A stretch of 64,000 nt of DNA from Vulcanimicrobiota bacterium (lineage in GTDB: Bacteria; Vulcanimicrobiota; Vulcanimicrobiia; Eremiobacterales; Eremiobacteraceae): assembly GCA_963805945.1 (NCBI GenBank), contig CAWDVP010000003.1, positions 128,001 to 192,000 on the forward strand. The letters run 5' to 3'. Each line of letters opens with the position of its first letter. Within the stretch, counting starts at the first letter, position 1. Below the pieces are notes generated by a model. It searched no databases and was not told the DNA's origin. It was given only the letters and a program-made list of their open reading frames with translations. A program made the position numbers and the translations under genes. Below are positions 1 to 64,000 of the stretch, piece after piece.

Positions 1-438
1 TCGCCAAGCGGAGGCCGGGTCACCGTGACCCAGCCGCAAGGCGCTGCCTTCGTCTCGCCGTATCTGCTCTTCCCCGCGCGCAATGGCGCGCAGCGGCTTG
101 ATCTCTTCGCGGTGCCGCCGCTGCACCGCACCGTCAACGTCGTCTACTACGATTCGTACCGCGACGACTCGCGCCACATCTCGATCCCGTCGCCGTTCGT
201 GATCGTCCAAGTCGCCGAAGAGAACGGCGGCGAGCTCTTCCGCGGTGCGACGGTGAGCGGCAAGACCATCCACGGCGGCGGCGTGAACCTCACCTTTTTG
301 ATCGGCCGGTATCCGCTCGTGATGCTCGGATCCGCGCCTGCCACGCTGCCATATATCGCGGGTCTGCTGATGCTGGTGGCAGGGCTTACCGGCCACATCA
401 TCACCGTGCTGCGCGCACCGCAGCGGGCGAAAGCATGA
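1..438 (+). CDS. Hypothetical membrane protein, probably 5'-truncated by the window edge
   Basis: ORF with GC3-rich codon usage and a C-terminal hydrophobic helix (LPYIAGLLMLVAGL). Its stop overlaps the next start (ATGA at 435-438). Confidence 0.55.
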   Translation, partial: SPSGGRVTVTQPQGAAFVSPYLLFPARNGAQRLDLFAVPPLHRTVNVVYYDSYRDDSRHISIPSPFVIVQVAEENGGELFRGATVSGKTIHGGGVNLTFLIGRYPLVMLGSAPATLPYIAGLLMLVAGLTGHIITVLRAPQRAKA

Positions 439-2033
439 CGTCCGCATTCGCGCGGTTCGGCGTCCTGCTATCGGCGCTCGCCGCGCTCGCGCTGCCGTCG
501 GCGGCTCATGCCTCGCTCGAGTCGCCGCCTGAGGGCTTGCGCCGCACCACGCTGACGCTGAGCGACGTGCTCATGCGCTACAGCCAAGCGCTCGGGGCGG
601 CGTCGCACGAGACGCGCTTCGAGCAGTGGCACGTGAGCGAGGGCGGGTTGTCCGGCACCTATGTCGAGCGGACGGAAGGGCTCGAGTACGCGGACCGGCT
701 GGAACTCGGGCCGTTCGTCACCATGACCGGCAGGCATCAAGGGCAGGGTTGGAGCCAGGACGAGAACGGACTGACCGTGCTGCGGCAAGACATCCATCAG
801 CGCACGACGATCAGCGAGCGCGCGGTGGAGTACGCGCTCGATCATCCCGAGGCGCCCGGTCAAGGTATCGAACTGCTCGGAGAATCATCAGCGCCTGTCG
901 ATGCGTTCGTGGTCCAGATCCATCCGTCGGGCGGCCGTCTGGTATGGCTGTTCTTCGACGCCGGCAGCGGGCTGATCGACCGTGAGGAGAGCGTCGTCGC
1001 GGAGCGGCGCGTCGTGACGACCTACGACGATTTCCGGCGCGTCGGCGACACCACGCAGGCATGGCATCATCATGTGAGCGACGGCAGTCCGAATAACGAC
1101 GAGGACTGGACGCTGATCTCGCTGCGCTTCGACGAGCCGATCGCCGCGACGGAGTTCGAGATCCCCGCTGACCGGCGCGCGCTTGTGGAATTCCCCGCTG
1201 GGCAGACCTCTGTCCGGCTGCCTGCGCGCATCGTCAACGGCAAGGTGATCGTGCGGCTCACGGTGGCGGGCCGGGGCTTGGACTTCCTGCTCGACTCCGG
1301 CGCGAGCGACATCGTGTTCGACGCGAGCGTCGCGACGTCGATGCACCTGCAACAGTACGGCAGGACGACGCAGGAGATCGCCGGGCGCTTCGACCGCTCG
1401 CGCGCGATCATACCGGAGATACGCGTCGGTGATCTCCAGATGCACGACGTCGTCGTGTCGACGATCCCGTTCGAGCTGGCGTCCAATCCGGACACCAAGG
1501 TGGTCGGATTGCTGGGCTTCGATTTCTTCAAGGATGCCGTGGTGCGCGTGGATTATCACGCGGGCCGGGTGGACGCTTACGAACCGGCGCATTTCAGCCC
1601 GCCGGACGGTTCCTATACGCTGCCCGTGGCGCTTGACGACGGCGTGCCGCTGGTGAGCGCGGAGATCGGGGGCGCGCGTGGAGATCACTTCATCCTCGAC
1701 ACCGGCTCCTCGTTCACCATCCTGTTCTCCGCCTTTGCGGCGGACCACCCGCAGGCGGTGCGGGCCACTGGGATCCTCGGGCTCGGCGACGCCGCCCGCG
1801 AGCCGGTGGCGGGCGTCGGCGTCGGCGGCCTGATCAGCCTCACGCCGGGCGTCGTCAAGGTGATGCGCTTCGGCGGGGCGGAGTTCGACGACGTGCCGGT
1901 GTACGTCACGCGATCATCCCGCGCGCTCGAGCGCGAGGATGAGGACGGGCTGATCGGCGCGCCGACGCTGCAGCGCTTCGTGGTCTATTTCGACTACGCG
2001 CGCGGCCGCGTCGATCTTATCGCCGCGACCTGA
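435..2033 (+). CDS. Secreted aspartyl protease family protein with two retropepsin-like domains
   Basis: Signal peptide; two catalytic-type motifs FLLDSGAS and FILDTGSS, each followed by a GLLG/GLIG motif. Confidence 0.85.
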   Translation: MTSAFARFGVLLSALAALALPSAAHASLESPPEGLRRTTLTLSDVLMRYSQALGAASHETRFEQWHVSEGGLSGTYVERTEGLEYADRLELGPFVTMTGRHQGQGWSQDENGLTVLRQDIHQRTTISERAVEYALDHPEAPGQGIELLGESSAPVDAFVVQIHPSGGRLVWLFFDAGSGLIDREESVVAERRVVTTYDDFRRVGDTTQAWHHHVSDGSPNNDEDWTLISLRFDEPIAATEFEIPADRRALVEFPAGQTSVRLPARIVNGKVIVRLTVAGRGLDFLLDSGASDIVFDASVATSMHLQQYGRTTQEIAGRFDRSRAIIPEIRVGDLQMHDVVVSTIPFELASNPDTKVVGLLGFDFFKDAVVRVDYHAGRVDAYEPAHFSPPDGSYTLPVALDDGVPLVSAEIGGARGDHFILDTGSSFTILFSAFAADHPQAVRATGILGLGDAAREPVAGVGVGGLISLTPGVVKVMRFGGAEFDDVPVYVTRSSRALEREDEDGLIGAPTLQRFVVYFDYARGRVDLIAAT

Positions 2034-2041
2034 CCGCGACC

Positions 2042-2068
2042 TATGGAGCGGTCGAATTCATTCGACCG
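2042..2068 (+). repeat. REP-like palindrome (GGAG variant)
   Basis: TATGGAG-CGGTCGAA-TTCA-TTCGACCG; near-identical copy at 23106. Confidence 0.85.
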
Positions 2069-2082
2069 CAAGGAGACCTCGA

Positions 2083-3289
2083 ATGCCGAAGTCCGTTGCC
2101 TCTCGCACGATCGTCAGCGCCAAACTGCTCGTGCCGAGCGCGCGCGGCAAAGCGCTGACCGCAGCCGCCGTGCTCATCGAAGACAGGCGCATCAAGGCGA
2201 TCGGGCCGCGCGCGCGGATCGAGCGGCTCGCGCGGGGCGCGACGAGGATCGACGCGTCGCGCTTCACCATCATGCCGGGCATGATCAACCTGCACGCCCA
2301 CCTCGATTCGGATTGCGGTCCCGACTTCTTGGTCTCCGCGATCATGCTCAGCGAACAGGCGTCGGTGCTCCTGTCGGTGGACAGCGCGCGCCGCACTTTG
2401 AGCGCAGGCGTCACGACCGTGCGCGACCTCGGCACGAAATACGCCTGCTGCCATCGCGGTGCGCGACGCGATCGCGCACGGCTGGGTGACAGGGCCGCGT
2501 ATCCTGTCGGCGGGCAAGCTGGTGTGCATGACCGGCGGACACGGCTGGTTCATCGGCCACGAGTCCGACGGACCCGACGAGATCCGCAAGAGCGTGCGGC
2601 AGAACCTGAAGCGCGGCGCCGACTGCATCAAGGTGATCGCCACCGGCGGCGTGCTGTCGCCGGGCGTCGAGGTGGGCGCGTCGCAGCTCGACCCCGACGA
2701 ATTGGAGATGGCCGTGCGCGAGGCGCACAAGGCCGACCGCCGCGTCGCCGCACACGCCATCGGCAACCAGGGCATCAAGAACGCGCTGCGCGCGGGCGTC
2801 GACACGATCGAGCATGGCTGCTATCTCGACGCCGAGGCTATCGCGTTGTTCAAGAAGCACGGCGCGACCTACGTGCCGACGCTGTGCGCGCCGCATTTCC
2901 TCATGGCGAACCTCGACGTGGTGCCGCCGCATGTGGTGCGCAAGACGAAGCAGGTGTACGACGCGCATCGCGAGAGCTTCAGGCTGGCGCTGCGCAAGGG
3001 CGTCACCATCGCCGCCGGCACGGATGCCGGCACGCCGTTCAATTACCATGACGCGTTCGCCACGGAGCTCGAGCTCATGACCGGGCTCGGCATGAGCCGC
3101 GAGGCCGCGCTCGACGCCGCGACCGCCGGCGCGGCGAAGGCGGCGGGTCTCGCCGATGCCGGCACGCTGGCAGAAGGCATGTCCGCCGACCTGGTGCTGC
3201 TCGAGGGCGATCCGCGCAAGGATATCTCCGCGACGAAGCGCGTGCGCGGCGTGATGGTGCGCGGCGCGTTCAGCTGGACGGGGGCGTAG
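2083..3289 (+). CDS. Amidohydrolase family protein (Xaa-Pro dipeptidase-like), frameshift near 2445
   Basis: MPGMINLHAH, GVTTVRDLG in the first frame; IKVIATGG, VAAHAIG, TIEHG, AGTDAG in the second frame. The two halves are contiguous. Confidence 0.88.
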
Positions 3290-4924
3290 GTGCGATATCT
3301 GGTCATCGTGCTGGCAGCCGCGGCGCTGCTGAGCGGCTGCACGAAGATATCCACCAGCACCGGGCCGGGGACCGGCGGCAACCCATGGACGCATCATGGC
3401 GTCTTGCGCATGGGGTCGTACGAGGATCTCGACAACCTCAATCCGATACTGTCGACCGAGCTCTTCGTCACCGATGTGTGCCAGCTGATCTATTCCGGTC
3501 TCATCGACTATGACGATCACGGCGAGGCCATTCCCGACGTGGCGCTGGCCGTGCCGAGCCGCGCCAACGGCGGGATTTCGGCGGACGGCACGACGATCGT
3601 CTACCATCTGCGTCACGGCGTCACGTTCTCCGACGGCGTGCCGCTGACGTCGGCGGACGTCAAGTACACGTGGCAGCAGATCGTGAACACGAAGAACAAC
3701 GCCGCCACGCGCTATCCATACGAAGTCATCGCCGGCGTGGACACGCCCGACGCGTACACGGTCGTCGTGCATCTGCGCGAACCGTTCTCGCCCTTCGTCG
3801 GCTACTTCATGCGCAACGGCACGGTCGGCTCCATCCTGCCGAAGCATGTGCTCGCGTCCTATCCTGATCTCAACCGCATCCCGTTCAATATCCATCCGGT
3901 CGGCAGCGGTCCTTTCGTCGTCGACCGCTGGCAGCCGGGCGTTCAGCTCAGCTTGAGCGCGAACCCGAACTACTGGCGCGGCCGGCCGAAGCTCAAGCGG
4001 ATCGAGTATCGCATCATCCCCAATCAGAACACGCTGCTCACGCAGATGGGCACGCATGAGGTCGACTTCTACTTCCTCGCGCCGGAAGCGCAGTATTCAC
4101 AGCTCAAGCAGATGCAAGGGGTGCGCGTGACCGCGCGGCCCAACCTGACCTTCGAGCACATCAACTTCAACTGCGTGAAGCCGCCGCTCGACGATATCCG
4201 CGTGCGCCAGGCGATCGCCTATGCGATCGATTGGAACCGGCTGCGCGACGACGTATACCTCGGGCTCGGTGCGCAGGGCATGTCGGACATCTGGCCGACC
4301 TCGTGGGCGTATGCCGCGGACGTCCTACCCTACCCGCACGATCCGGCCCGCGCACGTTCGCTGCTGGCGGCGGCCGGCTGGCAGCCCGACGGCAAGGGCG
4401 GGCTCGTAAAGAACGGCGAGACGTTCGCGATCACGATCAGTACGGTGGCCGGCGTGACGTCGCGCGCCAAGGCCGAACTGCTCATCCAGCAGGACCTCAA
4501 GGCGGTGGGCATCGACCTGAGCGTCCACAACAATCCGGCCAACATCTTGTTCGCGCCGTACGGCGCCGGCGGCATGCTCGCACGCGGCCAATTCGACATC
4601 GCGCTCTTCGCCTGGAGCTACGGCGTGCCGGAGCCCGATGACACGCAGACGCTTGGCGCCGACCAGATCCCGCCGGCGGGCGAGAACTACACGTTCTGCG
4701 CGGATCCGGTGCTCGACGCGATGCAGAAAGGCGCGCGCACCCACTACGATCGCGCGACGCGGCGCTCGTACCTGGTGCGCTTGCAGCAGCGCGAACACGA
4801 GCTCGTGCCGCGTTACACCATCGTGTGGCGCGCGAACATCAACGCGGTGAACTCAGATATGAAGAACTTCAAGCCGGCCCCGGCGGTGAGCGACTTCTGG
4901 AATTCCTGGGAGTGGGATATCTAG
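3290..4924 (+). CDS. Peptide/nickel ABC transporter substrate-binding lipoprotein (family 5)
   Basis: Lipobox LSGC; LRHGVTFSDG, PVGSGPF, NPNYWRG; C-terminal WNSWEW. Confidence 0.92.
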   Translation: MRYLVIVLAAAALLSGCTKISTSTGPGTGGNPWTHHGVLRMGSYEDLDNLNPILSTELFVTDVCQLIYSGLIDYDDHGEAIPDVALAVPSRANGGISADGTTIVYHLRHGVTFSDGVPLTSADVKYTWQQIVNTKNNAATRYPYEVIAGVDTPDAYTVVVHLREPFSPFVGYFMRNGTVGSILPKHVLASYPDLNRIPFNIHPVGSGPFVVDRWQPGVQLSLSANPNYWRGRPKLKRIEYRIIPNQNTLLTQMGTHEVDFYFLAPEAQYSQLKQMQGVRVTARPNLTFEHINFNCVKPPLDDIRVRQAIAYAIDWNRLRDDVYLGLGAQGMSDIWPTSWAYAADVLPYPHDPARARSLLAAAGWQPDGKGGLVKNGETFAITISTVAGVTSRAKAELLIQQDLKAVGIDLSVHNNPANILFAPYGAGGMLARGQFDIALFAWSYGVPEPDDTQTLGADQIPPAGENYTFCADPVLDAMQKGARTHYDRATRRSYLVRLQQREHELVPRYTIVWRANINAVNSDMKNFKPAPAVSDFWNSWEWDI

Positions 4925-4929
4925 CCGGA

Positions 4930-5973
4930 CTACATCACCAGCGCGAGCTTGCCGAGGAACTCACCCGTCACCAAGCGCTCAAAGGCCTTGCGGCCCTGGT
5001 CCAGCGGATACTCCGCGTCGATGACCGGTTTGATGCCCGCGCGTTCGACGAAGCGCAGCAACGCCGCGAACTCGAGCGGCGATCCCATGCTCGTGCCCGC
5101 GATCGTGATCTGACGCCAGAAGACGCGCGCGAGATCGGCGGGCGGATTCGGCCCGCCGGTCGCGCCGGGGACGACGACCGTGCCGCCCTGGCGCACGCAA
5201 CGCATGCTCGTTCCCCACGTAGGCTCGCCGACCGAATCGATGACCGCGTCGACGCCGTCGCCTCCCGTGAGCTTGAGCACGGCCTTTGCGGCCTCTTTGC
5301 CGGCGAGCAACCCTGCGATTGCGCCCTGGCGCTTGGCGAATTCGAGCTTGGCCTCCGAGCGCGACGAAGCGATCGCGTTGATGCCGGCAGCCGCGGCGAG
5401 CTCGATCGCCGCGGTGGCCAACCCGCCGCTTGCGCCCTGCACGAGCACCCAGCCGCCTGGCCGCAGCTGCGCTTTGTTGAACAGCGCGCGATACGCGGTG
5501 AGGTACGTCGTGCCGAGCGCCGCGGTCTGCGAGAACGAGAGCGCTTTCGGCTTGGGCAGCACCGCAGAGGCCGGCACGACGACGTATTCAGCGAAGGACC
5601 CTTCTCTGTCGCCGTCGCTGAGCAGCGTGAAGGTGCGGCACAGCATGAGGTCGCCGCCCTGGCAGCCGCGACAGTGCCCGCAGAATCGTACGGGGTAGAC
5701 CGCGACCTCCGCGCCGACGGGCGGTGCGCCCTCGGGCGGGTCGCCGCCGTACGCCTCGACGATGCCCGCGGCGTCGCAGCCGAGTATGCGCGGGGGCGTG
5801 ATCGGGTAACCGACGACGCCGCGCAGCGTGAAATAATCGTGATGGTTCACCGTCGCAGCGCGCACCCGGACCAGGGCCTCGCCGGGGCCAGGCCGCGGGG
5901 CGGGCCGCTCGCCGAACTCGAGATTCGCGAGCGGCGCGTCGCCGCCCAACGCGGTGGCATACAGAGCGCGCAT
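4930..5973 (-). CDS. Zinc-binding alcohol dehydrogenase (MDR family)
   Basis: Start MRALYA at 5973; structural Zn motif CGHCRGC...C; QGASGG nucleotide-binding loop; GKLAL C-terminus. Confidence 0.9.
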   Translation of the reverse strand: MRALYATALGGDAPLANLEFGERPAPRPGPGEALVRVRAATVNHHDYFTLRGVVGYPITPPRILGCDAAGIVEAYGGDPPEGAPPVGAEVAVYPVRFCGHCRGCQGGDLMLCRTFTLLSDGDREGSFAEYVVVPASAVLPKPKALSFSQTAALGTTYLTAYRALFNKAQLRPGGWVLVQGASGGLATAAIELAAAAGINAIASSRSEAKLEFAKRQGAIAGLLAGKEAAKAVLKLTGGDGVDAVIDSVGEPTWGTSMRCVRQGGTVVVPGATGGPNPPADLARVFWRQITIAGTSMGSPLEFAALLRFVERAGIKPVIDAEYPLDQGRKAFERLVTGEFLGKLALVM

Positions 5974-5974
5974 C

Positions 5975-7291
5975 CTATGGAGACCTCCGTGGTGCGATGA
6001 GGACGTTGGTCGGATAGCCGCATGTCGGCGCCGGTTCGCCGATGCGCCGGAGCGTGTGGGTGTCGAAGACGTCGACGCGATCGTCACGGGCGCTGGGCAC
6101 GTACAGCCGGCCGGCGTCGGCGTCCACCTTCGGAGTCCAGGGAAGTCTCCCCGTGGGCAGCGCGGCGATGCGCCGCATCGTGGGCAGCTCGAAGACGATG
6201 ACGTTGGAATCGCCCTCGTTAGTGACGAAGAGCCGGCCGGCACGGGAATCCACGGCCGCGCCGATGGGCAGCGCGTTCTTCGACCCGGTATCCACCGACC
6301 CGCCCAGCCGCAACAGCGACGGCAGCGCGAACATCTCGACGCCGGAGTGGGAGCGGGCGCCGCTCAGGTACGGCGTGTCGTTGTCGGTGACGAAGAGCAG
6401 GCGTCGCGTCGCGTCGAGCGCGATGCCGAACGGGCGCGTGCCTGTGGCGACCCGATCGATGATGCGCGCGCCGCCCCGGCCGTCGAACGAATATCGCAAC
6501 ACCTCATCGCTGTTGATGTTGGTCACGTAGAAGATGCGCCCGCCCGGTTCGGCGACGATCCCCTCGGGCGTCTCGCCTGCGGCGACCGAGCCTGCGGCGA
6601 GCGGCCGGCCATCGACGATGCGGAAGAAGAAGACGCCCGGCGCGCCCTTCGCCGCGAGATTGTCGGTCACCGCGAAATAGCCGCCGGCTAGCGCGGCCGC
6701 GCCACTGAAGCGCGAACCCTGCATCGGCTCCGACGGCGTGGCGCGCATCGTGCGCAGGTCCACCGCCATCACGCGTTCTTTCGCCGCGACGAGCACGAGT
6801 CCGCGCTGCGCGTCGACCGCCATCCCTGCGGGCAGCTCGGGCGCGAGCAGCATGCCGCTGCGCCGCAATGAGGCGGCCTCACGGACGTCGAGCGATGCTT
6901 CTTCATAACACGAGACGAGTACGAGGGGCACATCAGGCGGGGCACTGTCGACGCGGACGCGAGCCGACGCGGCGACCGCTCCGGCCTGCGCGACGACCGT
7001 CACCGCCCCGCTCGCCTCCAGGGGCGCTGCGTAGACGCCGCTCTCCGAGATCGTGCCCGGGCCGACCACGCTCCAACGCACGGGCGCTTTGCCGTCACCG
7101 CCGACGAGCGTCGCATGCATCGCGATCGACGAGCCCGCGAACACCGACGCGTCGGCGGGCGAGATCTCGATGCGCGTCGGCAGCGAGAGCGCATGCTGCT
7201 GCGCGACGTAGGCGGAGAGACCGGCGCTGATGACGACGGCGACCCCGAGACCGACGAGAGCCGGCTTCAGCGAACCAGTCCGACGACGCAC
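5975..7291 (-). CDS. Membrane-anchored Ig-like plus YncE-type beta-propeller protein
   Basis: N-terminal TM segment; Ig-like segment (VRWSV..GTIS..GVY.AP); repeated propeller blades (GETPEGI, GTRPFGI, RLFVTN, RLYV). Confidence 0.75.
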   Translation of the reverse strand: MRRRTGSLKPALVGLGVAVVISAGLSAYVAQQHALSLPTRIEISPADASVFAGSSIAMHATLVGGDGKAPVRWSVVGPGTISESGVYAAPLEASGAVTVVAQAGAVAASARVRVDSAPPDVPLVLVSCYEEASLDVREAASLRRSGMLLAPELPAGMAVDAQRGLVLVAAKERVMAVDLRTMRATPSEPMQGSRFSGAAALAGGYFAVTDNLAAKGAPGVFFFRIVDGRPLAAGSVAAGETPEGIVAEPGGRIFYVTNINSDEVLRYSFDGRGGARIIDRVATGTRPFGIALDATRRLLFVTDNDTPYLSGARSHSGVEMFALPSLLRLGGSVDTGSKNALPIGAAVDSRAGRLFVTNEGDSNVIVFELPTMRRIAALPTGRLPWTPKVDADAGRLYVPSARDDRVDVFDTHTLRRIGEPAPTCGYPTNVLIAPRRSP

Positions 7292-7917
7292 GATACGATG
7301 GCCGCGGTGCCGACGATGGCGCCGACCACGAGCAGCGCGGGCCGTTTCGCCATCACCGCGATCGACGCGAGCACGATGGAGACCTGGAACAAGGCGACGG
7401 CGATGTCGAACGCGAGCTTCTTGCGCTCGGTGACGCGCATCTGGTCCAACAGATCCGATCGTTCAGCTTCGAACTGTCGCGCTTGTGTCCCCAAGGCCAC
7501 CTGGCGCGTGCGGTACTTGCGCTGCTCGGCGTCGAAGCGAGCGCGGATGGCGGCGGTCGCCGCGACCACAGAGAATTCGGAGGCGAGATGCGCCTTGAGG
7601 CTGTCGGCCTGGTATTCCGCCCACGTGTCCGATGCTTTGGTCTGGGCGAGCACCGCTTCGTTGCCGTGTTGCAGCAGGGAATCGGCAAGCCTGCCACCGT
7701 AGAGGCTCGACAGGCCCGCCGCAACGGCAAGGATGGCGACGGCCAAGGGGACATAGCGGAGCGACTCGTGCGGCACGCCCTCCTTTTCGAGGAGTTCGCG
7801 CGCGTGCTCGGCGTGTTCCAGACCTTCGTGGGCGAGATAGTCAGGCACGGCCGGCTCTAGTTCGGGCGCTGGGCTTGCCTGGCCTTCGAGGGGCCGGCGG
7901 GGACGAGCGGGGTTCAT
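7267..7917 (-). CDS. DUF4337-like membrane protein
   Basis: TM helix, ASDTWAEYQADSLK motif, coiled coil, then LFQVSIVLASIA and two C-terminal TM helices. Confidence 0.75.
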   Translation of the reverse strand: MNPARPRRPLEGQASPAPELEPAVPDYLAHEGLEHAEHARELLEKEGVPHESLRYVPLAVAILAVAAGLSSLYGGRLADSLLQHGNEAVLAQTKASDTWAEYQADSLKAHLASEFSVVAATAAIRARFDAEQRKYRTRQVALGTQARQFEAERSDLLDQMRVTERKKLAFDIAVALFQVSIVLASIAVMAKRPALLVVGAIVGTAAIVSCVVGLVR

Positions 7918-7994
7918 CCGTGATGCGCCGCACGCCCGAGTTTGCCGATACACACTATACTAATACCACCGACCCGTCCGAGGTGAGCTGACCG

Positions 7995-8486
7995 ATGAAC
8001 AACCTCCTCCGATCCGTCCTCTGCCTGGCGTTCGTCGCCGTCCTGGCGGCGCCGGCGCTGGCAGCGCCGAAGGTCGCTCCCGCTGACGAGTACTTCGGAA
8101 AATTGAAGATCAGCGCGCTCGGCATCGACAACATGATCCGCGACACCGACGTGCGCGAGTCGTTCGACCCCACTCAGGCTTCGCGGCTCTACGGCGCGCT
8201 CATGAACGCCGAGGACGCGCTGCTCGATTGGGCGAGCAAGTACCCGCAGGACTCGTGGATCCCCAAGCGCGCCTATCTCTTGTCGCACCTCTTCTGGCGG
8301 ATGAACACGCCCGAGGCGACGGCTGCGGCGGAGAAATGCCGCGGCGTGATCTTCAAGTATTTTCCCACGAACCATTACGCCGCGCTTGCCAAGAGCGAGA
8401 CGGCAAGCTCCTTCCTGGCCTCCCTGACGTCGTCGACGGCAGCGATCTCAAGTCCGTCGCCGCAGCCCGCTCCCACCACTAAATAA
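7995..8486 (+). CDS. Secreted hypothetical protein, 'APADEYFG' family paralog 1
   Basis: GAGGTG RBS, signal peptide, motifs shared with the ORFs at 8528 and 24130. Confidence 0.8.
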   Translation: MNNLLRSVLCLAFVAVLAAPALAAPKVAPADEYFGKLKISALGIDNMIRDTDVRESFDPTQASRLYGALMNAEDALLDWASKYPQDSWIPKRAYLLSHLFWRMNTPEATAAAEKCRGVIFKYFPTNHYAALAKSETASSFLASLTSSTAAISSPSPQPAPTTK

Positions 8487-8527
8487 AAGCGCGGAGGCCC
8501 TCCACCGGACGGCGCGAAGCACGAGGC

Positions 8528-9100
8528 ATGCGTGTTCCTTTCAGCGCGGCGCTGGCGGCGCTCACGCTCGTGGCGTCGAGCGGCGCGGCCTCGGCGGCGT
8601 CAGCGCCGGTCGACTCCGGGAAATGGCTCGAGATCCAGATCGTCGCTCAGCCGCTGCGCCCGCCCGCGCAGGCGCCGGCCGACGAGTACTTCGGCGTGCA
8701 GCGGCTCAGCAATCTTGGCATCCGCAGCATGCTCCACGATATGATGATCGAGGGGACGTCGCCGCTGGCGCTGCCGCTGCAGATGCAGCGCATAGCGGGC
8801 ATCGAGTCCGCCTTTCCGCCGTGGCTCGAGAAGTATCCCGACGACAGCTGGCTGCCCCGCGAGATGATCGACTTCGCGATCTTCCTCCAAAGCAAGCAGC
8901 AGCCGTTCACCGACGATCTCGCCGCAGGCTATCTAATGTACTTGAGCCTGCGCTTTCCGACAGCGTCCGCCGGCAGGACGGCCGCGAAGATGCTCGCCGC
9001 ATACGAGCCGGTCGCGCCGTTCGACATCTTGACCATTCCGAATCCGGCGCTACACACGAACGTGCCGGACTACATGTTCCCGAAGATCCGCCGCCGCTAA
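8528..9100 (+). CDS. Secreted hypothetical protein, 'APADEYFG' family paralog 2
   Basis: GAGG RBS, signal peptide, APADEYFG...S.LGI...KYPDDSWLP. Confidence 0.8.
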   Translation: MRVPFSAALAALTLVASSGAASAASAPVDSGKWLEIQIVAQPLRPPAQAPADEYFGVQRLSNLGIRSMLHDMMIEGTSPLALPLQMQRIAGIESAFPPWLEKYPDDSWLPREMIDFAIFLQSKQQPFTDDLAAGYLMYLSLRFPTASAGRTAAKMLAAYEPVAPFDILTIPNPALHTNVPDYMFPKIRRR

Positions 9101-9373
9101 GCTTTCCGGGGCGCCGCGTCGAGTCGGTCCTGCGCCTCGGCCGCTCGCCGAATTCGGAAATTAGATATCGGCGGCTGCTTTCGCGCGCTCAGAATCCTCG
9201 GCTTTCAGGACCGGCTCGACCCCCGGCGCCTGCATCGCTAGGTCGCGAAGCTGCCGGAAGCGCCCAAGCCGGGGCGCTGGCGGAGGCGAAAGCCGACGCC
9301 ACCGAGGCGCGGGAGCTTCAAGTATCCCGAATGGAGCGCCGTCCCCGGCGGGGCGCTTCCGGAGCTCGCGACC
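9101..9373. other. Highly structured intergenic element (two long hairpins); candidate ncRNA or MITE-like element
   Basis: GTCGAGTCGGTCCTG pairs with CAGGACCGGCTCGAC (~9118-9220). GGTCGCGA..CCGGAAGCGCCC pairs with GGGCGCTTCCGG..TCGCGACC (~9241-9373). Confidence 0.45.
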
Positions 9374-9398
9374 ACAACGCTGAGAGCCACGATTGGGC

Positions 9399-9431
9399 AA
9401 AAGAAAAGAGCGCCTCCGGAGAGGCGCTCTT
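9399..9431 (-). terminator. Rho-independent terminator of the 9452-10897 gene
   Basis: Perfect 11-bp stem AAGAGCGCCTC-CGGA-GAGGCGCTCTT with a U-rich tail on the minus strand. Confidence 0.85.
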
Positions 9432-9451
9432 CGCGTTGTGCGGGCTTGCGT

Positions 9452-10897
9452 CTAGAACCGCAGGCCCAGGCCGAGGTACGGACCCGAGTGCGAACGCGGG
9501 TACGTCTGGCCGTTCATCCCGGGACACGTGCTGGCCGGGTTGAGGCCCGAGCAGCTGACGATGTCAGTCGCTTGACCCTGCATGCGGTTGCCGCTGAAAC
9601 CGCCATACACGTAGATCGGCGAGTTACCGATGATGTACGAGACGCCGATGTCGTACTTGCTGATGCCGTACCGCTCGCGGTACTTGTTACCGAAGTTCGA
9701 ACTCATCGGATCGTTCACTTGGTACGTGCCGACCATGTTCGGGTAGTAGAAGTACGAACCGAACCACGTGAAGCCGCCCTTCGGATCGAGATTCGGCAGC
9801 GCCTCGAGACCGATGCCTTCACCTCTCAGCACCGGATACCCGTAGCTGGTGGTGAACTGGCCGTACGAGACGCCGACGCCCAGCCAAGGCCGCGCGATGG
9901 TGTACTCGGCACGGATGTCGACGTTCGCATCCTTGCCACGGAACGGCGGCGTGTAGCACATGCCGCCATCGATCGTGCTGAACACGGTCGTCGGATCACC
10001 GGGCAGTTGCGCACCGGGGCTCGCCTGCAGCGACGTGTGGCAGATCTGGTTCGGATCGTTCGGACCCGGCACCACGCCGTTGATGGTCGAATTGAACGTG
10101 TCCTGACGGAAGTCGATCTTCGCCGCGAACTCGCCCGCTTTGTAGGCGCCGGCGATGACGTAGGATCCACCGACGTCCTTCTGACCGGCCGCGAACTCGT
10201 TGTAGACGCGGCCTGACGTCAGACCGGCCTGCGCGAATCCGCGATAGACGAACGGCTTCGGCGTCGGTGTCGGCGGAAGCGTCGGCACTGGCGTCGGGGC
10301 GATCGTCGGCGGTGCGGTCGGGATCGGCGTCGGCGGGATGTAGCGCACCACAGCGATGCGGCGATCCGGCACCCACTGGACGTATGCGCCCAGGGCTTCG
10401 GACATCACGCGTATCGGCACGACGAGGACGCCCTTGTACATCTCGGGCGGCACGTCGAGCGGACGGGCCTCTCCGTTGATGACGGCTTCGGTCTTGCCGA
10501 GCGTCACTTGCACCGAGGCGCCCGGCTTCTGCGCCGTGACGGACTTGCTGGCAGCATCGTAGGTGACCTGAGCTCCCATTTCTTCGAACATGCTGCGCAG
10601 CGGCACCATGATGACGCCGTTCTTAACGATGACGGCAAGCACGCGGTTCTGCTTGAGCCGATCGGGATTGGCGTACACGTGGCGATCATTGTAAATTATC
10701 GGGATCTCACCTGACGGCGGTGAGCCGAAGTCAGCTATGGCGACCTGCGTGCCGGACGTTGCCAAAGTTGCCGTTCCGGACGCGATCGTCGCTTTGACCG
10801 CGGCAGCGTTGACAGCCGAACCGTCAGCGAAGCTGGGGGCGATCCCCGCGGCAACGAACAGCGTTGCTACGAAGGCCGCGACGTGGAGTTTTCTCAA
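9452..10897 (-). CDS. Copper amine oxidase N-terminal (stalk) domain + Pro/Thr linker + putative outer-membrane beta-barrel, paralog 1
   Basis: GGAGG RBS and TTG start (MRKLH); signal peptide; MVPLRSMFE.MGA.V.YD and VVPIRVMSEALGAYVQW stalk motifs; aromatic beta-rich C-terminal domain ending GLGLRF. Confidence 0.8.
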   Translation of the reverse strand: MRKLHVAAFVATLFVAAGIAPSFADGSAVNAAAVKATIASGTATLATSGTQVAIADFGSPPSGEIPIIYNDRHVYANPDRLKQNRVLAVIVKNGVIMVPLRSMFEEMGAQVTYDAASKSVTAQKPGASVQVTLGKTEAVINGEARPLDVPPEMYKGVLVVPIRVMSEALGAYVQWVPDRRIAVVRYIPPTPIPTAPPTIAPTPVPTLPPTPTPKPFVYRGFAQAGLTSGRVYNEFAAGQKDVGGSYVIAGAYKAGEFAAKIDFRQDTFNSTINGVVPGPNDPNQICHTSLQASPGAQLPGDPTTVFSTIDGGMCYTPPFRGKDANVDIRAEYTIARPWLGVGVSYGQFTTSYGYPVLRGEGIGLEALPNLDPKGGFTWFGSYFYYPNMVGTYQVNDPMSSNFGNKYRERYGISKYDIGVSYIIGNSPIYVYGGFSGNRMQGQATDIVSCSGLNPASTCPGMNGQTYPRSHSGPYLGLGLRF

Positions 10898-11164
10898 CCT
10901 GTTACCCTCCTGGCTCGAAAGTGAAATAATATCTTTGATCCCCGTCTTCGTTGCGCTGGCTCCGATCGACCCGGCACTTTTCATGCCGCCACGCCCGCGA
11001 ACGGGAGACACACACGACGTGTCCCCAAAAAAGCAACCCTCAACCACACGGAAGTCCGGTGAAGGCCGCATTATGGGACTTTTCCCGTGCAGAACAGCAA
11101 GCCCTCCAATAGCATGAGGCTTTGCCGTCGCCGGTTCTCTTTGCGGGACACCTGAGTTGAGCCG

Positions 11165-11206
11165 AAAAAAGAAGATGGCGGCGGCGTCATTGACGCCACC
11201 GCCATT
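11165..11206 (-). terminator. Rho-independent terminator of the 11229-12596 gene
   Basis: Stem ATGGCGGCGGCGTCA / TGACGCCACCGCCAT followed on the minus strand by CTTCTTTTTT. Confidence 0.8.
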
Positions 11207-11228
11207 TCGGCGATTCGGGTTTTCCGCT

Positions 11229-12596
11229 CTAGAAGCGGAAGCCGAGGCCGACGTAGGGACCGGAGTGGGTCTGGTTGATCGGCGCGGCGTTGGTATGGAC
11301 CATCACGTCGCCGCCCCAGCCGCCGTACAGATACACCGGAATCGTCTTGCTGAACGATAGGGTGAGTCCGACGTCGTAGTTCTGCTGCCGATACGTCTGG
11401 CGGTATGTCGTGTTGAAGTTCGGGCTGTTCGGGTCGTTGACCGTGTAGTTGGCGCCCATGCTCGGGTAGTAGAAGTAGGATCCGTACACGCTGAACGTGT
11501 TCTGCAGATCAGGCAGTTTCTCGAGGCCGAAGCCAAAGCCGTTGAGCTTCGGATAGCCGTAGTTGGTCGCATCGCCATCGTAGCCGACACCGATGTAGAT
11601 GTGCGGATTGGCGACCATGTATTCCAAGCGTGCCTCACCGACGGTTTGGCGCGCCTTGAACTGCGGCACGTAGCACTGCCCGCCGTCGATCGTGTTGAAG
11701 ATCGTCACGGGAGTGCCCGGCAGCGACGGGTTCGGCGATAGCGACGGGTTGCAGATCTGGTTGGGATCTGTGAGCAGCGGCACCGTGCCGTTGACCGTCG
11801 TGTTGTACTGGTCGGAGATGAGTCCGGCCTTGATGGCGAACTTGTCGAACAGCAGCGCGCCGGAGTACTGGTAGCTTCCGGTCGTCGTCGCTTGCGCGGC
11901 GAATTCGTTGGAGACGCGGTGGAAGGTGTACGCTCCCTGGACGAATCCGGTGTACGACGGAGCGGCCGGGGCCGGCGTCGGCGTCGGAGTCGGGGCGGGT
12001 GTTGACGGCGGCGGCGGCGGAGCCGTCGGCGGCGGTGTCGGGATCGGCGTCGGCGGGATGTAGCGCACTACGGCGACGCGGCGATCCGGCACCCACTGGA
12101 CATATGCGCCCAGGGCTTCGGACATCACGCGCACGGGCACGACGACGGCGCCTTTGTAGATCTCAGCCGGCACGTCGAGCGGACGGGCCTCGCCGTTGAT
12201 CGTGGCTTCGGCCTTGCCGACCGTCACCTGGACCGAGGCGCCTGGCTTTTGGGCGGTCGCGGTCTTGCTCGCGGCATCCCAGGTCACCGAAGCACCCATG
12301 GCTTCGAACATGCTGCGCAACGGCACCAAAATCGTGCCATCCTTGACCAGCGCTGCGAGAACGCGGTTCTGCTTGAGCCGGTCGGGATTCGCATAGACGT
12401 GATGGTCGTTATAGAGGATGGGAATTTCGCCCGACGGCGGAGAGCCGAAGTTCATGGGTGCCATGGCATCGGCGACACGCACGCTCGGGGCGGCGAAGGC
12501 CTGACCGTGGGTGTCCGCCATACTCGGCCCTGCCGAGAAGGCGAACGCCGCCACGGCAAGAGCCGCGACCGCGAAACCAGTGTGCAATTTCTTCAA
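11229..12596 (-). CDS. Copper amine oxidase N-terminal (stalk) domain + Pro/Thr linker + putative outer-membrane beta-barrel, paralog 2
   Basis: AGGAGG RBS and TTG start (MKKLH); stalk domain highly similar to paralog 1; ends GLGFRF. Confidence 0.8.
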   Translation of the reverse strand: MKKLHTGFAVAALAVAAFAFSAGPSMADTHGQAFAAPSVRVADAMAPMNFGSPPSGEIPILYNDHHVYANPDRLKQNRVLAALVKDGTILVPLRSMFEAMGASVTWDAASKTATAQKPGASVQVTVGKAEATINGEARPLDVPAEIYKGAVVVPVRVMSEALGAYVQWVPDRRVAVVRYIPPTPIPTPPPTAPPPPPSTPAPTPTPTPAPAAPSYTGFVQGAYTFHRVSNEFAAQATTTGSYQYSGALLFDKFAIKAGLISDQYNTTVNGTVPLLTDPNQICNPSLSPNPSLPGTPVTIFNTIDGGQCYVPQFKARQTVGEARLEYMVANPHIYIGVGYDGDATNYGYPKLNGFGFGLEKLPDLQNTFSVYGSYFYYPSMGANYTVNDPNSPNFNTTYRQTYRQQNYDVGLTLSFSKTIPVYLYGGWGGDVMVHTNAAPINQTHSGPYVGLGFRF

Positions 12597-12657
12597 AACG
12601 GATCCTCCTAAGATTTCTTCGAAAACGACCCTGGCGGTCGCCAGTGCCGAAAAACTG

Positions 12658-12686
12658 ATTATACCCAACGCGCTTGGGCTTTTCAC
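12658..12686 (-). promoter_or_regulatory. Sigma70-type promoter of paralog 2
   Basis: Minus strand GTGAAA-N17-TATAAT; the spacer contains an inverted repeat CCCAA..TTGGG. Confidence 0.7.
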
Positions 12687-12900
12687 GAGCTTCCGCCATT
12701 CTGCTGAGACGTGTCCCGCGAGTGGCTTCGGTGTGGGGCGCTGGCAGCGGCGCGGTGCGGTCCCATACCCCTCCTGGCTTCCTCTGATTCCTCCTCAATC
12801 CCTCCGGCAGTGGGGCTTTCCGGTCACGCGACGAGACATTAATAGCATGGCTCACGCACGGGCGGACAGCACAAGCCGCAGCGCGAAACGCGAGCGTATT

Positions 12901-13680
12901 ATGCCCGAAGTGACCGTGCGCGTGACGCTCCTCGAGAAGTCACCGTCTCCCACCGCGATGACTGCGACCGCCGCTCGCACGTGCTATTCGGCCAACGCGC
13001 CGGACGCGATCGTGGAGCGCTGGCGCACCCAGCCTGAAGATATGATTAAGACGGTGGATCGGGTGCGCATCGCGGGCCATCACTCGACGCTCGAGCACAA
13101 TATCTACGTGTTCGGCGTCACCGGCCTCTCGCGCGCGGCATCGCATCAGCTGGTGCGTCACCGCCATCTGCAATTCGATCAGCAAAGCCAACGCTATCTC
13201 GCGTTCAAGAACGCCGAGTTCCCGTTCGTCAAGCCCAAACGCATCGCGTCGCTGCCCGAGGTGTCCGCCAGATTCGACGCGCTCATGCACGAGGCCGGGT
13301 TGGCGTATCAGGCGATGCTTGCCGCCGGCATCCCAAGCGAAGACGCGCGCTTCGTGCTGCCGAACGCGACCGCGAGCCAGCTGGTGGTGTCGGGCAACGC
13401 ACGCGCATGGTATGAGTTCCTCACGTTGCGCACGTGCAACATGGCGCAATGGGAGATCCGCGAGATGTCGTTCCAGGTGCTGCGCGTCCTCAAGCGCGAG
13501 GACCCGGTGCTGTTCAAGGATGCGGGCGCGACATGCGTGCGAGGATTTTGCCACGAACCGCAAGGCCCGAGCTGCCCGCGTTACATCGCGGTGGCGAAGG
13601 CGCAGATCAAAGAAGCGGAAGGCGCGCAGCGCTGGCTCACGGCCAGTGCGGATAAGAAGAACGCGAAGACGGTCGAATAG
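12901..13680 (+). CDS. thyX: FAD-dependent thymidylate synthase
   Basis: GHHSTLEH; signature RHR-x7-S (RHRHLQFDQQSQRY); EDARFVLP; AQWEIR. Confidence 0.95.
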   Translation: MPEVTVRVTLLEKSPSPTAMTATAARTCYSANAPDAIVERWRTQPEDMIKTVDRVRIAGHHSTLEHNIYVFGVTGLSRAASHQLVRHRHLQFDQQSQRYLAFKNAEFPFVKPKRIASLPEVSARFDALMHEAGLAYQAMLAAGIPSEDARFVLPNATASQLVVSGNARAWYEFLTLRTCNMAQWEIREMSFQVLRVLKREDPVLFKDAGATCVRGFCHEPQGPSCPRYIAVAKAQIKEAEGAQRWLTASADKKNAKTVE

Positions 13681-13714
13681 GCTCGAGGGTCGATCTAAAG
13701 ATCGACCCCTACAT
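13670..13714 (-). repeat. Composite REP (GTAG hairpin plus partial second hairpin) between convergent genes
   Basis: CGGTCGAATAGGCTCGA-GGGTCGATC-TAAA-GATCGACCC-CTACAT; near-identical to 32273-32317. Confidence 0.9.
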
Positions 13715-14248
13715 AATCGTCCGCAGGTCGGCGTCGAGCATCTCCGGCGTCAGCTGCCCCACGTGCACCGCGCGCAGTACGCCGCCCGCGTCGATGAACA
13801 ACGTGGCGGGGATCGCGTTGACGCCGTACACCTCGACGGCGGGTCCGGTGTCGATCACGATCGGATATGTGACGCCGTGCGCGGCCGCGAAAGCGCGCAC
13901 CTCATGCGGGCCTTCTTGTTGATCCACGCCGAGCACCGTGAGACCGCTGGCTCTCGCGGCGACATAGCGCGACTCGACGAGCGGCAGTTCCGCTTTGCAC
14001 GGCTCGCACCACGTCGCGAAGAAATTGACGACGAGCGGCCGGCCGAAGAACGTGCTCAGCCGGCGCGCGTGTCCATCGAGCGTCACCAGCGAGACATCGG
14101 GCGCGGGCGCGCCGATGGCGGCACGGCCGTACGTGACCCCGGTGCCCGCGCGGAAACGCACGAGATCGACATAGAGAAGCGCGGCGGCGAGGCAGAAGAG
14201 CACCGCCACCACGATCCATCCCAGGCGATAGCGAGCATCGACGTTCAT
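13709..14248 (-). CDS. TlpA/ResA-family thiol-disulfide oxidoreductase
   Basis: N-terminal TM helix; VVNFFATWCEPCKAELP; IPATLFID. Confidence 0.92.
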   Translation of the reverse strand: MNVDARYRLGWIVVAVLFCLAAALLYVDLVRFRAGTGVTYGRAAIGAPAPDVSLVTLDGHARRLSTFFGRPLVVNFFATWCEPCKAELPLVESRYVAARASGLTVLGVDQQEGPHEVRAFAAAHGVTYPIVIDTGPAVEVYGVNAIPATLFIDAGGVLRAVHVGQLTPEMLDADLRTIM

Positions 14249-14375
14249 GGGACGGCGGATTCGACGCAGGCGCGGACGATTCCGTGTGACGGAAGACCAC
14301 GACCGCACAAAGTTCGCATATTCGATTGTTGACTATATAAAGGATGGCGGCCGGCGCGGACGGAAGGCGCCGCGC

Positions 14376-14879
14376 ATGGCCATCAACGCAGCGCGCACGC
14401 GCGCGACGGGTCGGAGCGGCGCCGCGAAGCGCGCCGTCAACGGCGCGCACGCCCCGGGTTCTGATGCCTGGCGCCTCATGATCGAGTTCTTCCAATCGCA
14501 ACGCCATCATTTCGAGCGCGCCGCCGCCTCCTTCGACCTCACCAAACAGCAGTCGCACGCGCTGCACGTCCTCACCAACGACGGACCGCGCTCCATGAGC
14601 GAGCTCGCCGAGATCCTCGCGTGCGATGCGTCCAACGTCACCGGTCTGATCGACCGGCTCGAGGCCCGCGAACTCGTCGAGCGGCACAGCGTGCCCAACG
14701 ATCGCCGCATGCGCATGCTGGCGGTGACGCCCGCCGGCGCCCGCCTGTATCGCAGGCTCGCTGCGCGGGTCGCCGAAGCGCCGCCGGCCATCGCCGCTTT
14801 GCCGCAGGAAGAGCAGCGGCAACTGCGGGGCATGCTGATCCGCTTGCTGCAGCAGACCCGCCGAGCGAGCGCATCGTGA
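14376..14879 (+). CDS. MarR family transcriptional regulator
   Basis: SMSELAEILACDASNVTGLIDRLE..LVER...DRR winged-helix signature. Confidence 0.92.
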   Translation: MAINAARTRATGRSGAAKRAVNGAHAPGSDAWRLMIEFFQSQRHHFERAAASFDLTKQQSHALHVLTNDGPRSMSELAEILACDASNVTGLIDRLEARELVERHSVPNDRRMRMLAVTPAGARLYRRLAARVAEAPPAIAALPQEEQRQLRGMLIRLLQQTRRASAS

Positions 14880-14965
14880 GGGAGAAACTTCGCCCCGGCG
14901 CTGGAGGTATCGGAAGGGTAACGCCTTCCACGGCAAACCTCAGACGAAAGGACTATGCTTTTCCG

Positions 14966-16210
14966 ATGAACGTCCGCAACTGGCGCATGGCCATGGCGTG
15001 CGTCGCCATGGCGGCGACGATCGCGTCGCTCGCCGCATGTTCCAAAGGAGACCAGCAGAAGAAGGCCCCCGCCCTCCCCGTCTCCGCGATCGCCGCGAAA
15101 CGCAGCGACATCACGCAGACCTTCTCCCTCACCGGCGTGGTCGCGCCGCGCCAGCAGGCGGTGCTCTCGTCGGTCGCCTCCGGCGAAGTGCAAGACGTCT
15201 ACGTCCACCTCGGGCAGCACGTGACCGCCGGCCAGCCGCTGGTCCGGATCGATTCCGCCGTCTTGCAGGCGCAAGCCGCGCAGGCGGCCGCGCATCTCGC
15301 GTCGGTGCAGGCGACGAGCACCGGCGGCGACGCGACCACGAAAGCCAACCTCGTCTCGGCGAAGGTCGCCTACGGCAACGCCGAGTCGAACCTCCACCGA
15401 AACCAAGCGCTCTTCAAGCAAGGCTACGTGAGTCAGACGGCGCTCGATCAAGCGCAGAACGAAGCGGCCGTCGCCGAATCAGCGTACGAGGCGGCGCAGG
15501 TCGCCGCCCAAAACGCCAGCATGCAATCGGGCGACAGCACCGCCAAGGCGGAGCTGGCGAGCGCGCGAGCGCTGCTCGACGCCGTCAATATGCAGATCGC
15601 GCAGACGAACGTCTCCGCGCCGTTCGACGGCATCGTCACCGCGCGCAGCGTCGACCGCGGCGCGCTTGCCAGTCCGGGCACGGCGCTCGTCACCGTCTCG
15701 CAGCTCGACCCTGCGTGGGTGAACGTCGGCATCCCGGATGACAATCTCGCCTTCGTCAAGACCGGCACGCCGGTGGACATCACGGTCGACACGATGCCTG
15801 GCCGCGTCTGGCATGCCCACGTCGACGTGGTCAACGCGGCCGCCTCCGCCGGCACGCTGAGCTACCTCACGCACATCGTCGTCCCCAATCCGGACACGAC
15901 GCTGCGCGGCGGCATGGTCGCCAACGTGCGCTTCCAGCAGGCGACGCATCGCGACGTCGTCGTCGTGCCGCGCGTGGCGGTGTTCCAGACCGAAGCAGGC
16001 AATGCGTTGTACGTAGTGGTGGACGGCAAGGCGAAGTCGGTGCCGGTGAAGACCGGCCTGCAGACCCAAGACATGGTCGAGGTGTCCGGCATCGAGCCGG
16101 GCGCGCAGGTCATCACGCAGCGGCCGGACTCGTTGCAGGACGGCTCCGTCGTCAGCGTGGTAGCTACCCAGGACGGCCCCGCACCATCTGCATCGCGGAC
16201 ATCGCAATGA
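14966..16210 (+). CDS. Efflux periplasmic adaptor (membrane fusion protein), lipoprotein
   Basis: Lipobox LAAC; V..GQPLVRID; helical hairpin; APFDGIV; LRGGM; VKTGL. Confidence 0.92.
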   Translation: MNVRNWRMAMACVAMAATIASLAACSKGDQQKKAPALPVSAIAAKRSDITQTFSLTGVVAPRQQAVLSSVASGEVQDVYVHLGQHVTAGQPLVRIDSAVLQAQAAQAAAHLASVQATSTGGDATTKANLVSAKVAYGNAESNLHRNQALFKQGYVSQTALDQAQNEAAVAESAYEAAQVAAQNASMQSGDSTAKAELASARALLDAVNMQIAQTNVSAPFDGIVTARSVDRGALASPGTALVTVSQLDPAWVNVGIPDDNLAFVKTGTPVDITVDTMPGRVWHAHVDVVNAAASAGTLSYLTHIVVPNPDTTLRGGMVANVRFQQATHRDVVVVPRVAVFQTEAGNALYVVVDGKAKSVPVKTGLQTQDMVEVSGIEPGAQVITQRPDSLQDGSVVSVVATQDGPAPSASRTSQ

Positions 16211-16244
16211 ACAGCGGACACACACGACGAGTAGAGGAGAGAGT

Positions 16245-17654
16245 ATGACCTGGCGCATCGCCACATGGTGCTTTGTTCTGATGATCGCTGCGACCGGGCG
16301 GTCGTATGCGGCTGCGGTGCCGACCATGGCGCCGCTGCCGACCCCGACGCCGTACGCGACGGCGACGCCGATGCCGGGCGGCGCCTCCATCGCCGGCTCG
16401 CCTGCGCCGCTGACGCTGCAACAGGCGAAGATGATCGCGGTCAAGCAATCGCCGACGCTCGAGCTCGCGCGCGCCTCGCTCGATCTCGCGGGCGGCACGC
16501 TCGAAGTCGCCAACAGCGCGGCATATCCGAACATCAGCGCCTCGGGCAACGCCGGCCGCACAAAAGGCAACATCAGGGCCGGCGCGGTCGGCAGCGCCAC
16601 CTCAGCCTTGTTCACCTCCAACAACATCAGCGCGAACATCAGCCAGCTCATCTTCGACGCCGGCAACACGTACGCGAAGATCAGCAGCGCGAAGCACAGC
16701 GAGAACGCCGCGCGCTTGAACGCGCTGCATTCGGTGGACACCGTGCTGTTCAACGTCGCGCAGGCGTTCTACACGGCGCTGCAAGCGCGCTTCCTCTACG
16801 AGTCGGCGATCGAAGCCCGCAAACTCGCCGAGGTCCAGGAGCAGCTCGTCGAAGCGCAATTCAAAGCGGGCGTCGCCTCGAGGGCCGACGTCCTCACGGC
16901 GCAGCTGCCGGTGGCGCAGGCGCGCCTTGCGGAAGTCCAAGCGGCCAACGGCGAGCAGTCCAATATCGCCGCGCTCCTCAACACCATGGGGCTGCCATCC
17001 GACACGCCGGTGACGCTCGTCGCGCAGCCGGCGCAGACGGTGCCGGTGATGCCGACATACGCCAGCGTCGAGGCGATCGCCGCGGCGCAGCGCACCGACC
17101 TCCAGGCGGCCAATGAGTCGTTCACCGCGGCATCGCGCCTCGTGCGGGCCGCGCGAGCCGCGAAGTATCCGAAACTCGTGGCGACGGGCAGCATCGGCAG
17201 CGCAACGACCGGTCAAGACGGCGCCGGGAACTTCGCCACCAACGGCGGCAACTACACGAGCACGTACAATTTCGGCGTGGCGCTGACGATGCCGATCTTC
17301 GATAGCGGCTTCACCAACGGCGAGGTCGCGATCGCGGAGGCGAACGAGCGGAGCGCGCAAGCGAATCTCACCACCACCCAGCTCAACGTGTCGCTCACCG
17401 TGCGCCAAGCGTACTTGGCCGCACAGACGGCGATCCAAGGCGTCGGCGCGGCGAAGGTAGAGCTGGATCAGGCGCAGACCGTGCTCGACGTCACCAACGC
17501 GCAGTTCAAAGCCGGCGTGACGACGCTGCCGCTGCTGCTCAACGCGCAGGTCGGCCTGACGAAGGCGCGCTCGGACTACATCAACGCGCTGTTCGCCGCC
17601 TACACCGCGGAGCAAAGCCTGTTCTTGGCCGAGGGCGTCATCTCGGCGCGTTGA
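16245..17654 (+). CDS. TolC-family outer membrane efflux protein
   Basis: Two OEP repeats (AYP.IS..., KYPKL..., LTMPIFDSG, QFKAGV). Confidence 0.92.
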   Translation: MTWRIATWCFVLMIAATGRSYAAAVPTMAPLPTPTPYATATPMPGGASIAGSPAPLTLQQAKMIAVKQSPTLELARASLDLAGGTLEVANSAAYPNISASGNAGRTKGNIRAGAVGSATSALFTSNNISANISQLIFDAGNTYAKISSAKHSENAARLNALHSVDTVLFNVAQAFYTALQARFLYESAIEARKLAEVQEQLVEAQFKAGVASRADVLTAQLPVAQARLAEVQAANGEQSNIAALLNTMGLPSDTPVTLVAQPAQTVPVMPTYASVEAIAAAQRTDLQAANESFTAASRLVRAARAAKYPKLVATGSIGSATTGQDGAGNFATNGGNYTSTYNFGVALTMPIFDSGFTNGEVAIAEANERSAQANLTTTQLNVSLTVRQAYLAAQTAIQGVGAAKVELDQAQTVLDVTNAQFKAGVTTLPLLLNAQVGLTKARSDYINALFAAYTAEQSLFLAEGVISAR

Positions 17655-17725
17655 CGCCGATGATGCGCGCTCGCCCGCGCGGACGCGCAAAGGGCGCGCC
17701 AGCGCGCGGCGAGAACGGGTCAGGC

Positions 17726-18118
17726 ATGCACCGGATGAACGGCCGTGCGCTCGTCGTCGCGGTCCTTATGCTGGCGACGGCCGGTCTGACGGCCTGTCAA
17801 GAACATACGAATTCGCCCGTCGTCACCATCAACATACGCGGCGACCGGGGCGAGAACTCGTTCGCGCCCGGCAACGTCTCGGTCAATATGGGGACGCTCA
17901 TCACATGGGTCAACCAGGATTCGCAGCCGCACACGGTCACCTCGCCCGGCGCTTTCGATTCGGGGCCGATCGCGCCCAACGGCGGCCGCTGGTCGTGGGT
18001 GGCGCATCTGCCCGGCACGTGGACCTACACGAGTCTCACCAATCCGAACATGAGCGGCTCGATCACCATCGTCGTGCCGGGGCCGCAAGCAGCGCAGCCG
18101 CCGCCCGCGTCGCAGTAG
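17726..18118 (+). CDS. Cupredoxin (plastocyanin-like) fold lipoprotein with degenerate Cu ligands
   Basis: Lipobox LTAC; F.P....V..G..ITWVNQDSQPHTVT; PGTWTYTSLTNPNMSGSI. Confidence 0.75.
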   Translation: MHRMNGRALVVAVLMLATAGLTACQEHTNSPVVTINIRGDRGENSFAPGNVSVNMGTLITWVNQDSQPHTVTSPGAFDSGPIAPNGGRWSWVAHLPGTWTYTSLTNPNMSGSITIVVPGPQAAQPPPASQ

Positions 18119-19755
18119 TGCGGCGACTCGCGGCGCTCGCGCTCATCCTGTGCGCGACCGCCTGCACCAAGATCAGCACGGAAGTCTCGCATACCGGGCC
18201 CGCCAATGGCGGCACGATCCCAGGCACCCTGCGCTACGCGGATATCGAAGAGCCGATCTCGCTCAATCCGCTGCTGCGGCTCGACGCCGTCGGCACCGAT
18301 CTCGACATGTTCATGTTCGGTTTCTTCTTCAATATCGACGACAAGCTGAACTACGTGCCGGAGCTCGCGCTCGAGGTGCCGACCTACGCGAACGGCGGCA
18401 TCAGCAAGGACGGGAAGACGCTCACCTATCACCTGCGCCACGGCGTCAAGTGGCACGACGGCGTGCCGTTCACGTCGCACGACGTCGTCTTCACCACGCA
18501 CGCGATCCAGAATCCCGCCAACAATCTGCAGTCGCGCTCGGGCTGGGAGCAGATCGTAAGCGTCGAGGCGCCCGACGACTACACCGTCAAGTTCCACCTC
18601 AAGAAGATCTACGCGTCGGCGATCGCGACATATTTCGCCGAGAGCGGACTCTATCCGATCTTGCCCGCGCATCTGCTCGAGAAATATCCCAATCTCAACC
18701 AGGTCCCGTTCAACGTCGCCCCGGTAGGCACCGGTCCGTTCAAGTTCGTCAAGTGGGTCCATGGCGACCGCATCGAACTCGCGGCCAATCCGGATTACTG
18801 GCGCGGAGCTCCCAAGCTGAAGCGGATCATCTACAAGATCATCCCCAACGACAACACGATCATGACGCAGTTGAAGACCCACGAGATCGACGCATGGTTC
18901 CGCGCGGCGACGAGCATGTACCCGCAGATCCAGCAACTCCCTTCATACGGCTTCCGCGTGCAGCTCGAACCCGGGCTGCTCTACTCCCATCTCGACCTCA
19001 ATCAGAAGAACCCCATCTTCACCGACCTACGCGTCCGGCAAGCGATCAGCTATGCGATCGACCGGCGCAAGATCATCCACGACGTGACGCATGACGTCCA
19101 GATCCCGGGCTACGCGAATCAAGCGACGATGTCGTGGGCGTATGAGCCCAACGTCGTGCATTACGACTATGACCCAGCCAAAGCGGCGCAGCTGCTCGAT
19201 GCAGCCGGCTGGAAGCTGGGCGCCGACGGCGTCCGCGCGAAGAACGGCAAGAAGCTCGCGTTCAACCTTTCCGCCGCGGCGGGCGGCGCCACCGGCGAGG
19301 CGACCGAACTGATCATCCAAGAGGAGCTGCGCGCCGTCGGCATCGACGCCTCGGTGAAGAACTACCCGACCGTCCTCTACTTCGCCGGCTACCAGCAGAA
19401 CGGCATCCTGCAGAAGGGTCTGTACGATGCCGCGCTGTTCGCGTGGGTCGCGGGCGTCGATCCAGATGACGAGTCGCTGTACGCGAGCTATAGGTTCCCG
19501 CCCGATGGGCAGAACAGTCTGTATTGGGTCGATCCGGCCATCGATCAAGCCGAGAAGGGCGCGCTCGGAAGCTACGACCAGAACGAGCGCAAGAAGTATT
19601 ACTCGATCATCCAAAAGGAGATCGCGTCGCAGGCGGTCACGATCGTGCTGTACTATCAGCGCCAGATCTTCATCACGTCGAACGATCTGACGGGTTTCGT
19701 GCCCGCGCCTGCCACGAGCAGCAACTGGAACTCTTGGGAATGGGAGATGCGCTGA
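18118..19755 (+). CDS. Family 5 ABC substrate-binding lipoprotein
   Basis: GTG start overlapping the upstream stop; ATAC lipobox; LRHGVKWHDG; PVGTGPFKF; ends WNSWEWEMR. Confidence 0.92.
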   Translation: MRRLAALALILCATACTKISTEVSHTGPANGGTIPGTLRYADIEEPISLNPLLRLDAVGTDLDMFMFGFFFNIDDKLNYVPELALEVPTYANGGISKDGKTLTYHLRHGVKWHDGVPFTSHDVVFTTHAIQNPANNLQSRSGWEQIVSVEAPDDYTVKFHLKKIYASAIATYFAESGLYPILPAHLLEKYPNLNQVPFNVAPVGTGPFKFVKWVHGDRIELAANPDYWRGAPKLKRIIYKIIPNDNTIMTQLKTHEIDAWFRAATSMYPQIQQLPSYGFRVQLEPGLLYSHLDLNQKNPIFTDLRVRQAISYAIDRRKIIHDVTHDVQIPGYANQATMSWAYEPNVVHYDYDPAKAAQLLDAAGWKLGADGVRAKNGKKLAFNLSAAAGGATGEATELIIQEELRAVGIDASVKNYPTVLYFAGYQQNGILQKGLYDAALFAWVAGVDPDDESLYASYRFPPDGQNSLYWVDPAIDQAEKGALGSYDQNERKKYYSIIQKEIASQAVTIVLYYQRQIFITSNDLTGFVPAPATSSNWNSWEWEMR

Positions 19756-19757
19756 CC

Positions 19758-21432
19758 GTGCACCACCACCACCGCGCCGCGGCCATCGGCCGCGCCATCC
19801 TCGCCGCCGCGCTGACGGCGGCGCTGCTCAGCCGGCTGCTCGAAGGTCTCGCAGAGCACCGGCGTGCCCGCTGCCGGCGGAGGCACGATTCCAGGCACGT
19901 TGCGCTACGCCGACATCGAAGAGCCGAACTCGTTGAACCCGCTGCTGCGGCTCGAGGCCGTCAGCACCGACCTCGACATGTTCGTCTTCGGCTATTTCTT
20001 CAACTTGGACGACAAAGAGCGTTGGGTGCCTGAGCTGGCACTGGAAGTGCCGACCTCCGAGAACGGCGGCATCAGCAAGGACGGCCTCACCCTGACCTAC
20101 CATCTCCGCCACGGCGTCAAGTGGCACGACGGTGCGCCCTTCACGTCGCACGACGTCGTCTTCACGACGCACGCGATCCTCAACCCGGCGAACAATCTGC
20201 AGGCGCGTTCCGGCTACGACCAACTGGTCGCCTCCGACCCGGTGGACGCGCCCGACGACTACACGGTCGTCTTCCATCTCCAGCGGATCTACGCGCCGGC
20301 GGTCGCCTCCTTGTTCTCGGAGAGCGGCAACTATCCGATTCTGCCGGCGCACCTGCTCGAGAAGTACCCGGACCTCAACCACGTGCCGTTCAACACCGCT
20401 CCGGTGGGCACGGGCCCGTTCAAGTTCGTGAAGTGGGTGCACGGCGACCACATCGAGCTGGTCGCCAACCCCGATTACTGGCGCGGTCCGCCGAAGCTGA
20501 AGCGGATCATCTACAAGATCATCCCGAACGATCAGACCATCTTGACCCAGCTCAAGACGCACGAGATCGACGCGTGGTTCCGCGCGCCGTCGAACCTGTA
20601 TCCCGAGCTCAAGGCCCTGCCGGACTACCGGGTGCAGCTGGAGCCGTCGAACCTCTTCGCGCACATCGACCTCAGCATGAAGAATCCTATCTTCAACGAT
20701 ATACGCGTGCGCCGTGCCATCAACTTCTCGATCGACAAACGCAAGCTCATCCACGACGTCGCGCACGACGTCCACGAACCCGCGTATGCGGATGAGCCGA
20801 GCTTCTCGTGGGCGTACGAACCTGACGTGGTGCATTACGATTTTGATCCGAAACAGGCGAAGCAGCTGCTCGACGAAGCGGGCTGGGTTCCCGGGCCGGA
20901 CGGCGTGCGCGTCAAGGACGGCCAGAAGTTGGCGTTCAACCTCAGCGCGGTCGCCGGCGGCAAGACCGGCGAAGCCACGGAAGCGCTCGTGCAGCAGATG
21001 CTCGCGCAAGTGGGCATACAGGCGAGCATCAAGAACTATCCGGCGACGGTGCTCTTCGCAAGCATCCAAGACGGCGGCATCCTGATGAAAGGCAGCTACG
21101 ACGCGGCGTTCTACTCGTGGGTCGCCGGCGTCGATCCCGGGGACGACGAATCGCTGTATGCATGCTACAAGACCCCGCCGCGAGGCCAGAACGTCCTGTA
21201 CTGGTGCGACCCGCGCATGGACGCCGCGCAGAGGGGCGCGCTGTCCTCGTACGACCAGGCGACGCGCAAGAAGTACTACTCGACGATCCAGAAGCTGCTG
21301 GCGTCGGAGTCGGTGACCATCTTCATGTGGTTCGCGCGCCAGATCTACGTCACGTCGCCGAACCTCAAGAACTTCAAGCCGGCGCCGGCCGTGACGAGCA
21401 ATTGGAACAGCTGGGAATGGGAGATGCAATGA
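19758..21432 (+). CDS. Family 5 ABC substrate-binding lipoprotein, frameshift in the signal peptide near 19830
   Basis: Removing one base restores the lipobox L(A/S)GCSK; body is a close paralog of 18118-19755; ends WNSWEWEMQ. Confidence 0.88.
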
Positions 21433-23098
21433 GCATGAAGGTTTCTGTGGGCGCGGCGTTCGGCCGCGCCTTTTTTGTCTTCGCGATGGCCGCGGCGCTG
21501 CTCGCCGGCTGCACGAAAGTGTCGCAGAACGCGGGCCAGCCCCAGCACGTCGGCGCCGGGCCGATCCCGGGCGTGCTGCGCTACGCCGAGATCGCCGAGC
21601 CCGACACGCTCAACCCGCTGCTCACCACGCAGACCGTCACCGCGGACATCGAGTACATGGCGTTCACGTTCTTCTTCAATTTCGACGACAAGCTCAACTA
21701 CGTGCCGGAAGCGGCGCTCGACGGTGCCGACCTTGCGCAACGGCGGCATCTCCGCGGACGGCAAGACCATCACGTATCACATGCGTCACGGCATCACGTG
21801 GCAAGACGGCACGCCGCTCACGGCCAAGGACGTCGTCTTCACGGTCCATGCCATCATGAATCCGGCCAACAACGTCCAAGTGCGCACCGGCTACGACCAG
21901 ATCGCCGCGTTGGATGCGCCCGACGACTACACCGTCGTCGTCCACATGAAACGCATCTTCGCGCCGATCATCGCGTACTTCATGTGCCAGCAAGGCGGCT
22001 TTCCGATCGTGCCCGCGCACCTGTTGGCGCAGTACCCGAACGTCAACAAGCTGCCCTACAACACGCTGCCCATCGGTTCGGGGCCTTTCAAGGTCACCGA
22101 ATGGGTGCACGGCGACCACCTGACGCTCGTCGCCAATCCCGAGCTACTGGCGCGGTCCGCCGAAGCTCAAGAAGATCGTCTACCGCTTCATCGCCAGCGC
22201 GACGACGATCAAGGTGCTGCTGCAGACGCACGAGATCGATGCGTGGTTCCGCGCCGATCCGAACTTCTACGAGCAATTCAAGGAGATGTCGGGCTACGAC
22301 GTCGTCGTGTCGGATCAGAACCTGTTCGGGCATATCGACTTCAACGTGAAGGATCCGATCCTCGCCGACATGCGCGTCCGAAAAGCGATCGAGTACGCGC
22401 TGGACCGCAAGGCCTTCGCCCACGACCTCTCGCACGGCGTCTACCTGCCTGGCACGAGCGACATCGCTCCCTATAGCTGGGCGTATCCGCACGACCTCCC
22501 GCTGTACGACAACGATCCCGCGGCGGCGCGCGCGCTGCTCGACGCGGCAGGATGGACGCCTGGTCCCGATGGCGTGCGGGTGAAGAACGGCGTGCCGTTA
22601 GAGCTGCAGATCTCCTACACCAGCGGCAACACGCTTGGCATCGCGCTCGCGTCGGTGACGCAGGCGAAACTGCGCGATATCGGCATCCATCTCACCCAGA
22701 AATCCTATCCGGCCTCGCTGTACTTCGACTCCGCGCAGAACGGCGGCATCCTCAACAGCGGCAAGTATCAGATCGCGTACTACGGCTGGGCGAGCGGCGT
22801 CGATCCGGACAACTCGTCGCTGTACGACTCCGACCAGTTCCCGCCGGGCGGCCAGAACTCGCTGTTCTGGGCCGATGCCAAGGTCCACGCCGCCGAGGTG
22901 GACGCGCTCGGGACCTTCGATCAGGCGCGGCGCATCCGCGACTACGCGATCATCGAGCACGAGCTGATCGAGCAGGTGCCGACCATCTTCGTGTTCCACG
23001 AGCGGCGCCTTGACGTCGTGAGCAGCAGTTTCAAGAACTACATCCCGTCGCCGGCGACGTCGTCGTTCTGGAACACCTGGGAATGGGAGATGCAATAA
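21429..23098 (+). CDS. Family 5 ABC substrate-binding lipoprotein, frameshifts near 21720 and 22140
   Basis: LAGC lipobox and LRYAEI in one frame; MRHGITWQDG..PIGSGPF in a second; THEIDAWFR..WNTWEWEMQ in a third. Confidence 0.85.
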
Positions 23099-23105
23099 AC
23101 AGGTT

Positions 23106-23132
23106 TATGGAGCGGTCGAATTTATTCGACCG
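23106..23132 (+). repeat. REP-like palindrome
   Basis: TATGGAG-CGGTCGAA-TTTA-TTCGACCG between convergent genes. Confidence 0.88.
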
Positions 23133-23142
23133 GGCAGCGGTT

Positions 23143-24042
23143 TCAGCCAGGCGGCGCGAGCACGCGCGCGCCGAGCGGCACGAGCGCGATCTCCGCGCGA
23201 TCGATACGCGACACCTCGCCGTCGAGATGCATCGCCACCGGCCGGTCAAAGGCGATGGTGAGCGCGTCGGCGCGTAGCGCCGTCACGGTCGGCTCGCCTT
23301 CGTGCACGCCTGCTCGGATGCGCTGCAGCAGCGCGAAACGGCCGATGAAGCCGCGCAGATCGGCGAACGCATAGCAGTCGAACATGCCGTCGTCCATGCG
23401 CGCCTTCGGCGCACCGAGGAAACCGCCGCCATACCATCTGCCGTTGCCGATCGTGATCATGATGAGGTCGTCGAAACGCTGCGAGCCGGCGGCCGTCACC
23501 ACGGTCGCGCCGACCGGCCGCACTGCGAACAATCCGCCCACCGCGGCGACGTAATACAGCAGGCCCTTCGCGAAGCCGCGCACGCGGATGCGCGCCGTCG
23601 TGCTCGCGACTTCCGCGTCGAGGCCGATGCCCACGCAGTTGAGGAAGCGAGTGCCGTTGGCGGTGCCGTAGTCGATCCGTCGTTCGTTCCCCGCGGCCAG
23701 CGTCGCAAGCGATCGCTCGCCGCGCTCGATGCCGAGCATCACCGCGACGTCGTTGCCCGAACCGCACGGCACGAGGCCGAGCGTGACCGCGCTCGGATCC
23801 GCGATGGCGTTGAACGTGAGGCACAGCGTGCCGTCGCCGCCGACGCACACGACAAGCGGCGGCTGCGCGCCGTGGGGCAGCGCGCGTATGGCTTCATTAA
23901 GTCGCGCGGCGAAAGCCGGCGTGAGATCGGGCTCGATGATCGCTTGCGGTGGTCCGCCAAGCGCCTGCTCGATCGCGCGCAGCAACCCAGGTGCGGCGCC
24001 TGAGCCGGCCAAAGGGTTGGCGACGGCGACATAGGGCTTCAC
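23143..24042 (-). CDS. Diacylglycerol kinase family (YegS/DagK-like) lipid kinase
   Basis: NPLAGSG, GGDGT, PCGSGND, GIGLDA, NGRWYGGG, HLDGE. Confidence 0.92.
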   Translation of the reverse strand: MKPYVAVANPLAGSGAAPGLLRAIEQALGGPPQAIIEPDLTPAFAARLNEAIRALPHGAQPPLVVCVGGDGTLCLTFNAIADPSAVTLGLVPCGSGNDVAVMLGIERGERSLATLAAGNERRIDYGTANGTRFLNCVGIGLDAEVASTTARIRVRGFAKGLLYYVAAVGGLFAVRPVGATVVTAAGSQRFDDLIMITIGNGRWYGGGFLGAPKARMDDGMFDCYAFADLRGFIGRFALLQRIRAGVHEGEPTVTALRADALTIAFDRPVAMHLDGEVSRIDRAEIALVPLGARVLAPPG

Positions 24043-24129
24043 GCCGGCGTCAACAAAGCGCAGGTCGGTGGCATCGCGCGGCTTTCGGCATCGTCCGGCA
24101 GGCTTCTTACCTTGGGGGAGATTCTCGAG

Positions 24130-24954
24130 ATGAACGGTCGCACAGGGCTCTTTCTCGCCGTGGCCGTCGCCGCCGCATCGCTGTGCGGCGCGACGCCGCC
24201 GCCCAAGGCAGCTCCTTCGCCCACGCCAGGTCCGGCCTCGAACGCGCCCGGCGACGAGTACTTCGGCCGCCAGAAGCTCAGCTATCTCGGGATCAACAAC
24301 ATCTTCCGCGACGAGGCGATCCGCATCGGCGAGCATACGACGGATCTCGGCGAGATCAACAAACTTGACGCCGCAGCCGATGCGCTGCACGCGTGGTCGT
24401 CGAAGTATCCCCACGACCAGCAGCTTCCGCGTTCCTACTTCCTGGGCCAGCTCGCGTTCCGGCGTGTCTGGACGCTCGACGGACAGGAGATCGCCTGGTC
24501 ATACATGCAGATCCTCGTGACGAGGTTCCCGAGCACGTTCTTCGGCAAGGCGATGAAGTCGAGTCTTGCGCGCGGCTTCACGATGAACTACTACGCGGCC
24601 CCGTTGCCGTGCCCCACGCCCACGCCGTTGCCGCCGACGCCTTTACCGAAGGGCGTGCGACCACCGCCGCCCACCGCGACACCGCCGCCCACGCCGAGCC
24701 CTACGCCGACGCCTGAGCCGACGCCGAGAAATCCGAAAGAGCCGACGCGGAATATCATGGAGGCTCCGTGCGTACCGCCGCCGACACCGGAACCGACGCC
24801 GACGCCGACGCCGCTCGCAACGGCCACGCCAAAGGCCACGCAGACGCCACGAGCGACCGCTACGCCGGTCGCGACCGCGACGCCGGAGGACGCGACGCCG
24901 GCGGCGACGGCGACGCTGGCAGCGACCGCCGCGCCGACCGCGACGCCGAAATAG
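24130..24954 (+). CDS. Secreted 'APGDEYFG' family paralog 3 with a long Pro/Thr-rich tail
   Basis: APGDEYFG..LSYLGINN..W.SKYPHDQQLP; C-terminal PTPT/TATP repeats. Confidence 0.8.
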   Translation: MNGRTGLFLAVAVAAASLCGATPPPKAAPSPTPGPASNAPGDEYFGRQKLSYLGINNIFRDEAIRIGEHTTDLGEINKLDAAADALHAWSSKYPHDQQLPRSYFLGQLAFRRVWTLDGQEIAWSYMQILVTRFPSTFFGKAMKSSLARGFTMNYYAAPLPCPTPTPLPPTPLPKGVRPPPPTATPPPTPSPTPTPEPTPRNPKEPTRNIMEAPCVPPPTPEPTPTPTPLATATPKATQTPRATATPVATATPEDATPAATATLAATAAPTATPK

Positions 24955-25956
24955 CTACGCGGACCAGGATTTGAAGCTGCGCGAGAACTCCGCCACGAGT
25001 TCGTGATCGGCGTTGGGCGCCTGACCGCTCGTCGTGAGATAGTCGCCGATGATGAGACCGTCGGCGCCCGCGACCAGGCCTAGCACTTGCTGTTCTTTGA
25101 GCGTCCGCTCGCGTCCGCCTGAAAGCCTGATCAGCGCCTGCGGCAGCGCGAAGCGCATCATCGCCACCGCTCGTAACGCGTCGCCGAAGGGCAGCAGGGC
25201 CCGCTCGCCCAGCGGCGTGCCGACCCGCGGATCGAGGAAATTCACCGGCACCTCTTCGGGTGCGAGCATCTGCAGGTCGCAGGCGAGATCGACGCGATCC
25301 TCGAGCGACTCGCCCATGCCGAAGATGCCCCCGCTGCACAGCTCGAGCCCTTCGGCGCGCACCGCGCGACAGGTCTCGAGCCGTTCGTCATACGTGTGCG
25401 TCGAGCAGATGCTCGGGAAGAAGCGTGGCCCGGCTTCGAGATTGTGATTGACCTTCGCGACGCCCGCGTCTTTGAGCCGGCGGATCTGTTCGGGCCGCAT
25501 GATGCCAAGCGAGACCGCCACTTTGAGCGGCGTCGCGGCACGCACCGCGCCGACGCAGCGTATCACCTGTGCGAGCACGCCCTCGTTAGGCCCGCGCACC
25601 GCGATGACCAGACAGAATTCGGAGGCGCCGTTGCGCCACGCGCGCTGCGCCGCCGCGACCGCCTCGTCCTCGCGCATGAGCGGCCGCACGGCGACGTCGG
25701 TGTGGAAACGCGCCGATTGCGAGCAGAACGCGCAATCCTCGGAGCACGCTCCGGTCTTCGCGCTCACGATGCCCTCGAGGTTGACGTCCTCGCCGGCGAG
25801 CGCACGCGCGCTGCGCACGCGCAGGCTGCGCCGAAGCAGCTCGTCGCGCTCGTCGTCGCTCGTGCGCAGGATGCCCTCGAGCACGGCGCGCGGCGCCGGC
25901 GCGTGCCGCTCGGCGAGGTCGTCGAGCGCGGCGTACAGCGACGGGTCCGTGAGCAT
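24955..25956 (-). CDS. bioB: Biotin synthase
   Basis: KTGACSEDCAFCSQSA radical SAM motif; NHNLE; CSGGIFGMGE; VPVNFL; IRLSGGRE; GDYLTT. Confidence 0.96.
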   Translation of the reverse strand: MLTDPSLYAALDDLAERHAPAPRAVLEGILRTSDDERDELLRRSLRVRSARALAGEDVNLEGIVSAKTGACSEDCAFCSQSARFHTDVAVRPLMREDEAVAAAQRAWRNGASEFCLVIAVRGPNEGVLAQVIRCVGAVRAATPLKVAVSLGIMRPEQIRRLKDAGVAKVNHNLEAGPRFFPSICSTHTYDERLETCRAVRAEGLELCSGGIFGMGESLEDRVDLACDLQMLAPEEVPVNFLDPRVGTPLGERALLPFGDALRAVAMMRFALPQALIRLSGGRERTLKEQQVLGLVAGADGLIIGDYLTTSGQAPNADHELVAEFSRSFKSWSA

Positions 25957-26630
25957 CAAGCGGCTCCTCGTGCGGCGAGCGGCCCTGCGATCGCCGCCAG
26001 TCTTCCGGCATCCGCCTGGATGCCGTGCGGGATGAATGCTGCGACGTGCAAGCCGCGCGCCTCCATATCCTCTCGCGTCGAGTCTACGTACCACGCCGGG
26101 CTCGGGCCGAAGCGATCGCACACGATCGCATCCGTGCACGGCCGGCCGATCGAACGCAAATACTCTGCGATGGCGAAACTATGGCTGAGGACGCCGAGGC
26201 GCAGGCCCGCGACGAGCACGATGCGATACTCGGGCAGCGCGCGCGCCACATCGCAGACGTATGCCGATGCCGAGAGCGGCGTCAGCGCGCCGCCGCACGT
26301 CTCGACGACGACCGCATCCGTGCCGGCTTCCGCCGCGCGGACGATCGCGGCGCAGCGCTCGACCGTCGGCGCCGGGATCCCCGCGGCCCGCGCCGCGGCG
26401 CTCGGCGCGGCGGCGAGTTCGAAGCGCAGGCCGTCCACCAGCGTCAGCCGCTCGTCCGCGCCGACGACGGCGCGCAGCGCGACGAGATCGGAATGTTCCG
26501 CCGAGCCGGTCTCCACGGGTTTGCAGGCGGCCACGTGCAGCCCATCACGCAACAACGCCGCGCACAGCGCGGCGGAGGCCGTCGTCTTGCCGATGTCGGT
26601 GTCAGTCCCGACGAGCAAGAAGCGTCGCAC
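25956..26630 (-). CDS. bioD: Dethiobiotin synthase
   Basis: GTDTDIGKT P-loop; KPVETG; VVETCGG; LGVLSH. Confidence 0.93.
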   Translation of the reverse strand: MRRFLLVGTDTDIGKTTASAALCAALLRDGLHVAACKPVETGSAEHSDLVALRAVVGADERLTLVDGLRFELAAAPSAAARAAGIPAPTVERCAAIVRAAEAGTDAVVVETCGGALTPLSASAYVCDVARALPEYRIVLVAGLRLGVLSHSFAIAEYLRSIGRPCTDAIVCDRFGPSPAWYVDSTREDMEARGLHVAAFIPHGIQADAGRLAAIAGPLAARGAA

Positions 26631-27756
26631 AGGTCTGTTCTATGGCAGCGGCGAGAAAGTCGATGTCGTTCTGGGTGTGAGAAGCCGTGAGTGAGAAGCG
26701 GATGCGGCTCGCGCCGTCGGGGACGGTGGGCGGCCGGATCGCCGGCGCGAAGACGCCGCGCTCGAGCAGGCCGCGCGCGACCGCGAGCGCGCCGCCGGCG
26801 CTGCCTACTATAAGGAAGAGCAGATGCGGCGCCGCCTCGGCGTCGCCGGCGACGTCGAGGCCTGCCGCCGTGAGCCGCTCGCGCAGCGACGCGCCTAGCG
26901 CGCGGATGTGCGCTCGCTCGGCGTCCATATGCGGCACGAGTTCGAGCGCCGCGCGCGCCGCGCGCACGACCGGCGGCGGCAGCGCCGTGTCGAAGATGAA
27001 CGAGCGCGCCGCACTGACGAGGTATTCGATCGCGGTCGTGGGTCCGGCGATGAACCCTCCGAGCGAGCCAAGCGCTTTTGACAGCGTGCCGAGCAGCACG
27101 CCGTCGGTGCGCCGCGCGAACGCAGTACCGCTGCCGACGCCGCGATCGCCCACCACGCCGATGCCGTGCGCGTCGTCGATCAGCGTGCGCCAGCCAAAAG
27201 CGTGCGCGCGCTCGGCCAACTCAGGTAAAGGCGGCGCGACGCCGTCCATGCCGTAGATGGCCTCGGTCACCAACAGCGATCCCGGGCGGCCTTCGGGCAG
27301 CGAGCCGGCAGGGTAGACGGATTTCGCCACGCCGCTCAGACGGATGCCGTCGATGAGCGAGGCGTGATTGCGCTCGTCGGAAAGCACGGCAGACGCGCCG
27401 CGTGCGAGCGCGGGAATCGCGCCGACGGCGGCGAGGTAGCCGCTGGAGAACACGAGCGCCGCTTCCTGGCCGAGAAACACGGCAAGCTCACGCTCGAGGG
27501 CGGTCAGCTCGGCGCGGCTTCCCGAGAGCAGGCGCGCGCCCGTCGCGCCCGCCGCGTCGGCGGAGCGCTGCGCGGCCAGCACGCGCGCGTCGCGCGACAA
27601 GCCGAGATAGTCGTTGGAACAGCAGATGAGGACGTCGCGGCCGTCGAGCGTGCCGCGCGCGCCATCGCACTGAAGATCGACGATGCGCCGACGCAGCTGA
27701 CGCTCGTCCAATCGTTCGAGCGCGCGTGCCGTCCAGTCGAAGGGGCGTTCAGGCAT
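26602..27756 (-). CDS. bioF: 8-amino-7-oxononanoate synthase
   Basis: SNDYLGL, FSSGY, NHASLIDG, DDAHG, TLSKALG, AIRPPTVP. Confidence 0.95.
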   Translation of the reverse strand: MPERPFDWTARALERLDERQLRRRIVDLQCDGARGTLDGRDVLICCSNDYLGLSRDARVLAAQRSADAAGATGARLLSGSRAELTALERELAVFLGQEAALVFSSGYLAAVGAIPALARGASAVLSDERNHASLIDGIRLSGVAKSVYPAGSLPEGRPGSLLVTEAIYGMDGVAPPLPELAERAHAFGWRTLIDDAHGIGVVGDRGVGSGTAFARRTDGVLLGTLSKALGSLGGFIAGPTTAIEYLVSAARSFIFDTALPPPVVRAARAALELVPHMDAERAHIRALGASLRERLTAAGLDVAGDAEAAPHLLFLIVGSAGGALAVARGLLERGVFAPAIRPPTVPDGASRIRFSLTASHTQNDIDFLAAAIEQTCATLLARRD

Positions 27757-29043
27757 CGAGCAGCCGCTCGATCGCGCCGCTGAGGTCGCTCAATTCTTGT
27801 TCGGTCGAGGAGAGCGGCGGCACGAGGAGCAGCGTCGCGCCGACGGGCCGCACGAAATGGCCGGCATCCCACAGCGCTTCGCACAGCGCCCAGGACTGGG
27901 TCGGAGCGTCCGCCGCCGGTTCGAGCCCATCGCGCAGTTCGATGCCCGCGACGTAGCCGATGCGCCGCACGTCCGCGATGCGGCGGTGCGCTTTGAGCGC
28001 GTCGAGCCGCGCGTGCCAGCGCGGCGCCCGTTCCTGGACGTGCGCGAGCGTTTTTTCGACGCCGAACAGGTCGAGATTCGCGAGCGCGGCCGCGCATGCG
28101 ATCGGGTTGCCCGCATAGGAGTGGCCGTGGTAGAAGTGGCGCGCCTCGCCGTAGTCGCCGAGGAAAGCGTCGTAGATGCGCTCGGTGACGAGCGTGACGG
28201 ACAGCGGCAATGTACCGCCCGTGATGCCCTTGCCGAGCAGCAGCATGTCGGGTTCGATGCCCGCCTGCTCGAACGCGAACATCGTGCCCGTGCGTCCGAA
28301 GCCCGTCGCGATCTCGTCTGCGATGAGCAGCGTGCCGTTCGCCCGGCACAGCGCGGCGACGGCCGCGAGCATCTCGGGAGCCATCAGCCGCACGCCGCCG
28401 GCGAACTGCACGATGGGTTCGACGATGACCGCGGCGACCTCGCCGGCATGCGTCTGCAACGTCCGCTCCAGCGCGCGCAAGTACGATTCATCCCACGGCA
28501 GCAGCTCGACCGGAAAGCGCAACGCGCTGAACGGCTTGGCGAACTGCTCGACGCCGGAGAGGCTCATCGCGCCGGTCGTGTCGCCGTGGTAGCCGCGCCG
28601 GTGCGCGATGAACAGCGTGCGCGGATGTCCTTGCAGATGCCAGAACTGCACCGCGATCTTCAGCGCTGCCTCGACCGCGCTCGCGCCGTCGCCGGCATAG
28701 AAACACCGCGTGAGCGATGCCGGCATGAGCGCCGTGAGCCGTGCCGCGAGGACTGCGCCGCCGGCACATTGGACTGACCGAGCAAGGTGGCGTGATCGAG
28801 CGTGCGCGCCTGCGTCGCGATGGCCTCGACGATCGCGGGATGGCAGTGGCCGTGGACGGTCACCCAGATGGAAGAGCTCGCATCGAAGATCGCGCGGCCG
28901 TCGGTATCGTAGAGATAATTGCCGCTCGCGCGCTCGATCAGATGCTCGCGACCGCGATAGGCCGCCATCTGCGTGAACGGGTGCCACACGTGCGCACGAT
29001 CGGCTGCAAGCGCCACTTCGGCGGTCGTGGACCGAACCATCAT
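27749..29043 (-). CDS. bioA: Adenosylmethionine-8-amino-7-oxononanoate transaminase, frameshift near 28756
   Basis: HVWHPFTQM and SSIWV..HGH in one frame; YHGDT, IADEIATGFGRTG, GKGITGG, HGHSY in the next. Confidence 0.92.
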
Positions 29044-29125
29044 CAGGCGGGCGCTTCGCTCGGGGCGCGGTGTTGTCCCGCGCGAAAAGCGAATGGAGGA
29101 AGCGTGAGCGACTTCCTCCCGCCGA

Positions 29126-29155
29126 TATGACGAGACCGCCACGGGTTTTGTTACA
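29126..29155 (-). promoter_or_regulatory. Putative ECF-sigma promoter upstream of the bio operon
   Basis: Minus strand TGTAAC-N17-CGTCATA; shares TGTAACAAAACC with the copy at 45048-45076. Confidence 0.55.
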
Positions 29156-29183
29156 CACGCCGCCGAAGCGCAGTACGACCGCA

Positions 29184-30368
29184 ATGATCGTCCTTGGCCG
29201 GTTCTCCGGCATCGAAATCCGCGCACACTACTCGACGCTGCTCGTCTTCGGTGCGCTGACGAGCATCCTCGCGTACGGCTATTTGCCCGTCGTCACACCT
29301 GCCGCCGGTCCGCTCGAACGCCTGGCCGTGGCCATCATCGTCGTCACGTTTCTCGCAGGCTCGATCGTCGCGCACGAGCTCGGCCATGCCTGGGTCGCGA
29401 CGCGTCGCGGTCTGACCGTCAGCGGCGTCACGCTCTACCTCTTCGGCGGACTCGCGCAGATCAGCGGCAGCAGGTCGACGCCGACCGACGACATCGCGAT
29501 CGGTCTCGCCGGCCCGACGGTGAGCGCGCTCGTCGCCGCCATCTTCCTCGCCGGCGCCGCGGCGCTCATGCCCATCAACAAGCAGACGGCGCTGCTGCTC
29601 TCCGACATCGGCTTCGCGAACGCGCTGCTCTTCATCGTCAACGCGCTGCCCGGCTATCCGATGGACGGCGGCATGGTGCTGCGCGGCTTGATCTGGAAGG
29701 CGAGTGGCAACGTCGTCGCCGCCACACGGCGCGCGACGATGTCGGGCAAACTCTTGGCGTACGCGATCGCCGCCGCCGGCATCTGGATGCTGCTGCGCGG
29801 CGACGTGCTCGAGGGCATGTGGGTCGTCCTCATCGGCTGGCTGCTCGCAGGGCTCGCGGAAGGCGCGTACCGTTCGATCATCGTGCGCATCGCGCTCGAG
29901 GGGCTGCACGCCAAGGATCTCTGCGCGCGCGACCTGCCGTTGCTCCAGACCTCGGATTCGGTCGCGGCCGCGTCGGCGATGTTCGGCGCGGGCGCGTCGT
30001 CGCGCGTGCTCGGCGTGATGTTCGGCGAGCGCTTCGCCGGCTTGGTCAGCGACGTCGACGTCGCACGCGTCGCGCCGGATCAGGCGCAGTCCGTCACGGT
30101 CGCGTCCGTCATGCAGCGCGCCGGCGGCCAGCCGACGCTCGATGCCGAGTGCGATGCGCTCGATCTGCCGCACGCGGCGGCCTTGAGCGCGGCTCGCTGC
30201 GTGGTCGTCGTGGACGAGCGCGGCGACTATCTCGGCATCGTGCGCCAAGAGGACATCGCGCGCTATGTCGACATGATCGAGGCGCTCGCGAACTCGGCCG
30301 AGGTGTCCACGCGCCGGCTCAAACGGCTGTTGCCGAAACGGCCGGTGAATGTGGGGGTCGATCTTTAG
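29184..30368 (+). CDS. Site-2 protease (M50) with CBS domains, SpoIVFB/Rip3-like
   Basis: HELGH, LFGGLA, IGLAGP, NALPGYPMDGG; C-terminal CBS pair. Confidence 0.92.
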   Translation: MIVLGRFSGIEIRAHYSTLLVFGALTSILAYGYLPVVTPAAGPLERLAVAIIVVTFLAGSIVAHELGHAWVATRRGLTVSGVTLYLFGGLAQISGSRSTPTDDIAIGLAGPTVSALVAAIFLAGAAALMPINKQTALLLSDIGFANALLFIVNALPGYPMDGGMVLRGLIWKASGNVVAATRRATMSGKLLAYAIAAAGIWMLLRGDVLEGMWVVLIGWLLAGLAEGAYRSIIVRIALEGLHAKDLCARDLPLLQTSDSVAAASAMFGAGASSRVLGVMFGERFAGLVSDVDVARVAPDQAQSVTVASVMQRAGGQPTLDAECDALDLPHAAALSAARCVVVVDERGDYLGIVRQEDIARYVDMIEALANSAEVSTRRLKRLLPKRPVNVGVDL

Positions 30369-30420
30369 ATCGACCCCATGCGGCGTAGCTAACGGCCGAC
30401 CTAAAGGTCGGCCGCTACAT
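30349..30420. repeat. Inverted REP doublet (REPIN/BIME-like)
   Basis: GGGGTCGATC-TTTA-GATCGACCCC on the + strand and ATGTAG-CGGCCGACC-TTTA-GGTCGGCCG on the - strand, facing each other. Confidence 0.88.
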
Positions 30421-30426
30421 TGGCCG

Positions 30427-30954
30427 TTAACGCGTGATCTCGATCTCCAGCGCGTTGTTCACCCGATTGAAGTAGTTGAACAGACCGATCGAGCAGATGA
30501 TCTCGACGATCTGCGCGTCGCTGTAGTGCCGTCGCAGATCATCCCATAACGGTTGCGCGAGGCCCGTCGCGTCTTTGGTCAGCGCCTCTGCCGCGGCGAG
30601 CGCGGCCTTCTCAGCGTCGTCGAAGCGATCGCTGTTCGCGTAGTCGCGCAGCGCTGCGATCGTCGCGTCATCCGCTCCGGACCGCCTTGCCAAGGCGGTG
30701 TGCGAGGCCATTCAGTATTCGCACGAATTGAGCGTCGACGTAAGCGAGATGCACAACTCCTTGAGCCGCTGCGGCACAGCGCCGTCGCGGGTGACCGCGG
30801 CCATATGCTCCGCCGCGGTGCGCATGATCTCGGGCGAGATCGCGAGCGTGCGGAACATGTTCGGATAGTTGCCGCGCGCCTTGAAGAAGCCCTCGAGCAC
30901 CGGCTTGGCGGCTTCGGGCGCGTCCTTCGGATCGAGAGCGGGAAGTCTGGGCAT
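30427..30954 (-). CDS. AhpD/carboxymuconolactone decarboxylase family peroxidase-related selenoprotein (UGA at 30712-30714 read as Sec)
   Basis: One frame MPRLPALD...KELCISLTSTLNSCEY-TGA-MASH...FNYFNRVNNAL; the UGA occupies the second Cys of the CxxCxxxH motif. Confidence 0.85.
30681..30699 (-). promoter_or_regulatory. Putative bacterial SECIS hairpin
   Basis: ACCGCCTT-GGC-AAGGCGGT, a perfect 8-bp stem beginning 12 nt after the UGA, with G at the start of the loop. Confidence 0.65.
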
Positions 30955-30996
30955 ACAGGAAGCATCCGTTACACCCGGCAACTTCCTCGACCTTCG

Positions 30997-32283
30997 ATGA
31001 AAGCAACGCGCAGTCGCAACGCTGACATGTTCGCACGCGCCGCCGCATCCATCGCGGGTGGGGTCGATTCGCCGGTGCGCGCTGGCGTGCCCATGGGCGG
31101 GCCACCGCCCGTGCTGGAGCGCGCGCAAGGCAGCCGCGTCTACGATGTCGACGGGCGCGAATACATCGATTATGTGTGCGCCTATGGTCCGGTGCTGCTC
31201 GGCCATGCTGACGCGCGCATCACACGCGCGGTGCAGGCCGCGCTCGCTGATGGTGCGGTGTTCGGCGCCACGCACCCGCACGAGGTACGGCTCGCCGAGC
31301 GCATCCGCGGACACATGCCCTCGATGGAGCGGCTGCGTTTCGTCAATACGGGCACCGAGGCGTGCATGAGCGTGATGCGCGTCGCGCGCGCGTTCACGCA
31401 GCGCGAGACGATCGTGCGCTTCGCCGGCAACTATCACGGCCACAGCGACGAGATGATCTTCTCGGCGGGTGCATCGTCGAACTCGGCGCCGACGCTCGCT
31501 TCAGGTGTCACGCGCGCCGTCATCGCGGGCGTCGCGGTCGCGCCGTACAACGATCTCGACGCGGTCGAAGCGCTGCTGCTCGACAGGACCGTGGCCGCGC
31601 TGATCCTCGAGCCGGTCGTCGGCAACATGGGTCTGGTGCTGCCGGGGGACGGATACCTGGCCGGCCTGCGCGCGCTGTGCGATCGCGCCGGCACGCTGCT
31701 CGTGTTCGACGAGGTGATCACCGGCTTTCGGCTCGGCATGGGCGGCGCGCAGGCGCGCTACGGCGTGCGGCCGGATCTCACGTGCATCGGCAAAACGCTG
31801 GGCGGCGGCCTGCCCATCGCGGCCTTCGGCGGCCGTGAAGACGTCATGGCCGCGCTCGCACCGCAAGGCACCGTGTTCCAAGGCGGCACGTTCGCGGGCA
31901 ATCCGGTCTGCGTCGCCGCCGCGCACGCGTTCCTCGACGCGCTCGAGAGCGATCCTCATTTCCACGCTCGGTTGGAGACGCTTGCGCAGCGGCTCGCGCG
32001 CGGGGCGAAGGCAGCGCTTGCGGACGCGCGGCTCGACTATCCGGTCGTACAGCTCGCGTCGATCGTGGATTTCGCGTTTCGCGCCGGCGCACCGCCGCGG
32101 AACTACGCCGAAGCCGCGCAAGCCGACGACGAGGCCTACGCGCGCTACTACTGGGCGATGCTCGAGCGCGGCATCCACCTGCCGCCGTCGAAGATGGAAG
32201 TCATGTTCGTCACCGCCGCGCATACAGAAGAAGATATCGACGTCACGATCGCGGCGATGCGGGAGGCGTTGACGGTCGAATAA
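30997..32283 (+). CDS. hemL: Glutamate-1-semialdehyde 2,1-aminomutase
   Basis: GGVDSPVRA, YGPVLLGH, GTEACM, YHGHSD, FDEVITGFR, GKTLGGGLP, GTFAGNP. Confidence 0.95.
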   Translation: MKATRSRNADMFARAAASIAGGVDSPVRAGVPMGGPPPVLERAQGSRVYDVDGREYIDYVCAYGPVLLGHADARITRAVQAALADGAVFGATHPHEVRLAERIRGHMPSMERLRFVNTGTEACMSVMRVARAFTQRETIVRFAGNYHGHSDEMIFSAGASSNSAPTLASGVTRAVIAGVAVAPYNDLDAVEALLLDRTVAALILEPVVGNMGLVLPGDGYLAGLRALCDRAGTLLVFDEVITGFRLGMGGAQARYGVRPDLTCIGKTLGGGLPIAAFGGREDVMAALAPQGTVFQGGTFAGNPVCVAAAHAFLDALESDPHFHARLETLAQRLARGAKAALADARLDYPVVQLASIVDFAFRAGAPPRNYAEAAQADDEAYARYYWAMLERGIHLPPSKMEVMFVTAAHTEEDIDVTIAAMREALTVE

Positions 32284-32317
32284 ATTCGAGGGTCGACCTA
32301 AAGGTCGACCCCTACAT
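32273..32317 (-). repeat. Composite REP between convergent hemL and the CoA ligase
   Basis: CGGTCGAATAAATTCGA-GGGTCGACC-TAAA-GGTCGACCC-CTACAT. Confidence 0.9.
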
Positions 32318-33902
32318 CCTCCGCGGGAAGGGCGCGCAGCTTGAAGCGCTGGATCTTGCCGGTCGCCGTCTTCGGAAGCTCGTCCAAGAAGTGCACGGCG
32401 CGCGGATACTTGTATTGCGCCAGCTTGCCCTTGACGAAGGTCTGCAGTTCCAACGCGAGTTCGTCCGACGGCGTCTGCCCGCGCCGCAGCACGACATAGG
32501 CGACCGGTTTGATCAGCTCCGTCTCATCGGGCACCCCGACGACGCCGGCTTCGAGCACCGCCGGATGTTCGATGAGCGTGCTCTCGACCTCCACCGGCGA
32601 AACCCACTGGCCGCCTACCTTGAGCATGTCGTCGCTGCGGCCCGCGTACCAGTAGTAGCCGTCCGCGTCCATGCGGTACGTGTCGCCGGTGTCGAGCCAC
32701 TCGCCGAGGAACGTCGCCTTGTTCTTCTCGTGGCGGTTCCAATAGCCGGCCGCGATGCTGTCGCCGGCGATCTGCAGGCGCCCGGTGTCGCCGGCCGGCA
32801 CCGGCTCGCCCGCGGTATCGACGATCCGCGCGTCGTAGCCGGTGACGATCTGGCCCGACGAACCCGGCCGGATCGCGCCGGGCCGGTTGGAGATGAACAT
32901 GTGCGCGGCTTCGGTCGAGCCGATGCCGTCGATGACGTCGAAGCCGAAGGCTTCCTTCCAGCGGCGATAGACGTCCGCGGGCAGCGCTTCGCCGGCCGAC
33001 ACGCCGAACCGGACAGAAGAGAGATCGAAACGCTTGGGTCCGTCAGGGACGTCGAGCATCGCCGCGTACGACGTCGGCACGGCGAAGAAGATGGTCGGCT
33101 TGGTGCGCGCGGCGAGTTCGAGCACGGCCTCGGGCAGTGGGCGCGAGGGATACAGAATCGTGGTGGCCCCGACGCCGAACGGGAAATACAGCGCGTTGCC
33201 CAAGCCATAGGCGAAGAACAGCTTCGCGACTGAGTACGTGCGATCGCGCTCGGTGATGCCGAGCACCTGCGTGCCGAAGGTCTGACAGCAGAACACCATG
33301 TCGTGGTGGAGGTGGATCGTGCCCTTGGGGAAGCCGGTCGTGCCCGAGCTGTAGAGCCAAAAGGCGGCGTCGTCCTTGCTCGTGCCGTACGCGCTGAACT
33401 CGGGTGAGGCCGCAGCCAGCGCCTGGCGGAAGTCGACGACCGGTATCGGCGCGCCGGCCGGCAAGCCGGTGCCGGCGTCATCGACCACAAGCACAGCCTG
33501 CAGGCAGCGCATGTCGGCGAGGATCGGCTCGACCGAAGGCCACAACGACGTCGACACGACGAGCAGCCGCGCGCGACTGTCCTCAAGCATGTAGCGATAA
33601 TCGTGCGGCTTGAGCAGCGTGTTGGTCGGGATGGCGACCGCGCCCAGCTTCATCGCGCCGAAGAAGCAGTAGACGAATTCCGGACTGTCGGGCAGCAGGA
33701 TGGTGACGCGCTGCTCGAGCCCGAGCCCGAGCGAGACGAGCGCGTTGGCGCAGCGGTTGACGCCCGCGAGCACGTCGGCATACGAGAGGCTCTGTTCGCC
33801 GAACTCGACCGCGGTCTTCGCACCGCGCCCGAGCTCGACGTTGCGGTCGACGAAATACTGTGCGGCGTTGAACGTGTCCGGCACGTCCGCGACGGCGGCC
33901 AT
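32298..33902 (-). CDS. Benzoate-CoA ligase family protein
   Basis: FNAA..FVDRN; FWLYSSGTTGFPKG; KLFFAYGLGN; SAGEALP; DGIGSTE..HMFISN; PKTATGKIQR. Confidence 0.92.
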   Translation of the reverse strand: MAAVADVPDTFNAAQYFVDRNVELGRGAKTAVEFGEQSLSYADVLAGVNRCANALVSLGLGLEQRVTILLPDSPEFVYCFFGAMKLGAVAIPTNTLLKPHDYRYMLEDSRARLLVVSTSLWPSVEPILADMRCLQAVLVVDDAGTGLPAGAPIPVVDFRQALAAASPEFSAYGTSKDDAAFWLYSSGTTGFPKGTIHLHHDMVFCCQTFGTQVLGITERDRTYSVAKLFFAYGLGNALYFPFGVGATTILYPSRPLPEAVLELAARTKPTIFFAVPTSYAAMLDVPDGPKRFDLSSVRFGVSAGEALPADVYRRWKEAFGFDVIDGIGSTEAAHMFISNRPGAIRPGSSGQIVTGYDARIVDTAGEPVPAGDTGRLQIAGDSIAAGYWNRHEKNKATFLGEWLDTGDTYRMDADGYYWYAGRSDDMLKVGGQWVSPVEVESTLIEHPAVLEAGVVGVPDETELIKPVAYVVLRRGQTPSDELALELQTFVKGKLAQYKYPRAVHFLDELPKTATGKIQRFKLRALPAEDVGVDL

Positions 33903-34019
33903 ACGGCGTCTCCCTAGAGTCGGCGTGGTGAAGCGGGCTACCCCGCCTGGGAGGTCGCCTCCTTCGCCGCCGCGTAATCTCCACGCCAGCTTTATCCTCG
34001 CCCACGAAAGGCTCAACAG

Positions 34020-35135
34020 ATGCATAGCTATGCTCGTGCGTTTTTCGCGCTTTCCGCCGCAGCGCTGCTCACCGCATCGGCCGGCCCAGCGGCCGCGGCC
34101 GTCAAAGAGGCGACGATCGGCGTCGTCTTCGACCTCACCGGTTCCGCCGGTTCGTACGGCGACGGACAGAAGAACGGACTGCAACTCGGCCAGGACTACG
34201 TCAACAACCACGGCCGCGTGCATCTGACCTTCGACATCCAGGACGGCGCGACGGTTAAATCGCAAGTCGTCAACCTCTTCCAGACCTACGTCTCCGACGG
34301 CAAGGTCGCGGCGATCATAGGGCCGACGCTGTCAAGCGAGGCGTTCGCCGCCGATCCCATCGCGGTGACCGGGAACATGACCGTCATGGGCATCTCGAAC
34401 ACCGCCAACGGCGTCACCGCGCTCGGGCCGTGCGTCTTCAGAAATTCGCTCACCGAGGCCGCGGTGGTGCCACACGCGCTCAAGGCGGTCATCAAGGCCT
34501 ACAACGTCAAGACCGCCGCGATCATCTACGGCAACGACGACGCCTTCACCAAGACCGATTACGAGGTCGCGAAGGCAGCGCTCGACGCGGCGCACATCAA
34601 GATCGTCGCGACCCAGACGTTCAGCAAAGGCGACGTCGACTTCTCGGCGCAGCTCACCAGCATCAAGACCGCGAACGCCGACCTGCTCTTCGTCGGCGCG
34701 CTTGCCGTCGAAGCGGGGCACATCGTCAACGACGCGCACACGCTCGGCATCAAGTCGCATATCGTCGGCGGCAACGGTCTCAACTCGCCGCAGGTCTACA
34801 GCTTGTCCGGCGGCGCGGCCGACGGCGTCGTCGTCGGCGCCGCGTGGTCGGCCGGCGCGCCGACGCCCGGCAACCAGGACTTCGTGTACTCGTATCGGGT
34901 GCGCTATTCGAAGGACCCAGATCAGTTCGCCGCGCAGGCGTTCGCGGGCGCGCAGATCATGGAGCAGGCGCTGGAGAACGCGAAATCCGCTTCGTCGAAA
35001 GACGTCTGCGACGCCATGAAGACCATGAAGCCGCTCAACACGATCCTCGGCGCGTTCTCGTTCGACTCCAATCGCGATGCGATGGGCGAGGGCGTCGTGC
35101 TCATGGTGAAAGGCGGCCGGTTCGTCGGCTTCTAA
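34020..35135 (+). CDS. Branched-chain amino acid type ABC substrate-binding protein
   Basis: Signal peptide; DLTGSAGSYG; IIGPTLS; DFSAQLT.IK; PDQFAAQA. Confidence 0.92.
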   Translation: MHSYARAFFALSAAALLTASAGPAAAAVKEATIGVVFDLTGSAGSYGDGQKNGLQLGQDYVNNHGRVHLTFDIQDGATVKSQVVNLFQTYVSDGKVAAIIGPTLSSEAFAADPIAVTGNMTVMGISNTANGVTALGPCVFRNSLTEAAVVPHALKAVIKAYNVKTAAIIYGNDDAFTKTDYEVAKAALDAAHIKIVATQTFSKGDVDFSAQLTSIKTANADLLFVGALAVEAGHIVNDAHTLGIKSHIVGGNGLNSPQVYSLSGGAADGVVVGAAWSAGAPTPGNQDFVYSYRVRYSKDPDQFAAQAFAGAQIMEQALENAKSASSKDVCDAMKTMKPLNTILGAFSFDSNRDAMGEGVVLMVKGGRFVGF

Positions 35136-35175
35136 CACCCGCGCAGCGCACAGCGCGAGGAGCGCAGCGTAAGCG

Positions 35176-36054
35176 ATGCTGATCCAGCAGATCGTCAACG
35201 GCCTGTTCATCGGCAGCGTCTACGCGCTCTTCGCGCTCGGGTACACCCTCATCTTCGGCGTGCTCGACATCCTCAATCTGGCGCACGCCTCCATCTTCAT
35301 GCTCGGCGCCTTCGTGACGCTTGTGCTCGTGCTCAAGGGCACGCCGCTGTGGCTCGCGGTGCTCGGGGGCGCCCTTGCGGGCGGCTTGCTCGGCGTGCTG
35401 CTCGACCGCGTCGCGTTCTATCCGCTGCGCCGTCGCGCCGCCGGTCCGCTCGCGCCGCTCATCTCGAGCATCGCGGTGAGCATCATCTACGTCGCCGCCG
35501 CGAACGGCTACTTCGGGCCGGACGTGCGGCACTACCCGTTCGAGATCGTGCGCACGCCGGTCATCACGCTCGGCCCCGCCACCTTCACCGTGTTGCAGCT
35601 GACGATCTTCCTCGCGAGCATCGCGCTCATGATCGGCCTTCAGCTCTTGCTCAGACGGAGCCGGCTCGGCGCGGCGATCCGCGCGGTCGCCGAGAACCCG
35701 CGCGCGGCGCAGCTCATGGGCATCGATCTCGAGGCGGTCTACGCCCAGACGTTCTTCATCGCGTCGGCGCTCGGCGCGGTCGCGGGCATCCTGTTCTCGC
35801 TCAACTTCAACGCGGTGAGCTCGAACATGGGCTCGACCGTCGAGCTCAAGGGGCTCGCGGTCATCATCCTCGGCGGCATGGGCTCGATCCCCGGCTCGCT
35901 GCTGGGCGGATTGCTCATCGGCCTCTCGGAGGTGTTCGCGGTCGGCTATCTCTCGTCGGGCTATCGCGACGCGATCGTCTTCGCGATCCTCTTCCTCATG
36001 CTGATCGTGCGGCCGAGCGGCCTGCTCGGCAGACGTAGCCTGCGCGCGGCGTAG
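35176..36054 (+). CDS. livH: Liv-type ABC permease
   Basis: QQIVNGL..GSVYAL.ALGYTL; G.AIRAVAEN; LGGMGSIPG. Confidence 0.9.
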   Translation: MLIQQIVNGLFIGSVYALFALGYTLIFGVLDILNLAHASIFMLGAFVTLVLVLKGTPLWLAVLGGALAGGLLGVLLDRVAFYPLRRRAAGPLAPLISSIAVSIIYVAAANGYFGPDVRHYPFEIVRTPVITLGPATFTVLQLTIFLASIALMIGLQLLLRRSRLGAAIRAVAENPRAAQLMGIDLEAVYAQTFFIASALGAVAGILFSLNFNAVSSNMGSTVELKGLAVIILGGMGSIPGSLLGGLLIGLSEVFAVGYLSSGYRDAIVFAILFLMLIVRPSGLLGRRSLRAA

Positions 36055-36057
36055 CCC

Positions 36058-36903
36058 GTGCACGCGCTCGCGGCGTTCTATGCCGCGCACTCCAACCTCC
36101 TCAATCAGATCGGCATCGACGCGCTGCTCGCGCTGTCGATCTGGGTGACGCTCGCGTGCGGCCAGCTGTCGCTCGGCAATGTCGGCTTCATGGCGATCGC
36201 CGCGTACACGTCGGTGTTGCTGGTGATGCGCGGGCATTGGCCGTTCGTGCCTGCGGTGCTGGCCGGCTCGTCGCTCGCCGCGCTCGCGGGGCTCGCGCTC
36301 GGCTGGCCCGTGCTGCGGCTGCGCGGCGTGTTCCTCGCGATCGCGACCATCGGCTTCGGCGAGATCGTGCGCGTCTTCGCGGTGAACATGAAGATCACAG
36401 GCGGTGCGGAGGGCATCGCGGGCATTCCGCCCCTCACCACGACGCTCGGCATCTACGTCTCGCTGGCGCTGGCGGCGTTCTTGCTGTGGCGGCTCTCGCT
36501 CTCGCGCGCGGGGCGCGCGTTCGCGGCGATCGCGCAGGACGAGGTGGCGGCGGCGGGGCTGGGCATCAACACCGCGCGCTACAAGCTGGTCGCGTTCGTC
36601 ATCGGCGCGTTCATCGCCGGCTACGCCGGCGCGCTCTCCTCGTTTTCGACCTACTTCATCAGCCCGTCGGACTTCGGTTTCTCCAAGGCGATCGACATGC
36701 TCGCCTACGCGGTGGCCGGCGGCATCGGCTCGGTGGCAGGCCCTATCCTCGGCGCGGCGGTGCTCGCGTTGCTGCCCGAGGTGCTGCGCTTCGTGCGCGA
36801 CTATCGCGACGTGGCGAACGGCGTCATCTTGCTGCTCATCATCATCTTCTTGCCGCAAGGCCTCATCTCGCTCGGCCGGCGCGGACGGAGCACGACTGCA
36901 TGA
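36058..36903 (+). CDS. livM: Liv-type ABC permease
   Basis: GQLSLG; LRLRGVFLAIATIGFGEI; GGIGS..GP.LGA. Confidence 0.9.
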   Translation: MHALAAFYAAHSNLLNQIGIDALLALSIWVTLACGQLSLGNVGFMAIAAYTSVLLVMRGHWPFVPAVLAGSSLAALAGLALGWPVLRLRGVFLAIATIGFGEIVRVFAVNMKITGGAEGIAGIPPLTTTLGIYVSLALAAFLLWRLSLSRAGRAFAAIAQDEVAAAGLGINTARYKLVAFVIGAFIAGYAGALSSFSTYFISPSDFGFSKAIDMLAYAVAGGIGSVAGPILGAAVLALLPEVLRFVRDYRDVANGVILLLIIIFLPQGLISLGRRGRSTTA

Positions 36904-37664
36904 TCTCCCTGACCGCGGTGTCGAAGGACTACGGCGGCGTACGCGCGGTCTGCGGGCTGACGCTGCAGGTGCCGGAGCGCACGCTGTTCGGCTTGATCGG
37001 GCCGAACGGCGCCGGCAAGACGACCGTCATCAACCTCATGAGCGGGATCACCGCGCCGAGCAGCGGCACGATCGCGCTCGGCGAGCGGCGCATCGACGGC
37101 CTGCCGCCGCACGCGATCGCGGCGCTCGGCATCGCGCGCACCTATCAGACCGCGCGCTTGTTCGCGCACATGAGCGCGCTCGACAACGTCGTGACCGGCA
37201 TGCACCTGCAGGCGGACGATGCGGTCCTGGGCCAACTGGTGTGCTGGCCGCCGACGACGCGCCGCTACCGCGCCCTGCGCGCGCAGGCGCTCTCGATCCT
37301 CGACGCTCTCGGCCTCGCGGATCGCGCGGCCATACCAGCGCGCGAACTCGCGATGGGCGAACAGCGCCGCGTCGAATTGGCGCGCGCGATCGCCGCCGGT
37401 CCCAGCGTCCTGCTGCTCGACGAGCCTGCCGCCGGTCTGAATCCCGTGGAGACCGAGCGTCTGCGCGACGAGATCATCTCTCTGGTGCGCACGCGTGGCA
37501 TGAGCGTGCTGCTGGTCGAGCACGACATCGCGCTCGTGATGTCGGCGTGCGACCGCATCGCCGTGCTCGACTTCGGCGTGAAGATCGCCGAAGGCGCGCC
37601 GGCGCAGGTGCGCAACGACCCCAAGGTGATCGAGGCGTACCTCGGCGTCGAGGAGCTCGCATGA
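36900..37664 (+). CDS. livG: Liv-type ABC ATP-binding protein
   Basis: GPNGAGKT; GIARTYQ; LLLDEPAAG; VEHD; P.VIEAYLG. Confidence 0.92.
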   Translation: MISLTAVSKDYGGVRAVCGLTLQVPERTLFGLIGPNGAGKTTVINLMSGITAPSSGTIALGERRIDGLPPHAIAALGIARTYQTARLFAHMSALDNVVTGMHLQADDAVLGQLVCWPPTTRRYRALRAQALSILDALGLADRAAIPARELAMGEQRRVELARAIAAGPSVLLLDEPAAGLNPVETERLRDEIISLVRTRGMSVLLVEHDIALVMSACDRIAVLDFGVKIAEGAPAQVRNDPKVIEAYLGVEELA

Positions 37665-38407
37665 GGGCGCTGCCGCAGAGCTCGCCGCAGTCCGACGCGC
37701 TGCTCGACGTGCGCGACGTCCACGCGGCATACGGTCGGGTCGAAGTGCTGCGCGGAGTGAGCCTACGGCTGCAGCCGGGCCGCGTCGCGACGATCATCGG
37801 CGCCAACGGGGCCGGCAAGACGACGCTGCTGCTGACGATCTCCGGCCTGCTACGGCCGACGTCGGGCGCGGTGACGTTCCAGGGCGCGCGCATCGACGGA
37901 CGTGCGCCGCACGCCATCGTCCGCAGCGGCGTGGTGCAGGTCGCTGAAGGCCGCGCGATCCTGGCGCAGATGAGCGTGCGCGAGAACCTCGAGCTCGGCG
38001 CGTGGACGCGCAGCGACCGCGCGGATATCGCGGCGGACCGCGAGGCGATGTTCGAACGCTTCCCGATCCTGCGCGCGCGCGCGGAGGTCACGGCCGGCTC
38101 GCTCTCCGGCGGCGAGCAGCAAATGCTCGCCATCGCGCGCGGGCTGATGGCGCGGCCGCGCCTGCTCATGCTCGACGAACCGTCGACCGGTCTTGCGCCG
38201 GCGCTCGTCGCGCAGGTCTTCGGCATCGTGCGGCGGCTGCGCGAAGAGGGTCTGTCGATTCTGCTCGTCGAGCAGAACGCCAGGCAAGCGCTCGCGAGCA
38301 GCGACTATGCCTACGTGCTCGAGCGCGGCGCGGTCGTCGCGGAAGGGCCGTCGCAGGACCTGGCGCGCGACCCTGCGGTGATCGCGGCCTACCTCGGCGG
38401 GGCATAG
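37661..38407 (+). CDS. livF: Liv-type ABC ATP-binding protein
   Basis: GANGAGKT; LSGGEQQMLAIAR; LDEPS.GLAP; LLVEQN. Confidence 0.92.
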   Translation: MRALPQSSPQSDALLDVRDVHAAYGRVEVLRGVSLRLQPGRVATIIGANGAGKTTLLLTISGLLRPTSGAVTFQGARIDGRAPHAIVRSGVVQVAEGRAILAQMSVRENLELGAWTRSDRADIAADREAMFERFPILRARAEVTAGSLSGGEQQMLAIARGLMARPRLLMLDEPSTGLAPALVAQVFGIVRRLREEGLSILLVEQNARQALASSDYAYVLERGAVVAEGPSQDLARDPAVIAAYLGGA

Positions 38408-38469
38408 ATGCCGCGACTCATGCGCATCAGCCCAGGCCTTTCTCAGAAAGAACCGATACTCTAAACACG

Positions 38470-39159
38470 GTGAATACAAGCACAAAAGTCGCCGTCATCG
38501 ACGATGAGCGGCACGTCCGGGAGATGCTCGAACTCGGTTTGGCGCGCGAAGGCTACGACGTGCGTTCGGCCGCCGACGGCGCGCAGGCGCTCGAGCTCAT
38601 CGGCGGCTGGCAGCCCGACATCATCATCCTCGACGTCATGCTGCCGAAGATCGATGGTTTCACGCTGCTGCCGATGCTGCGCAAGAAGACCGAAGCGCCG
38701 ATCATCATGTTGACCGCCAAAGGCGATATCCCCGATAAAGTCGTCGCGCTCGATCGCGGTGCCGACGACTATCTGGCCAAGCCGTTCGCCTTCGAAGAGC
38801 TGCTCGCGCGTCTCGGCGCCGCGCTGCGCCGGCCCAAACTCGCCAGCGCCGAGGAGCTGCGCTTCGACGATCTCACCGTCAACATCGAGATGCATGAGGT
38901 CACCCGCGGTGGCCGCCGCATCGGGCTGACGCCGCGCGAATTCGATCTGCTCGTCGCGCTCATCCGCGTGCCGCGGCGCGTCCTCACCAAGGAGCAGCTG
39001 CTCGAACAGGTCTGGGGTCACGACTTCGAGGGCGAGCTCGGCATCGTCGAGACCTACATCTCCTACCTGCGCGCGAAGATCGACGAAGGCTCGTCGAAGA
39101 GGATCATCCACACGGTGCGCGGCGTCGGCTACGCGCTGCGCGAAGACGGCTTGCCGTGA
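38470..39159 (+). CDS. OmpR/MprA-family response regulator
   Basis: VIDDE; ILDVMLP; MLTA; GADDYLAKPF; wHTH ending IHTVRGVGY. Confidence 0.94.
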   Translation: MNTSTKVAVIDDERHVREMLELGLAREGYDVRSAADGAQALELIGGWQPDIIILDVMLPKIDGFTLLPMLRKKTEAPIIMLTAKGDIPDKVVALDRGADDYLAKPFAFEELLARLGAALRRPKLASAEELRFDDLTVNIEMHEVTRGGRRIGLTPREFDLLVALIRVPRRVLTKEQLLEQVWGHDFEGELGIVETYISYLRAKIDEGSSKRIIHTVRGVGYALREDGLP

Positions 39160-40559
39160 AATCGCTCGCGGCGCGGCTGGCGGCGTGGTACGCCGTCATC
39201 TTCATCATCCTGCTCGCATTCGTCGTCGTCGTCTCGTCGATGACGCTGCTCTCCATGCTGCGGCGCGAGGGCCACAAGGTGCTTGACGCGCGCGCCAACG
39301 AGGTCATGATCCTCGGCAAGGCGCTGGGCTCGGATGAAGAAGCGCTGCGGCTCGTGGCGCCTGCGATCGCCGACGATTGGCAGAACTCCGCGGTGCGCGG
39401 CGCGATCTTCGACGACGAAGGGCATTTCATCGCCGGCGATGAGACGCTGACAGAGGCCGGCGCTGCATTCGTCAACACCAAACGCGAGCTCGCGCCGCCT
39501 CCCGGAGGTCCGCCTTTCGGTGGTGCGCCGCCGAACGGTCCACACGCGATCACCAAAGGACCGTATCGTTACCGTCCATATCCGGGCGGTTATCTCGTCT
39601 TTCGGCCCGGCTTCGATTTCTTGGTCTACAATCTCGGCCCGTATTGGCTGACGCTCGGCGCGGTGCTCGTCATCGCGCTGCTCATCGCATGGCTTGCGGG
39701 CAGAGTGTTGGCGCGCCAGGCGCTCACGCCCATCGTCCAGGTCACCGACGCGCTCGACAGCCTAGGCCGCGGCGATTTCTCTCGGCGCACCTCCGTGCAG
39801 GGCGAACCGACCGAGATCGACGCGCTGGCGGCGGCCTACAATTCAGCGGCCGAAAAGGTGGGCGCTGCGTTCGAGGAACGCCGCCGCACCGAAGAGATGA
39901 TGCGCCAGTTCTCGGCTGACGCCGGCCACGAGCTGCGCACGCCGCTCACCGTGATCTCGGGCTATGTCTCGGTGCTGCGCCGCGGCGCGGTCACCGAACC
40001 CAAGGTCGCCGATGAGATCCTCAAGACGATCGCCGCCGAAGGCGAACGGATGCGGCTGCTCATCGACAAGCTGCTCGCGCTCGCACGGCTCGACAGCATG
40101 CCGGTCGGCGAGACCGAGCTGTTCGACGCGGGGCGCGCCGTGCGCGAGGCCGCCGAAGGGTCGCGCATGCTCGCCGCCGAGGGCACGCTCCACATCGATG
40201 CCCAGGATGGACTGCAGGTGCGGGCATATCCCGACGAGCTGCGCGAGGCGGTGCGCAATCTCATCGAAAACGCTGCCAAGCACGCGGCCACGGCTCGCAT
40301 CGACATCAACGCCCGACGCGACGGCGACAAGGCGGTCATCGAGGTGAGCGACGACGGCCCTGGCATGCCGCCCGAGGAGCAGCAGCATGCTTTCGAACGC
40401 TTCTATCGCGGGGCGCTGCGAGGCAATGTCGCGGGTTCCGGTCTCGGCCTTGCCATCGTCAAGAAGGCGGTCGAACGCGTCGGCGGCAGCGTCGAGCTGC
40501 GGAGCGAGCAAGGCAAGGGCACGAAAGTGACCATGCGCCTGCCGCTCGCCCCGGCCTAG
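39156..40559 (+). CDS. HAMP-domain sensor histidine kinase
   Basis: Two TM helices; DAGHELRTPL; NLIENA; DDGPG; FERFYR; GSGLGL. Confidence 0.94.
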   Translation: MKSLAARLAAWYAVIFIILLAFVVVVSSMTLLSMLRREGHKVLDARANEVMILGKALGSDEEALRLVAPAIADDWQNSAVRGAIFDDEGHFIAGDETLTEAGAAFVNTKRELAPPPGGPPFGGAPPNGPHAITKGPYRYRPYPGGYLVFRPGFDFLVYNLGPYWLTLGAVLVIALLIAWLAGRVLARQALTPIVQVTDALDSLGRGDFSRRTSVQGEPTEIDALAAAYNSAAEKVGAAFEERRRTEEMMRQFSADAGHELRTPLTVISGYVSVLRRGAVTEPKVADEILKTIAAEGERMRLLIDKLLALARLDSMPVGETELFDAGRAVREAAEGSRMLAAEGTLHIDAQDGLQVRAYPDELREAVRNLIENAAKHAATARIDINARRDGDKAVIEVSDDGPGMPPEEQQHAFERFYRGALRGNVAGSGLGLAIVKKAVERVGGSVELRSEQGKGTKVTMRLPLAPA

Positions 40560-41899
40560 TGGCGGCGGATCAGCGGTAAGACTTCGGCGGTCGCCGGCGC
40601 GGTCGCGGTGCGCAACGCTTCGACGATCATGCGATCGTACTTGTCCGGCGTCAGCGCGTCGATCTCCTCAAGCGCTTCATCATGCGGGATCCCGGCGCCG
40701 TGCGGCCGCTTCGCGGTGAGCTCCACGTATTTCATCGCCACGCCGACGATGCGCGCCATCGGCGCGATCTCGTCGCCGCGCAGCCCGCGCGGATAGCCGC
40801 TGCCGTCCATCAACTCGCAATGCTGTTCGACGATGTCGGCGATGGGCCGGTAGTCGCGCCAGCGTGCGACGAGTCGCGCGCCGATCTCCACATGGCGCGG
40901 CGTGCGCTGGCCGGCGACGCTGAGCATGCCGACGTCGTGCAGCAGCGCGCCGCGGCGCAGCGTCTCCAATTCCGGCGGGGCGAGACCGAGCGCCACGCCG
41001 ATCGCCGATGCCGTCTGCGCGACCTGACGCGACCGGCCGCTGTCGACACCATCGCGGTAGTCGATAGCGAACGCGAGCGCCTCGATGAGGTCCCCGTTGA
41101 CCCGATCGAGCTGGCCGATCTTGTCGAAGAACGCGCCGTTCTCGTGTTCGAGCGCGGCGAGGTAGCGTTCCGAGCGCGCGCGCAGCGTGGAGTGCGCGAG
41201 GCGTATGACGACGAGCGGCACGCCGAAATACAGCAACGTCGTCCAGCGGCCGAGCGCGATGTCGTGGGCGAGCAGGTAACCGAGCGCGCACAGCGCGCCG
41301 AAAGCGAGCATGGCCCAACCCGCGATGCCGTCACCGGAGAGGGCGAGCGACGGCGGTCCGGTCTGACGCATGATGGCGGCGGGCGCGATCACCTCGACCA
41401 CGAACGCGATCACGCTGTACGCGAGCGCTGAGAGCAGCAGCGGCGCGCCGAACGCGGCGGCCGTGGTGGCGACGAGTCCGGCGATGAGCGGTCCGAACAC
41501 GCAGCCGGCGACGATATACGCGCCGTCGACGCCGGTCAAGCCGCGCGACGAGAGCAGACGCGCGCCGCCGCGCGCGAAACCGACGAGCACCGCGGCGGGC
41601 GTGCCGAAAAGCGCGAACGCGGCGACGACGATGGTGAGCGACGGTCCGACGACGCGCCCGCCCGAGCGCAGCATGTCGCCGGCGAAAAGTTCGAGCAGCA
41701 CGGCGCACACGACGAGCGCGGCCAACGCGTACGGCGAGTGCGATGCGGCGAGTCCGGCCCACAGCAAGGCGGATCCCGCGAGCGCGGCGACAGCGCGCGC
41801 CGCGAAGTCCGGCGACAGGGTCGTCGTCAAGCCGACCGGGCTCGCTTTCGCGAACGGATGCCGGACCAAAGACAACGGCTTGCGGCGTGTCTGGCTCAC
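40556..41899 (-). CDS. Membrane-bound HD-GYP domain protein
   Basis: Multi-TM N-terminus; LLHDVG; QHCE.MDGSGYP.GL.G..I...ARI. Confidence 0.85.
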   Translation of the reverse strand: MSQTRRKPLSLVRHPFAKASPVGLTTTLSPDFAARAVAALAGSALLWAGLAASHSPYALAALVVCAVLLELFAGDMLRSGGRVVGPSLTIVVAAFALFGTPAAVLVGFARGGARLLSSRGLTGVDGAYIVAGCVFGPLIAGLVATTAAAFGAPLLLSALAYSVIAFVVEVIAPAAIMRQTGPPSLALSGDGIAGWAMLAFGALCALGYLLAHDIALGRWTTLLYFGVPLVVIRLAHSTLRARSERYLAALEHENGAFFDKIGQLDRVNGDLIEALAFAIDYRDGVDSGRSRQVAQTASAIGVALGLAPPELETLRRGALLHDVGMLSVAGQRTPRHVEIGARLVARWRDYRPIADIVEQHCELMDGSGYPRGLRGDEIAPMARIVGVAMKYVELTAKRPHGAGIPHDEALEEIDALTPDKYDRMIVEALRTATAPATAEVLPLIRRH

Positions 41900-41904
41900 A
41901 AAGG

Positions 41905-41934
41905 TATGACCTTTCCGATGCGCGGAGCGTTACG
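41905..41934 (-). promoter_or_regulatory. Putative ECF-type promoter directly upstream of the HD-GYP gene
   Basis: Minus strand CGTAAC-N17-GGTCATA, ending 5 nt before the GTG start. Confidence 0.4.
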
Positions 41935-42024
41935 CCCGTAATGAATGCGCCAAAGGGCTTCGTTCTCTCTTGAGGAAGCGAAAACTGTGACCCCGGGCGG
42001 TCGGGAAGGTGAGGAGTAATCGGC

Positions 42025-42485
42025 ATGTCTAGCACAATGGGACGGATCGTACGGGGCGGCGCCATGCTGGCCCTTGCATTAGCGTCCTGGCTGCCGGTGC
42101 CGGCCGAAAGCGCCCAAGTGACGATCGACCTCAGCCTGGACCGCTACGCGAAAGTCACCCAGCTGAGCGCCGGAGGCTCGGTCGGCGTATCCCCGTGGTC
42201 GCGACCATCCATGTGGGCGACTCGGTGGTCTTCGTCAACGAGGACCAGAAATCGCATCATACCGCCACCGGGCTTACCGGGGCGGCCCGCTTCAGCGAGC
42301 CGCGCTGGAGCGACGCGATGCTCAAGCCCAACGGCAGCATCGGCCCCGGTGCCTGGAGCACAGGCGACCTCGCGCCGGGCGCCAGGTCGGCGCCGATCCA
42401 GGCCACCGCCGCGGGCACGTTCCTCTACGGCTGCTTCTTCGACTATTCCGCCGGAATGCGGGGGCAAATAATCGTAGAACCCTAG
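42025..42485 (+). CDS. Secreted cupredoxin-fold protein, frameshift near 42190
   Basis: GAGGAG RBS and signal peptide in one frame; IHVGDSVVFVNED..HHTAT...GTFLYGCFFDY..GMRG.IIV in the next. Confidence 0.7.
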
Positions 42486-42508
42486 CCTCGAGCAGGGAGG
42501 CTAAAGCC

Positions 42509-43909
42509 GTGGAATTTCGCGAGCCCATCGAACAGCTGATCCGCGACCCGCGCGACTTCACGCGCGACGTGAAGTTCCCGCCGTCGTCGGAGCTGCGCAT
42601 CTACGACACCTCGCTGCGCGACGGCGAGCAGATGTGCGGCATCGCCTACACGCCGGAGACGAAATACCAGATCTGCCGGCGGCTGTCCGACATCGGCGTC
42701 CACATCATGGACGTCGGCTTTCCGGCCGTGTCCGAAGACGAGCGGCGTTCGCTCCAGCTCATCATGCAGGGCAAGCGCAAGGGCGAGATCCGCGAGGACC
42801 TCGACGTCGTCGTCATGTGCCGCAGCACGAGCAAGGACATCGACGCGACGCTGAGCGCGCTCGAGGCGATCGACGTCGCGCCGAGCGCGGTGACGTTCTT
42901 CGTCTTCACCTCGGGCAGCGATCTGCACATGAAGTACAAGATCGGCAAGGCGCTGCTCGCGCGCGAAGGCAAGTCCGAGGCGGAGTGGCTCGACCTGCCG
43001 CTGTCGTTCTACCGCCAAGCGAACATCCGCATGCAATGCGACGCGATCGCGTACGCGCGCAAGGCCGGCGTGGAGCGCATCGAGTTCGGCGGCGAGGACG
43101 GCAGCCGCGGCGACGTTGATTATTTCATCGAGCTCTTCAAAGCAGGTCTCGCGGCCGGCGCGACCAGGCCTTCGTGGCCGGACACGGTCGGCTGTCTCAC
43201 GCCGGAGGCGACGCGCTGGCATTGCTCGCGCATCATCGAGGCGATGCCCAAAGGCATCACGCTGCTCAACCATTTCCACAACGACTACGGGCTGGGCACG
43301 ATCAACTGCATCACCTCGCTCGCCTGCGGCTGGAAGGCGTTCACCGTGACCGCCAACGGCTACGGAGAGCGCGCGGGCAACGTGCCGCTGCACCAGGTGG
43401 TCACCGCGCTCAAGGTGCTCTACGGGGTCGACATCCCCGGCTTCAAGTACGAGCAGCTCTGGGAACTGGCGCGTTTCATGGAGTCGGTGTCGGGATATCC
43501 GATCCAGGCGCACGAGCCGATCATCGGCGCGAACGTGTTCGCCCACGAATCCGGCATCCACACGCACGCCATGCTCATCGACCGCCGCATGTACGAGGCG
43601 GTGCCCGCAGAGCTCGTCGGCGGGCAGATGCACTTCGTGTACGGCAAGCACAGCGGGCTGTCGGTCATCGAGGCGGCGCTGAAGAAGAACGAGGCGCGCT
43701 TGGCGAAGGCAGGAGTCACCGTCGAGAGCGGGCTCGCGAAGAAAGTGCTCGATGAGGTCAAGCGGGTGCGCGAGGAGCGCGCCAAGAGCGGACGGACCAA
43801 AGAGATCATCGAGCAGTACTACGAGGGCATCAACGGTCTGGGTCTGACGGAAGCCGACGTGCTGACGATCGCGGAAGCGATCGGCGGCCGGCAGAAGGCG
43901 AGCGTCTAG
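42509..43909 (+). CDS. DRE-TIM metallolyase, isopropylmalate/homocitrate/citramalate synthase family, no C-terminal regulatory domain
   Basis: IYDTSLRDGEQ; PDTVG; HFHNDYG; NGYGERAGN; FAHESGIH; GKHSG. Confidence 0.88.
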   Translation: MEFREPIEQLIRDPRDFTRDVKFPPSSELRIYDTSLRDGEQMCGIAYTPETKYQICRRLSDIGVHIMDVGFPAVSEDERRSLQLIMQGKRKGEIREDLDVVVMCRSTSKDIDATLSALEAIDVAPSAVTFFVFTSGSDLHMKYKIGKALLAREGKSEAEWLDLPLSFYRQANIRMQCDAIAYARKAGVERIEFGGEDGSRGDVDYFIELFKAGLAAGATRPSWPDTVGCLTPEATRWHCSRIIEAMPKGITLLNHFHNDYGLGTINCITSLACGWKAFTVTANGYGERAGNVPLHQVVTALKVLYGVDIPGFKYEQLWELARFMESVSGYPIQAHEPIIGANVFAHESGIHTHAMLIDRRMYEAVPAELVGGQMHFVYGKHSGLSVIEAALKKNEARLAKAGVTVESGLAKKVLDEVKRVREERAKSGRTKEIIEQYYEGINGLGLTEADVLTIAEAIGGRQKASV

Positions 43910-43916
43910 GCCAGAA

Positions 43917-43942
43917 CCCGAGCTTCGCTCGGGGCGCTACAT
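43917..43942 (-). repeat. GTAG-type REP, second hairpin class
   Basis: Minus strand ATGTAGCGC-CCCGAGC-GAA-GCTCGGG; 16 nt are shared with 29053-29068. Confidence 0.6.
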
Positions 43943-43978
43943 ACGACAACAACCCCACGGCGGGAAAGACAGGACGAC

Positions 43979-44923
43979 ATGAAAGACAACAACGCACACG
44001 TCACGGCCGAATGGATCCGTCGGCCGCTTCCGGACCTCGGCGGCGTCGCGCCCGCCGATGCGGTCAACGACCCCGAGGCGCGACGCAGACTGGATGACCT
44101 GCTCATCGAACTGGCCGGCCACCACGTGCGCTTGGCCAACCTCGGCCTGCCGTCGGTCAATCCGGCGGACATCCGCAAGGGGCTCGGCATCGACGCGGTC
44201 GTCGTGGCCGCGCCGCGCGCTCCTACACGGGTGGTGCGACCGGGGCCGATCAAGCGCAACCAGCTGCTCGACGAGTTGGGCACTGCGCTCACCGGCGGCG
44301 ACGTCGACAGCGTCGCATACTTCAACACGAAGTCAAACGCCGTCGAGCACTTCATGCACAATCTCGGCGATCAGGAGAACGCGCGCATAGCCGAAGCCGA
44401 CGCCAACGCGGAGATGAAGAAGGTCGTGCCGGTGACCACAGAGGTCCGGTACGCGATCATGTCCGACTTCATCGGCCTGGTGGAGGACATCAACGTCGCC
44501 GGGCGGTTGCGCACGGCGATCTCGGGCAAGGGCGCGTTCAAACGCTTCCGCGAGGCGGTGGACGAAGACGACACGCTGCGGCGTCGATGGCTCGGCTATC
44601 GCACGAAGCGGCACTACCACCTCGCCCTCGACTGGCTGCATGCCAACGGATTCACGCCCGAAGGCATCAGCGGGAGCGACTACGATTGGGAGCCGCACGG
44701 GGAGACCAAAGCTGAGGCTGCGAGCGCCGCACCAGCACCCGCGAGTGAGACGACGCCGTCGGAGGCAACGTCAGTTCAGGCCGTCGCTGCAGAGCCGCCT
44801 GCTGCTGCCGTTGCGCCGGCTGCGCCGGAGACACAAGCGGATACCCCGGAGGCAAAAGCCGACACGCCGGAGGCCAAGGCCGCCGACGAGAGCGAAAAAG
44901 CCGCAGAAGTGACGGCTTCCTGA
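43979..44923 (+). CDS. UPF0158 family protein with an N-terminal MbcA/ParS-like segment and an acidic low-complexity tail
   Basis: Y.IM.DF...L..AISGKGAFKRFRE....RW...R.......WL; N-terminal W...P.P.LGG..P.DA. Confidence 0.75.
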   Translation: MKDNNAHVTAEWIRRPLPDLGGVAPADAVNDPEARRRLDDLLIELAGHHVRLANLGLPSVNPADIRKGLGIDAVVVAAPRAPTRVVRPGPIKRNQLLDELGTALTGGDVDSVAYFNTKSNAVEHFMHNLGDQENARIAEADANAEMKKVVPVTTEVRYAIMSDFIGLVEDINVAGRLRTAISGKGAFKRFREAVDEDDTLRRRWLGYRTKRHYHLALDWLHANGFTPEGISGSDYDWEPHGETKAEAASAAPAPASETTPSEATSVQAVAAEPPAAAVAPAAPETQADTPEAKADTPEAKAADESEKAAEVTAS

Positions 44924-44939
44924 TCCAAAGGCTCGTGGG

Positions 44940-45044
44940 AACACGAATAGGCGCGGATCCAAACTGTGGTCCGCGCCTCTCTTCGTTCCAATGGTGCCGG
45001 GTGCGCCTTATCCTTGGGGGACCGCACGAGCGTCACCCGGCTGC
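44940..45044 (-). ncRNA. Candidate ECF-dependent small RNA (~100 nt)
   Basis: Lies downstream of a TGTAAC-N16-CGTCTAA motif; two stems (44996-45041 and 44949-44978); no credible ORF. Confidence 0.4.
44949..44978. terminator. Likely bidirectional terminator hairpin
   Basis: AGGCGCGGA / TCCGCGCCT stem, extendable by GGAAC.CGAA / TTCGTTCC. Confidence 0.65.
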
Positions 45045-45047
45045 ATA

Positions 45048-45076
45048 TTAGACGGGGCAACCCCGGTTTTGTTACA
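45048..45076 (-). promoter_or_regulatory. Putative ECF-sigma promoter
   Basis: Minus strand TGTAAC-AAAACCGGGGTTGCCC-CGTCTAA. Confidence 0.55.
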
Positions 45077-45090
45077 ACCCTCAGGACGTC

Positions 45091-45135
45091 TGTAGGGGTC
45101 GATCTTTAGATCGACCCCCGACCTTTAGGTCGGCC
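45091..45135 (+). repeat. Tandem REP
   Basis: TGTAG-GGGTCGATC-TTTA-GATCGACCC followed by CCGACC-TTTA-GGTCGG. Confidence 0.88.
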
Positions 45136-45144
45136 TGTCCCGCG

Positions 45145-45975
45145 CTAGTCCACCGAGCCCCCGAGCGTGAGAAACACGCGGAACACCCGGAAAATCGTGA
45201 GGAAATCGTCCGCGCTATAGCGGACCGAGCGACTGCCGGTGCGTTCGCAGCCGGGCACGAGCTCGGCCATGTCGGCCTTCGAGGTCGTGGTGAGCGTGAG
45301 CTCGAGCGTGATGGGCGGCGCGAAACGATAGGGCGTGGCGCCGCTCTTGGGGAGATCGCGCAGCGCGCGCTCCATGCCGGCGCGCACCGCCGCGCGCGCC
45401 TCGAGCGGCGAGAGCGAATCCGCCGCATATCTGCCGATCGCCGTCTTCACCTCGACCGTCTGGACCCACGGCAGAAAACTGCGCGCATCGGCGCACGCGG
45501 TCTGATCGCCGGTCAACAGGATCACGGGAACGCCAAAGGAGCCGGCGACCGCGGCATTGATGCGCGCCTCGCTGCACGCCTCGCCGTTGATGCGGACCTC
45601 GTATAGCGTGCTCGGGCTGTAGCTATGGTCGAGCACGGCGTCGCGCGCGCCGATCGGCCCGTGGTAGCCTACGAACGCGGCGGCCTGGAACGACGCGTCA
45701 AGGCCCTGGTTCATCGAGAGCGGCTTGGGGCTGCCGCTGATGAGGCGCACGCTCGACGGGAGCTGTTCGTGGATGATGTTGCGCATGTTCCAATGGGAAT
45801 CGTTGACGAGGATCTGGCGCGCGCCCGCCGCGATCGCGCCTTCGCACGCGGCGTTGACCTCGCCCGTCATGAGCTCGCACGAGCGCGCGTACTCGGGCTC
45901 GCCGACCGGGTTCGTCTGCGCGAGGGCGGTGATGCCCGCGATGCCCTCCATGTCGGCCGAGATGTACACCTTCAT
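45145..45975 (-). CDS. dppA: M55 family D-aminopeptidase
   Basis: MKVYISADMEG; VNDSH; FVGYH; LDHSY; E...NA..AG; GD. Confidence 0.92.
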   Translation of the reverse strand: MKVYISADMEGIAGITALAQTNPVGEPEYARSCELMTGEVNAACEGAIAAGARQILVNDSHWNMRNIIHEQLPSSVRLISGSPKPLSMNQGLDASFQAAAFVGYHGPIGARDAVLDHSYSPSTLYEVRINGEACSEARINAAVAGSFGVPVILLTGDQTACADARSFLPWVQTVEVKTAIGRYAADSLSPLEARAAVRAGMERALRDLPKSGATPYRFAPPITLELTLTTTSKADMAELVPGCERTGSRSVRYSADDFLTIFRVFRVFLTLGGSVD

Positions 45976-46020
45976 AGGCCGCTCCTTCTTTGGATCGACG
46001 AGCCTCTCCCTATGTAGGCG

Positions 46021-46563
46021 GTGAGCGGCGCGAGGGTGAACTCACCCGGCGTGTCACTCGGCCAAATCGCGCGCTCGCAGCCGTCGGATCTGCTCACCAT
46101 CTCGGATCTCCAGTTGCTGTTCGCGCAGTTGAACCTCGAACATTTCAGCGGCGTCCTGCGCGCGCATCGCATCGAGTACAACACGCGGCTCACCACCGTC
46201 ACCGGGCGCATCTGCTATCGCCCGCCCGTCATCGAACTCTCGCAGCCGCTGCTCGCGCGCCATCCGCAGCACGTGCGCGCGACGCTGCTCCACGAGATGG
46301 TGCACGCGTGGCTGCACCAGCAAGGGCTGCCCTCCGGTCACGGCGCCGACTTCAAGGCGAAGATGCGCGAGGTCGGCCTCGACAGCATCTATCACAATCT
46401 TCCGGTGCAGCGCCGGCGCAGCGCCCGCCGCTACGTGCTCGAGTGCCGGCGCTGCCGCCTCGCGCTCATCCGCCGGCGCAAACCCGGCACGCGCGTCTCA
46501 TGCGCGCGCTGCTCGCCGCAGCGTTTCGATCCGCGCGTCGAGATGCTCGTCCGGGAGCTCTGA
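46021..46563 (+). CDS. SprT-like zinc metalloprotease domain protein
   Basis: TLLHEMVH; HG.DFK; C-terminal CxxC...CxxC zinc ribbon. Confidence 0.88.
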   Translation: MSGARVNSPGVSLGQIARSQPSDLLTISDLQLLFAQLNLEHFSGVLRAHRIEYNTRLTTVTGRICYRPPVIELSQPLLARHPQHVRATLLHEMVHAWLHQQGLPSGHGADFKAKMREVGLDSIYHNLPVQRRRSARRYVLECRRCRLALIRRRKPGTRVSCARCSPQRFDPRVEMLVREL

Positions 46564-46570
46564 CCGGGGC

Positions 46571-47146
46571 ATGCCCACCTACATCGTCGGCATCACCGGT
46601 GCGAGCGGCGCTATCCTCGGCGTGCGCGCGCTCGAAGTGCTCAAGAAGATCCCGGATACCACTGTGCATCTCGTCATGACCGCCCAGGCGAAGCGCACGC
46701 TCGAGCTGGAGACAGAAAGCCGGGTAGCGGACGTCGAGAGACTGGCGGACGTCGTACACGACGAGCGCAACCTGGCCGCCGCCATCTCGAGCGGGTCCTT
46801 CCGCACCGACGGGATGCTCGTCATACCGTGCTCCATCAAGAGCGCCGCTGCGATCGCCTACTCGCTCAACGACAACCTGCTCGTGCGTGCCGCGGACGTC
46901 TGCCTCAAAGAGCGCCGGCGCCTCGTGCTGTCGGTGCGCGAGACGCCGCTGCACCTCGGCCACCTGCGCACCTTGACGCGCTTGGCAGAGCTCGGCGCCA
47001 TCCTCGTTCCCCCGATCACGGGCTTCTATGCCAAGCCGAAGTCGATCGACGACGTCGTCAACCACGCGGTCGGCAAGGCGTTGGACGCATTGGGCATCCC
47101 AAATGAGCTGTTCGCTCGCTGGAAAGGCGAGACGAAACCCTCCTAG
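46571..47146 (+). CDS. ubiX: Flavin prenyltransferase
   Basis: IVGITGASG; A.ISSGS; PCS; RAADV.LKERR.LVL..RETP. Confidence 0.94.
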   Translation: MPTYIVGITGASGAILGVRALEVLKKIPDTTVHLVMTAQAKRTLELETESRVADVERLADVVHDERNLAAAISSGSFRTDGMLVIPCSIKSAAAIAYSLNDNLLVRAADVCLKERRRLVLSVRETPLHLGHLRTLTRLAELGAILVPPITGFYAKPKSIDDVVNHAVGKALDALGIPNELFARWKGETKPS

Positions 47147-47958
47147 CCGCGCGCGATGAGGACGATCGCCGCGGCCGCGACCGCGAGCGAGAGCCAGCGC
47201 ATGAGCGCGACCGCGTGCATGCGCGCCGCCAGCCGCGCGCCGACCTGCGCGCCGGCGATCGCTCCGATGGACAAGAACAGCGCCGGCAGGGGCACGATAT
47301 CGCCGTAGTACGCGTGGAAAAGCGAGCCTGAGGCTGCGGTGATCGCGATGATCACCTGCGACGTCCCGATCGCGATGTGCGCCGGGAAGTGGAAGAGATA
47401 GACCATCGCCGGCACCTGCACGATGCCGCCGCCGACGCCGAACAAGCTCGCCAAGAAGCCCGTGACCGCGGAGACCGCGATGCCCCCGGCGAGATTGAAG
47501 CGGTAGCTGTGGCGCACGCCGCTCGCGTCGACGAACTCGCGCGAAACCTCTCCCACGCCTGCGGCCGGCGGTGGCTCGCCGCTCGCGGTCGGCAGAGGCT
47601 TGGCGAAGAACGATCGCAGCGCCACAAGCACCAGCAGCACGCCGAATAGTATGCTGAAGAGATGGCGCGGCACATGTTGCGCGGCGTATGCCCCGAGCAT
47701 CGTGCCCGGGATGCCGGCCGCGGCGAAGATGAGGGCGGAGCGAAGATCGACGCGCCACTGCCGCAGGTACGACAGGGTTGACGACAGCGAATTGGCGAGC
47801 ACGACGACGAGCGACGTGCCGGCGGCGACGCGGCTCGGGTAGCCCAAGAACAGCAGCACCGGCACGATGAAGAAACCGCCCCCGACGCCCACCATGCTGC
47901 CGTAGGTGCCGATGAAGAAGCCGAAGACGATGAAGCCGACGGCTTCAAACCACGGCAT
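47143..47958 (-). CDS. Sulfite exporter TauE/SafE family membrane protein
   Basis: Duplicated GVGGG..VP motifs; A.GTS; about 8 TM helices. Confidence 0.9.
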   Translation of the reverse strand: MPWFEAVGFIVFGFFIGTYGSMVGVGGGFFIVPVLLFLGYPSRVAAGTSLVVVLANSLSSTLSYLRQWRVDLRSALIFAAAGIPGTMLGAYAAQHVPRHLFSILFGVLLVLVALRSFFAKPLPTASGEPPPAAGVGEVSREFVDASGVRHSYRFNLAGGIAVSAVTGFLASLFGVGGGIVQVPAMVYLFHFPAHIAIGTSQVIIAITAASGSLFHAYYGDIVPLPALFLSIGAIAGAQVGARLAARMHAVALMRWLSLAVAAAAIVLIARG

Positions 47959-48031
47959 GAAATACCGTCCGTCGCGCAAAACGCACTGGCGTGCCCATCG
48001 AACGTCCGTTGCCCGATTCGGGTTTGCCGTC

Positions 48032-48304
48032 CTGCGACCGATAAAGCGGCGCTGGCACTACGTGTATCTCGTGCGAGCGAAGGATGGCTCGTACTATTGC
48101 GGCTACGCGCTCGATCCGCGCGCGCGCGTGGCGATGCACAACAGCGGCAAGGGTTCCAAAGCGCTACGCGGCAGACGGCCGGTCAAGCTTGCGTATGTAC
48201 GACGTTTCGCGACCAAAGGTGAGGCGCTCGCATACGAAGCCGCTCTCAAGCGACGCTCGCACACGCAGAAGAAAGACCTGACGCGAGGATGGACACGACG
48301 ATGA
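48032..48304 (+). CDS. GIY-YIG nuclease (UPF0213/YhbQ-like); start uncertain
   Basis: YVYLVR..DGSYYCGY..D...R...HNSGKG.K....RP.......EA...E...K. Confidence 0.85.
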   Translation: MRPIKRRWHYVYLVRAKDGSYYCGYALDPRARVAMHNSGKGSKALRGRRPVKLAYVRRFATKGEALAYEAALKRRSHTQKKDLTRGWTRR

Positions 48305-48339
48305 AGGATGTCCCATTAAGCAGGACATATGAGAATTAA

Positions 48340-48381
48340 TGACTATGAATAAGTAGTCAGTTGACTAGCCTTTATTAGTCT
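48340..48381. promoter_or_regulatory. Tandem inverted-repeat operator TGACTA-N8-TAGTC(A/T), two copies
   Basis: TGACTA-TGAATAAG-TAGTCA then GT then TGACTA-GCCTTTAT-TAGTCT, in an AT-rich stretch upstream of an HTH gene. Confidence 0.75.
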
Positions 48382-48401
48382 TTTGTGCGACAATATGCCC
48401 C

Positions 48402-48740
48402 ATGAGCCTCATAGCCGCCCCAAGCATTTTCGGGAGCCCGCGAAGGACGCAGCTGCTCGTCTTGCTCGCGCTCCTGGAAGAGAGCTACCCTCGAGAACTA
48501 GCACGGCTCTTGAACGCGCCGCTCCTGACGGTCCAGAAGATCGTCGACGCGTTCGAGCGCGAAGGTCTCCTTGCCACGCGCTTGGTGGGAAATCAGCGGC
48601 GGGTGACGCTCAACCCGCGATTTTATGGAGTCAAGCCGCTTAAGGAGCTGCTCTTAGGCCTCGCCGAGGGCTCGCCTGAACTGCAGACGATCGCCGCGTC
48701 CCTTCGGCGGCGGCCCCGACGCAAAGGTAAAAAGCTCTGA
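48402..48740 (+). CDS. Winged-helix DNA-binding protein (putative antitoxin/regulator)
   Basis: IFGS..R..LL.LL....YPRELARLL....VQ..V..FE.EGL....VG.QR....NP; ArsR/MarR-like. Confidence 0.78.
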   Translation: MSLIAAPSIFGSPRRTQLLVLLALLEESYPRELARLLNAPLLTVQKIVDAFEREGLLATRLVGNQRRVTLNPRFYGVKPLKELLLGLAEGSPELQTIAASLRRRPRRKGKKL

Positions 48741-48754
48741 TCATCACCGCCGCG

Positions 48755-49282
48755 ATGTCGCTGCCAGATGTCGCATTCATCGTGTGCACAGCCTTATCGA
48801 AGAGCGGCCTCAAGGCCGTACTGACCGGCGGGAGCGCCGCCACGTATTACGCGCCACGCGCCTATCAATCTCGCGATATGGACTTCGTCATCCAATTCGT
48901 CGAAGGGGAAGGTCGGCGACGCGGAGCGGATGCGCTCAAGAGCCTTGGATACAAGGAGCTGGGCGGCACGTACGATCACGCCCTCAGCCCCTTCACCCTG
49001 GAGTTCCCTCCTGGGCCGCTCGCCGTCGGTGACGACCTCATCCGCGAGTGGGCCACGATAGAACGAACGGACATGCTGCTGCATGTGCTGACCCCAACCG
49101 ATTGCGTGAGAGACCGGCTTCTGTGGTTCTATCTGCAACCGACGGACCGCAGCAGTCTCGCCGCAGCAGTAGGCGTCGCACGATCGCAATCGGTCGACAT
49201 CGATCTCGTCCGGTCATGGAGCAGTCGCGAAGGCTTTGCGGACAAGTTCGAAGAGTTCACGAAGCGCGTGCGTGCGGGGTGA
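48755..49282 (+). CDS. Putative nucleotidyltransferase (Pol-beta fold, AbiEii/DUF6036-like)
   Basis: VLTGGSAA..Y......SRDMDFV motif; L.PTDCV.DRL. Confidence 0.7.
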   Translation: MSLPDVAFIVCTALSKSGLKAVLTGGSAATYYAPRAYQSRDMDFVIQFVEGEGRRRGADALKSLGYKELGGTYDHALSPFTLEFPPGPLAVGDDLIREWATIERTDMLLHVLTPTDCVRDRLLWFYLQPTDRSSLAAAVGVARSQSVDIDLVRSWSSREGFADKFEEFTKRVRAG

Positions 49283-49296
49283 GTCCGCCGGTCGGA

Positions 49297-49854
49297 TCAG
49301 ACGCGGGAGATGTACTTGTGGTCGCGCGTGTCGATCCGTATCTTGTCGCCCGGGTTGATGAAGATCGGCACCTGGATCATCGCGCCGGTCTCGAGCTTGG
49401 CGGGTTTGGTGAGGTTGGTCGCGGTATCGCCGCGGAAGCCGGGGTCGGTCTCGACGACTTCGAGCTCGATGTGGTTGGGCAGCGCCGCGCCGATGATCTT
49501 GCCGTCGTGGAACTGCACGTCGATGACCATGCCCTCTTTGAGGAGGTCGGTGCCGTCGCCTAAGACCTCGCGGCCGAGGTGCGTCTGCTCGTAGTTCGAC
49601 TGGTCCATGAAATGGTACTCGTCGCCGCTGTTGTAGAGATATTGCATCTCGCGCGTGTCGATGGTGGCGCGTGTGAGCATCTCGCCCGCGCGGAAGGTCT
49701 TCTCAAGGATGTTGCCGCGGATGACGTTCTTCAGCCGCGTGCGGACGAACGCCGAGCCCTTGCCGGGCTTGACGTGCTGGAAGTCGACCACGGTCCACAG
49801 CTGGCCGTCGACGATGATCGAAACGCCGTTGCGGAAGTCGTTGCTCGAGATCAT
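49297..49854 (-). CDS. efp: Elongation factor P
   Basis: QHVKPGKGSAFVRT; PGFRGDTA; KPAKLETG; VP.FI..G. Confidence 0.97.
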   Translation of the reverse strand: MISSNDFRNGVSIIVDGQLWTVVDFQHVKPGKGSAFVRTRLKNVIRGNILEKTFRAGEMLTRATIDTREMQYLYNSGDEYHFMDQSNYEQTHLGREVLGDGTDLLKEGMVIDVQFHDGKIIGAALPNHIELEVVETDPGFRGDTATNLTKPAKLETGAMIQVPIFINPGDKIRIDTRDHKYISRV

Positions 49855-50480
49855 GAGGCTCCTTGCGTGGGCTTTTGTCCGATTTTGGGTTCGGTGCCGG
49901 CGCGCAGCCGCTCGATGTTCGCGCGATGCCGCCACAGCACGAATGCGAGCGCGAGGACGCCGTACGCGGTGTACGGCCAGGGCGCGTGCAGCACGTACAT
50001 CACGATCGGCGCGACGGCGGTGGCGAGCATCGAGGCCAGCGACGAGTAGCGTGTGAGCATCGCGGTCGCCAGGAAGACGACCGCCCATGCGAGCGCCGCC
50101 GGGAACGACAACACCACGAGCACACCTAATCCGGTGGCCACGCCCTTGCCGCCTTCGAATTTCAGGAAGATCGACCAGTTGTGTCCGACGATTGTCGCAA
50201 GGCCGACGATCGCCACCACAAGCGGTGAGGAGTGCAGCAGATACATGGCGACTGCGGTCGGCAAGCTGCCCTTGATGACGTCGCCAAGCAGGGTGAGGGC
50301 TGCGCCGCCCGCGCCCAGCGCGCGCAACGCGTTGGCCGCGCCGATGTTGCCACTGCCGACCGTGCGGGGATCGACGCCGTACAGACCTCTGCCCACCACG
50401 ATGCCGAAGGGTATCGAGCCGACCACGTAAGCCGCCACGATGCAGACGACGTCGGCGATGCGCAGATCGGCGACGATCAC
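49851..50480 (-). CDS. plsY: Glycerol-3-phosphate acyltransferase
   Basis: GSIPFG; GSGNIGAANA.R; D..KG; GHNWSIF..F.GGKGVAT; HRANI.RL. Confidence 0.96.
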   Translation of the reverse strand: MIVADLRIADVVCIVAAYVVGSIPFGIVVGRGLYGVDPRTVGSGNIGAANALRALGAGGAALTLLGDVIKGSLPTAVAMYLLHSSPLVVAIVGLATIVGHNWSIFLKFEGGKGVATGLGVLVVLSFPAALAWAVVFLATAMLTRYSSLASMLATAVAPIVMYVLHAPWPYTAYGVLALAFVLWRHRANIERLRAGTEPKIGQKPTQGAS

Positions 50481-51862
50481 ACGGGTTCCTCGTCCGCCAC
50501 CGCCGCCGCGATCACATCGTCGGACTTGGTGGAGTCCTGCCGCACGCGCGGCCGGAACACGAGTGAAAGCGGCGTGCCGACAAAGCCGAACGCCTCGCGC
50601 AGCGAATTCTCGAGATGCCGCTCGTACGAGAAGTGCAGCAGCTTGGGGTCGTTGACGAAGAAGACGAAGGTGGGCGGCTCGATGCCGGTCTGCGTGACGT
50701 ACTGGCACGTCATCACGCGTCCGCGGAACGACGGCGGCGGATGAACGCGGAAGACATCGCGGATCACCTGGTTGAGCTTCGCGGTCGGCACACGGGTGCG
50801 GCGCGCGTCGTATGCGGCGGCGACGACGGCGAGCACCTTGTGCACGCCCCTCTTGGTGAGCGCGGAGGCATACACGATCGGCGCGTACTGCGCGAAACCG
50901 AATTCCTCGTGCAGCGCGGCCTCGGTGTCTTTACGATCGACCGCCGCGCGATCGATGAGGTCCCATTTGTTGAGCAGGATGACGAGCGCCTTGCCCTCTT
51001 CGACCGCCAGTCCCGCGATGCGCCGGTCCTGCATAGTGACGCCAAGCGTCGCGTCGATGACGAGCAGCGCGACGTCGCATCGCCCGATCGCCGCGACCGC
51101 GCGCAGACTCGAGTAGTAGTCGAGCGCGGGACCGGTCTTGACGTGCTTGCGCACGCCGGCGGTGTCGACGATGACGTAACGGCGGCCGTCGACGTCGAGC
51201 GCGCTGTCGATCGCATCCCGCGTCGTCCCCGGCTGTGCGGAGACCAGCACGCGCTGTTTGCCCAGCAGCGCGTTGAGCAGCGAGGACTTGCCGACGTTCG
51301 GCTGGCCGACGATGGCGACGCGGATGGTGCCGTCATCGCTCGCCGCATCCGTATCGGTGTCTGGCGGCAGTTTCGCCACGATCGCTTCGAGCAGATCGCC
51401 GCTCTGCAAACCGTGGATGGCCGAGACCGCCAACGGCACGTCGAAACCGAGCGCGCAGAACTCATAGATGGAAGCAGCCGCAGCCGGCGCCTCGACTTTG
51501 TTGGCGACAAGCAGCACTTTGCCGCGGTTCGCGCGCAGCAGTTCGGCGACGTCGTAGTCGCCGGGCATCGGCCCGGTCTGGGCGTCGACGACGAACACGA
51601 CGACGTCGGCCTCGGCGATGGCGAGCTCGGCCTGCGCGCGCGTCTGCGCGGGGATGTCCTCGCTCTGCCCGGTCTCGATGCCGCCCGTGTCGACGAGCGT
51701 GAGCGTGCGTCCGGCCCAGTCGATCGGCGCGTAGAGGCGGTCGCGCGTCACGCCGGGGGTCGCATCCACGATCGCTTGGCGCGTCCCCGCGAGGCGATTG
51801 AACAGCGATGACTTGCCGACGTTGGGACGTCCAACGATGGCGACGATAGGAGAAGAAGACAC
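50477..51862 (-). CDS. der: Ribosome biogenesis GTPase Der
   Basis: Two G domains (GRPNVGKS, GQPNVGKS), TRD and DTGG/DTAG; C-terminal KH-like PPTF..F.N. Confidence 0.97.
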   Translation of the reverse strand: MSSSPIVAIVGRPNVGKSSLFNRLAGTRQAIVDATPGVTRDRLYAPIDWAGRTLTLVDTGGIETGQSEDIPAQTRAQAELAIAEADVVVFVVDAQTGPMPGDYDVAELLRANRGKVLLVANKVEAPAAAASIYEFCALGFDVPLAVSAIHGLQSGDLLEAIVAKLPPDTDTDAASDDGTIRVAIVGQPNVGKSSLLNALLGKQRVLVSAQPGTTRDAIDSALDVDGRRYVIVDTAGVRKHVKTGPALDYYSSLRAVAAIGRCDVALLVIDATLGVTMQDRRIAGLAVEEGKALVILLNKWDLIDRAAVDRKDTEAALHEEFGFAQYAPIVYASALTKRGVHKVLAVVAAAYDARRTRVPTAKLNQVIRDVFRVHPPPSFRGRVMTCQYVTQTGIEPPTFVFFVNDPKLLHFSYERHLENSLREAFGFVGTPLSLVFRPRVRQDSTKSDDVIAAAVADEEPV

Positions 51863-51920
51863 GGTGTAGGGGCATTCGCCGCCGGGGTCGCATCTCCCGG
51901 CAGAGGAGGGTCGCACGGGC

Positions 51921-52682
51921 TTGATCGCGGTCGCACTCATCATCGCCATGTCCACGGCGTCGCCGACGCCGATGGCGGCGCAATTGCCGTCGCATGGCGC
52001 GGCGTTCGTGACGACGCTGCCGCTGGGCGCGGACATATGGCTCGACGGTGCGTACGTCGGCAGGACGCCCGCGTTCGTCGATCTGCTGTCGGCGGGCAAG
52101 CACACCATCGTCGTGACGCGGACGGGCTGGGCCGCGCAGAGCGCGACCGTGCAGATCGGCGTCGGCCAGACCGTGCCCATCAGCCTGCTGCTGGCGCGCG
52201 CGACGACGGCCGCGACCAACCGCAGCTTCGGCACGCTCGACGTGCGCGGTTCGCCTGCCGGCGCGAGCGTGTACGTGGACGGCGAGAAGATCGGCGGCCT
52301 TCCCGCGACCGGCAAGAAGGTGCGCGCCGGCTACCACATCATCACCGTGGTCGGCAACGGCTCGGAGCGCTCGACGCGCGACGTCAACGTGTTTCCCGAC
52401 ACCGCGACCACTGTGACGATCACCGCGGGCGAGCCCGGCGGTCCCGCCGGCGACATCCTCGAACCGGTCGCTTCGTATATCCCTGCCGAGGACGTGTCGG
52501 TCCAGGGCGCCCAGGTCGCGATCAAGTACCGCGGCGCCGACGTGCGCTGTTCGCTCGGCTCGCGCACCTACACGCTCAACGGCAAGGAAGGGCTGCTGTC
52601 GATGGCGCCGACGATGCTGAGCGGCAAGTTGTACCTGCCGCTGTCGCTGCTGCAGCACATCACCGGCGCGCCGTCGCACTAG
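51921..52682 (+). CDS. PEGA domain protein with a C-terminal stalk-like segment
   Basis: P.GA.IWLDG.YVG.TP and SP.GASVYVDG repeats; P.M..GKLYLPL. Confidence 0.75.
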   Translation: MIAVALIIAMSTASPTPMAAQLPSHGAAFVTTLPLGADIWLDGAYVGRTPAFVDLLSAGKHTIVVTRTGWAAQSATVQIGVGQTVPISLLLARATTAATNRSFGTLDVRGSPAGASVYVDGEKIGGLPATGKKVRAGYHIITVVGNGSERSTRDVNVFPDTATTVTITAGEPGGPAGDILEPVASYIPAEDVSVQGAQVAIKYRGADVRCSLGSRTYTLNGKEGLLSMAPTMLSGKLYLPLSLLQHITGAPSH

Positions 52683-52720
52683 ACAAGGCCCGCGCGGTGC
52701 GCCCGCGAAACAGGTGCGCC

Positions 52721-54043
52721 ATGCCCTCGGTCTATCTTCAGACGTTCGGCTGTCAGATGAACGCGGCCGACTCCAACGGCCTCGCACATCAGGCGTGGTC
52801 GATGGGCTGCACCTTCACGCCGACGCCTGAGGATGCGGACATCATCATCGTCAACACCTGCGCGATCCGCGAGAAGGCCGAACTGCGCGTGTACGGCCGC
52901 CTCGGCCAGTTCAAGCCGCTCAAGGAACGGCGACCCGACACGAAACTGCTCGTCGCCGGCTGCCTCGCTGAGAAAGATCGCCAGATCATGCGCCGCAAAG
53001 CGCCCCACGTCGACGCGCTGCTCGGACCGCGCGACTACAAGCAATTCAAGGCGCTGCTCGCCTCGTGGGGCGTCTCTACCGATGCGCCGCCGCCGGACAC
53101 CGACTTCGCGATGCCCTCGCTCGAGGACGACCCGGGCCACGACGGCGCCGCCGAATTCGCGCACGTGCGCTCGCTCGTCAACATCACCCGCGGCTGCGAG
53201 AAGTTCTGCACCTACTGCATCGTGCCGTACACCCGCGGCCCGCTCGAGAGCATCGACCCGGATGAGGTGGAGGCGCAGGTGCGCCGCGAGATCCGCTGCG
53301 GCGCCAAAGAGATCACGCTGCTCGGGCAAAACGTCAACTCGTACTACTGGGCGCCGAGCGAGCTCGACTTCGCCGGCCTGCTGCTGCGCATCGGCGCCAT
53401 CGAAGGACTGGAGCGGCTCACCTTTCTGACGTCGCATCCCAAAGATTTCGGACCGCGCGTCGTCGACGCGCTCGCGCAGGTGCCCAACATCGTGCCGCGG
53501 CTGCACCTGCCCGTGCAGTGCGGCAGCAACCGCGTGCTCGGGGCGATGGCGCGTCTCTATACTATCGAAGAGTACGTCGACAAGATCGCCTATTTCCGCG
53601 AGCGTCTGCCGCGCTGGGCGCTCACCACCGATCTCATCGTCGGCTATCCGACCGAGACGGAAGAAGATTTTCTCCAGACGCTCGACCTCGTGGAGCGCGG
53701 CACGTTCGAATACGCGTTCATCTTCGCATATTCGCCGCGCACGGGCACGCCGGCGGCGACGATGGAGCCGCAAGTGCCGCCGCCAGAGAAGATCCGCCGC
53801 CTCCAAGCCGTCAACACCGCGCAGAACGAGGTGACGAAGCGCTTCAACGAGTCGTTCCTCGGCGAGACGGTCCGCGTGCTCGCGCAAGGACCCTCCAAGA
53901 AAGATCCTGCGAACATGGCGGGCAAGACCGGGCACAACACGACCGTGATCTATCCGCGCGACGACCGCACGAAATTCGCGCCGGTCGTCGACGTGGCCGT
54001 CGAGCAGGCCTATTCCTGGGGGCTTGCCGGAACCGTCAGCTGA
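52721..54043 (+). CDS. miaB: tRNA methylthiotransferase
   Basis: TFGCQMN; NTCAIREKA; GCEKFCTYCIVP; LLGQNVN; LHLPVQ; TDLIVGYP; TRAM domain. Confidence 0.95.
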   Translation: MPSVYLQTFGCQMNAADSNGLAHQAWSMGCTFTPTPEDADIIIVNTCAIREKAELRVYGRLGQFKPLKERRPDTKLLVAGCLAEKDRQIMRRKAPHVDALLGPRDYKQFKALLASWGVSTDAPPPDTDFAMPSLEDDPGHDGAAEFAHVRSLVNITRGCEKFCTYCIVPYTRGPLESIDPDEVEAQVRREIRCGAKEITLLGQNVNSYYWAPSELDFAGLLLRIGAIEGLERLTFLTSHPKDFGPRVVDALAQVPNIVPRLHLPVQCGSNRVLGAMARLYTIEEYVDKIAYFRERLPRWALTTDLIVGYPTETEEDFLQTLDLVERGTFEYAFIFAYSPRTGTPAATMEPQVPPPEKIRRLQAVNTAQNEVTKRFNESFLGETVRVLAQGPSKKDPANMAGKTGHNTTVIYPRDDRTKFAPVVDVAVEQAYSWGLAGTVS

Positions 54044-54117
54044 CCATCCGCAAGGGCGCGCGCGGCGCGCTCGCCCCGCACGAAGACCGGCAGTCGCCCG
54101 GCGCAGGACACAAACCG

Positions 54118-56609
54118 GTGGTGCCCACCGACGATGCCATCAGCTCGCCGCTCATCGCGCAGTACCTCGAACTGAAGTCCGTGTATCCCGAGGCGCTGCT
54201 GCTCATGCGCGTCGGCGATTTCTACGAAGCGTATGGCGCCGACGCCGACGAGCTCGCCGCGCTCGTGCAGATCGTGCTCACGTCGAAGGAGGCGGGCAAG
54301 GGCAAGCGCGTCGCCATGGCGGGCGTGCCCTACCATAACCTCGATCCGTATCTCGGCCGGCTGGTGCGCAAACTGCGCGTCGTCGCCATCGCCGAACAGA
54401 TGGAGCCGCCGGCGCCGAACCGTCTCGTGCGCCGCGAGATCGTCCGCGTCATCACGCCGGGCACGCTGCTCGAAGACCAGCTGCTCGCCCCGGAGCGCAA
54501 CAATTACTTGGTCGCGGTCGCCGTGGCCGCCGGCCACACCGCGGTGGCGTCGGCAGACGTCTCGACCGGCGGTGCCACCGTCGCGCTCGCTGACGCCGAT
54601 GATGAGTTCGCGGCTGAGCTCGATCGCGCGACGCCTGCAGAGGTCATCGTGGAGAGCGAGGCGGACGCGCGGCGTGTGCGGCCGCTGGTGGGCGAAGACT
54701 GCCGCGTGGCGATCTTCGAGAACGGTCGAATGAAGTCCGACCGCTCCATATGACTTGGAGTTGGAGAAGGCGTTCTCCATCGACGAGCGGCCGGCAGCGC
54801 GTGCCGCACTCGACTTGCTCGCCGCATATCTCGACCATCTCAAACTCGATGGTTCCGCCGTCGCACGCCGCGCGCGGCCGCGCATGGCGCGCTCCGCCAT
54901 GCAGATCGATCCGGGCACGCGCCGGCACCTCGAGCTCATCGCCGGCGCCGGCGAGAACTCGCGAGCCTGCCTGCTCGGCGTGCTCATGCGCACCAAGACG
55001 CCGATGGGCGGGCGCCTGCTCGCGCAGTGGGTGTGCGCGCCGCTGGTCGACGTCGAGCGGATCGAGAGGCGGCACGACCGCGTCGAGCGCCTCGTCGAGG
55101 CGCCGTCGTGGCGCGCCGCGCTCCAGACATGCCTGCAGCGTATCGGCGACATCGAGCGCATCACCGCCAAAGTGCGCTCTCGCCGCGCGAGTCCTCGCGA
55201 TCTCGGTGCGCTGCGCGCCTCGCTCGAGGGCGTCGCGCAGCTGCGGCAGACGCTCGCGGAGTCTCGCGCGTCCACAGATGTTCTTGGCGACGGCGAGCTG
55301 GACCGCGACGGCGCCTGCGCGCGCATCGCCGCGCTGCTCGCTACCACGCTGGTAGACGAAGCGCCCGCGACGATCGCCGAGGGCGGCGCGATCCGGCCCG
55401 ACTGCTCACCCGAGCTGCGAGAACTCGTCGAGCTGCGCACGCGCAGCAAGGAGCTGCTGCTCGCGCTCGAAGAGCGCACGCGCGCGCGCAGCGGCATCAA
55501 GTCGCTCAAGATCAAGTACACGCAAGCGTTCGGCTACTATTATGAGGTCACGCGCGCCAACGCGAACGCGATTCCCGCCGACTTCATCCGCCGCCAGTCG
55601 CTCGTCAACGCGGAGCGGTTCACCGATGCGGACCTGCGCGCGCTCGAAGCGGACATACTCTCAGCCCGCTCGCGTCAGATCGCGCTCGAGAAAGAGCTCT
55701 TCGAGACGCTGCTCGCGTCGGTCGCCGACGCGTCAGAGGCGCTGCTCGTCGCGGCGGAGGCCGTCGCGGAGATCGACGTCTACGCATCGCTTGGCCCAAG
55801 TCGCGGGCGAACGGCGCTACGTGCGGCCGGCGCTTTCGCAGACGAGCGAGATGCACGTGCGCGCCGGCCGGCATCCGGTGGTCGAGGCGTACGGCGGCGT
55901 GGATTTCGTGCCCAACGATTGCGAGCTCGACGCGAAGCGGCGCTTCTTGCTGATCACCGGACCGAACATGGGCGGCAAGTCGACTTATCTGCGCCAGACC
56001 GGCCTCATCGCGATCCTCGCGCAGATGGGATCGTTCGTGCCGGCCGAGTCGGCGCACCTCGGTATCGTCGACCGGCTCTTCACGCGCATCGGCGCCGGCG
56101 ACGACATCGCCGCCGGACGCTCGACGTTCTATGTCGAGATGGCCGAGATGGCGCTCGTGCTGCGCGGCTGCACGCCGGCGAGCCTGCTGCTCGTCGACGA
56201 GATCGGCCGCGGCACGGGCACGACCGACGGCCTCGCCATCGCCCAGGCGGTCAGCGAGTATATGCTGGGGCTGGACGAGGCCACCCCCATGGTGCTGTTC
56301 GCCACACATTTCCACGAGCTCGTCCGCCTCTCCGCGAGCTTTCCCAGCGTCGAGAACCTGCATGTCGCGGTGGCTGAGGAACCCGGTGGCCCGGTGTTCT
56401 CGCATCGCCTGCTGCACGGGTCGAGCAGCCGTTCGTACGGCATCGCGGTGGCCAAGATGGCCGGCCTGCCGCTCGAGGTGGTGGAGCGGGCCCAGGCAAT
56501 TGCCGATGATATTGAGCAGAGGCCCGGCCCCTCGCCCGCGCCGCTGCGCAAGCGACCGGGAGCCGGCGCCCCCGGCGACTCGCAGCTGAAGCTCGACGTC
56601 GGCCAATGA
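54118..56609 (+). CDS. mutS: DNA mismatch repair protein MutS, frameshifts near 54737 and 55790
   Basis: QY.ELK; RVGDFYE; MAGVP; TPGT; T.TPMGGR; GRHPVVE; TGPNMGGKST; STFYVEM; DEIGRGT; FATHFHE; SYGI.VA. Confidence 0.93.
54723..54750 (-). repeat. REP copy inside the mutS coding sequence
   Basis: CGGTCGAATGAAGTCCGACCGCTCCATA matches the reverse complement of the 2042 REP, with one extra base. Confidence 0.8.
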
Positions 56610-58184
56610 CACGTCTTGGGGACCGCGGAGACAGCCATCTTAAGAAGCGTATCGTATCCTATGATCGTCGCCGTGGCGCGCTGGCTCGCCGTGGCGCAGG
56701 TGCTGTTGGCGCCGCTCGTGCTGCCCATCCCCATCTGGCTCGTCGCAGCTTTGCTCGGCTATGCGCTCGTCGCGACCGCGCTCGCCGCGATGCCGCGGCT
56801 GTCCAAGCGTCCGCAAGATAAGAAGGACGAGCTCCCCGAAATCGCGCTGGCCGGCATCATCCTCTTGGATGTCGCCGCGACCGCGGCCGTAGGCTGGTTC
56901 TCCGGCGTCAGTTCGCTCGCGCTCATCGTCGGCTTGGATGCCGCCGCGTTGTCGGACGTCGCCGCGATCGTGTTCATCGGCATGTCCTCGGTGTGCGTCA
57001 CCGTCGCCATCGCGCTCGGCCATCCGACCGATGCCGCCGGCAGACCGTCCGACATCCTGGCGATCTTCGGCTACGCCGTCGCGCTGCCGCTCATCCCGTT
57101 CATCGCCGCCGCGCACGGCCTGCTCGGCCGGCGCCGCGCGGAGCAGCAGACGCGCTCCATCATGCGCGTGCTCGACGCGGGCTCGGACCTGGGCACGAAA
57201 GTCACGCTCGCCGAGGCGCTCAACCAGCTCATCATCATGCTGCGCGAGTTCCGCGAGTCGGTGCCGTGGAGCAACGCGGTCGTGTATGTCGTGCGGCCCG
57301 ACGAAGAGGCGCAGGACGAACTGCTCGTCGAGGAAGCGGTCGAGGGGGCATACGCCGATTTCTATCGCGGCAGCAAGCTGCGCTTCGGCGAAGGCGTCGT
57401 CGGTTTCGCCGCGACCGAACAGCGGCCGCTCATCGTCAGCGACATCCAAAAAGATTATCGTGAGGCGTCGCTGCCCCGCCCGAAAGCGGCGCGCGCCGCC
57501 TTGGTGGTGCCGATCGTCTCCGAGCGCATCACCATCGGCTGCGTCATGCTCGTCGCGCCCAAAGCGGGCGTCTTCACCTTCGAACAGCAGCGGCTGGTCG
57601 ATCGGCTGGTGCGCCTCGCGTCGGTCGGCATCCAGAACGCGCGACTGCACAGCAAGACCTTGGAGCTCGCCGAGACCGACTCGATGACCGGGCTGCTCAC
57701 GAACCGCGCGTATCAGGAGCGGCTCGAGGCGGAGTTCCGCCGCGCGCAGCTGTCGAAGCAGTCGCTCGCCTTGCTCATCCTCGACGTCGATTTCTTCAAG
57801 CACGTCAACGACACGTACGGCCATCCGCAGGGCGACGAACTGCTCAAGCAGCTCGGCGACGTCCTGCGCCAGCACGCGCGCAAGATCGACATCTGCTGCC
57901 GCTACGGCGGCGACGAGTTCGTCGTGCTCATGCCTGAGACGATCAAAGCCGAGGCCGCCATGGTGGCGGGTCGGTTGCGCCAGGCCATCGAGAGCAACGA
58001 GTTCCAGCTCGAGACGACGACGGCGAAGATCACCGTCTCGATCGGCGTGGCAGGCTATCCGCAGGACGTCTCGACCAAGCAGCAGCTGGTGAAATCGGCC
58101 GACACCGCGCTCTATTCGGCCAAGCAGGCGGGGCGCAACAACGTGAAGCTGGCGGTCCGCGACACGCTTCCAGTCCGTATGTAG
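56606..58184 (+). CDS. Membrane GAF-GGDEF diguanylate cyclase (start uncertain, 56606-56662)
   Basis: TM N-terminus; GAF (GEGVVG, VVPI); D.MTGL.N; DVDFFK.VND.YGH..GD; RYGGDEF; AD.ALY.AK..GRN. Confidence 0.93.
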
Positions 58185-58266
58185 GGGTCGAGCTTTAGCT
58201 CGACCCAGTTGAATTTATTCGACCGAGGCGGCGTCTCTGACGGTCGAGTAAACTCGACCGCTCCAC
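58179..58266. repeat. REP cluster (composite plus an inverted copy) upstream of mutL
   Basis: ATGTAG-GGGTCGAGC-TTTA-GCTCGACCC, then GAATTTATTCGACCG, then CGGTCGAG-TAAA-CTCGACCG-CTCCAC. Confidence 0.9.
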
Positions 58267-58307
58267 ACCAAGAGATTGAAGCGCGAGGCGGCGAAGCGCC
58301 CGAGCGC

Positions 58308-60020
58308 ATGCAACCCCGCGCCATCCGCCAGCTCGACGCCGCGACCATCGCGCAGATCGCCGCCGGCGAGGTCATCGAGCGGCCGATCTCGGTCGTCAAA
58401 GAACTCGTTGAGAACAGCCTCGACGCCGGCGCGCACGCGATCCTCGTCGACGTGGTGGACGGCGGCCGTACCAGCATCGCGGTGAGCGACGACGGCGCGG
58501 GCATCGCGCGCGATCAGCTGGCTCTCGCGCTGGCGCGCCACGCCACCAGCAAGCTTGTCGCCTCGAGCGATCTCTTCGCGATCCGGACCTTGGGCTTTCG
58601 CGGCGAGGGCCTGGCGAGCATCGCCGCGGCGGGCGCGGTCGAATTGATCTCGCGTCCGGTGGGCGACGAGATCGGCGCGCGCATCGAGGCGCATGGCACG
58701 CACGTCGGCAAGCCGGCGGCGCATGCAGCGCCGCCCGGCACGAAGGTCGTGGTGCGTGATCTGTTCTCGCTCACCCCGGCGCGGCGCGAGTTCATGAAGA
58801 GCGGCCGGGCGGAGTTCGCGCGCATCAGCGCGTTCTTGAGCCGGCTCGCGCTCGGCTGGCCGCAGGTCGCCTTCGCCTTGCGCCACGACGGCAAAGACGT
58901 GTGGGCGCTGCCGGCGGTGCGCGACGCCGTCGACCGCCTCGAGATGGTGTTCGGACGCGGTTCGCGCGGCACGCTCATCGCCATCGAGGCGAGCGACGTC
59001 GCGGGCGCCGTAGCGGTGAGCGGCTACGTCAGCCGGCCGGGCAGCGACCGGCCTAACCGCGAGGGTCAGATCTTCTTCGTGAACGGCAGGCTCGTGCGCA
59101 GCGGCGCGCTCGGCGCGGCGTGGCTTGCCGGACAGGCGTCGTTCGGCATGACCGGCCGCTATCCGTTCGGCGCGATCGCGGTGACGCTGCCGCCGGAAGA
59201 CGTCGACGTCAACGTCCATCCCACCAAGATCGAAGTGCGCTTCGCGCGCGGCAACGAGATCTTCGACGCGGTCCGCATCGCCGTCGCGCGCACGCTGCGC
59301 GCGACCGAGCCGGTCCGGACGATATCCGACGCTGCATTCGCGTCCGTGCACGACGCGCCGCTCCATTCCTACGCGCCGGCGCAGCAGCGCTTCGACGCGT
59401 CGCCGCAGGACGGAGCGGCGCCGCGAATCGCACCGCTCCACGTCGCGGCGACGGGCGACGTGCGCGTGTACGGGCAGATCGATCAGACCTATATCGTGGC
59501 GGGTGACGCGTCCGGCATGTTCGTCATCGATCAGCATGCCGCGCACGAGCGCGTCGCCTATGAGGCGATCCTCGAGCGCGCAGGCGCGGCGGAGACGGGC
59601 GCCGCGCTGCTGTTCCCCGCGATCGTCGAGCTCACCGACGCGCAGGCCGCCGTGCTCCACGATCACGAGGACGAACTGGCGAAAACGGGCGTCGTGGTCG
59701 AAGCGTTCGGCGAACGCTCGTATCGCTTGAGCGCGCTGCCAGGCGGCTACGAGAAAAGACGCTTCGATCTCGCGGGCATCCTCGACGATCTGGAGACCGA
59801 CGACGCCGCGCGCGAGGGCGCGGCGCATCGCAATCGCGTGCTGGCCACCATCGCCTGTCATTCGGTCGTACGCGCGCACGAACCGCTGTCGCTGCAAGAG
59901 CAGGCGGTGCTCTACGATCGCCTCATGCGCTGCAAGGATCCCCACACCTGTCCGCACGGCCGGCCGACGATGCTGCGCATCGACGCGGCGTCGCTCGCGC
60001 GCGCCTTCGGCCGCGCGTAG
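58308..60020 (+). CDS. mutL: DNA mismatch repair endonuclease MutL
   Basis: IAAGEVIERP..VVKELVENSLDA; HATSK; GFRGE; DVNVHPTK; endonuclease motifs DQHAAHER, ACH and CPHGRP. Confidence 0.97.
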   Translation: MQPRAIRQLDAATIAQIAAGEVIERPISVVKELVENSLDAGAHAILVDVVDGGRTSIAVSDDGAGIARDQLALALARHATSKLVASSDLFAIRTLGFRGEGLASIAAAGAVELISRPVGDEIGARIEAHGTHVGKPAAHAAPPGTKVVVRDLFSLTPARREFMKSGRAEFARISAFLSRLALGWPQVAFALRHDGKDVWALPAVRDAVDRLEMVFGRGSRGTLIAIEASDVAGAVAVSGYVSRPGSDRPNREGQIFFVNGRLVRSGALGAAWLAGQASFGMTGRYPFGAIAVTLPPEDVDVNVHPTKIEVRFARGNEIFDAVRIAVARTLRATEPVRTISDAAFASVHDAPLHSYAPAQQRFDASPQDGAAPRIAPLHVAATGDVRVYGQIDQTYIVAGDASGMFVIDQHAAHERVAYEAILERAGAAETGAALLFPAIVELTDAQAAVLHDHEDELAKTGVVVEAFGERSYRLSALPGGYEKRRFDLAGILDDLETDDAAREGAAHRNRVLATIACHSVVRAHEPLSLQEQAVLYDRLMRCKDPHTCPHGRPTMLRIDAASLARAFGRA

Positions 60021-60027
60021 GACGCCG

Positions 60028-60952
60028 ATGAGCGGTCTGCGCGCGCTGGCGCTGTGCGGGCCGACCGCATCGGGCAAGAGCGAGTTCGCGTCGCGGCTCG
60101 CCGCAGAATTCAACGGCGAGATCGTCAACGCCGATTCGCGCCAGGTCTATGAAGGTATGCGCATCGGCACCGGCTGGCCCACGGACGAACAGTTCCGGCG
60201 CGCGCCGCACCATCTCTACGGCACAGTGCGTGCAGACGAACGGTATAACGCCGGTCGCTTCGTCGACGACGCGACGCGCGCCATCGAGGGCATCCGGGCG
60301 CGCGGCAGTCTCCCGATCGTCGTCGGCGGCACCGGTCTGTATATCGAAGCGCTCGCCGGCAGCATGCCGCTCGATCGCCCTGTGGCGAGCGAGCCGCTGC
60401 GGGCGCGCGTCCGGCACGAGGCGGCCGTCCATCCGCATGCCGCGCTGCGCGACTGGCTCGCGGCCATCGCGCCCGAGGCCGCGGAGAGGATCGCGCCGGG
60501 CGACCGCTACCGGACCTTGCGCGGGTTAGAAGCGGCGCTGGCCGCCCGGGATGCGGCCCCCGGCACAGACCCGCGCGGATCCCGCCGCCCGCGTCGCGCT
60601 GGACCTCGTCGTGCTCGAAGCAGGCGCGGCAGAGCTCGCCCAGCGCATCGCGGGCCGCGTCGCGGCGATGTTCGCCGCCGGCCTGGTGGACGAAGCGCTG
60701 GCGATCCGCGCGCGCTTCGGGGCTGCGCCCGCGCTCACCGGCATCGGCTACGCCGAAGCGCTGGCGTTTGCGGACGGGCTGGCGACCGCCGGCGAGGCGC
60801 GCGCGCTCGCGACCACGCGGACGCGGGCGTATGCCAAACGACAGCAGACGTGGTTTCGACGGCTGCCGGAGGCGCTGCGTCTCGATGCGTTCGGCGCGGC
60901 GACATGGGATGCGCTGCGCGACAAAGCAAGGGAATATCCGGCGGCGACGTGA
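60028..60952 (+). CDS. miaA: tRNA dimethylallyltransferase, frameshift at about 60550-60590
   Basis: GPTASGKS; NADSRQVY; VGGTGLY in one frame; M...GLVDE, GIGYAE, TRAYAKRQ.TWFR in the next. Confidence 0.93.
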
Positions 60953-61028
60953 ACGGATGTGAGGTTCTCCCTACAGAGAAGAGCGCCCGCGTCGCGTGCG
61001 CGGCGGTCGAAGAGAGTCGGAGACGTTC

Positions 61029-61337
61029 GTGAAGACCAACCTGCCCCTGCAAGATGCATACCTGCTCGCGATCAAGCGCGAGAACGCACCCGTGACGATC
61101 TACCTGCGCAACGGTTTCCAACTGCGCGGCCACGTGCGGGGCTTTGATAATTTCACCATCGTGCTCGAGTACGACAACAAGCCGCATCTCGTGTACAAAC
61201 ATGCCGTCTCGACCGTGTCGCCGCAGACGCCGGTGCAGTTCTCGGGCGGCGACCTCGCCAACGCGCAGCGCCCCTCGACGAATTCCGAAGCGCCGGCCCC
61301 GATCGCCGAAGCCGCCGCGCATGCCGTCGACGGCTGA
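61029..61337 (+). CDS. hfq: RNA chaperone Hfq
   Basis: LQDAYL; VTIYL.NGFQLRG....FDNF; LVYKHAVST; follows miaA. Confidence 0.96.
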   Translation: MKTNLPLQDAYLLAIKRENAPVTIYLRNGFQLRGHVRGFDNFTIVLEYDNKPHLVYKHAVSTVSPQTPVQFSGGDLANAQRPSTNSEAPAPIAEAAAHAVDG

Positions 61338-61363
61338 CCGGCCCTTCAGCACGGAATAGACCC

Positions 61364-62188
61364 GTGCCCGTGCTTCCGATCACCAAGTGCCAGGGAACCG
61401 GCAACGACTTCGTGCTGTTCGACAACCGCACAGGCCGCACGTGCGACTATCCGGCGCTGGCTCGGGCGTTGTGCGACCGCCGATTCGGCGTTGGCGCCGA
61501 CGGGTTGCTCGCGCTCGTCGCCGCATCGTCGCCGGCCGCCGATTGCGGCATGCGCATCTTCAACGCCGACGGCAGCGAAGCCGAGATGTGCGGCAACGGC
61601 ATCCGTTGCGCCGCGCTGTACCTGGCGCGCGCGAACGGCGCTGATGGCCCGCGCGCGTTCGAGACGGCAGCCGGCGTCGTGCGCACCGAACCGGGCTCCG
61701 TCCAAGGCTCGGTGAGGGTCGATATGGGCATGCCCACGCGCCGGCCGCCGGCGGCGTTCGATCTTGACGGAGAGAAGATGGAATTCACGCGCGTCGCGAT
61801 CGGCAATCCACACGCCGTCGTGTTCGTCGATGAGCCGCTGGAGACGTTCGATCTCGAGCGCCTCGCCGCGCGTCTCGCGCGTGAGGGCGCGGACAGCGGC
61901 GGCATCAACGTCGAAGTCGCGCGCGTCGACGGCACGGCGATCGCCATGCGCGTGTCGGAGCGCGGCGTCGGCGAGACCTGGGCATGCGGCACCGGGGCCA
62001 TCGCGACGGCCGTCGCCGCCATCGCAAGCGGCCGCGCCGCATCACCGGTGGAGATCGTCACCAAAGGCGGCAGCACGACGGTGAGCTGGGGCGGCGAGGG
62101 CACGGCTGCATTCTTGACCGGACCGGCGCGGCTCGTGTTCGACACGACGGTCGAAGTGACCGACGCCTCTTTCCGGCCCGGCGCGTGA
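61364..62188 (+). CDS. dapF: Diaminopimelate epimerase
   Basis: GTGNDF; RRFGVGADG; NADGSEAEMCGNG; GNPH; ERGVGET.ACGTG. Confidence 0.96.
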   Translation: MPVLPITKCQGTGNDFVLFDNRTGRTCDYPALARALCDRRFGVGADGLLALVAASSPAADCGMRIFNADGSEAEMCGNGIRCAALYLARANGADGPRAFETAAGVVRTEPGSVQGSVRVDMGMPTRRPPAAFDLDGEKMEFTRVAIGNPHAVVFVDEPLETFDLERLAARLAREGADSGGINVEVARVDGTAIAMRVSERGVGETWACGTGAIATAVAAIASGRAASPVEIVTKGGSTTVSWGGEGTAAFLTGPARLVFDTTVEVTDASFRPGA

Positions 62189-63461
62189 CGACCGCTGCGC
62201 CGGCGCGCCGTGCGCCAGCCGCGGTCTTCGCGCGCGCGGATGGCGCGGTGTTGGATCTGCCCGGTCTGCATCTCGCCGTCGATGGTGGCCGGATCGCGCC
62301 GGCGCGCGCCGAGGACTTCATTGCGCTGCCGAAGGGCGCGTTGCTGCTGACCCTGCCGGGCCGCAGCGTGCTGGCGTATCGCGGTTCCGAGCGAGTCGAG
62401 CTCGATGCGTTCGAAGGCGCTCCCATCGACGCGGTGGCGGCAGCGCTGCCGCTCGGCTACACGCGCACGCTGCTGCCGGCGTTCGCGACGCGGCCCGGTG
62501 CGCCGCCGCTGCCGCTGTACGGCTACGCCGCGGTGGGCTGGCGCGATGGCGGCCTGTGCGTCGCGGCGATGCGCACTGACCACCTCGAGGCGTGGTCCGC
62601 CGCCGCGCATGAAGACCAAGCGCTCGAGCGGGCGATCGCGGCGCGCAATGAAGAGTTTCCCGGCAGTCCGCTGCTGCGCCAGCTCGAACGCTGCGCGCTC
62701 GAGTACGGCTGCTATACCGCGCAGAACGCGTTTCTGCGCCAGGGCGAGGCGGCGATCCCGTTCTCGCCGGCCTGCAACGCGCGCTGCATCGGCTGCATCT
62801 CAGAGCAAGAGCCGGACGCCGGCATCGAGAGCGCGCAGCAGCGCGTGCGCGCGTACGCATCCGTGCGCGACGCGGTGGCGCTGGGGGCGGCGCATCTCGA
62901 GCGCGCCGACGCTGCGATCGTGTCGTTCGGCCAGGGTTGCGAAGGCGAGCCGCTGCTCGCGGCGCCGCAGATCGCCGAGACGATCCGCGGCATGCGCGCG
63001 CGCACCTCGCGCGGCGTGATCCACTGCAACACCAATGCGAGCGTGCCGCGCGCGCTAGCGGAGCTGCTCGACGCGGGCCTGCAGTCGGTGCGCGTCAGCC
63101 TCAACGCGGCGCGGCCGCAAGCATATGCCGCATACTACCGGCCGCGCGGTTACGGCTTCAGCGACGTGGAGGCGAGCATCAAGCTCGCGGTCGAGCGCGG
63201 CGCGACGGTCTCGCTCAATCTGCTCACGCATCCGGGCGTCACGGACGATCCCGACGAGATGGACGCGTTCGCCGCACTGCTCGACCGGCATGCGATCGCG
63301 ATGGTGCAGACGCGCACGCTCAACGTCGACCCACAGACGTACTTCGCGGCGGTCGGGCAGTCCGCAGCGCGAACCGATCGGCATGCGGCGTTGGCTGGCG
63401 ATGGATGAAGAGGACGTTCCCGCGCGTCCGTTTGGGGAACTTCACGCGCGGCTTCGGCTAG
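62185..63461 (+). CDS. Radical SAM protein of unknown function, frameshift near 63360
   Basis: SPACNARCIGCISEQ; LPLYGYAAV; SFGQGCEGEPL; RVSLN; the C-terminus continues in another frame to LGNF. Confidence 0.85.
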
Positions 63462-63475
63462 GCGGCGTTCTCGGG

Positions 63476-63892
63476 CTAGCTCTTGCGGGCCCGGTCGACC
63501 TCGTGCGCGACCGCGTTCATCACGATCTCCGTGCCGCTGATCACCGAATCGATGCCCAGCTCCTCGAAGATCGCCTTGTTCTTCGGGTTGTTGACGCGCG
63601 CGATCGTGCGCGGCCGGGCGAAGCGCTTCTTGGTCACCAAGCAGATGACGAGATTGTCCTCGTCGTCGCCGGTGTCGGCGATCACCGCGTCGGCGCGCGT
63701 CGCGCCGGCCTCCTCGAGGACCACGGGATCACAGCCGTCGCCGAGCTGCGCGATCTCGGCGTTGAGGTTCTGCGCCAGCGCCTGCGCTTTGCGCTCGTTC
63801 TTCTCGATGACGACGACCTCGTGCTTCTCCTCGAGCAGCGCGCGCGCGAGGTAGGTGCCGAGCTTGCCGCCGCCCACGACGATGAGGAACAT
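63476..63892 (-). CDS. TrkA-N (RCK) potassium uptake NAD-binding protein
   Basis: IVVGGGKLG; GDG.D..VL.EAG; ADAVIA.TGDDEDN; IARVNNP. Confidence 0.92.
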   Translation of the reverse strand: MFLIVVGGGKLGTYLARALLEEKHEVVVIEKNERKAQALAQNLNAEIAQLGDGCDPVVLEEAGATRADAVIADTGDDEDNLVICLVTKKRFARPRTIARVNNPKNKAIFEELGIDSVISGTEIVMNAVAHEVDRARKS

Positions 63893-64000
63893 CAGCGCGC
63901 CGCCAGCGCCGGAGCGATCGTCTTGCGATATTCCGCTTCGGCCTCGGGCGCGACGATGGCGACCACCTTGTCGCCCGCCTCGAGCCGCAGGTCGCTGGTG
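63892..64000 (-). CDS. 3' end of a TrkA-family protein (RCK C-terminal), truncated by the window edge
   Basis: ...DLRLEAGDKVVAIVA...; TGA overlaps the next ATG. Confidence 0.6.
   Translation of the reverse strand, partial: TSDLRLEAGDKVVAIVAPEAEAEYRKTIAPALAAR

Follow-up and report, generated by a model that had tools for sequence, protein, structure and literature searches.

A UGA-containing AhpD-like gene of a Vulcanimicrobiota bacterium, probably decoded as a selenoprotein

The 64,000-nucleotide stretch of Vulcanimicrobiota DNA analysed here (the window) carries, on its minus strand, two consecutive open reading frame fragments parted by one TGA, and the locus raises the question of whether this TGA ends a gene or lies within one. 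In public collections the gene is stored as two proteins, an 80-residue 'hypothetical protein' and a protein of 94 residues. When TGA was translated as selenocysteine (U), a coding sequence of 175 codons plus TAA was obtained at 30427..30954 (minus strand), with the start ATG at 30954-30952 and the stop TAA at 30429-30427, both on the minus strand. An earlier note, made from the sequence alone, had described two fragments in one frame, separated by a single TGA and giving 175 residues on read-through, and this arrangement was indeed present on the minus strand. The codon (30712..30714, minus strand) was assigned to U81 as the sole in-frame TGA and from its column in the ortholog alignment; its reading as TGA at 30714-30712 is based on the assembly and on conservation. 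In translation it falls in the sequence L-N-S-C78-E-Y-U81-M-A-S-H85, which contains the predicted redox motif C78-E-Y-U81-M-A-S-H85 (CxxUxxxH; 30700..30723, minus strand). The assignment of the start was supported by orthologs, which aligned over residues 1-175 and open with the equivalent sequences MPRLPA or MARLPA. A scan of 30200-31200 for promoters and terminators found none.

The translated protein was placed in the CMD/AhpD superfamily by its core domain and by its all-helical AhpD fold. The Pfam CMD model PF02627 matched residues 41-124, across the UGA, with an E-value of 1.1e-16 (61.1 bits against a cut-off of 23), and the AhpD core domain model TIGR00778 was matched at 37.3 bits, above its cut-off of 27.8. 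The best NCBIfam match was TIGR01926, 'peroxidase-related enzyme', to which the protein aligned end to end (residues 3-171 on profile positions 2-173 of 178), scoring 78.4 bits with C written for U against a cut-off of 81.8; a score 3.4 bits below the curated cut-off is one respect in which it departs from the described AhpD-like selenoprotein family. As in that family, selenocysteine would replace the second Cys of a CxxC motif (C78-E-Y-U81). The motif had been read in the earlier note as CxxUxxxH, and this reading held: H85 was invariant in an alignment of 49 homologs, as were Y80, residue 81 and S84. The AlphaFold model built with the same 49 homologs (pLDDT 95.9, pTM 0.90) was all-helical, with nine helices, and placed C78 immediately before helix 79-91.

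The protein was also compared with characterized and curated relatives. NF053654 (YciW-related (seleno)protein), which aligned over residues 1-171, and NF041238 (AhpD_rel_CFYUT) share a related fold and a CxxU-type motif, but the protein scored 70.3 (cut-off 310) and 47.2 (cut-off 175), respectively, and is a member of neither; an annotation driven by these two models would therefore miss it. The AhpD-type CxxCxxxH motif comprises two Cys residues and a His that have roles in the AhpD of Mycobacterium tuberculosis. That protein (TIGR00777; PDB 1knc, 1gu9) has in common with the present one the all-helical AhpD-type fold and a helix that begins with a CxxCxxxH-type motif, but with a TIGR00777 score of 17.3 bits against a cut-off of 191.95, a Foldseek TM of 0.60 to 1knc (E = 0.17) and a predicted Sec in place of the second Cys, the two are only distant relatives. 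The closest solved structures were Bmp8 (6ohi, 6ohj), 2oyo, 2prr, 2pfx and 6k40, with E-values of 1.2e-15 to 1e-6, TM values of 0.85-0.89 and a CxxC aligned with C78/U81; Foldseek returned TM 0.85-0.89 to 6k40, 2prr, 2oyo and the debrominase Bmp8 (6ohi/6ohj). Unlike the present protein, however, all of these have Cys and none has Sec, their identity to it is 22-28%, and most are without an established function.

The gene stands alone in its genome, with a hemL-like aminotransferase gene divergent upstream and an M50/CBS protease gene convergent downstream, a layout that holds in two genomes of the genus, and a conserved redox-gene neighbour was not found in the genus. Its counterpart in 11 Acidobacteriota loci lies downstream of prs and the gene for ribosomal protein L25. 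The most likely substrate of the protein would be a peroxiredoxin-type partner in its oxidised state, or else a small hydroperoxide or disulfide, which it would reduce. As the genus offers no conserved redox neighbour, the putative peroxiredoxin partner is proposed on the strength of fold and motif together with a neighbouring gene in another phylum. Indirect support for such a role comes from a Sec-type peroxiredoxin gene elsewhere in the genome. The same lack of an adjacent redox partner gene would agree with Sec decoding as proposed here in the service of another reductive chemistry, such as a thiol-dependent dehalogenation like that of Bmp8. Bmp8 (6ohi) was the best solved-structure match by sequence (E = 1.2e-15 over residues 7-173, with its CxxC in register with C78/U81) and was among the best fold matches (TM 0.85). 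Its identity to the protein is only 26-27%, however, and the fold is matched equally well by 6k40, 2oyo and 2prr, AhpD-type proteins from Deinococcus and other sources. Moreover, four of those 11 Acidobacteriota loci preceded by L25 have a Redoxin/AhpC-TSA gene as their immediate downstream neighbour in the same orientation, which fits the Prx-like and AhpD-like selenoprotein neighbours described in marine surveys and reviews (PMC2398784, PMC13188914). A dehalogenase-like role was consequently judged unlikely. A literature search for a primary paper on the Bmp8 mechanism found none, and that mechanism was kept out of the evidence.

If the UGA encodes selenocysteine, related genes should carry either TGA or Cys at the same position, as the earlier note had proposed in placing Sec at the second Cys of the motif. 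Close orthologs (E ≤ 1e-45) were collected from 61 relatives and then from 401 genomes sampled from the phylum Eremiobacterota, and were found in 19 genomes including the present one. Exactly one TGA, in the aligned column, was present in 15 of the 19; three had Cys and one had Leu. Three of the 15 TGA orthologs (G013, G259, G261) came from unpublished genomes, and the other 12 agree with them. The three Cys forms belong to one genus, in which Thr or Ala replaces C78 ([A/T]-P-Y-C). Loss of the Sec trait was considered as the cause of these Cys forms and was rejected, as selA is present in that genus (G009, G018, G024).

The TGA was found well beyond the close orthologs. A scan with one genome per species gave 79 related loci, spread over Eremiobacterota, Acidobacteriota and Chloroflexota. 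The titles of the closest ones (83%) name Candidatus Eremiobacteraeota / Vulcanimicrobiota; the others belong to Acidobacteriota (mostly Thermoanaerobaculia and Terriglobia) and Chloroflexota. At the motif, 72 of these loci read C-x-x-TGA, five C-x-x-TGC and two T-x-x-TGC, and with six loci of one deposit series removed, TGA was still present in 66 of 73. Among 120 full-length homologs from a large protein collection, 114 had Cys at the column (80 TxxC and 34 CxxC; six others). A set of full-length homologs made up of Cys forms is expected, because gene callers stop at TGA. Thus TGA was aligned with Cys in homologs, and the position assigned to Sec is that of the second Cys, as had been predicted.

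The presence of an AUG directly after the UGA in this genome, and the separate storage of the halves in public collections, would be accounted for if the UGA were a true stop and the locus encoded two proteins, of 80 and of 94 residues, the second initiated anew at the AUG next to it. Among orthologs, however, the codon that follows the UGA varies: it is ATG here and CTG, ACG, AAC, GAC, GGG, AGC or others elsewhere, so that most orthologs are without a start codon at this point and a conserved restart is ruled out. Only jointly do the halves make up one CMD/AhpD domain (PF02627, residues 41-124) and one compact, confidently predicted fold, and homologs of the Cys form each consist of one polypeptide of about 175 residues. 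Two separate proteins are, on these grounds, highly improbable. In comparisons of the gene with five TGA orthologs, dN/dS was 0.16-0.32 upstream of the UGA and 0.11-0.18 downstream of it; as judged from these ratios, the segment downstream of the UGA is under purifying selection.

A SECIS-type hairpin, ACCGCCUU-GGC-AAGGCGGU, was located at 30681..30699 (minus strand), within codons T86-A-L-A-R-R-S92. On the minus strand its 5′ arm lies at 30699-30692, the GGC loop at 30691-30689 and the 3′ arm at 30688-30681. The stem is of 8 bp and the loop of 3 nt, the two being set off from the UGA by 12 nt and by 20 nt, respectively; the sequence thus bore out the earlier description of a hairpin beginning 12 nt after the UGA with its loop about 20 nt away. 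The bacterial SECIS model of bSECISearch, as given in PMC13188914, calls for a loop of 3-9 nt, a stem of 4-16 bp, a minimum free energy of at most -7.5, G in the first two loop positions and a UGA-loop distance of 16-37 nt. The hairpin agrees with this consensus throughout (3 nt, 8 bp, GGC, 20 nt, -11.8) and differs from it in having a very small loop of 3 nt and no bulged base. A scan of 30200-31200 against Rfam (E ≤ 1) found no SECIS family, the only hits being mir-1245 and PyrR205 at chance level.

Folded alone with 3 nt on each side, the hairpin had an energy of -11.8 kcal/mol (z = -2.63), and 2 of 200 shuffled sequences folded as well. In the 66-nt stretch around the UGA, in DNA of 66% G+C, z was -0.24, and the hairpin was part of the centroid structure and absent from the minimum-energy fold. 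In the single sequence the hairpin is therefore only weakly above chance. Stability of the single sequence was dropped as an argument, the 66-nt stretch being no more stable than its shuffles; the significance of the hairpin lies in its conservation and covariation in other genomes.

Thirteen Eremiobacterota TGA forms, with unpublished genomes excluded, were folded jointly by RNAalifold, which returned exactly the 8-bp helix, with 99% of cells paired and double changes at three pairs. An alignment of 67 distinct TGA forms from three phyla was gapless, and the start of the helix is thus fixed at 12 nt after the UGA in all 67. Of the 469 cells that the inner seven pairs make up in these forms, 467 were paired; the outermost pair was mostly A·C, changes on both sides were seen at seven of the eight pairs, and the first loop base was an invariant G. 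The stem CCUU/AAGG was replaced by CGCA/UGCG in Thermoanaerobaculia, by UCUU/AAGA in Terriglobales and by CCGC/GCGG in Chloroflexia. The covariation score was 0.493 against 0.136 for shuffled alignments, none of 500 of which reached it; kinship among sequences may allow such a score to beat shuffles even where there is no structure, a caveat answered by the control with slid partners, which scored at most 0.107, and by the different stems of the different clades. Conversely, the three Cys-form orthologs encode an almost identical peptide, S-A-L-A-R-K, by other codons, with which the hairpin cannot be formed. The hairpin thus proved to be kept through compensatory changes in TGA forms and lost in Cys forms, a point at which the earlier note had suggested looking. 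Two of the codons that form it are uncommon in the genome, TTG accounting for 8.8% of Leu and AGG for 2.6% of Arg codons in 689 long frames.

Decoding of the UGA as selenocysteine would further depend on the Sec machinery. The genome searched comprises 2.3 Mb in 8 contigs, with a completeness of 81.9%. The gene selA was detected at 501.8 bits (cut-off 267.9), with selB directly downstream; selD was also found, and some 5 kb separate selB from a tRNA-Sec gene (78.4 bits in Rfam, threshold 47; also identified by ARAGORN, with the anticodon UCA). The four genes named in the earlier note as the ones to look for, selA, selB, selC and selD, were accordingly all present, selD with a frame break. Two further genes also carry an in-frame UGA. 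In selD the TGA occupies the active-site position (S-C-A-G-U-A-S-K), and a gene for a Sec-type peroxiredoxin (G000:C2:352200-352667; PF00578, 1.3e-36) reads F-Y-P-K-D-H-T-S-G-U-T, with a 7-bp hairpin 12 nt after its UGA. As the AhpD-like, selD and peroxiredoxin genes all contain an in-frame UGA, at least three genes in this genome would rely on Sec decoding.

These data also bear on the supposition that the UGA is translated as one of the standard amino acids (Trp, Cys or Gly) through a changed code or a suppressor tRNA. Trp or Gly was found at the column in 3 of the 120 database homologs, among the six without Cys; such residues are the expected output for a TGA, because a gene caller set to another code prints them. 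The anticodon UCA occurs on the tRNA-Sec alone, the tRNA-Trp having CCA, and the UGA is read by no other tRNA, while TGA is also used for normal termination, the peroxiredoxin gene being one that ends with it. In addition, the UGA takes the place of the redox Cys in a CxxC motif, and the SECIS-type hairpin after it would be superfluous under a reassigned code. The probability of such a reading was put very close to nil.

The selD gene has one frame break further on in the assembly which, if real, would disable Sec synthesis in the organism. In five relatives selD is a single frame, with Cys at the active site in two and TGA in three. In the same assembly, rpoB and rpoC are each broken into five frame pieces. 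An assembly indel is the likelier cause of the selD break, because rpoB and rpoC are also split and selD is intact in the five relatives. Real decay of the Sec trait was considered and judged unlikely, with rpoB and rpoC broken likewise. Indel errors are clearly numerous in the assembly. With so error-prone a sequence, of 81.9% completeness, the TGA might be suspected of being a nonsense mutation or a miscalled base in a broken or mis-assembled gene. The errors seen, however, are indels and not substitutions. An aligned TGA recurs in 14 further close orthologs and, across three phyla, in 72 of 79 loci, the downstream half is under purifying selection and a covarying hairpin follows the TGA, so that conservation comes close to refuting this explanation and hardly any credence is left to it.

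Taken together, the conservation of the codon, the hairpin and the machinery strongly support the reading of the UGA as selenocysteine. With high confidence, we interpret the locus as one intact gene for a 175-residue AhpD-like thiol/selenol oxidoreductase of the carboxymuconolactone-decarboxylase fold, in which the UGA at codon 81 would be decoded as selenocysteine.

The decoding of the selenoprotein is predicted to follow the established bacterial pathway. SelD would make selenophosphate, and SelA would convert Ser-tRNA-Sec to Sec-tRNA-Sec. SelB-GTP carrying Sec-tRNA-Sec would bind the hairpin 12 nt past the UGA through the loop beginning with G and deliver the tRNA to the ribosome, allowing translation to continue past the UGA. 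In the protein, U81, in the first turn of helix 79-91, would be the attacking residue, and C78, before the helix, would resolve the oxidised selenium as a selenenylsulfide. H85 is predicted to act in a proton relay, as in the AhpD-type CxxCxxxH motif.

The history of the Sec and Cys forms was examined with a quick maximum-likelihood tree of 60 rows, which comprised 14 of the 19 Eremiobacterota orthologs, 23 of the 79 related loci and 23 of the 120 database homologs; G013, G259, G261, G268 and G379 were left out, the motif columns were kept and U was written as X. The Eremiobacterota sequences formed one clade (support 100), inside which the TxxC Cys forms made up one clade (support 100) beside three Sec groups. 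At least five changes between Sec and Cys were required, four of them forced by well-supported branches; without a fixed root, the tree does not distinguish gain of Sec from loss.

The residue at position -3 followed the state of the motif column. Cys was found at -3 of the TGA in all 72 TGA loci and in all 15 close orthologs with TGA, and Thr (TxxC) in 80 of the 114 full-length Cys forms, including the whole nearest Cys clade, which is without the hairpin. Only four to five of the Sec/Cys contrasts are independent; the -3 residue changed concordantly in one or two and oppositely in none, a comparison that is underpowered. It is possible, though still a tentative reading, that Sec and the neighbouring Cys are coupled in this clade and that the Sec and Cys forms are perhaps not simple equivalents. 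Since there are only four to five independent contrasts, the coupling of CxxU and TxxC is an observation and not a demonstrated rule.

The family to which the gene would belong is a known one, as the earlier note had correctly stated (PMC1088965, PMC2398784). In 2005, AhpD-like CxxU proteins from the Sargasso Sea, 27 sequences in COG2128, were reported to form a new selenoprotein family (Zhang, Fomenko & Gladyshev; PMC1088965). In the Global Ocean Sampling data, 'AhpD-like 1' was reported to rank fourth in abundance among prokaryotic selenoprotein families, 299 selenoproteins and 902 Cys homologs being counted (Zhang & Gladyshev 2008; PMC2398784). A 2026 review has the entry 'AhpD-like protein, TIGR01926, CxxU' (PMC13188914), and a 2026 database paper uses the AhpD-like family as a browsing example (PMC13326102). 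As this family is presented in PMC1088965, PMC2398784 and PMC13188914, the present protein shares with it the CMD/AhpD core, the length class, a CxxU motif with Sec in second place, a SECIS hairpin right after the UGA whose small loop contains G, and numerous Cys homologs. The Cys homologs here also carry the JGI label 'uncharacterized peroxidase-related enzyme'. In contrast to the published sets, which come from marine metagenomes, the present clade consists of metagenome-assembled genomes titled Eremiobacteraeota/Vulcanimicrobiota, Acidobacteriota and Chloroflexota. Overall, there is little doubt in our judgement that the locus is a genuine Sec-encoding gene and that it belongs to the known AhpD-like family.

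Since AhpD-like CxxU selenoproteins have been described since 2005, the result is mainly an annotation correction, in which a gene stored as 'proteins' of 80 and 94 residues would become a further member of a known family, and understanding of selenoprotein function is unchanged by it. The split at the TGA affects a whole clade of soil bacteria, as TGA is present in 72 of 79 related loci. The three-phylum SECIS alignment, with its fixed 12-nt offset, invariant loop G and seven covarying pairs, provides clean data for a family-specific SECIS model. If the coupling of Sec and the neighbouring Cys is true, the selenol would need a resolving thiol, as in a selenenylsulfide cycle, and most Cys enzymes of the family would rely on one Cys alone, in a TxxC setting that resembles that of peroxiredoxins. 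For the lineage, a literature search for 'Eremiobacterota' together with 'selenocysteine' found no paper. Among sampled Eremiobacterota genomes, selA was above the cut-off in 334 of 401 (13 of the searched genomes being unpublished), and at E ≤ 1e-60 it was present in 212 of 247 high-quality genomes. These data indicate that selenocysteine decoding is in use in Eremiobacterota and, given selA in 334 of the 401 sampled genomes, that Sec use appears to be the rule in this lineage.

The first cysteine of the redox motif of the AhpD-like selenoprotein (C78-E-Y-U81-M-A-S-H85) was not retained in its nearest orthologs carrying cysteine at the Sec column (residue 81). These read [A/T]-P-Y-C, with C78 replaced by threonine or alanine (loci L026, L027 and L028, genus g4; database proteins P0002-P0023), and TxxC was found in 80 of the 114 database homologs of the Cys form. 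CxxU was present in all of the TGA forms seen. Three of the 120 full-length database homologs carried tryptophan (C-E-Y-W) or glycine (C-E-Y-G) at the Sec column, which may be due to translation of TGA by the gene caller under another genetic code. In a further variant of the family, N-[YF]-C-Q-P-[LS]-L-I-A-H-R, the first cysteine was kept and the second position was neither cysteine nor Sec (L054 in G379, L058 in G215, and proteins P0037 and P0040).

A more distant CMD-family paralog from a related genus (L041, G012:C10:20868-21176) contained one in-frame TGA, in V-G-C-G-L-U-I-E-I-N; a possible 5-bp hairpin with the loop GGUCG begins 12 nt after this codon.

The AhpD-like gene was preceded on the same strand by prs and the L25 ribosomal protein gene in 11 Acidobacteriota loci, mostly Thermoanaerobaculia (L089, L091, L093, L100, L106, L107, L113, L114, L115, L128 and L133), and was directly followed by a Redoxin/AhpC-TSA gene in L093, L115, L128 and L133. 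In the window, the ends of the selenoprotein gene and the convergent M50 protease gene are separated by two inverted repeats, one at 30354-30377 (GGGGTCGATC-TTTA-GATCGACCCC) and an imperfect one at 30385-30418, with GTAGC as its first bases and GCTAC as its last.

Outside the window, rpoB and rpoC (G000:C6:229973-237060) were each recovered as five matched pieces in differing frames, indicating that indel errors are frequent in this assembly. Such errors are probably the cause of the other breaks that the earlier note had reported in the window, and probably explain the completeness estimate of 82%.

The selD gene of the same genome, also outside the window (G000:C2:536047-536977, minus strand, locus L151), has TGA at the active-site position (S-C-A-G-U-A-S-K), whereas cysteine occupies this site in the two further genomes examined from the genus. 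Its reading frame is also broken once, after A-A-F-P-E-S-G and before L-P-L-T-V-L-L, a break absent from five relatives.

On the same contig, a BCP/PrxQ-type peroxiredoxin gene (PF00578, 1.3e-36; G000:C2:352200-352667, plus strand, positions 301-768 of locus L150), likewise outside the window, has a TGA codon for its peroxidatic residue (F-Y-P-K-D-H-T-S-G-U-T). A 7-bp hairpin with the loop AGUUCC begins 12 nt after this UGA, and a second TGA, an ordinary stop, terminates the gene. This peroxiredoxin gene is a second selenoprotein gene of the genome.
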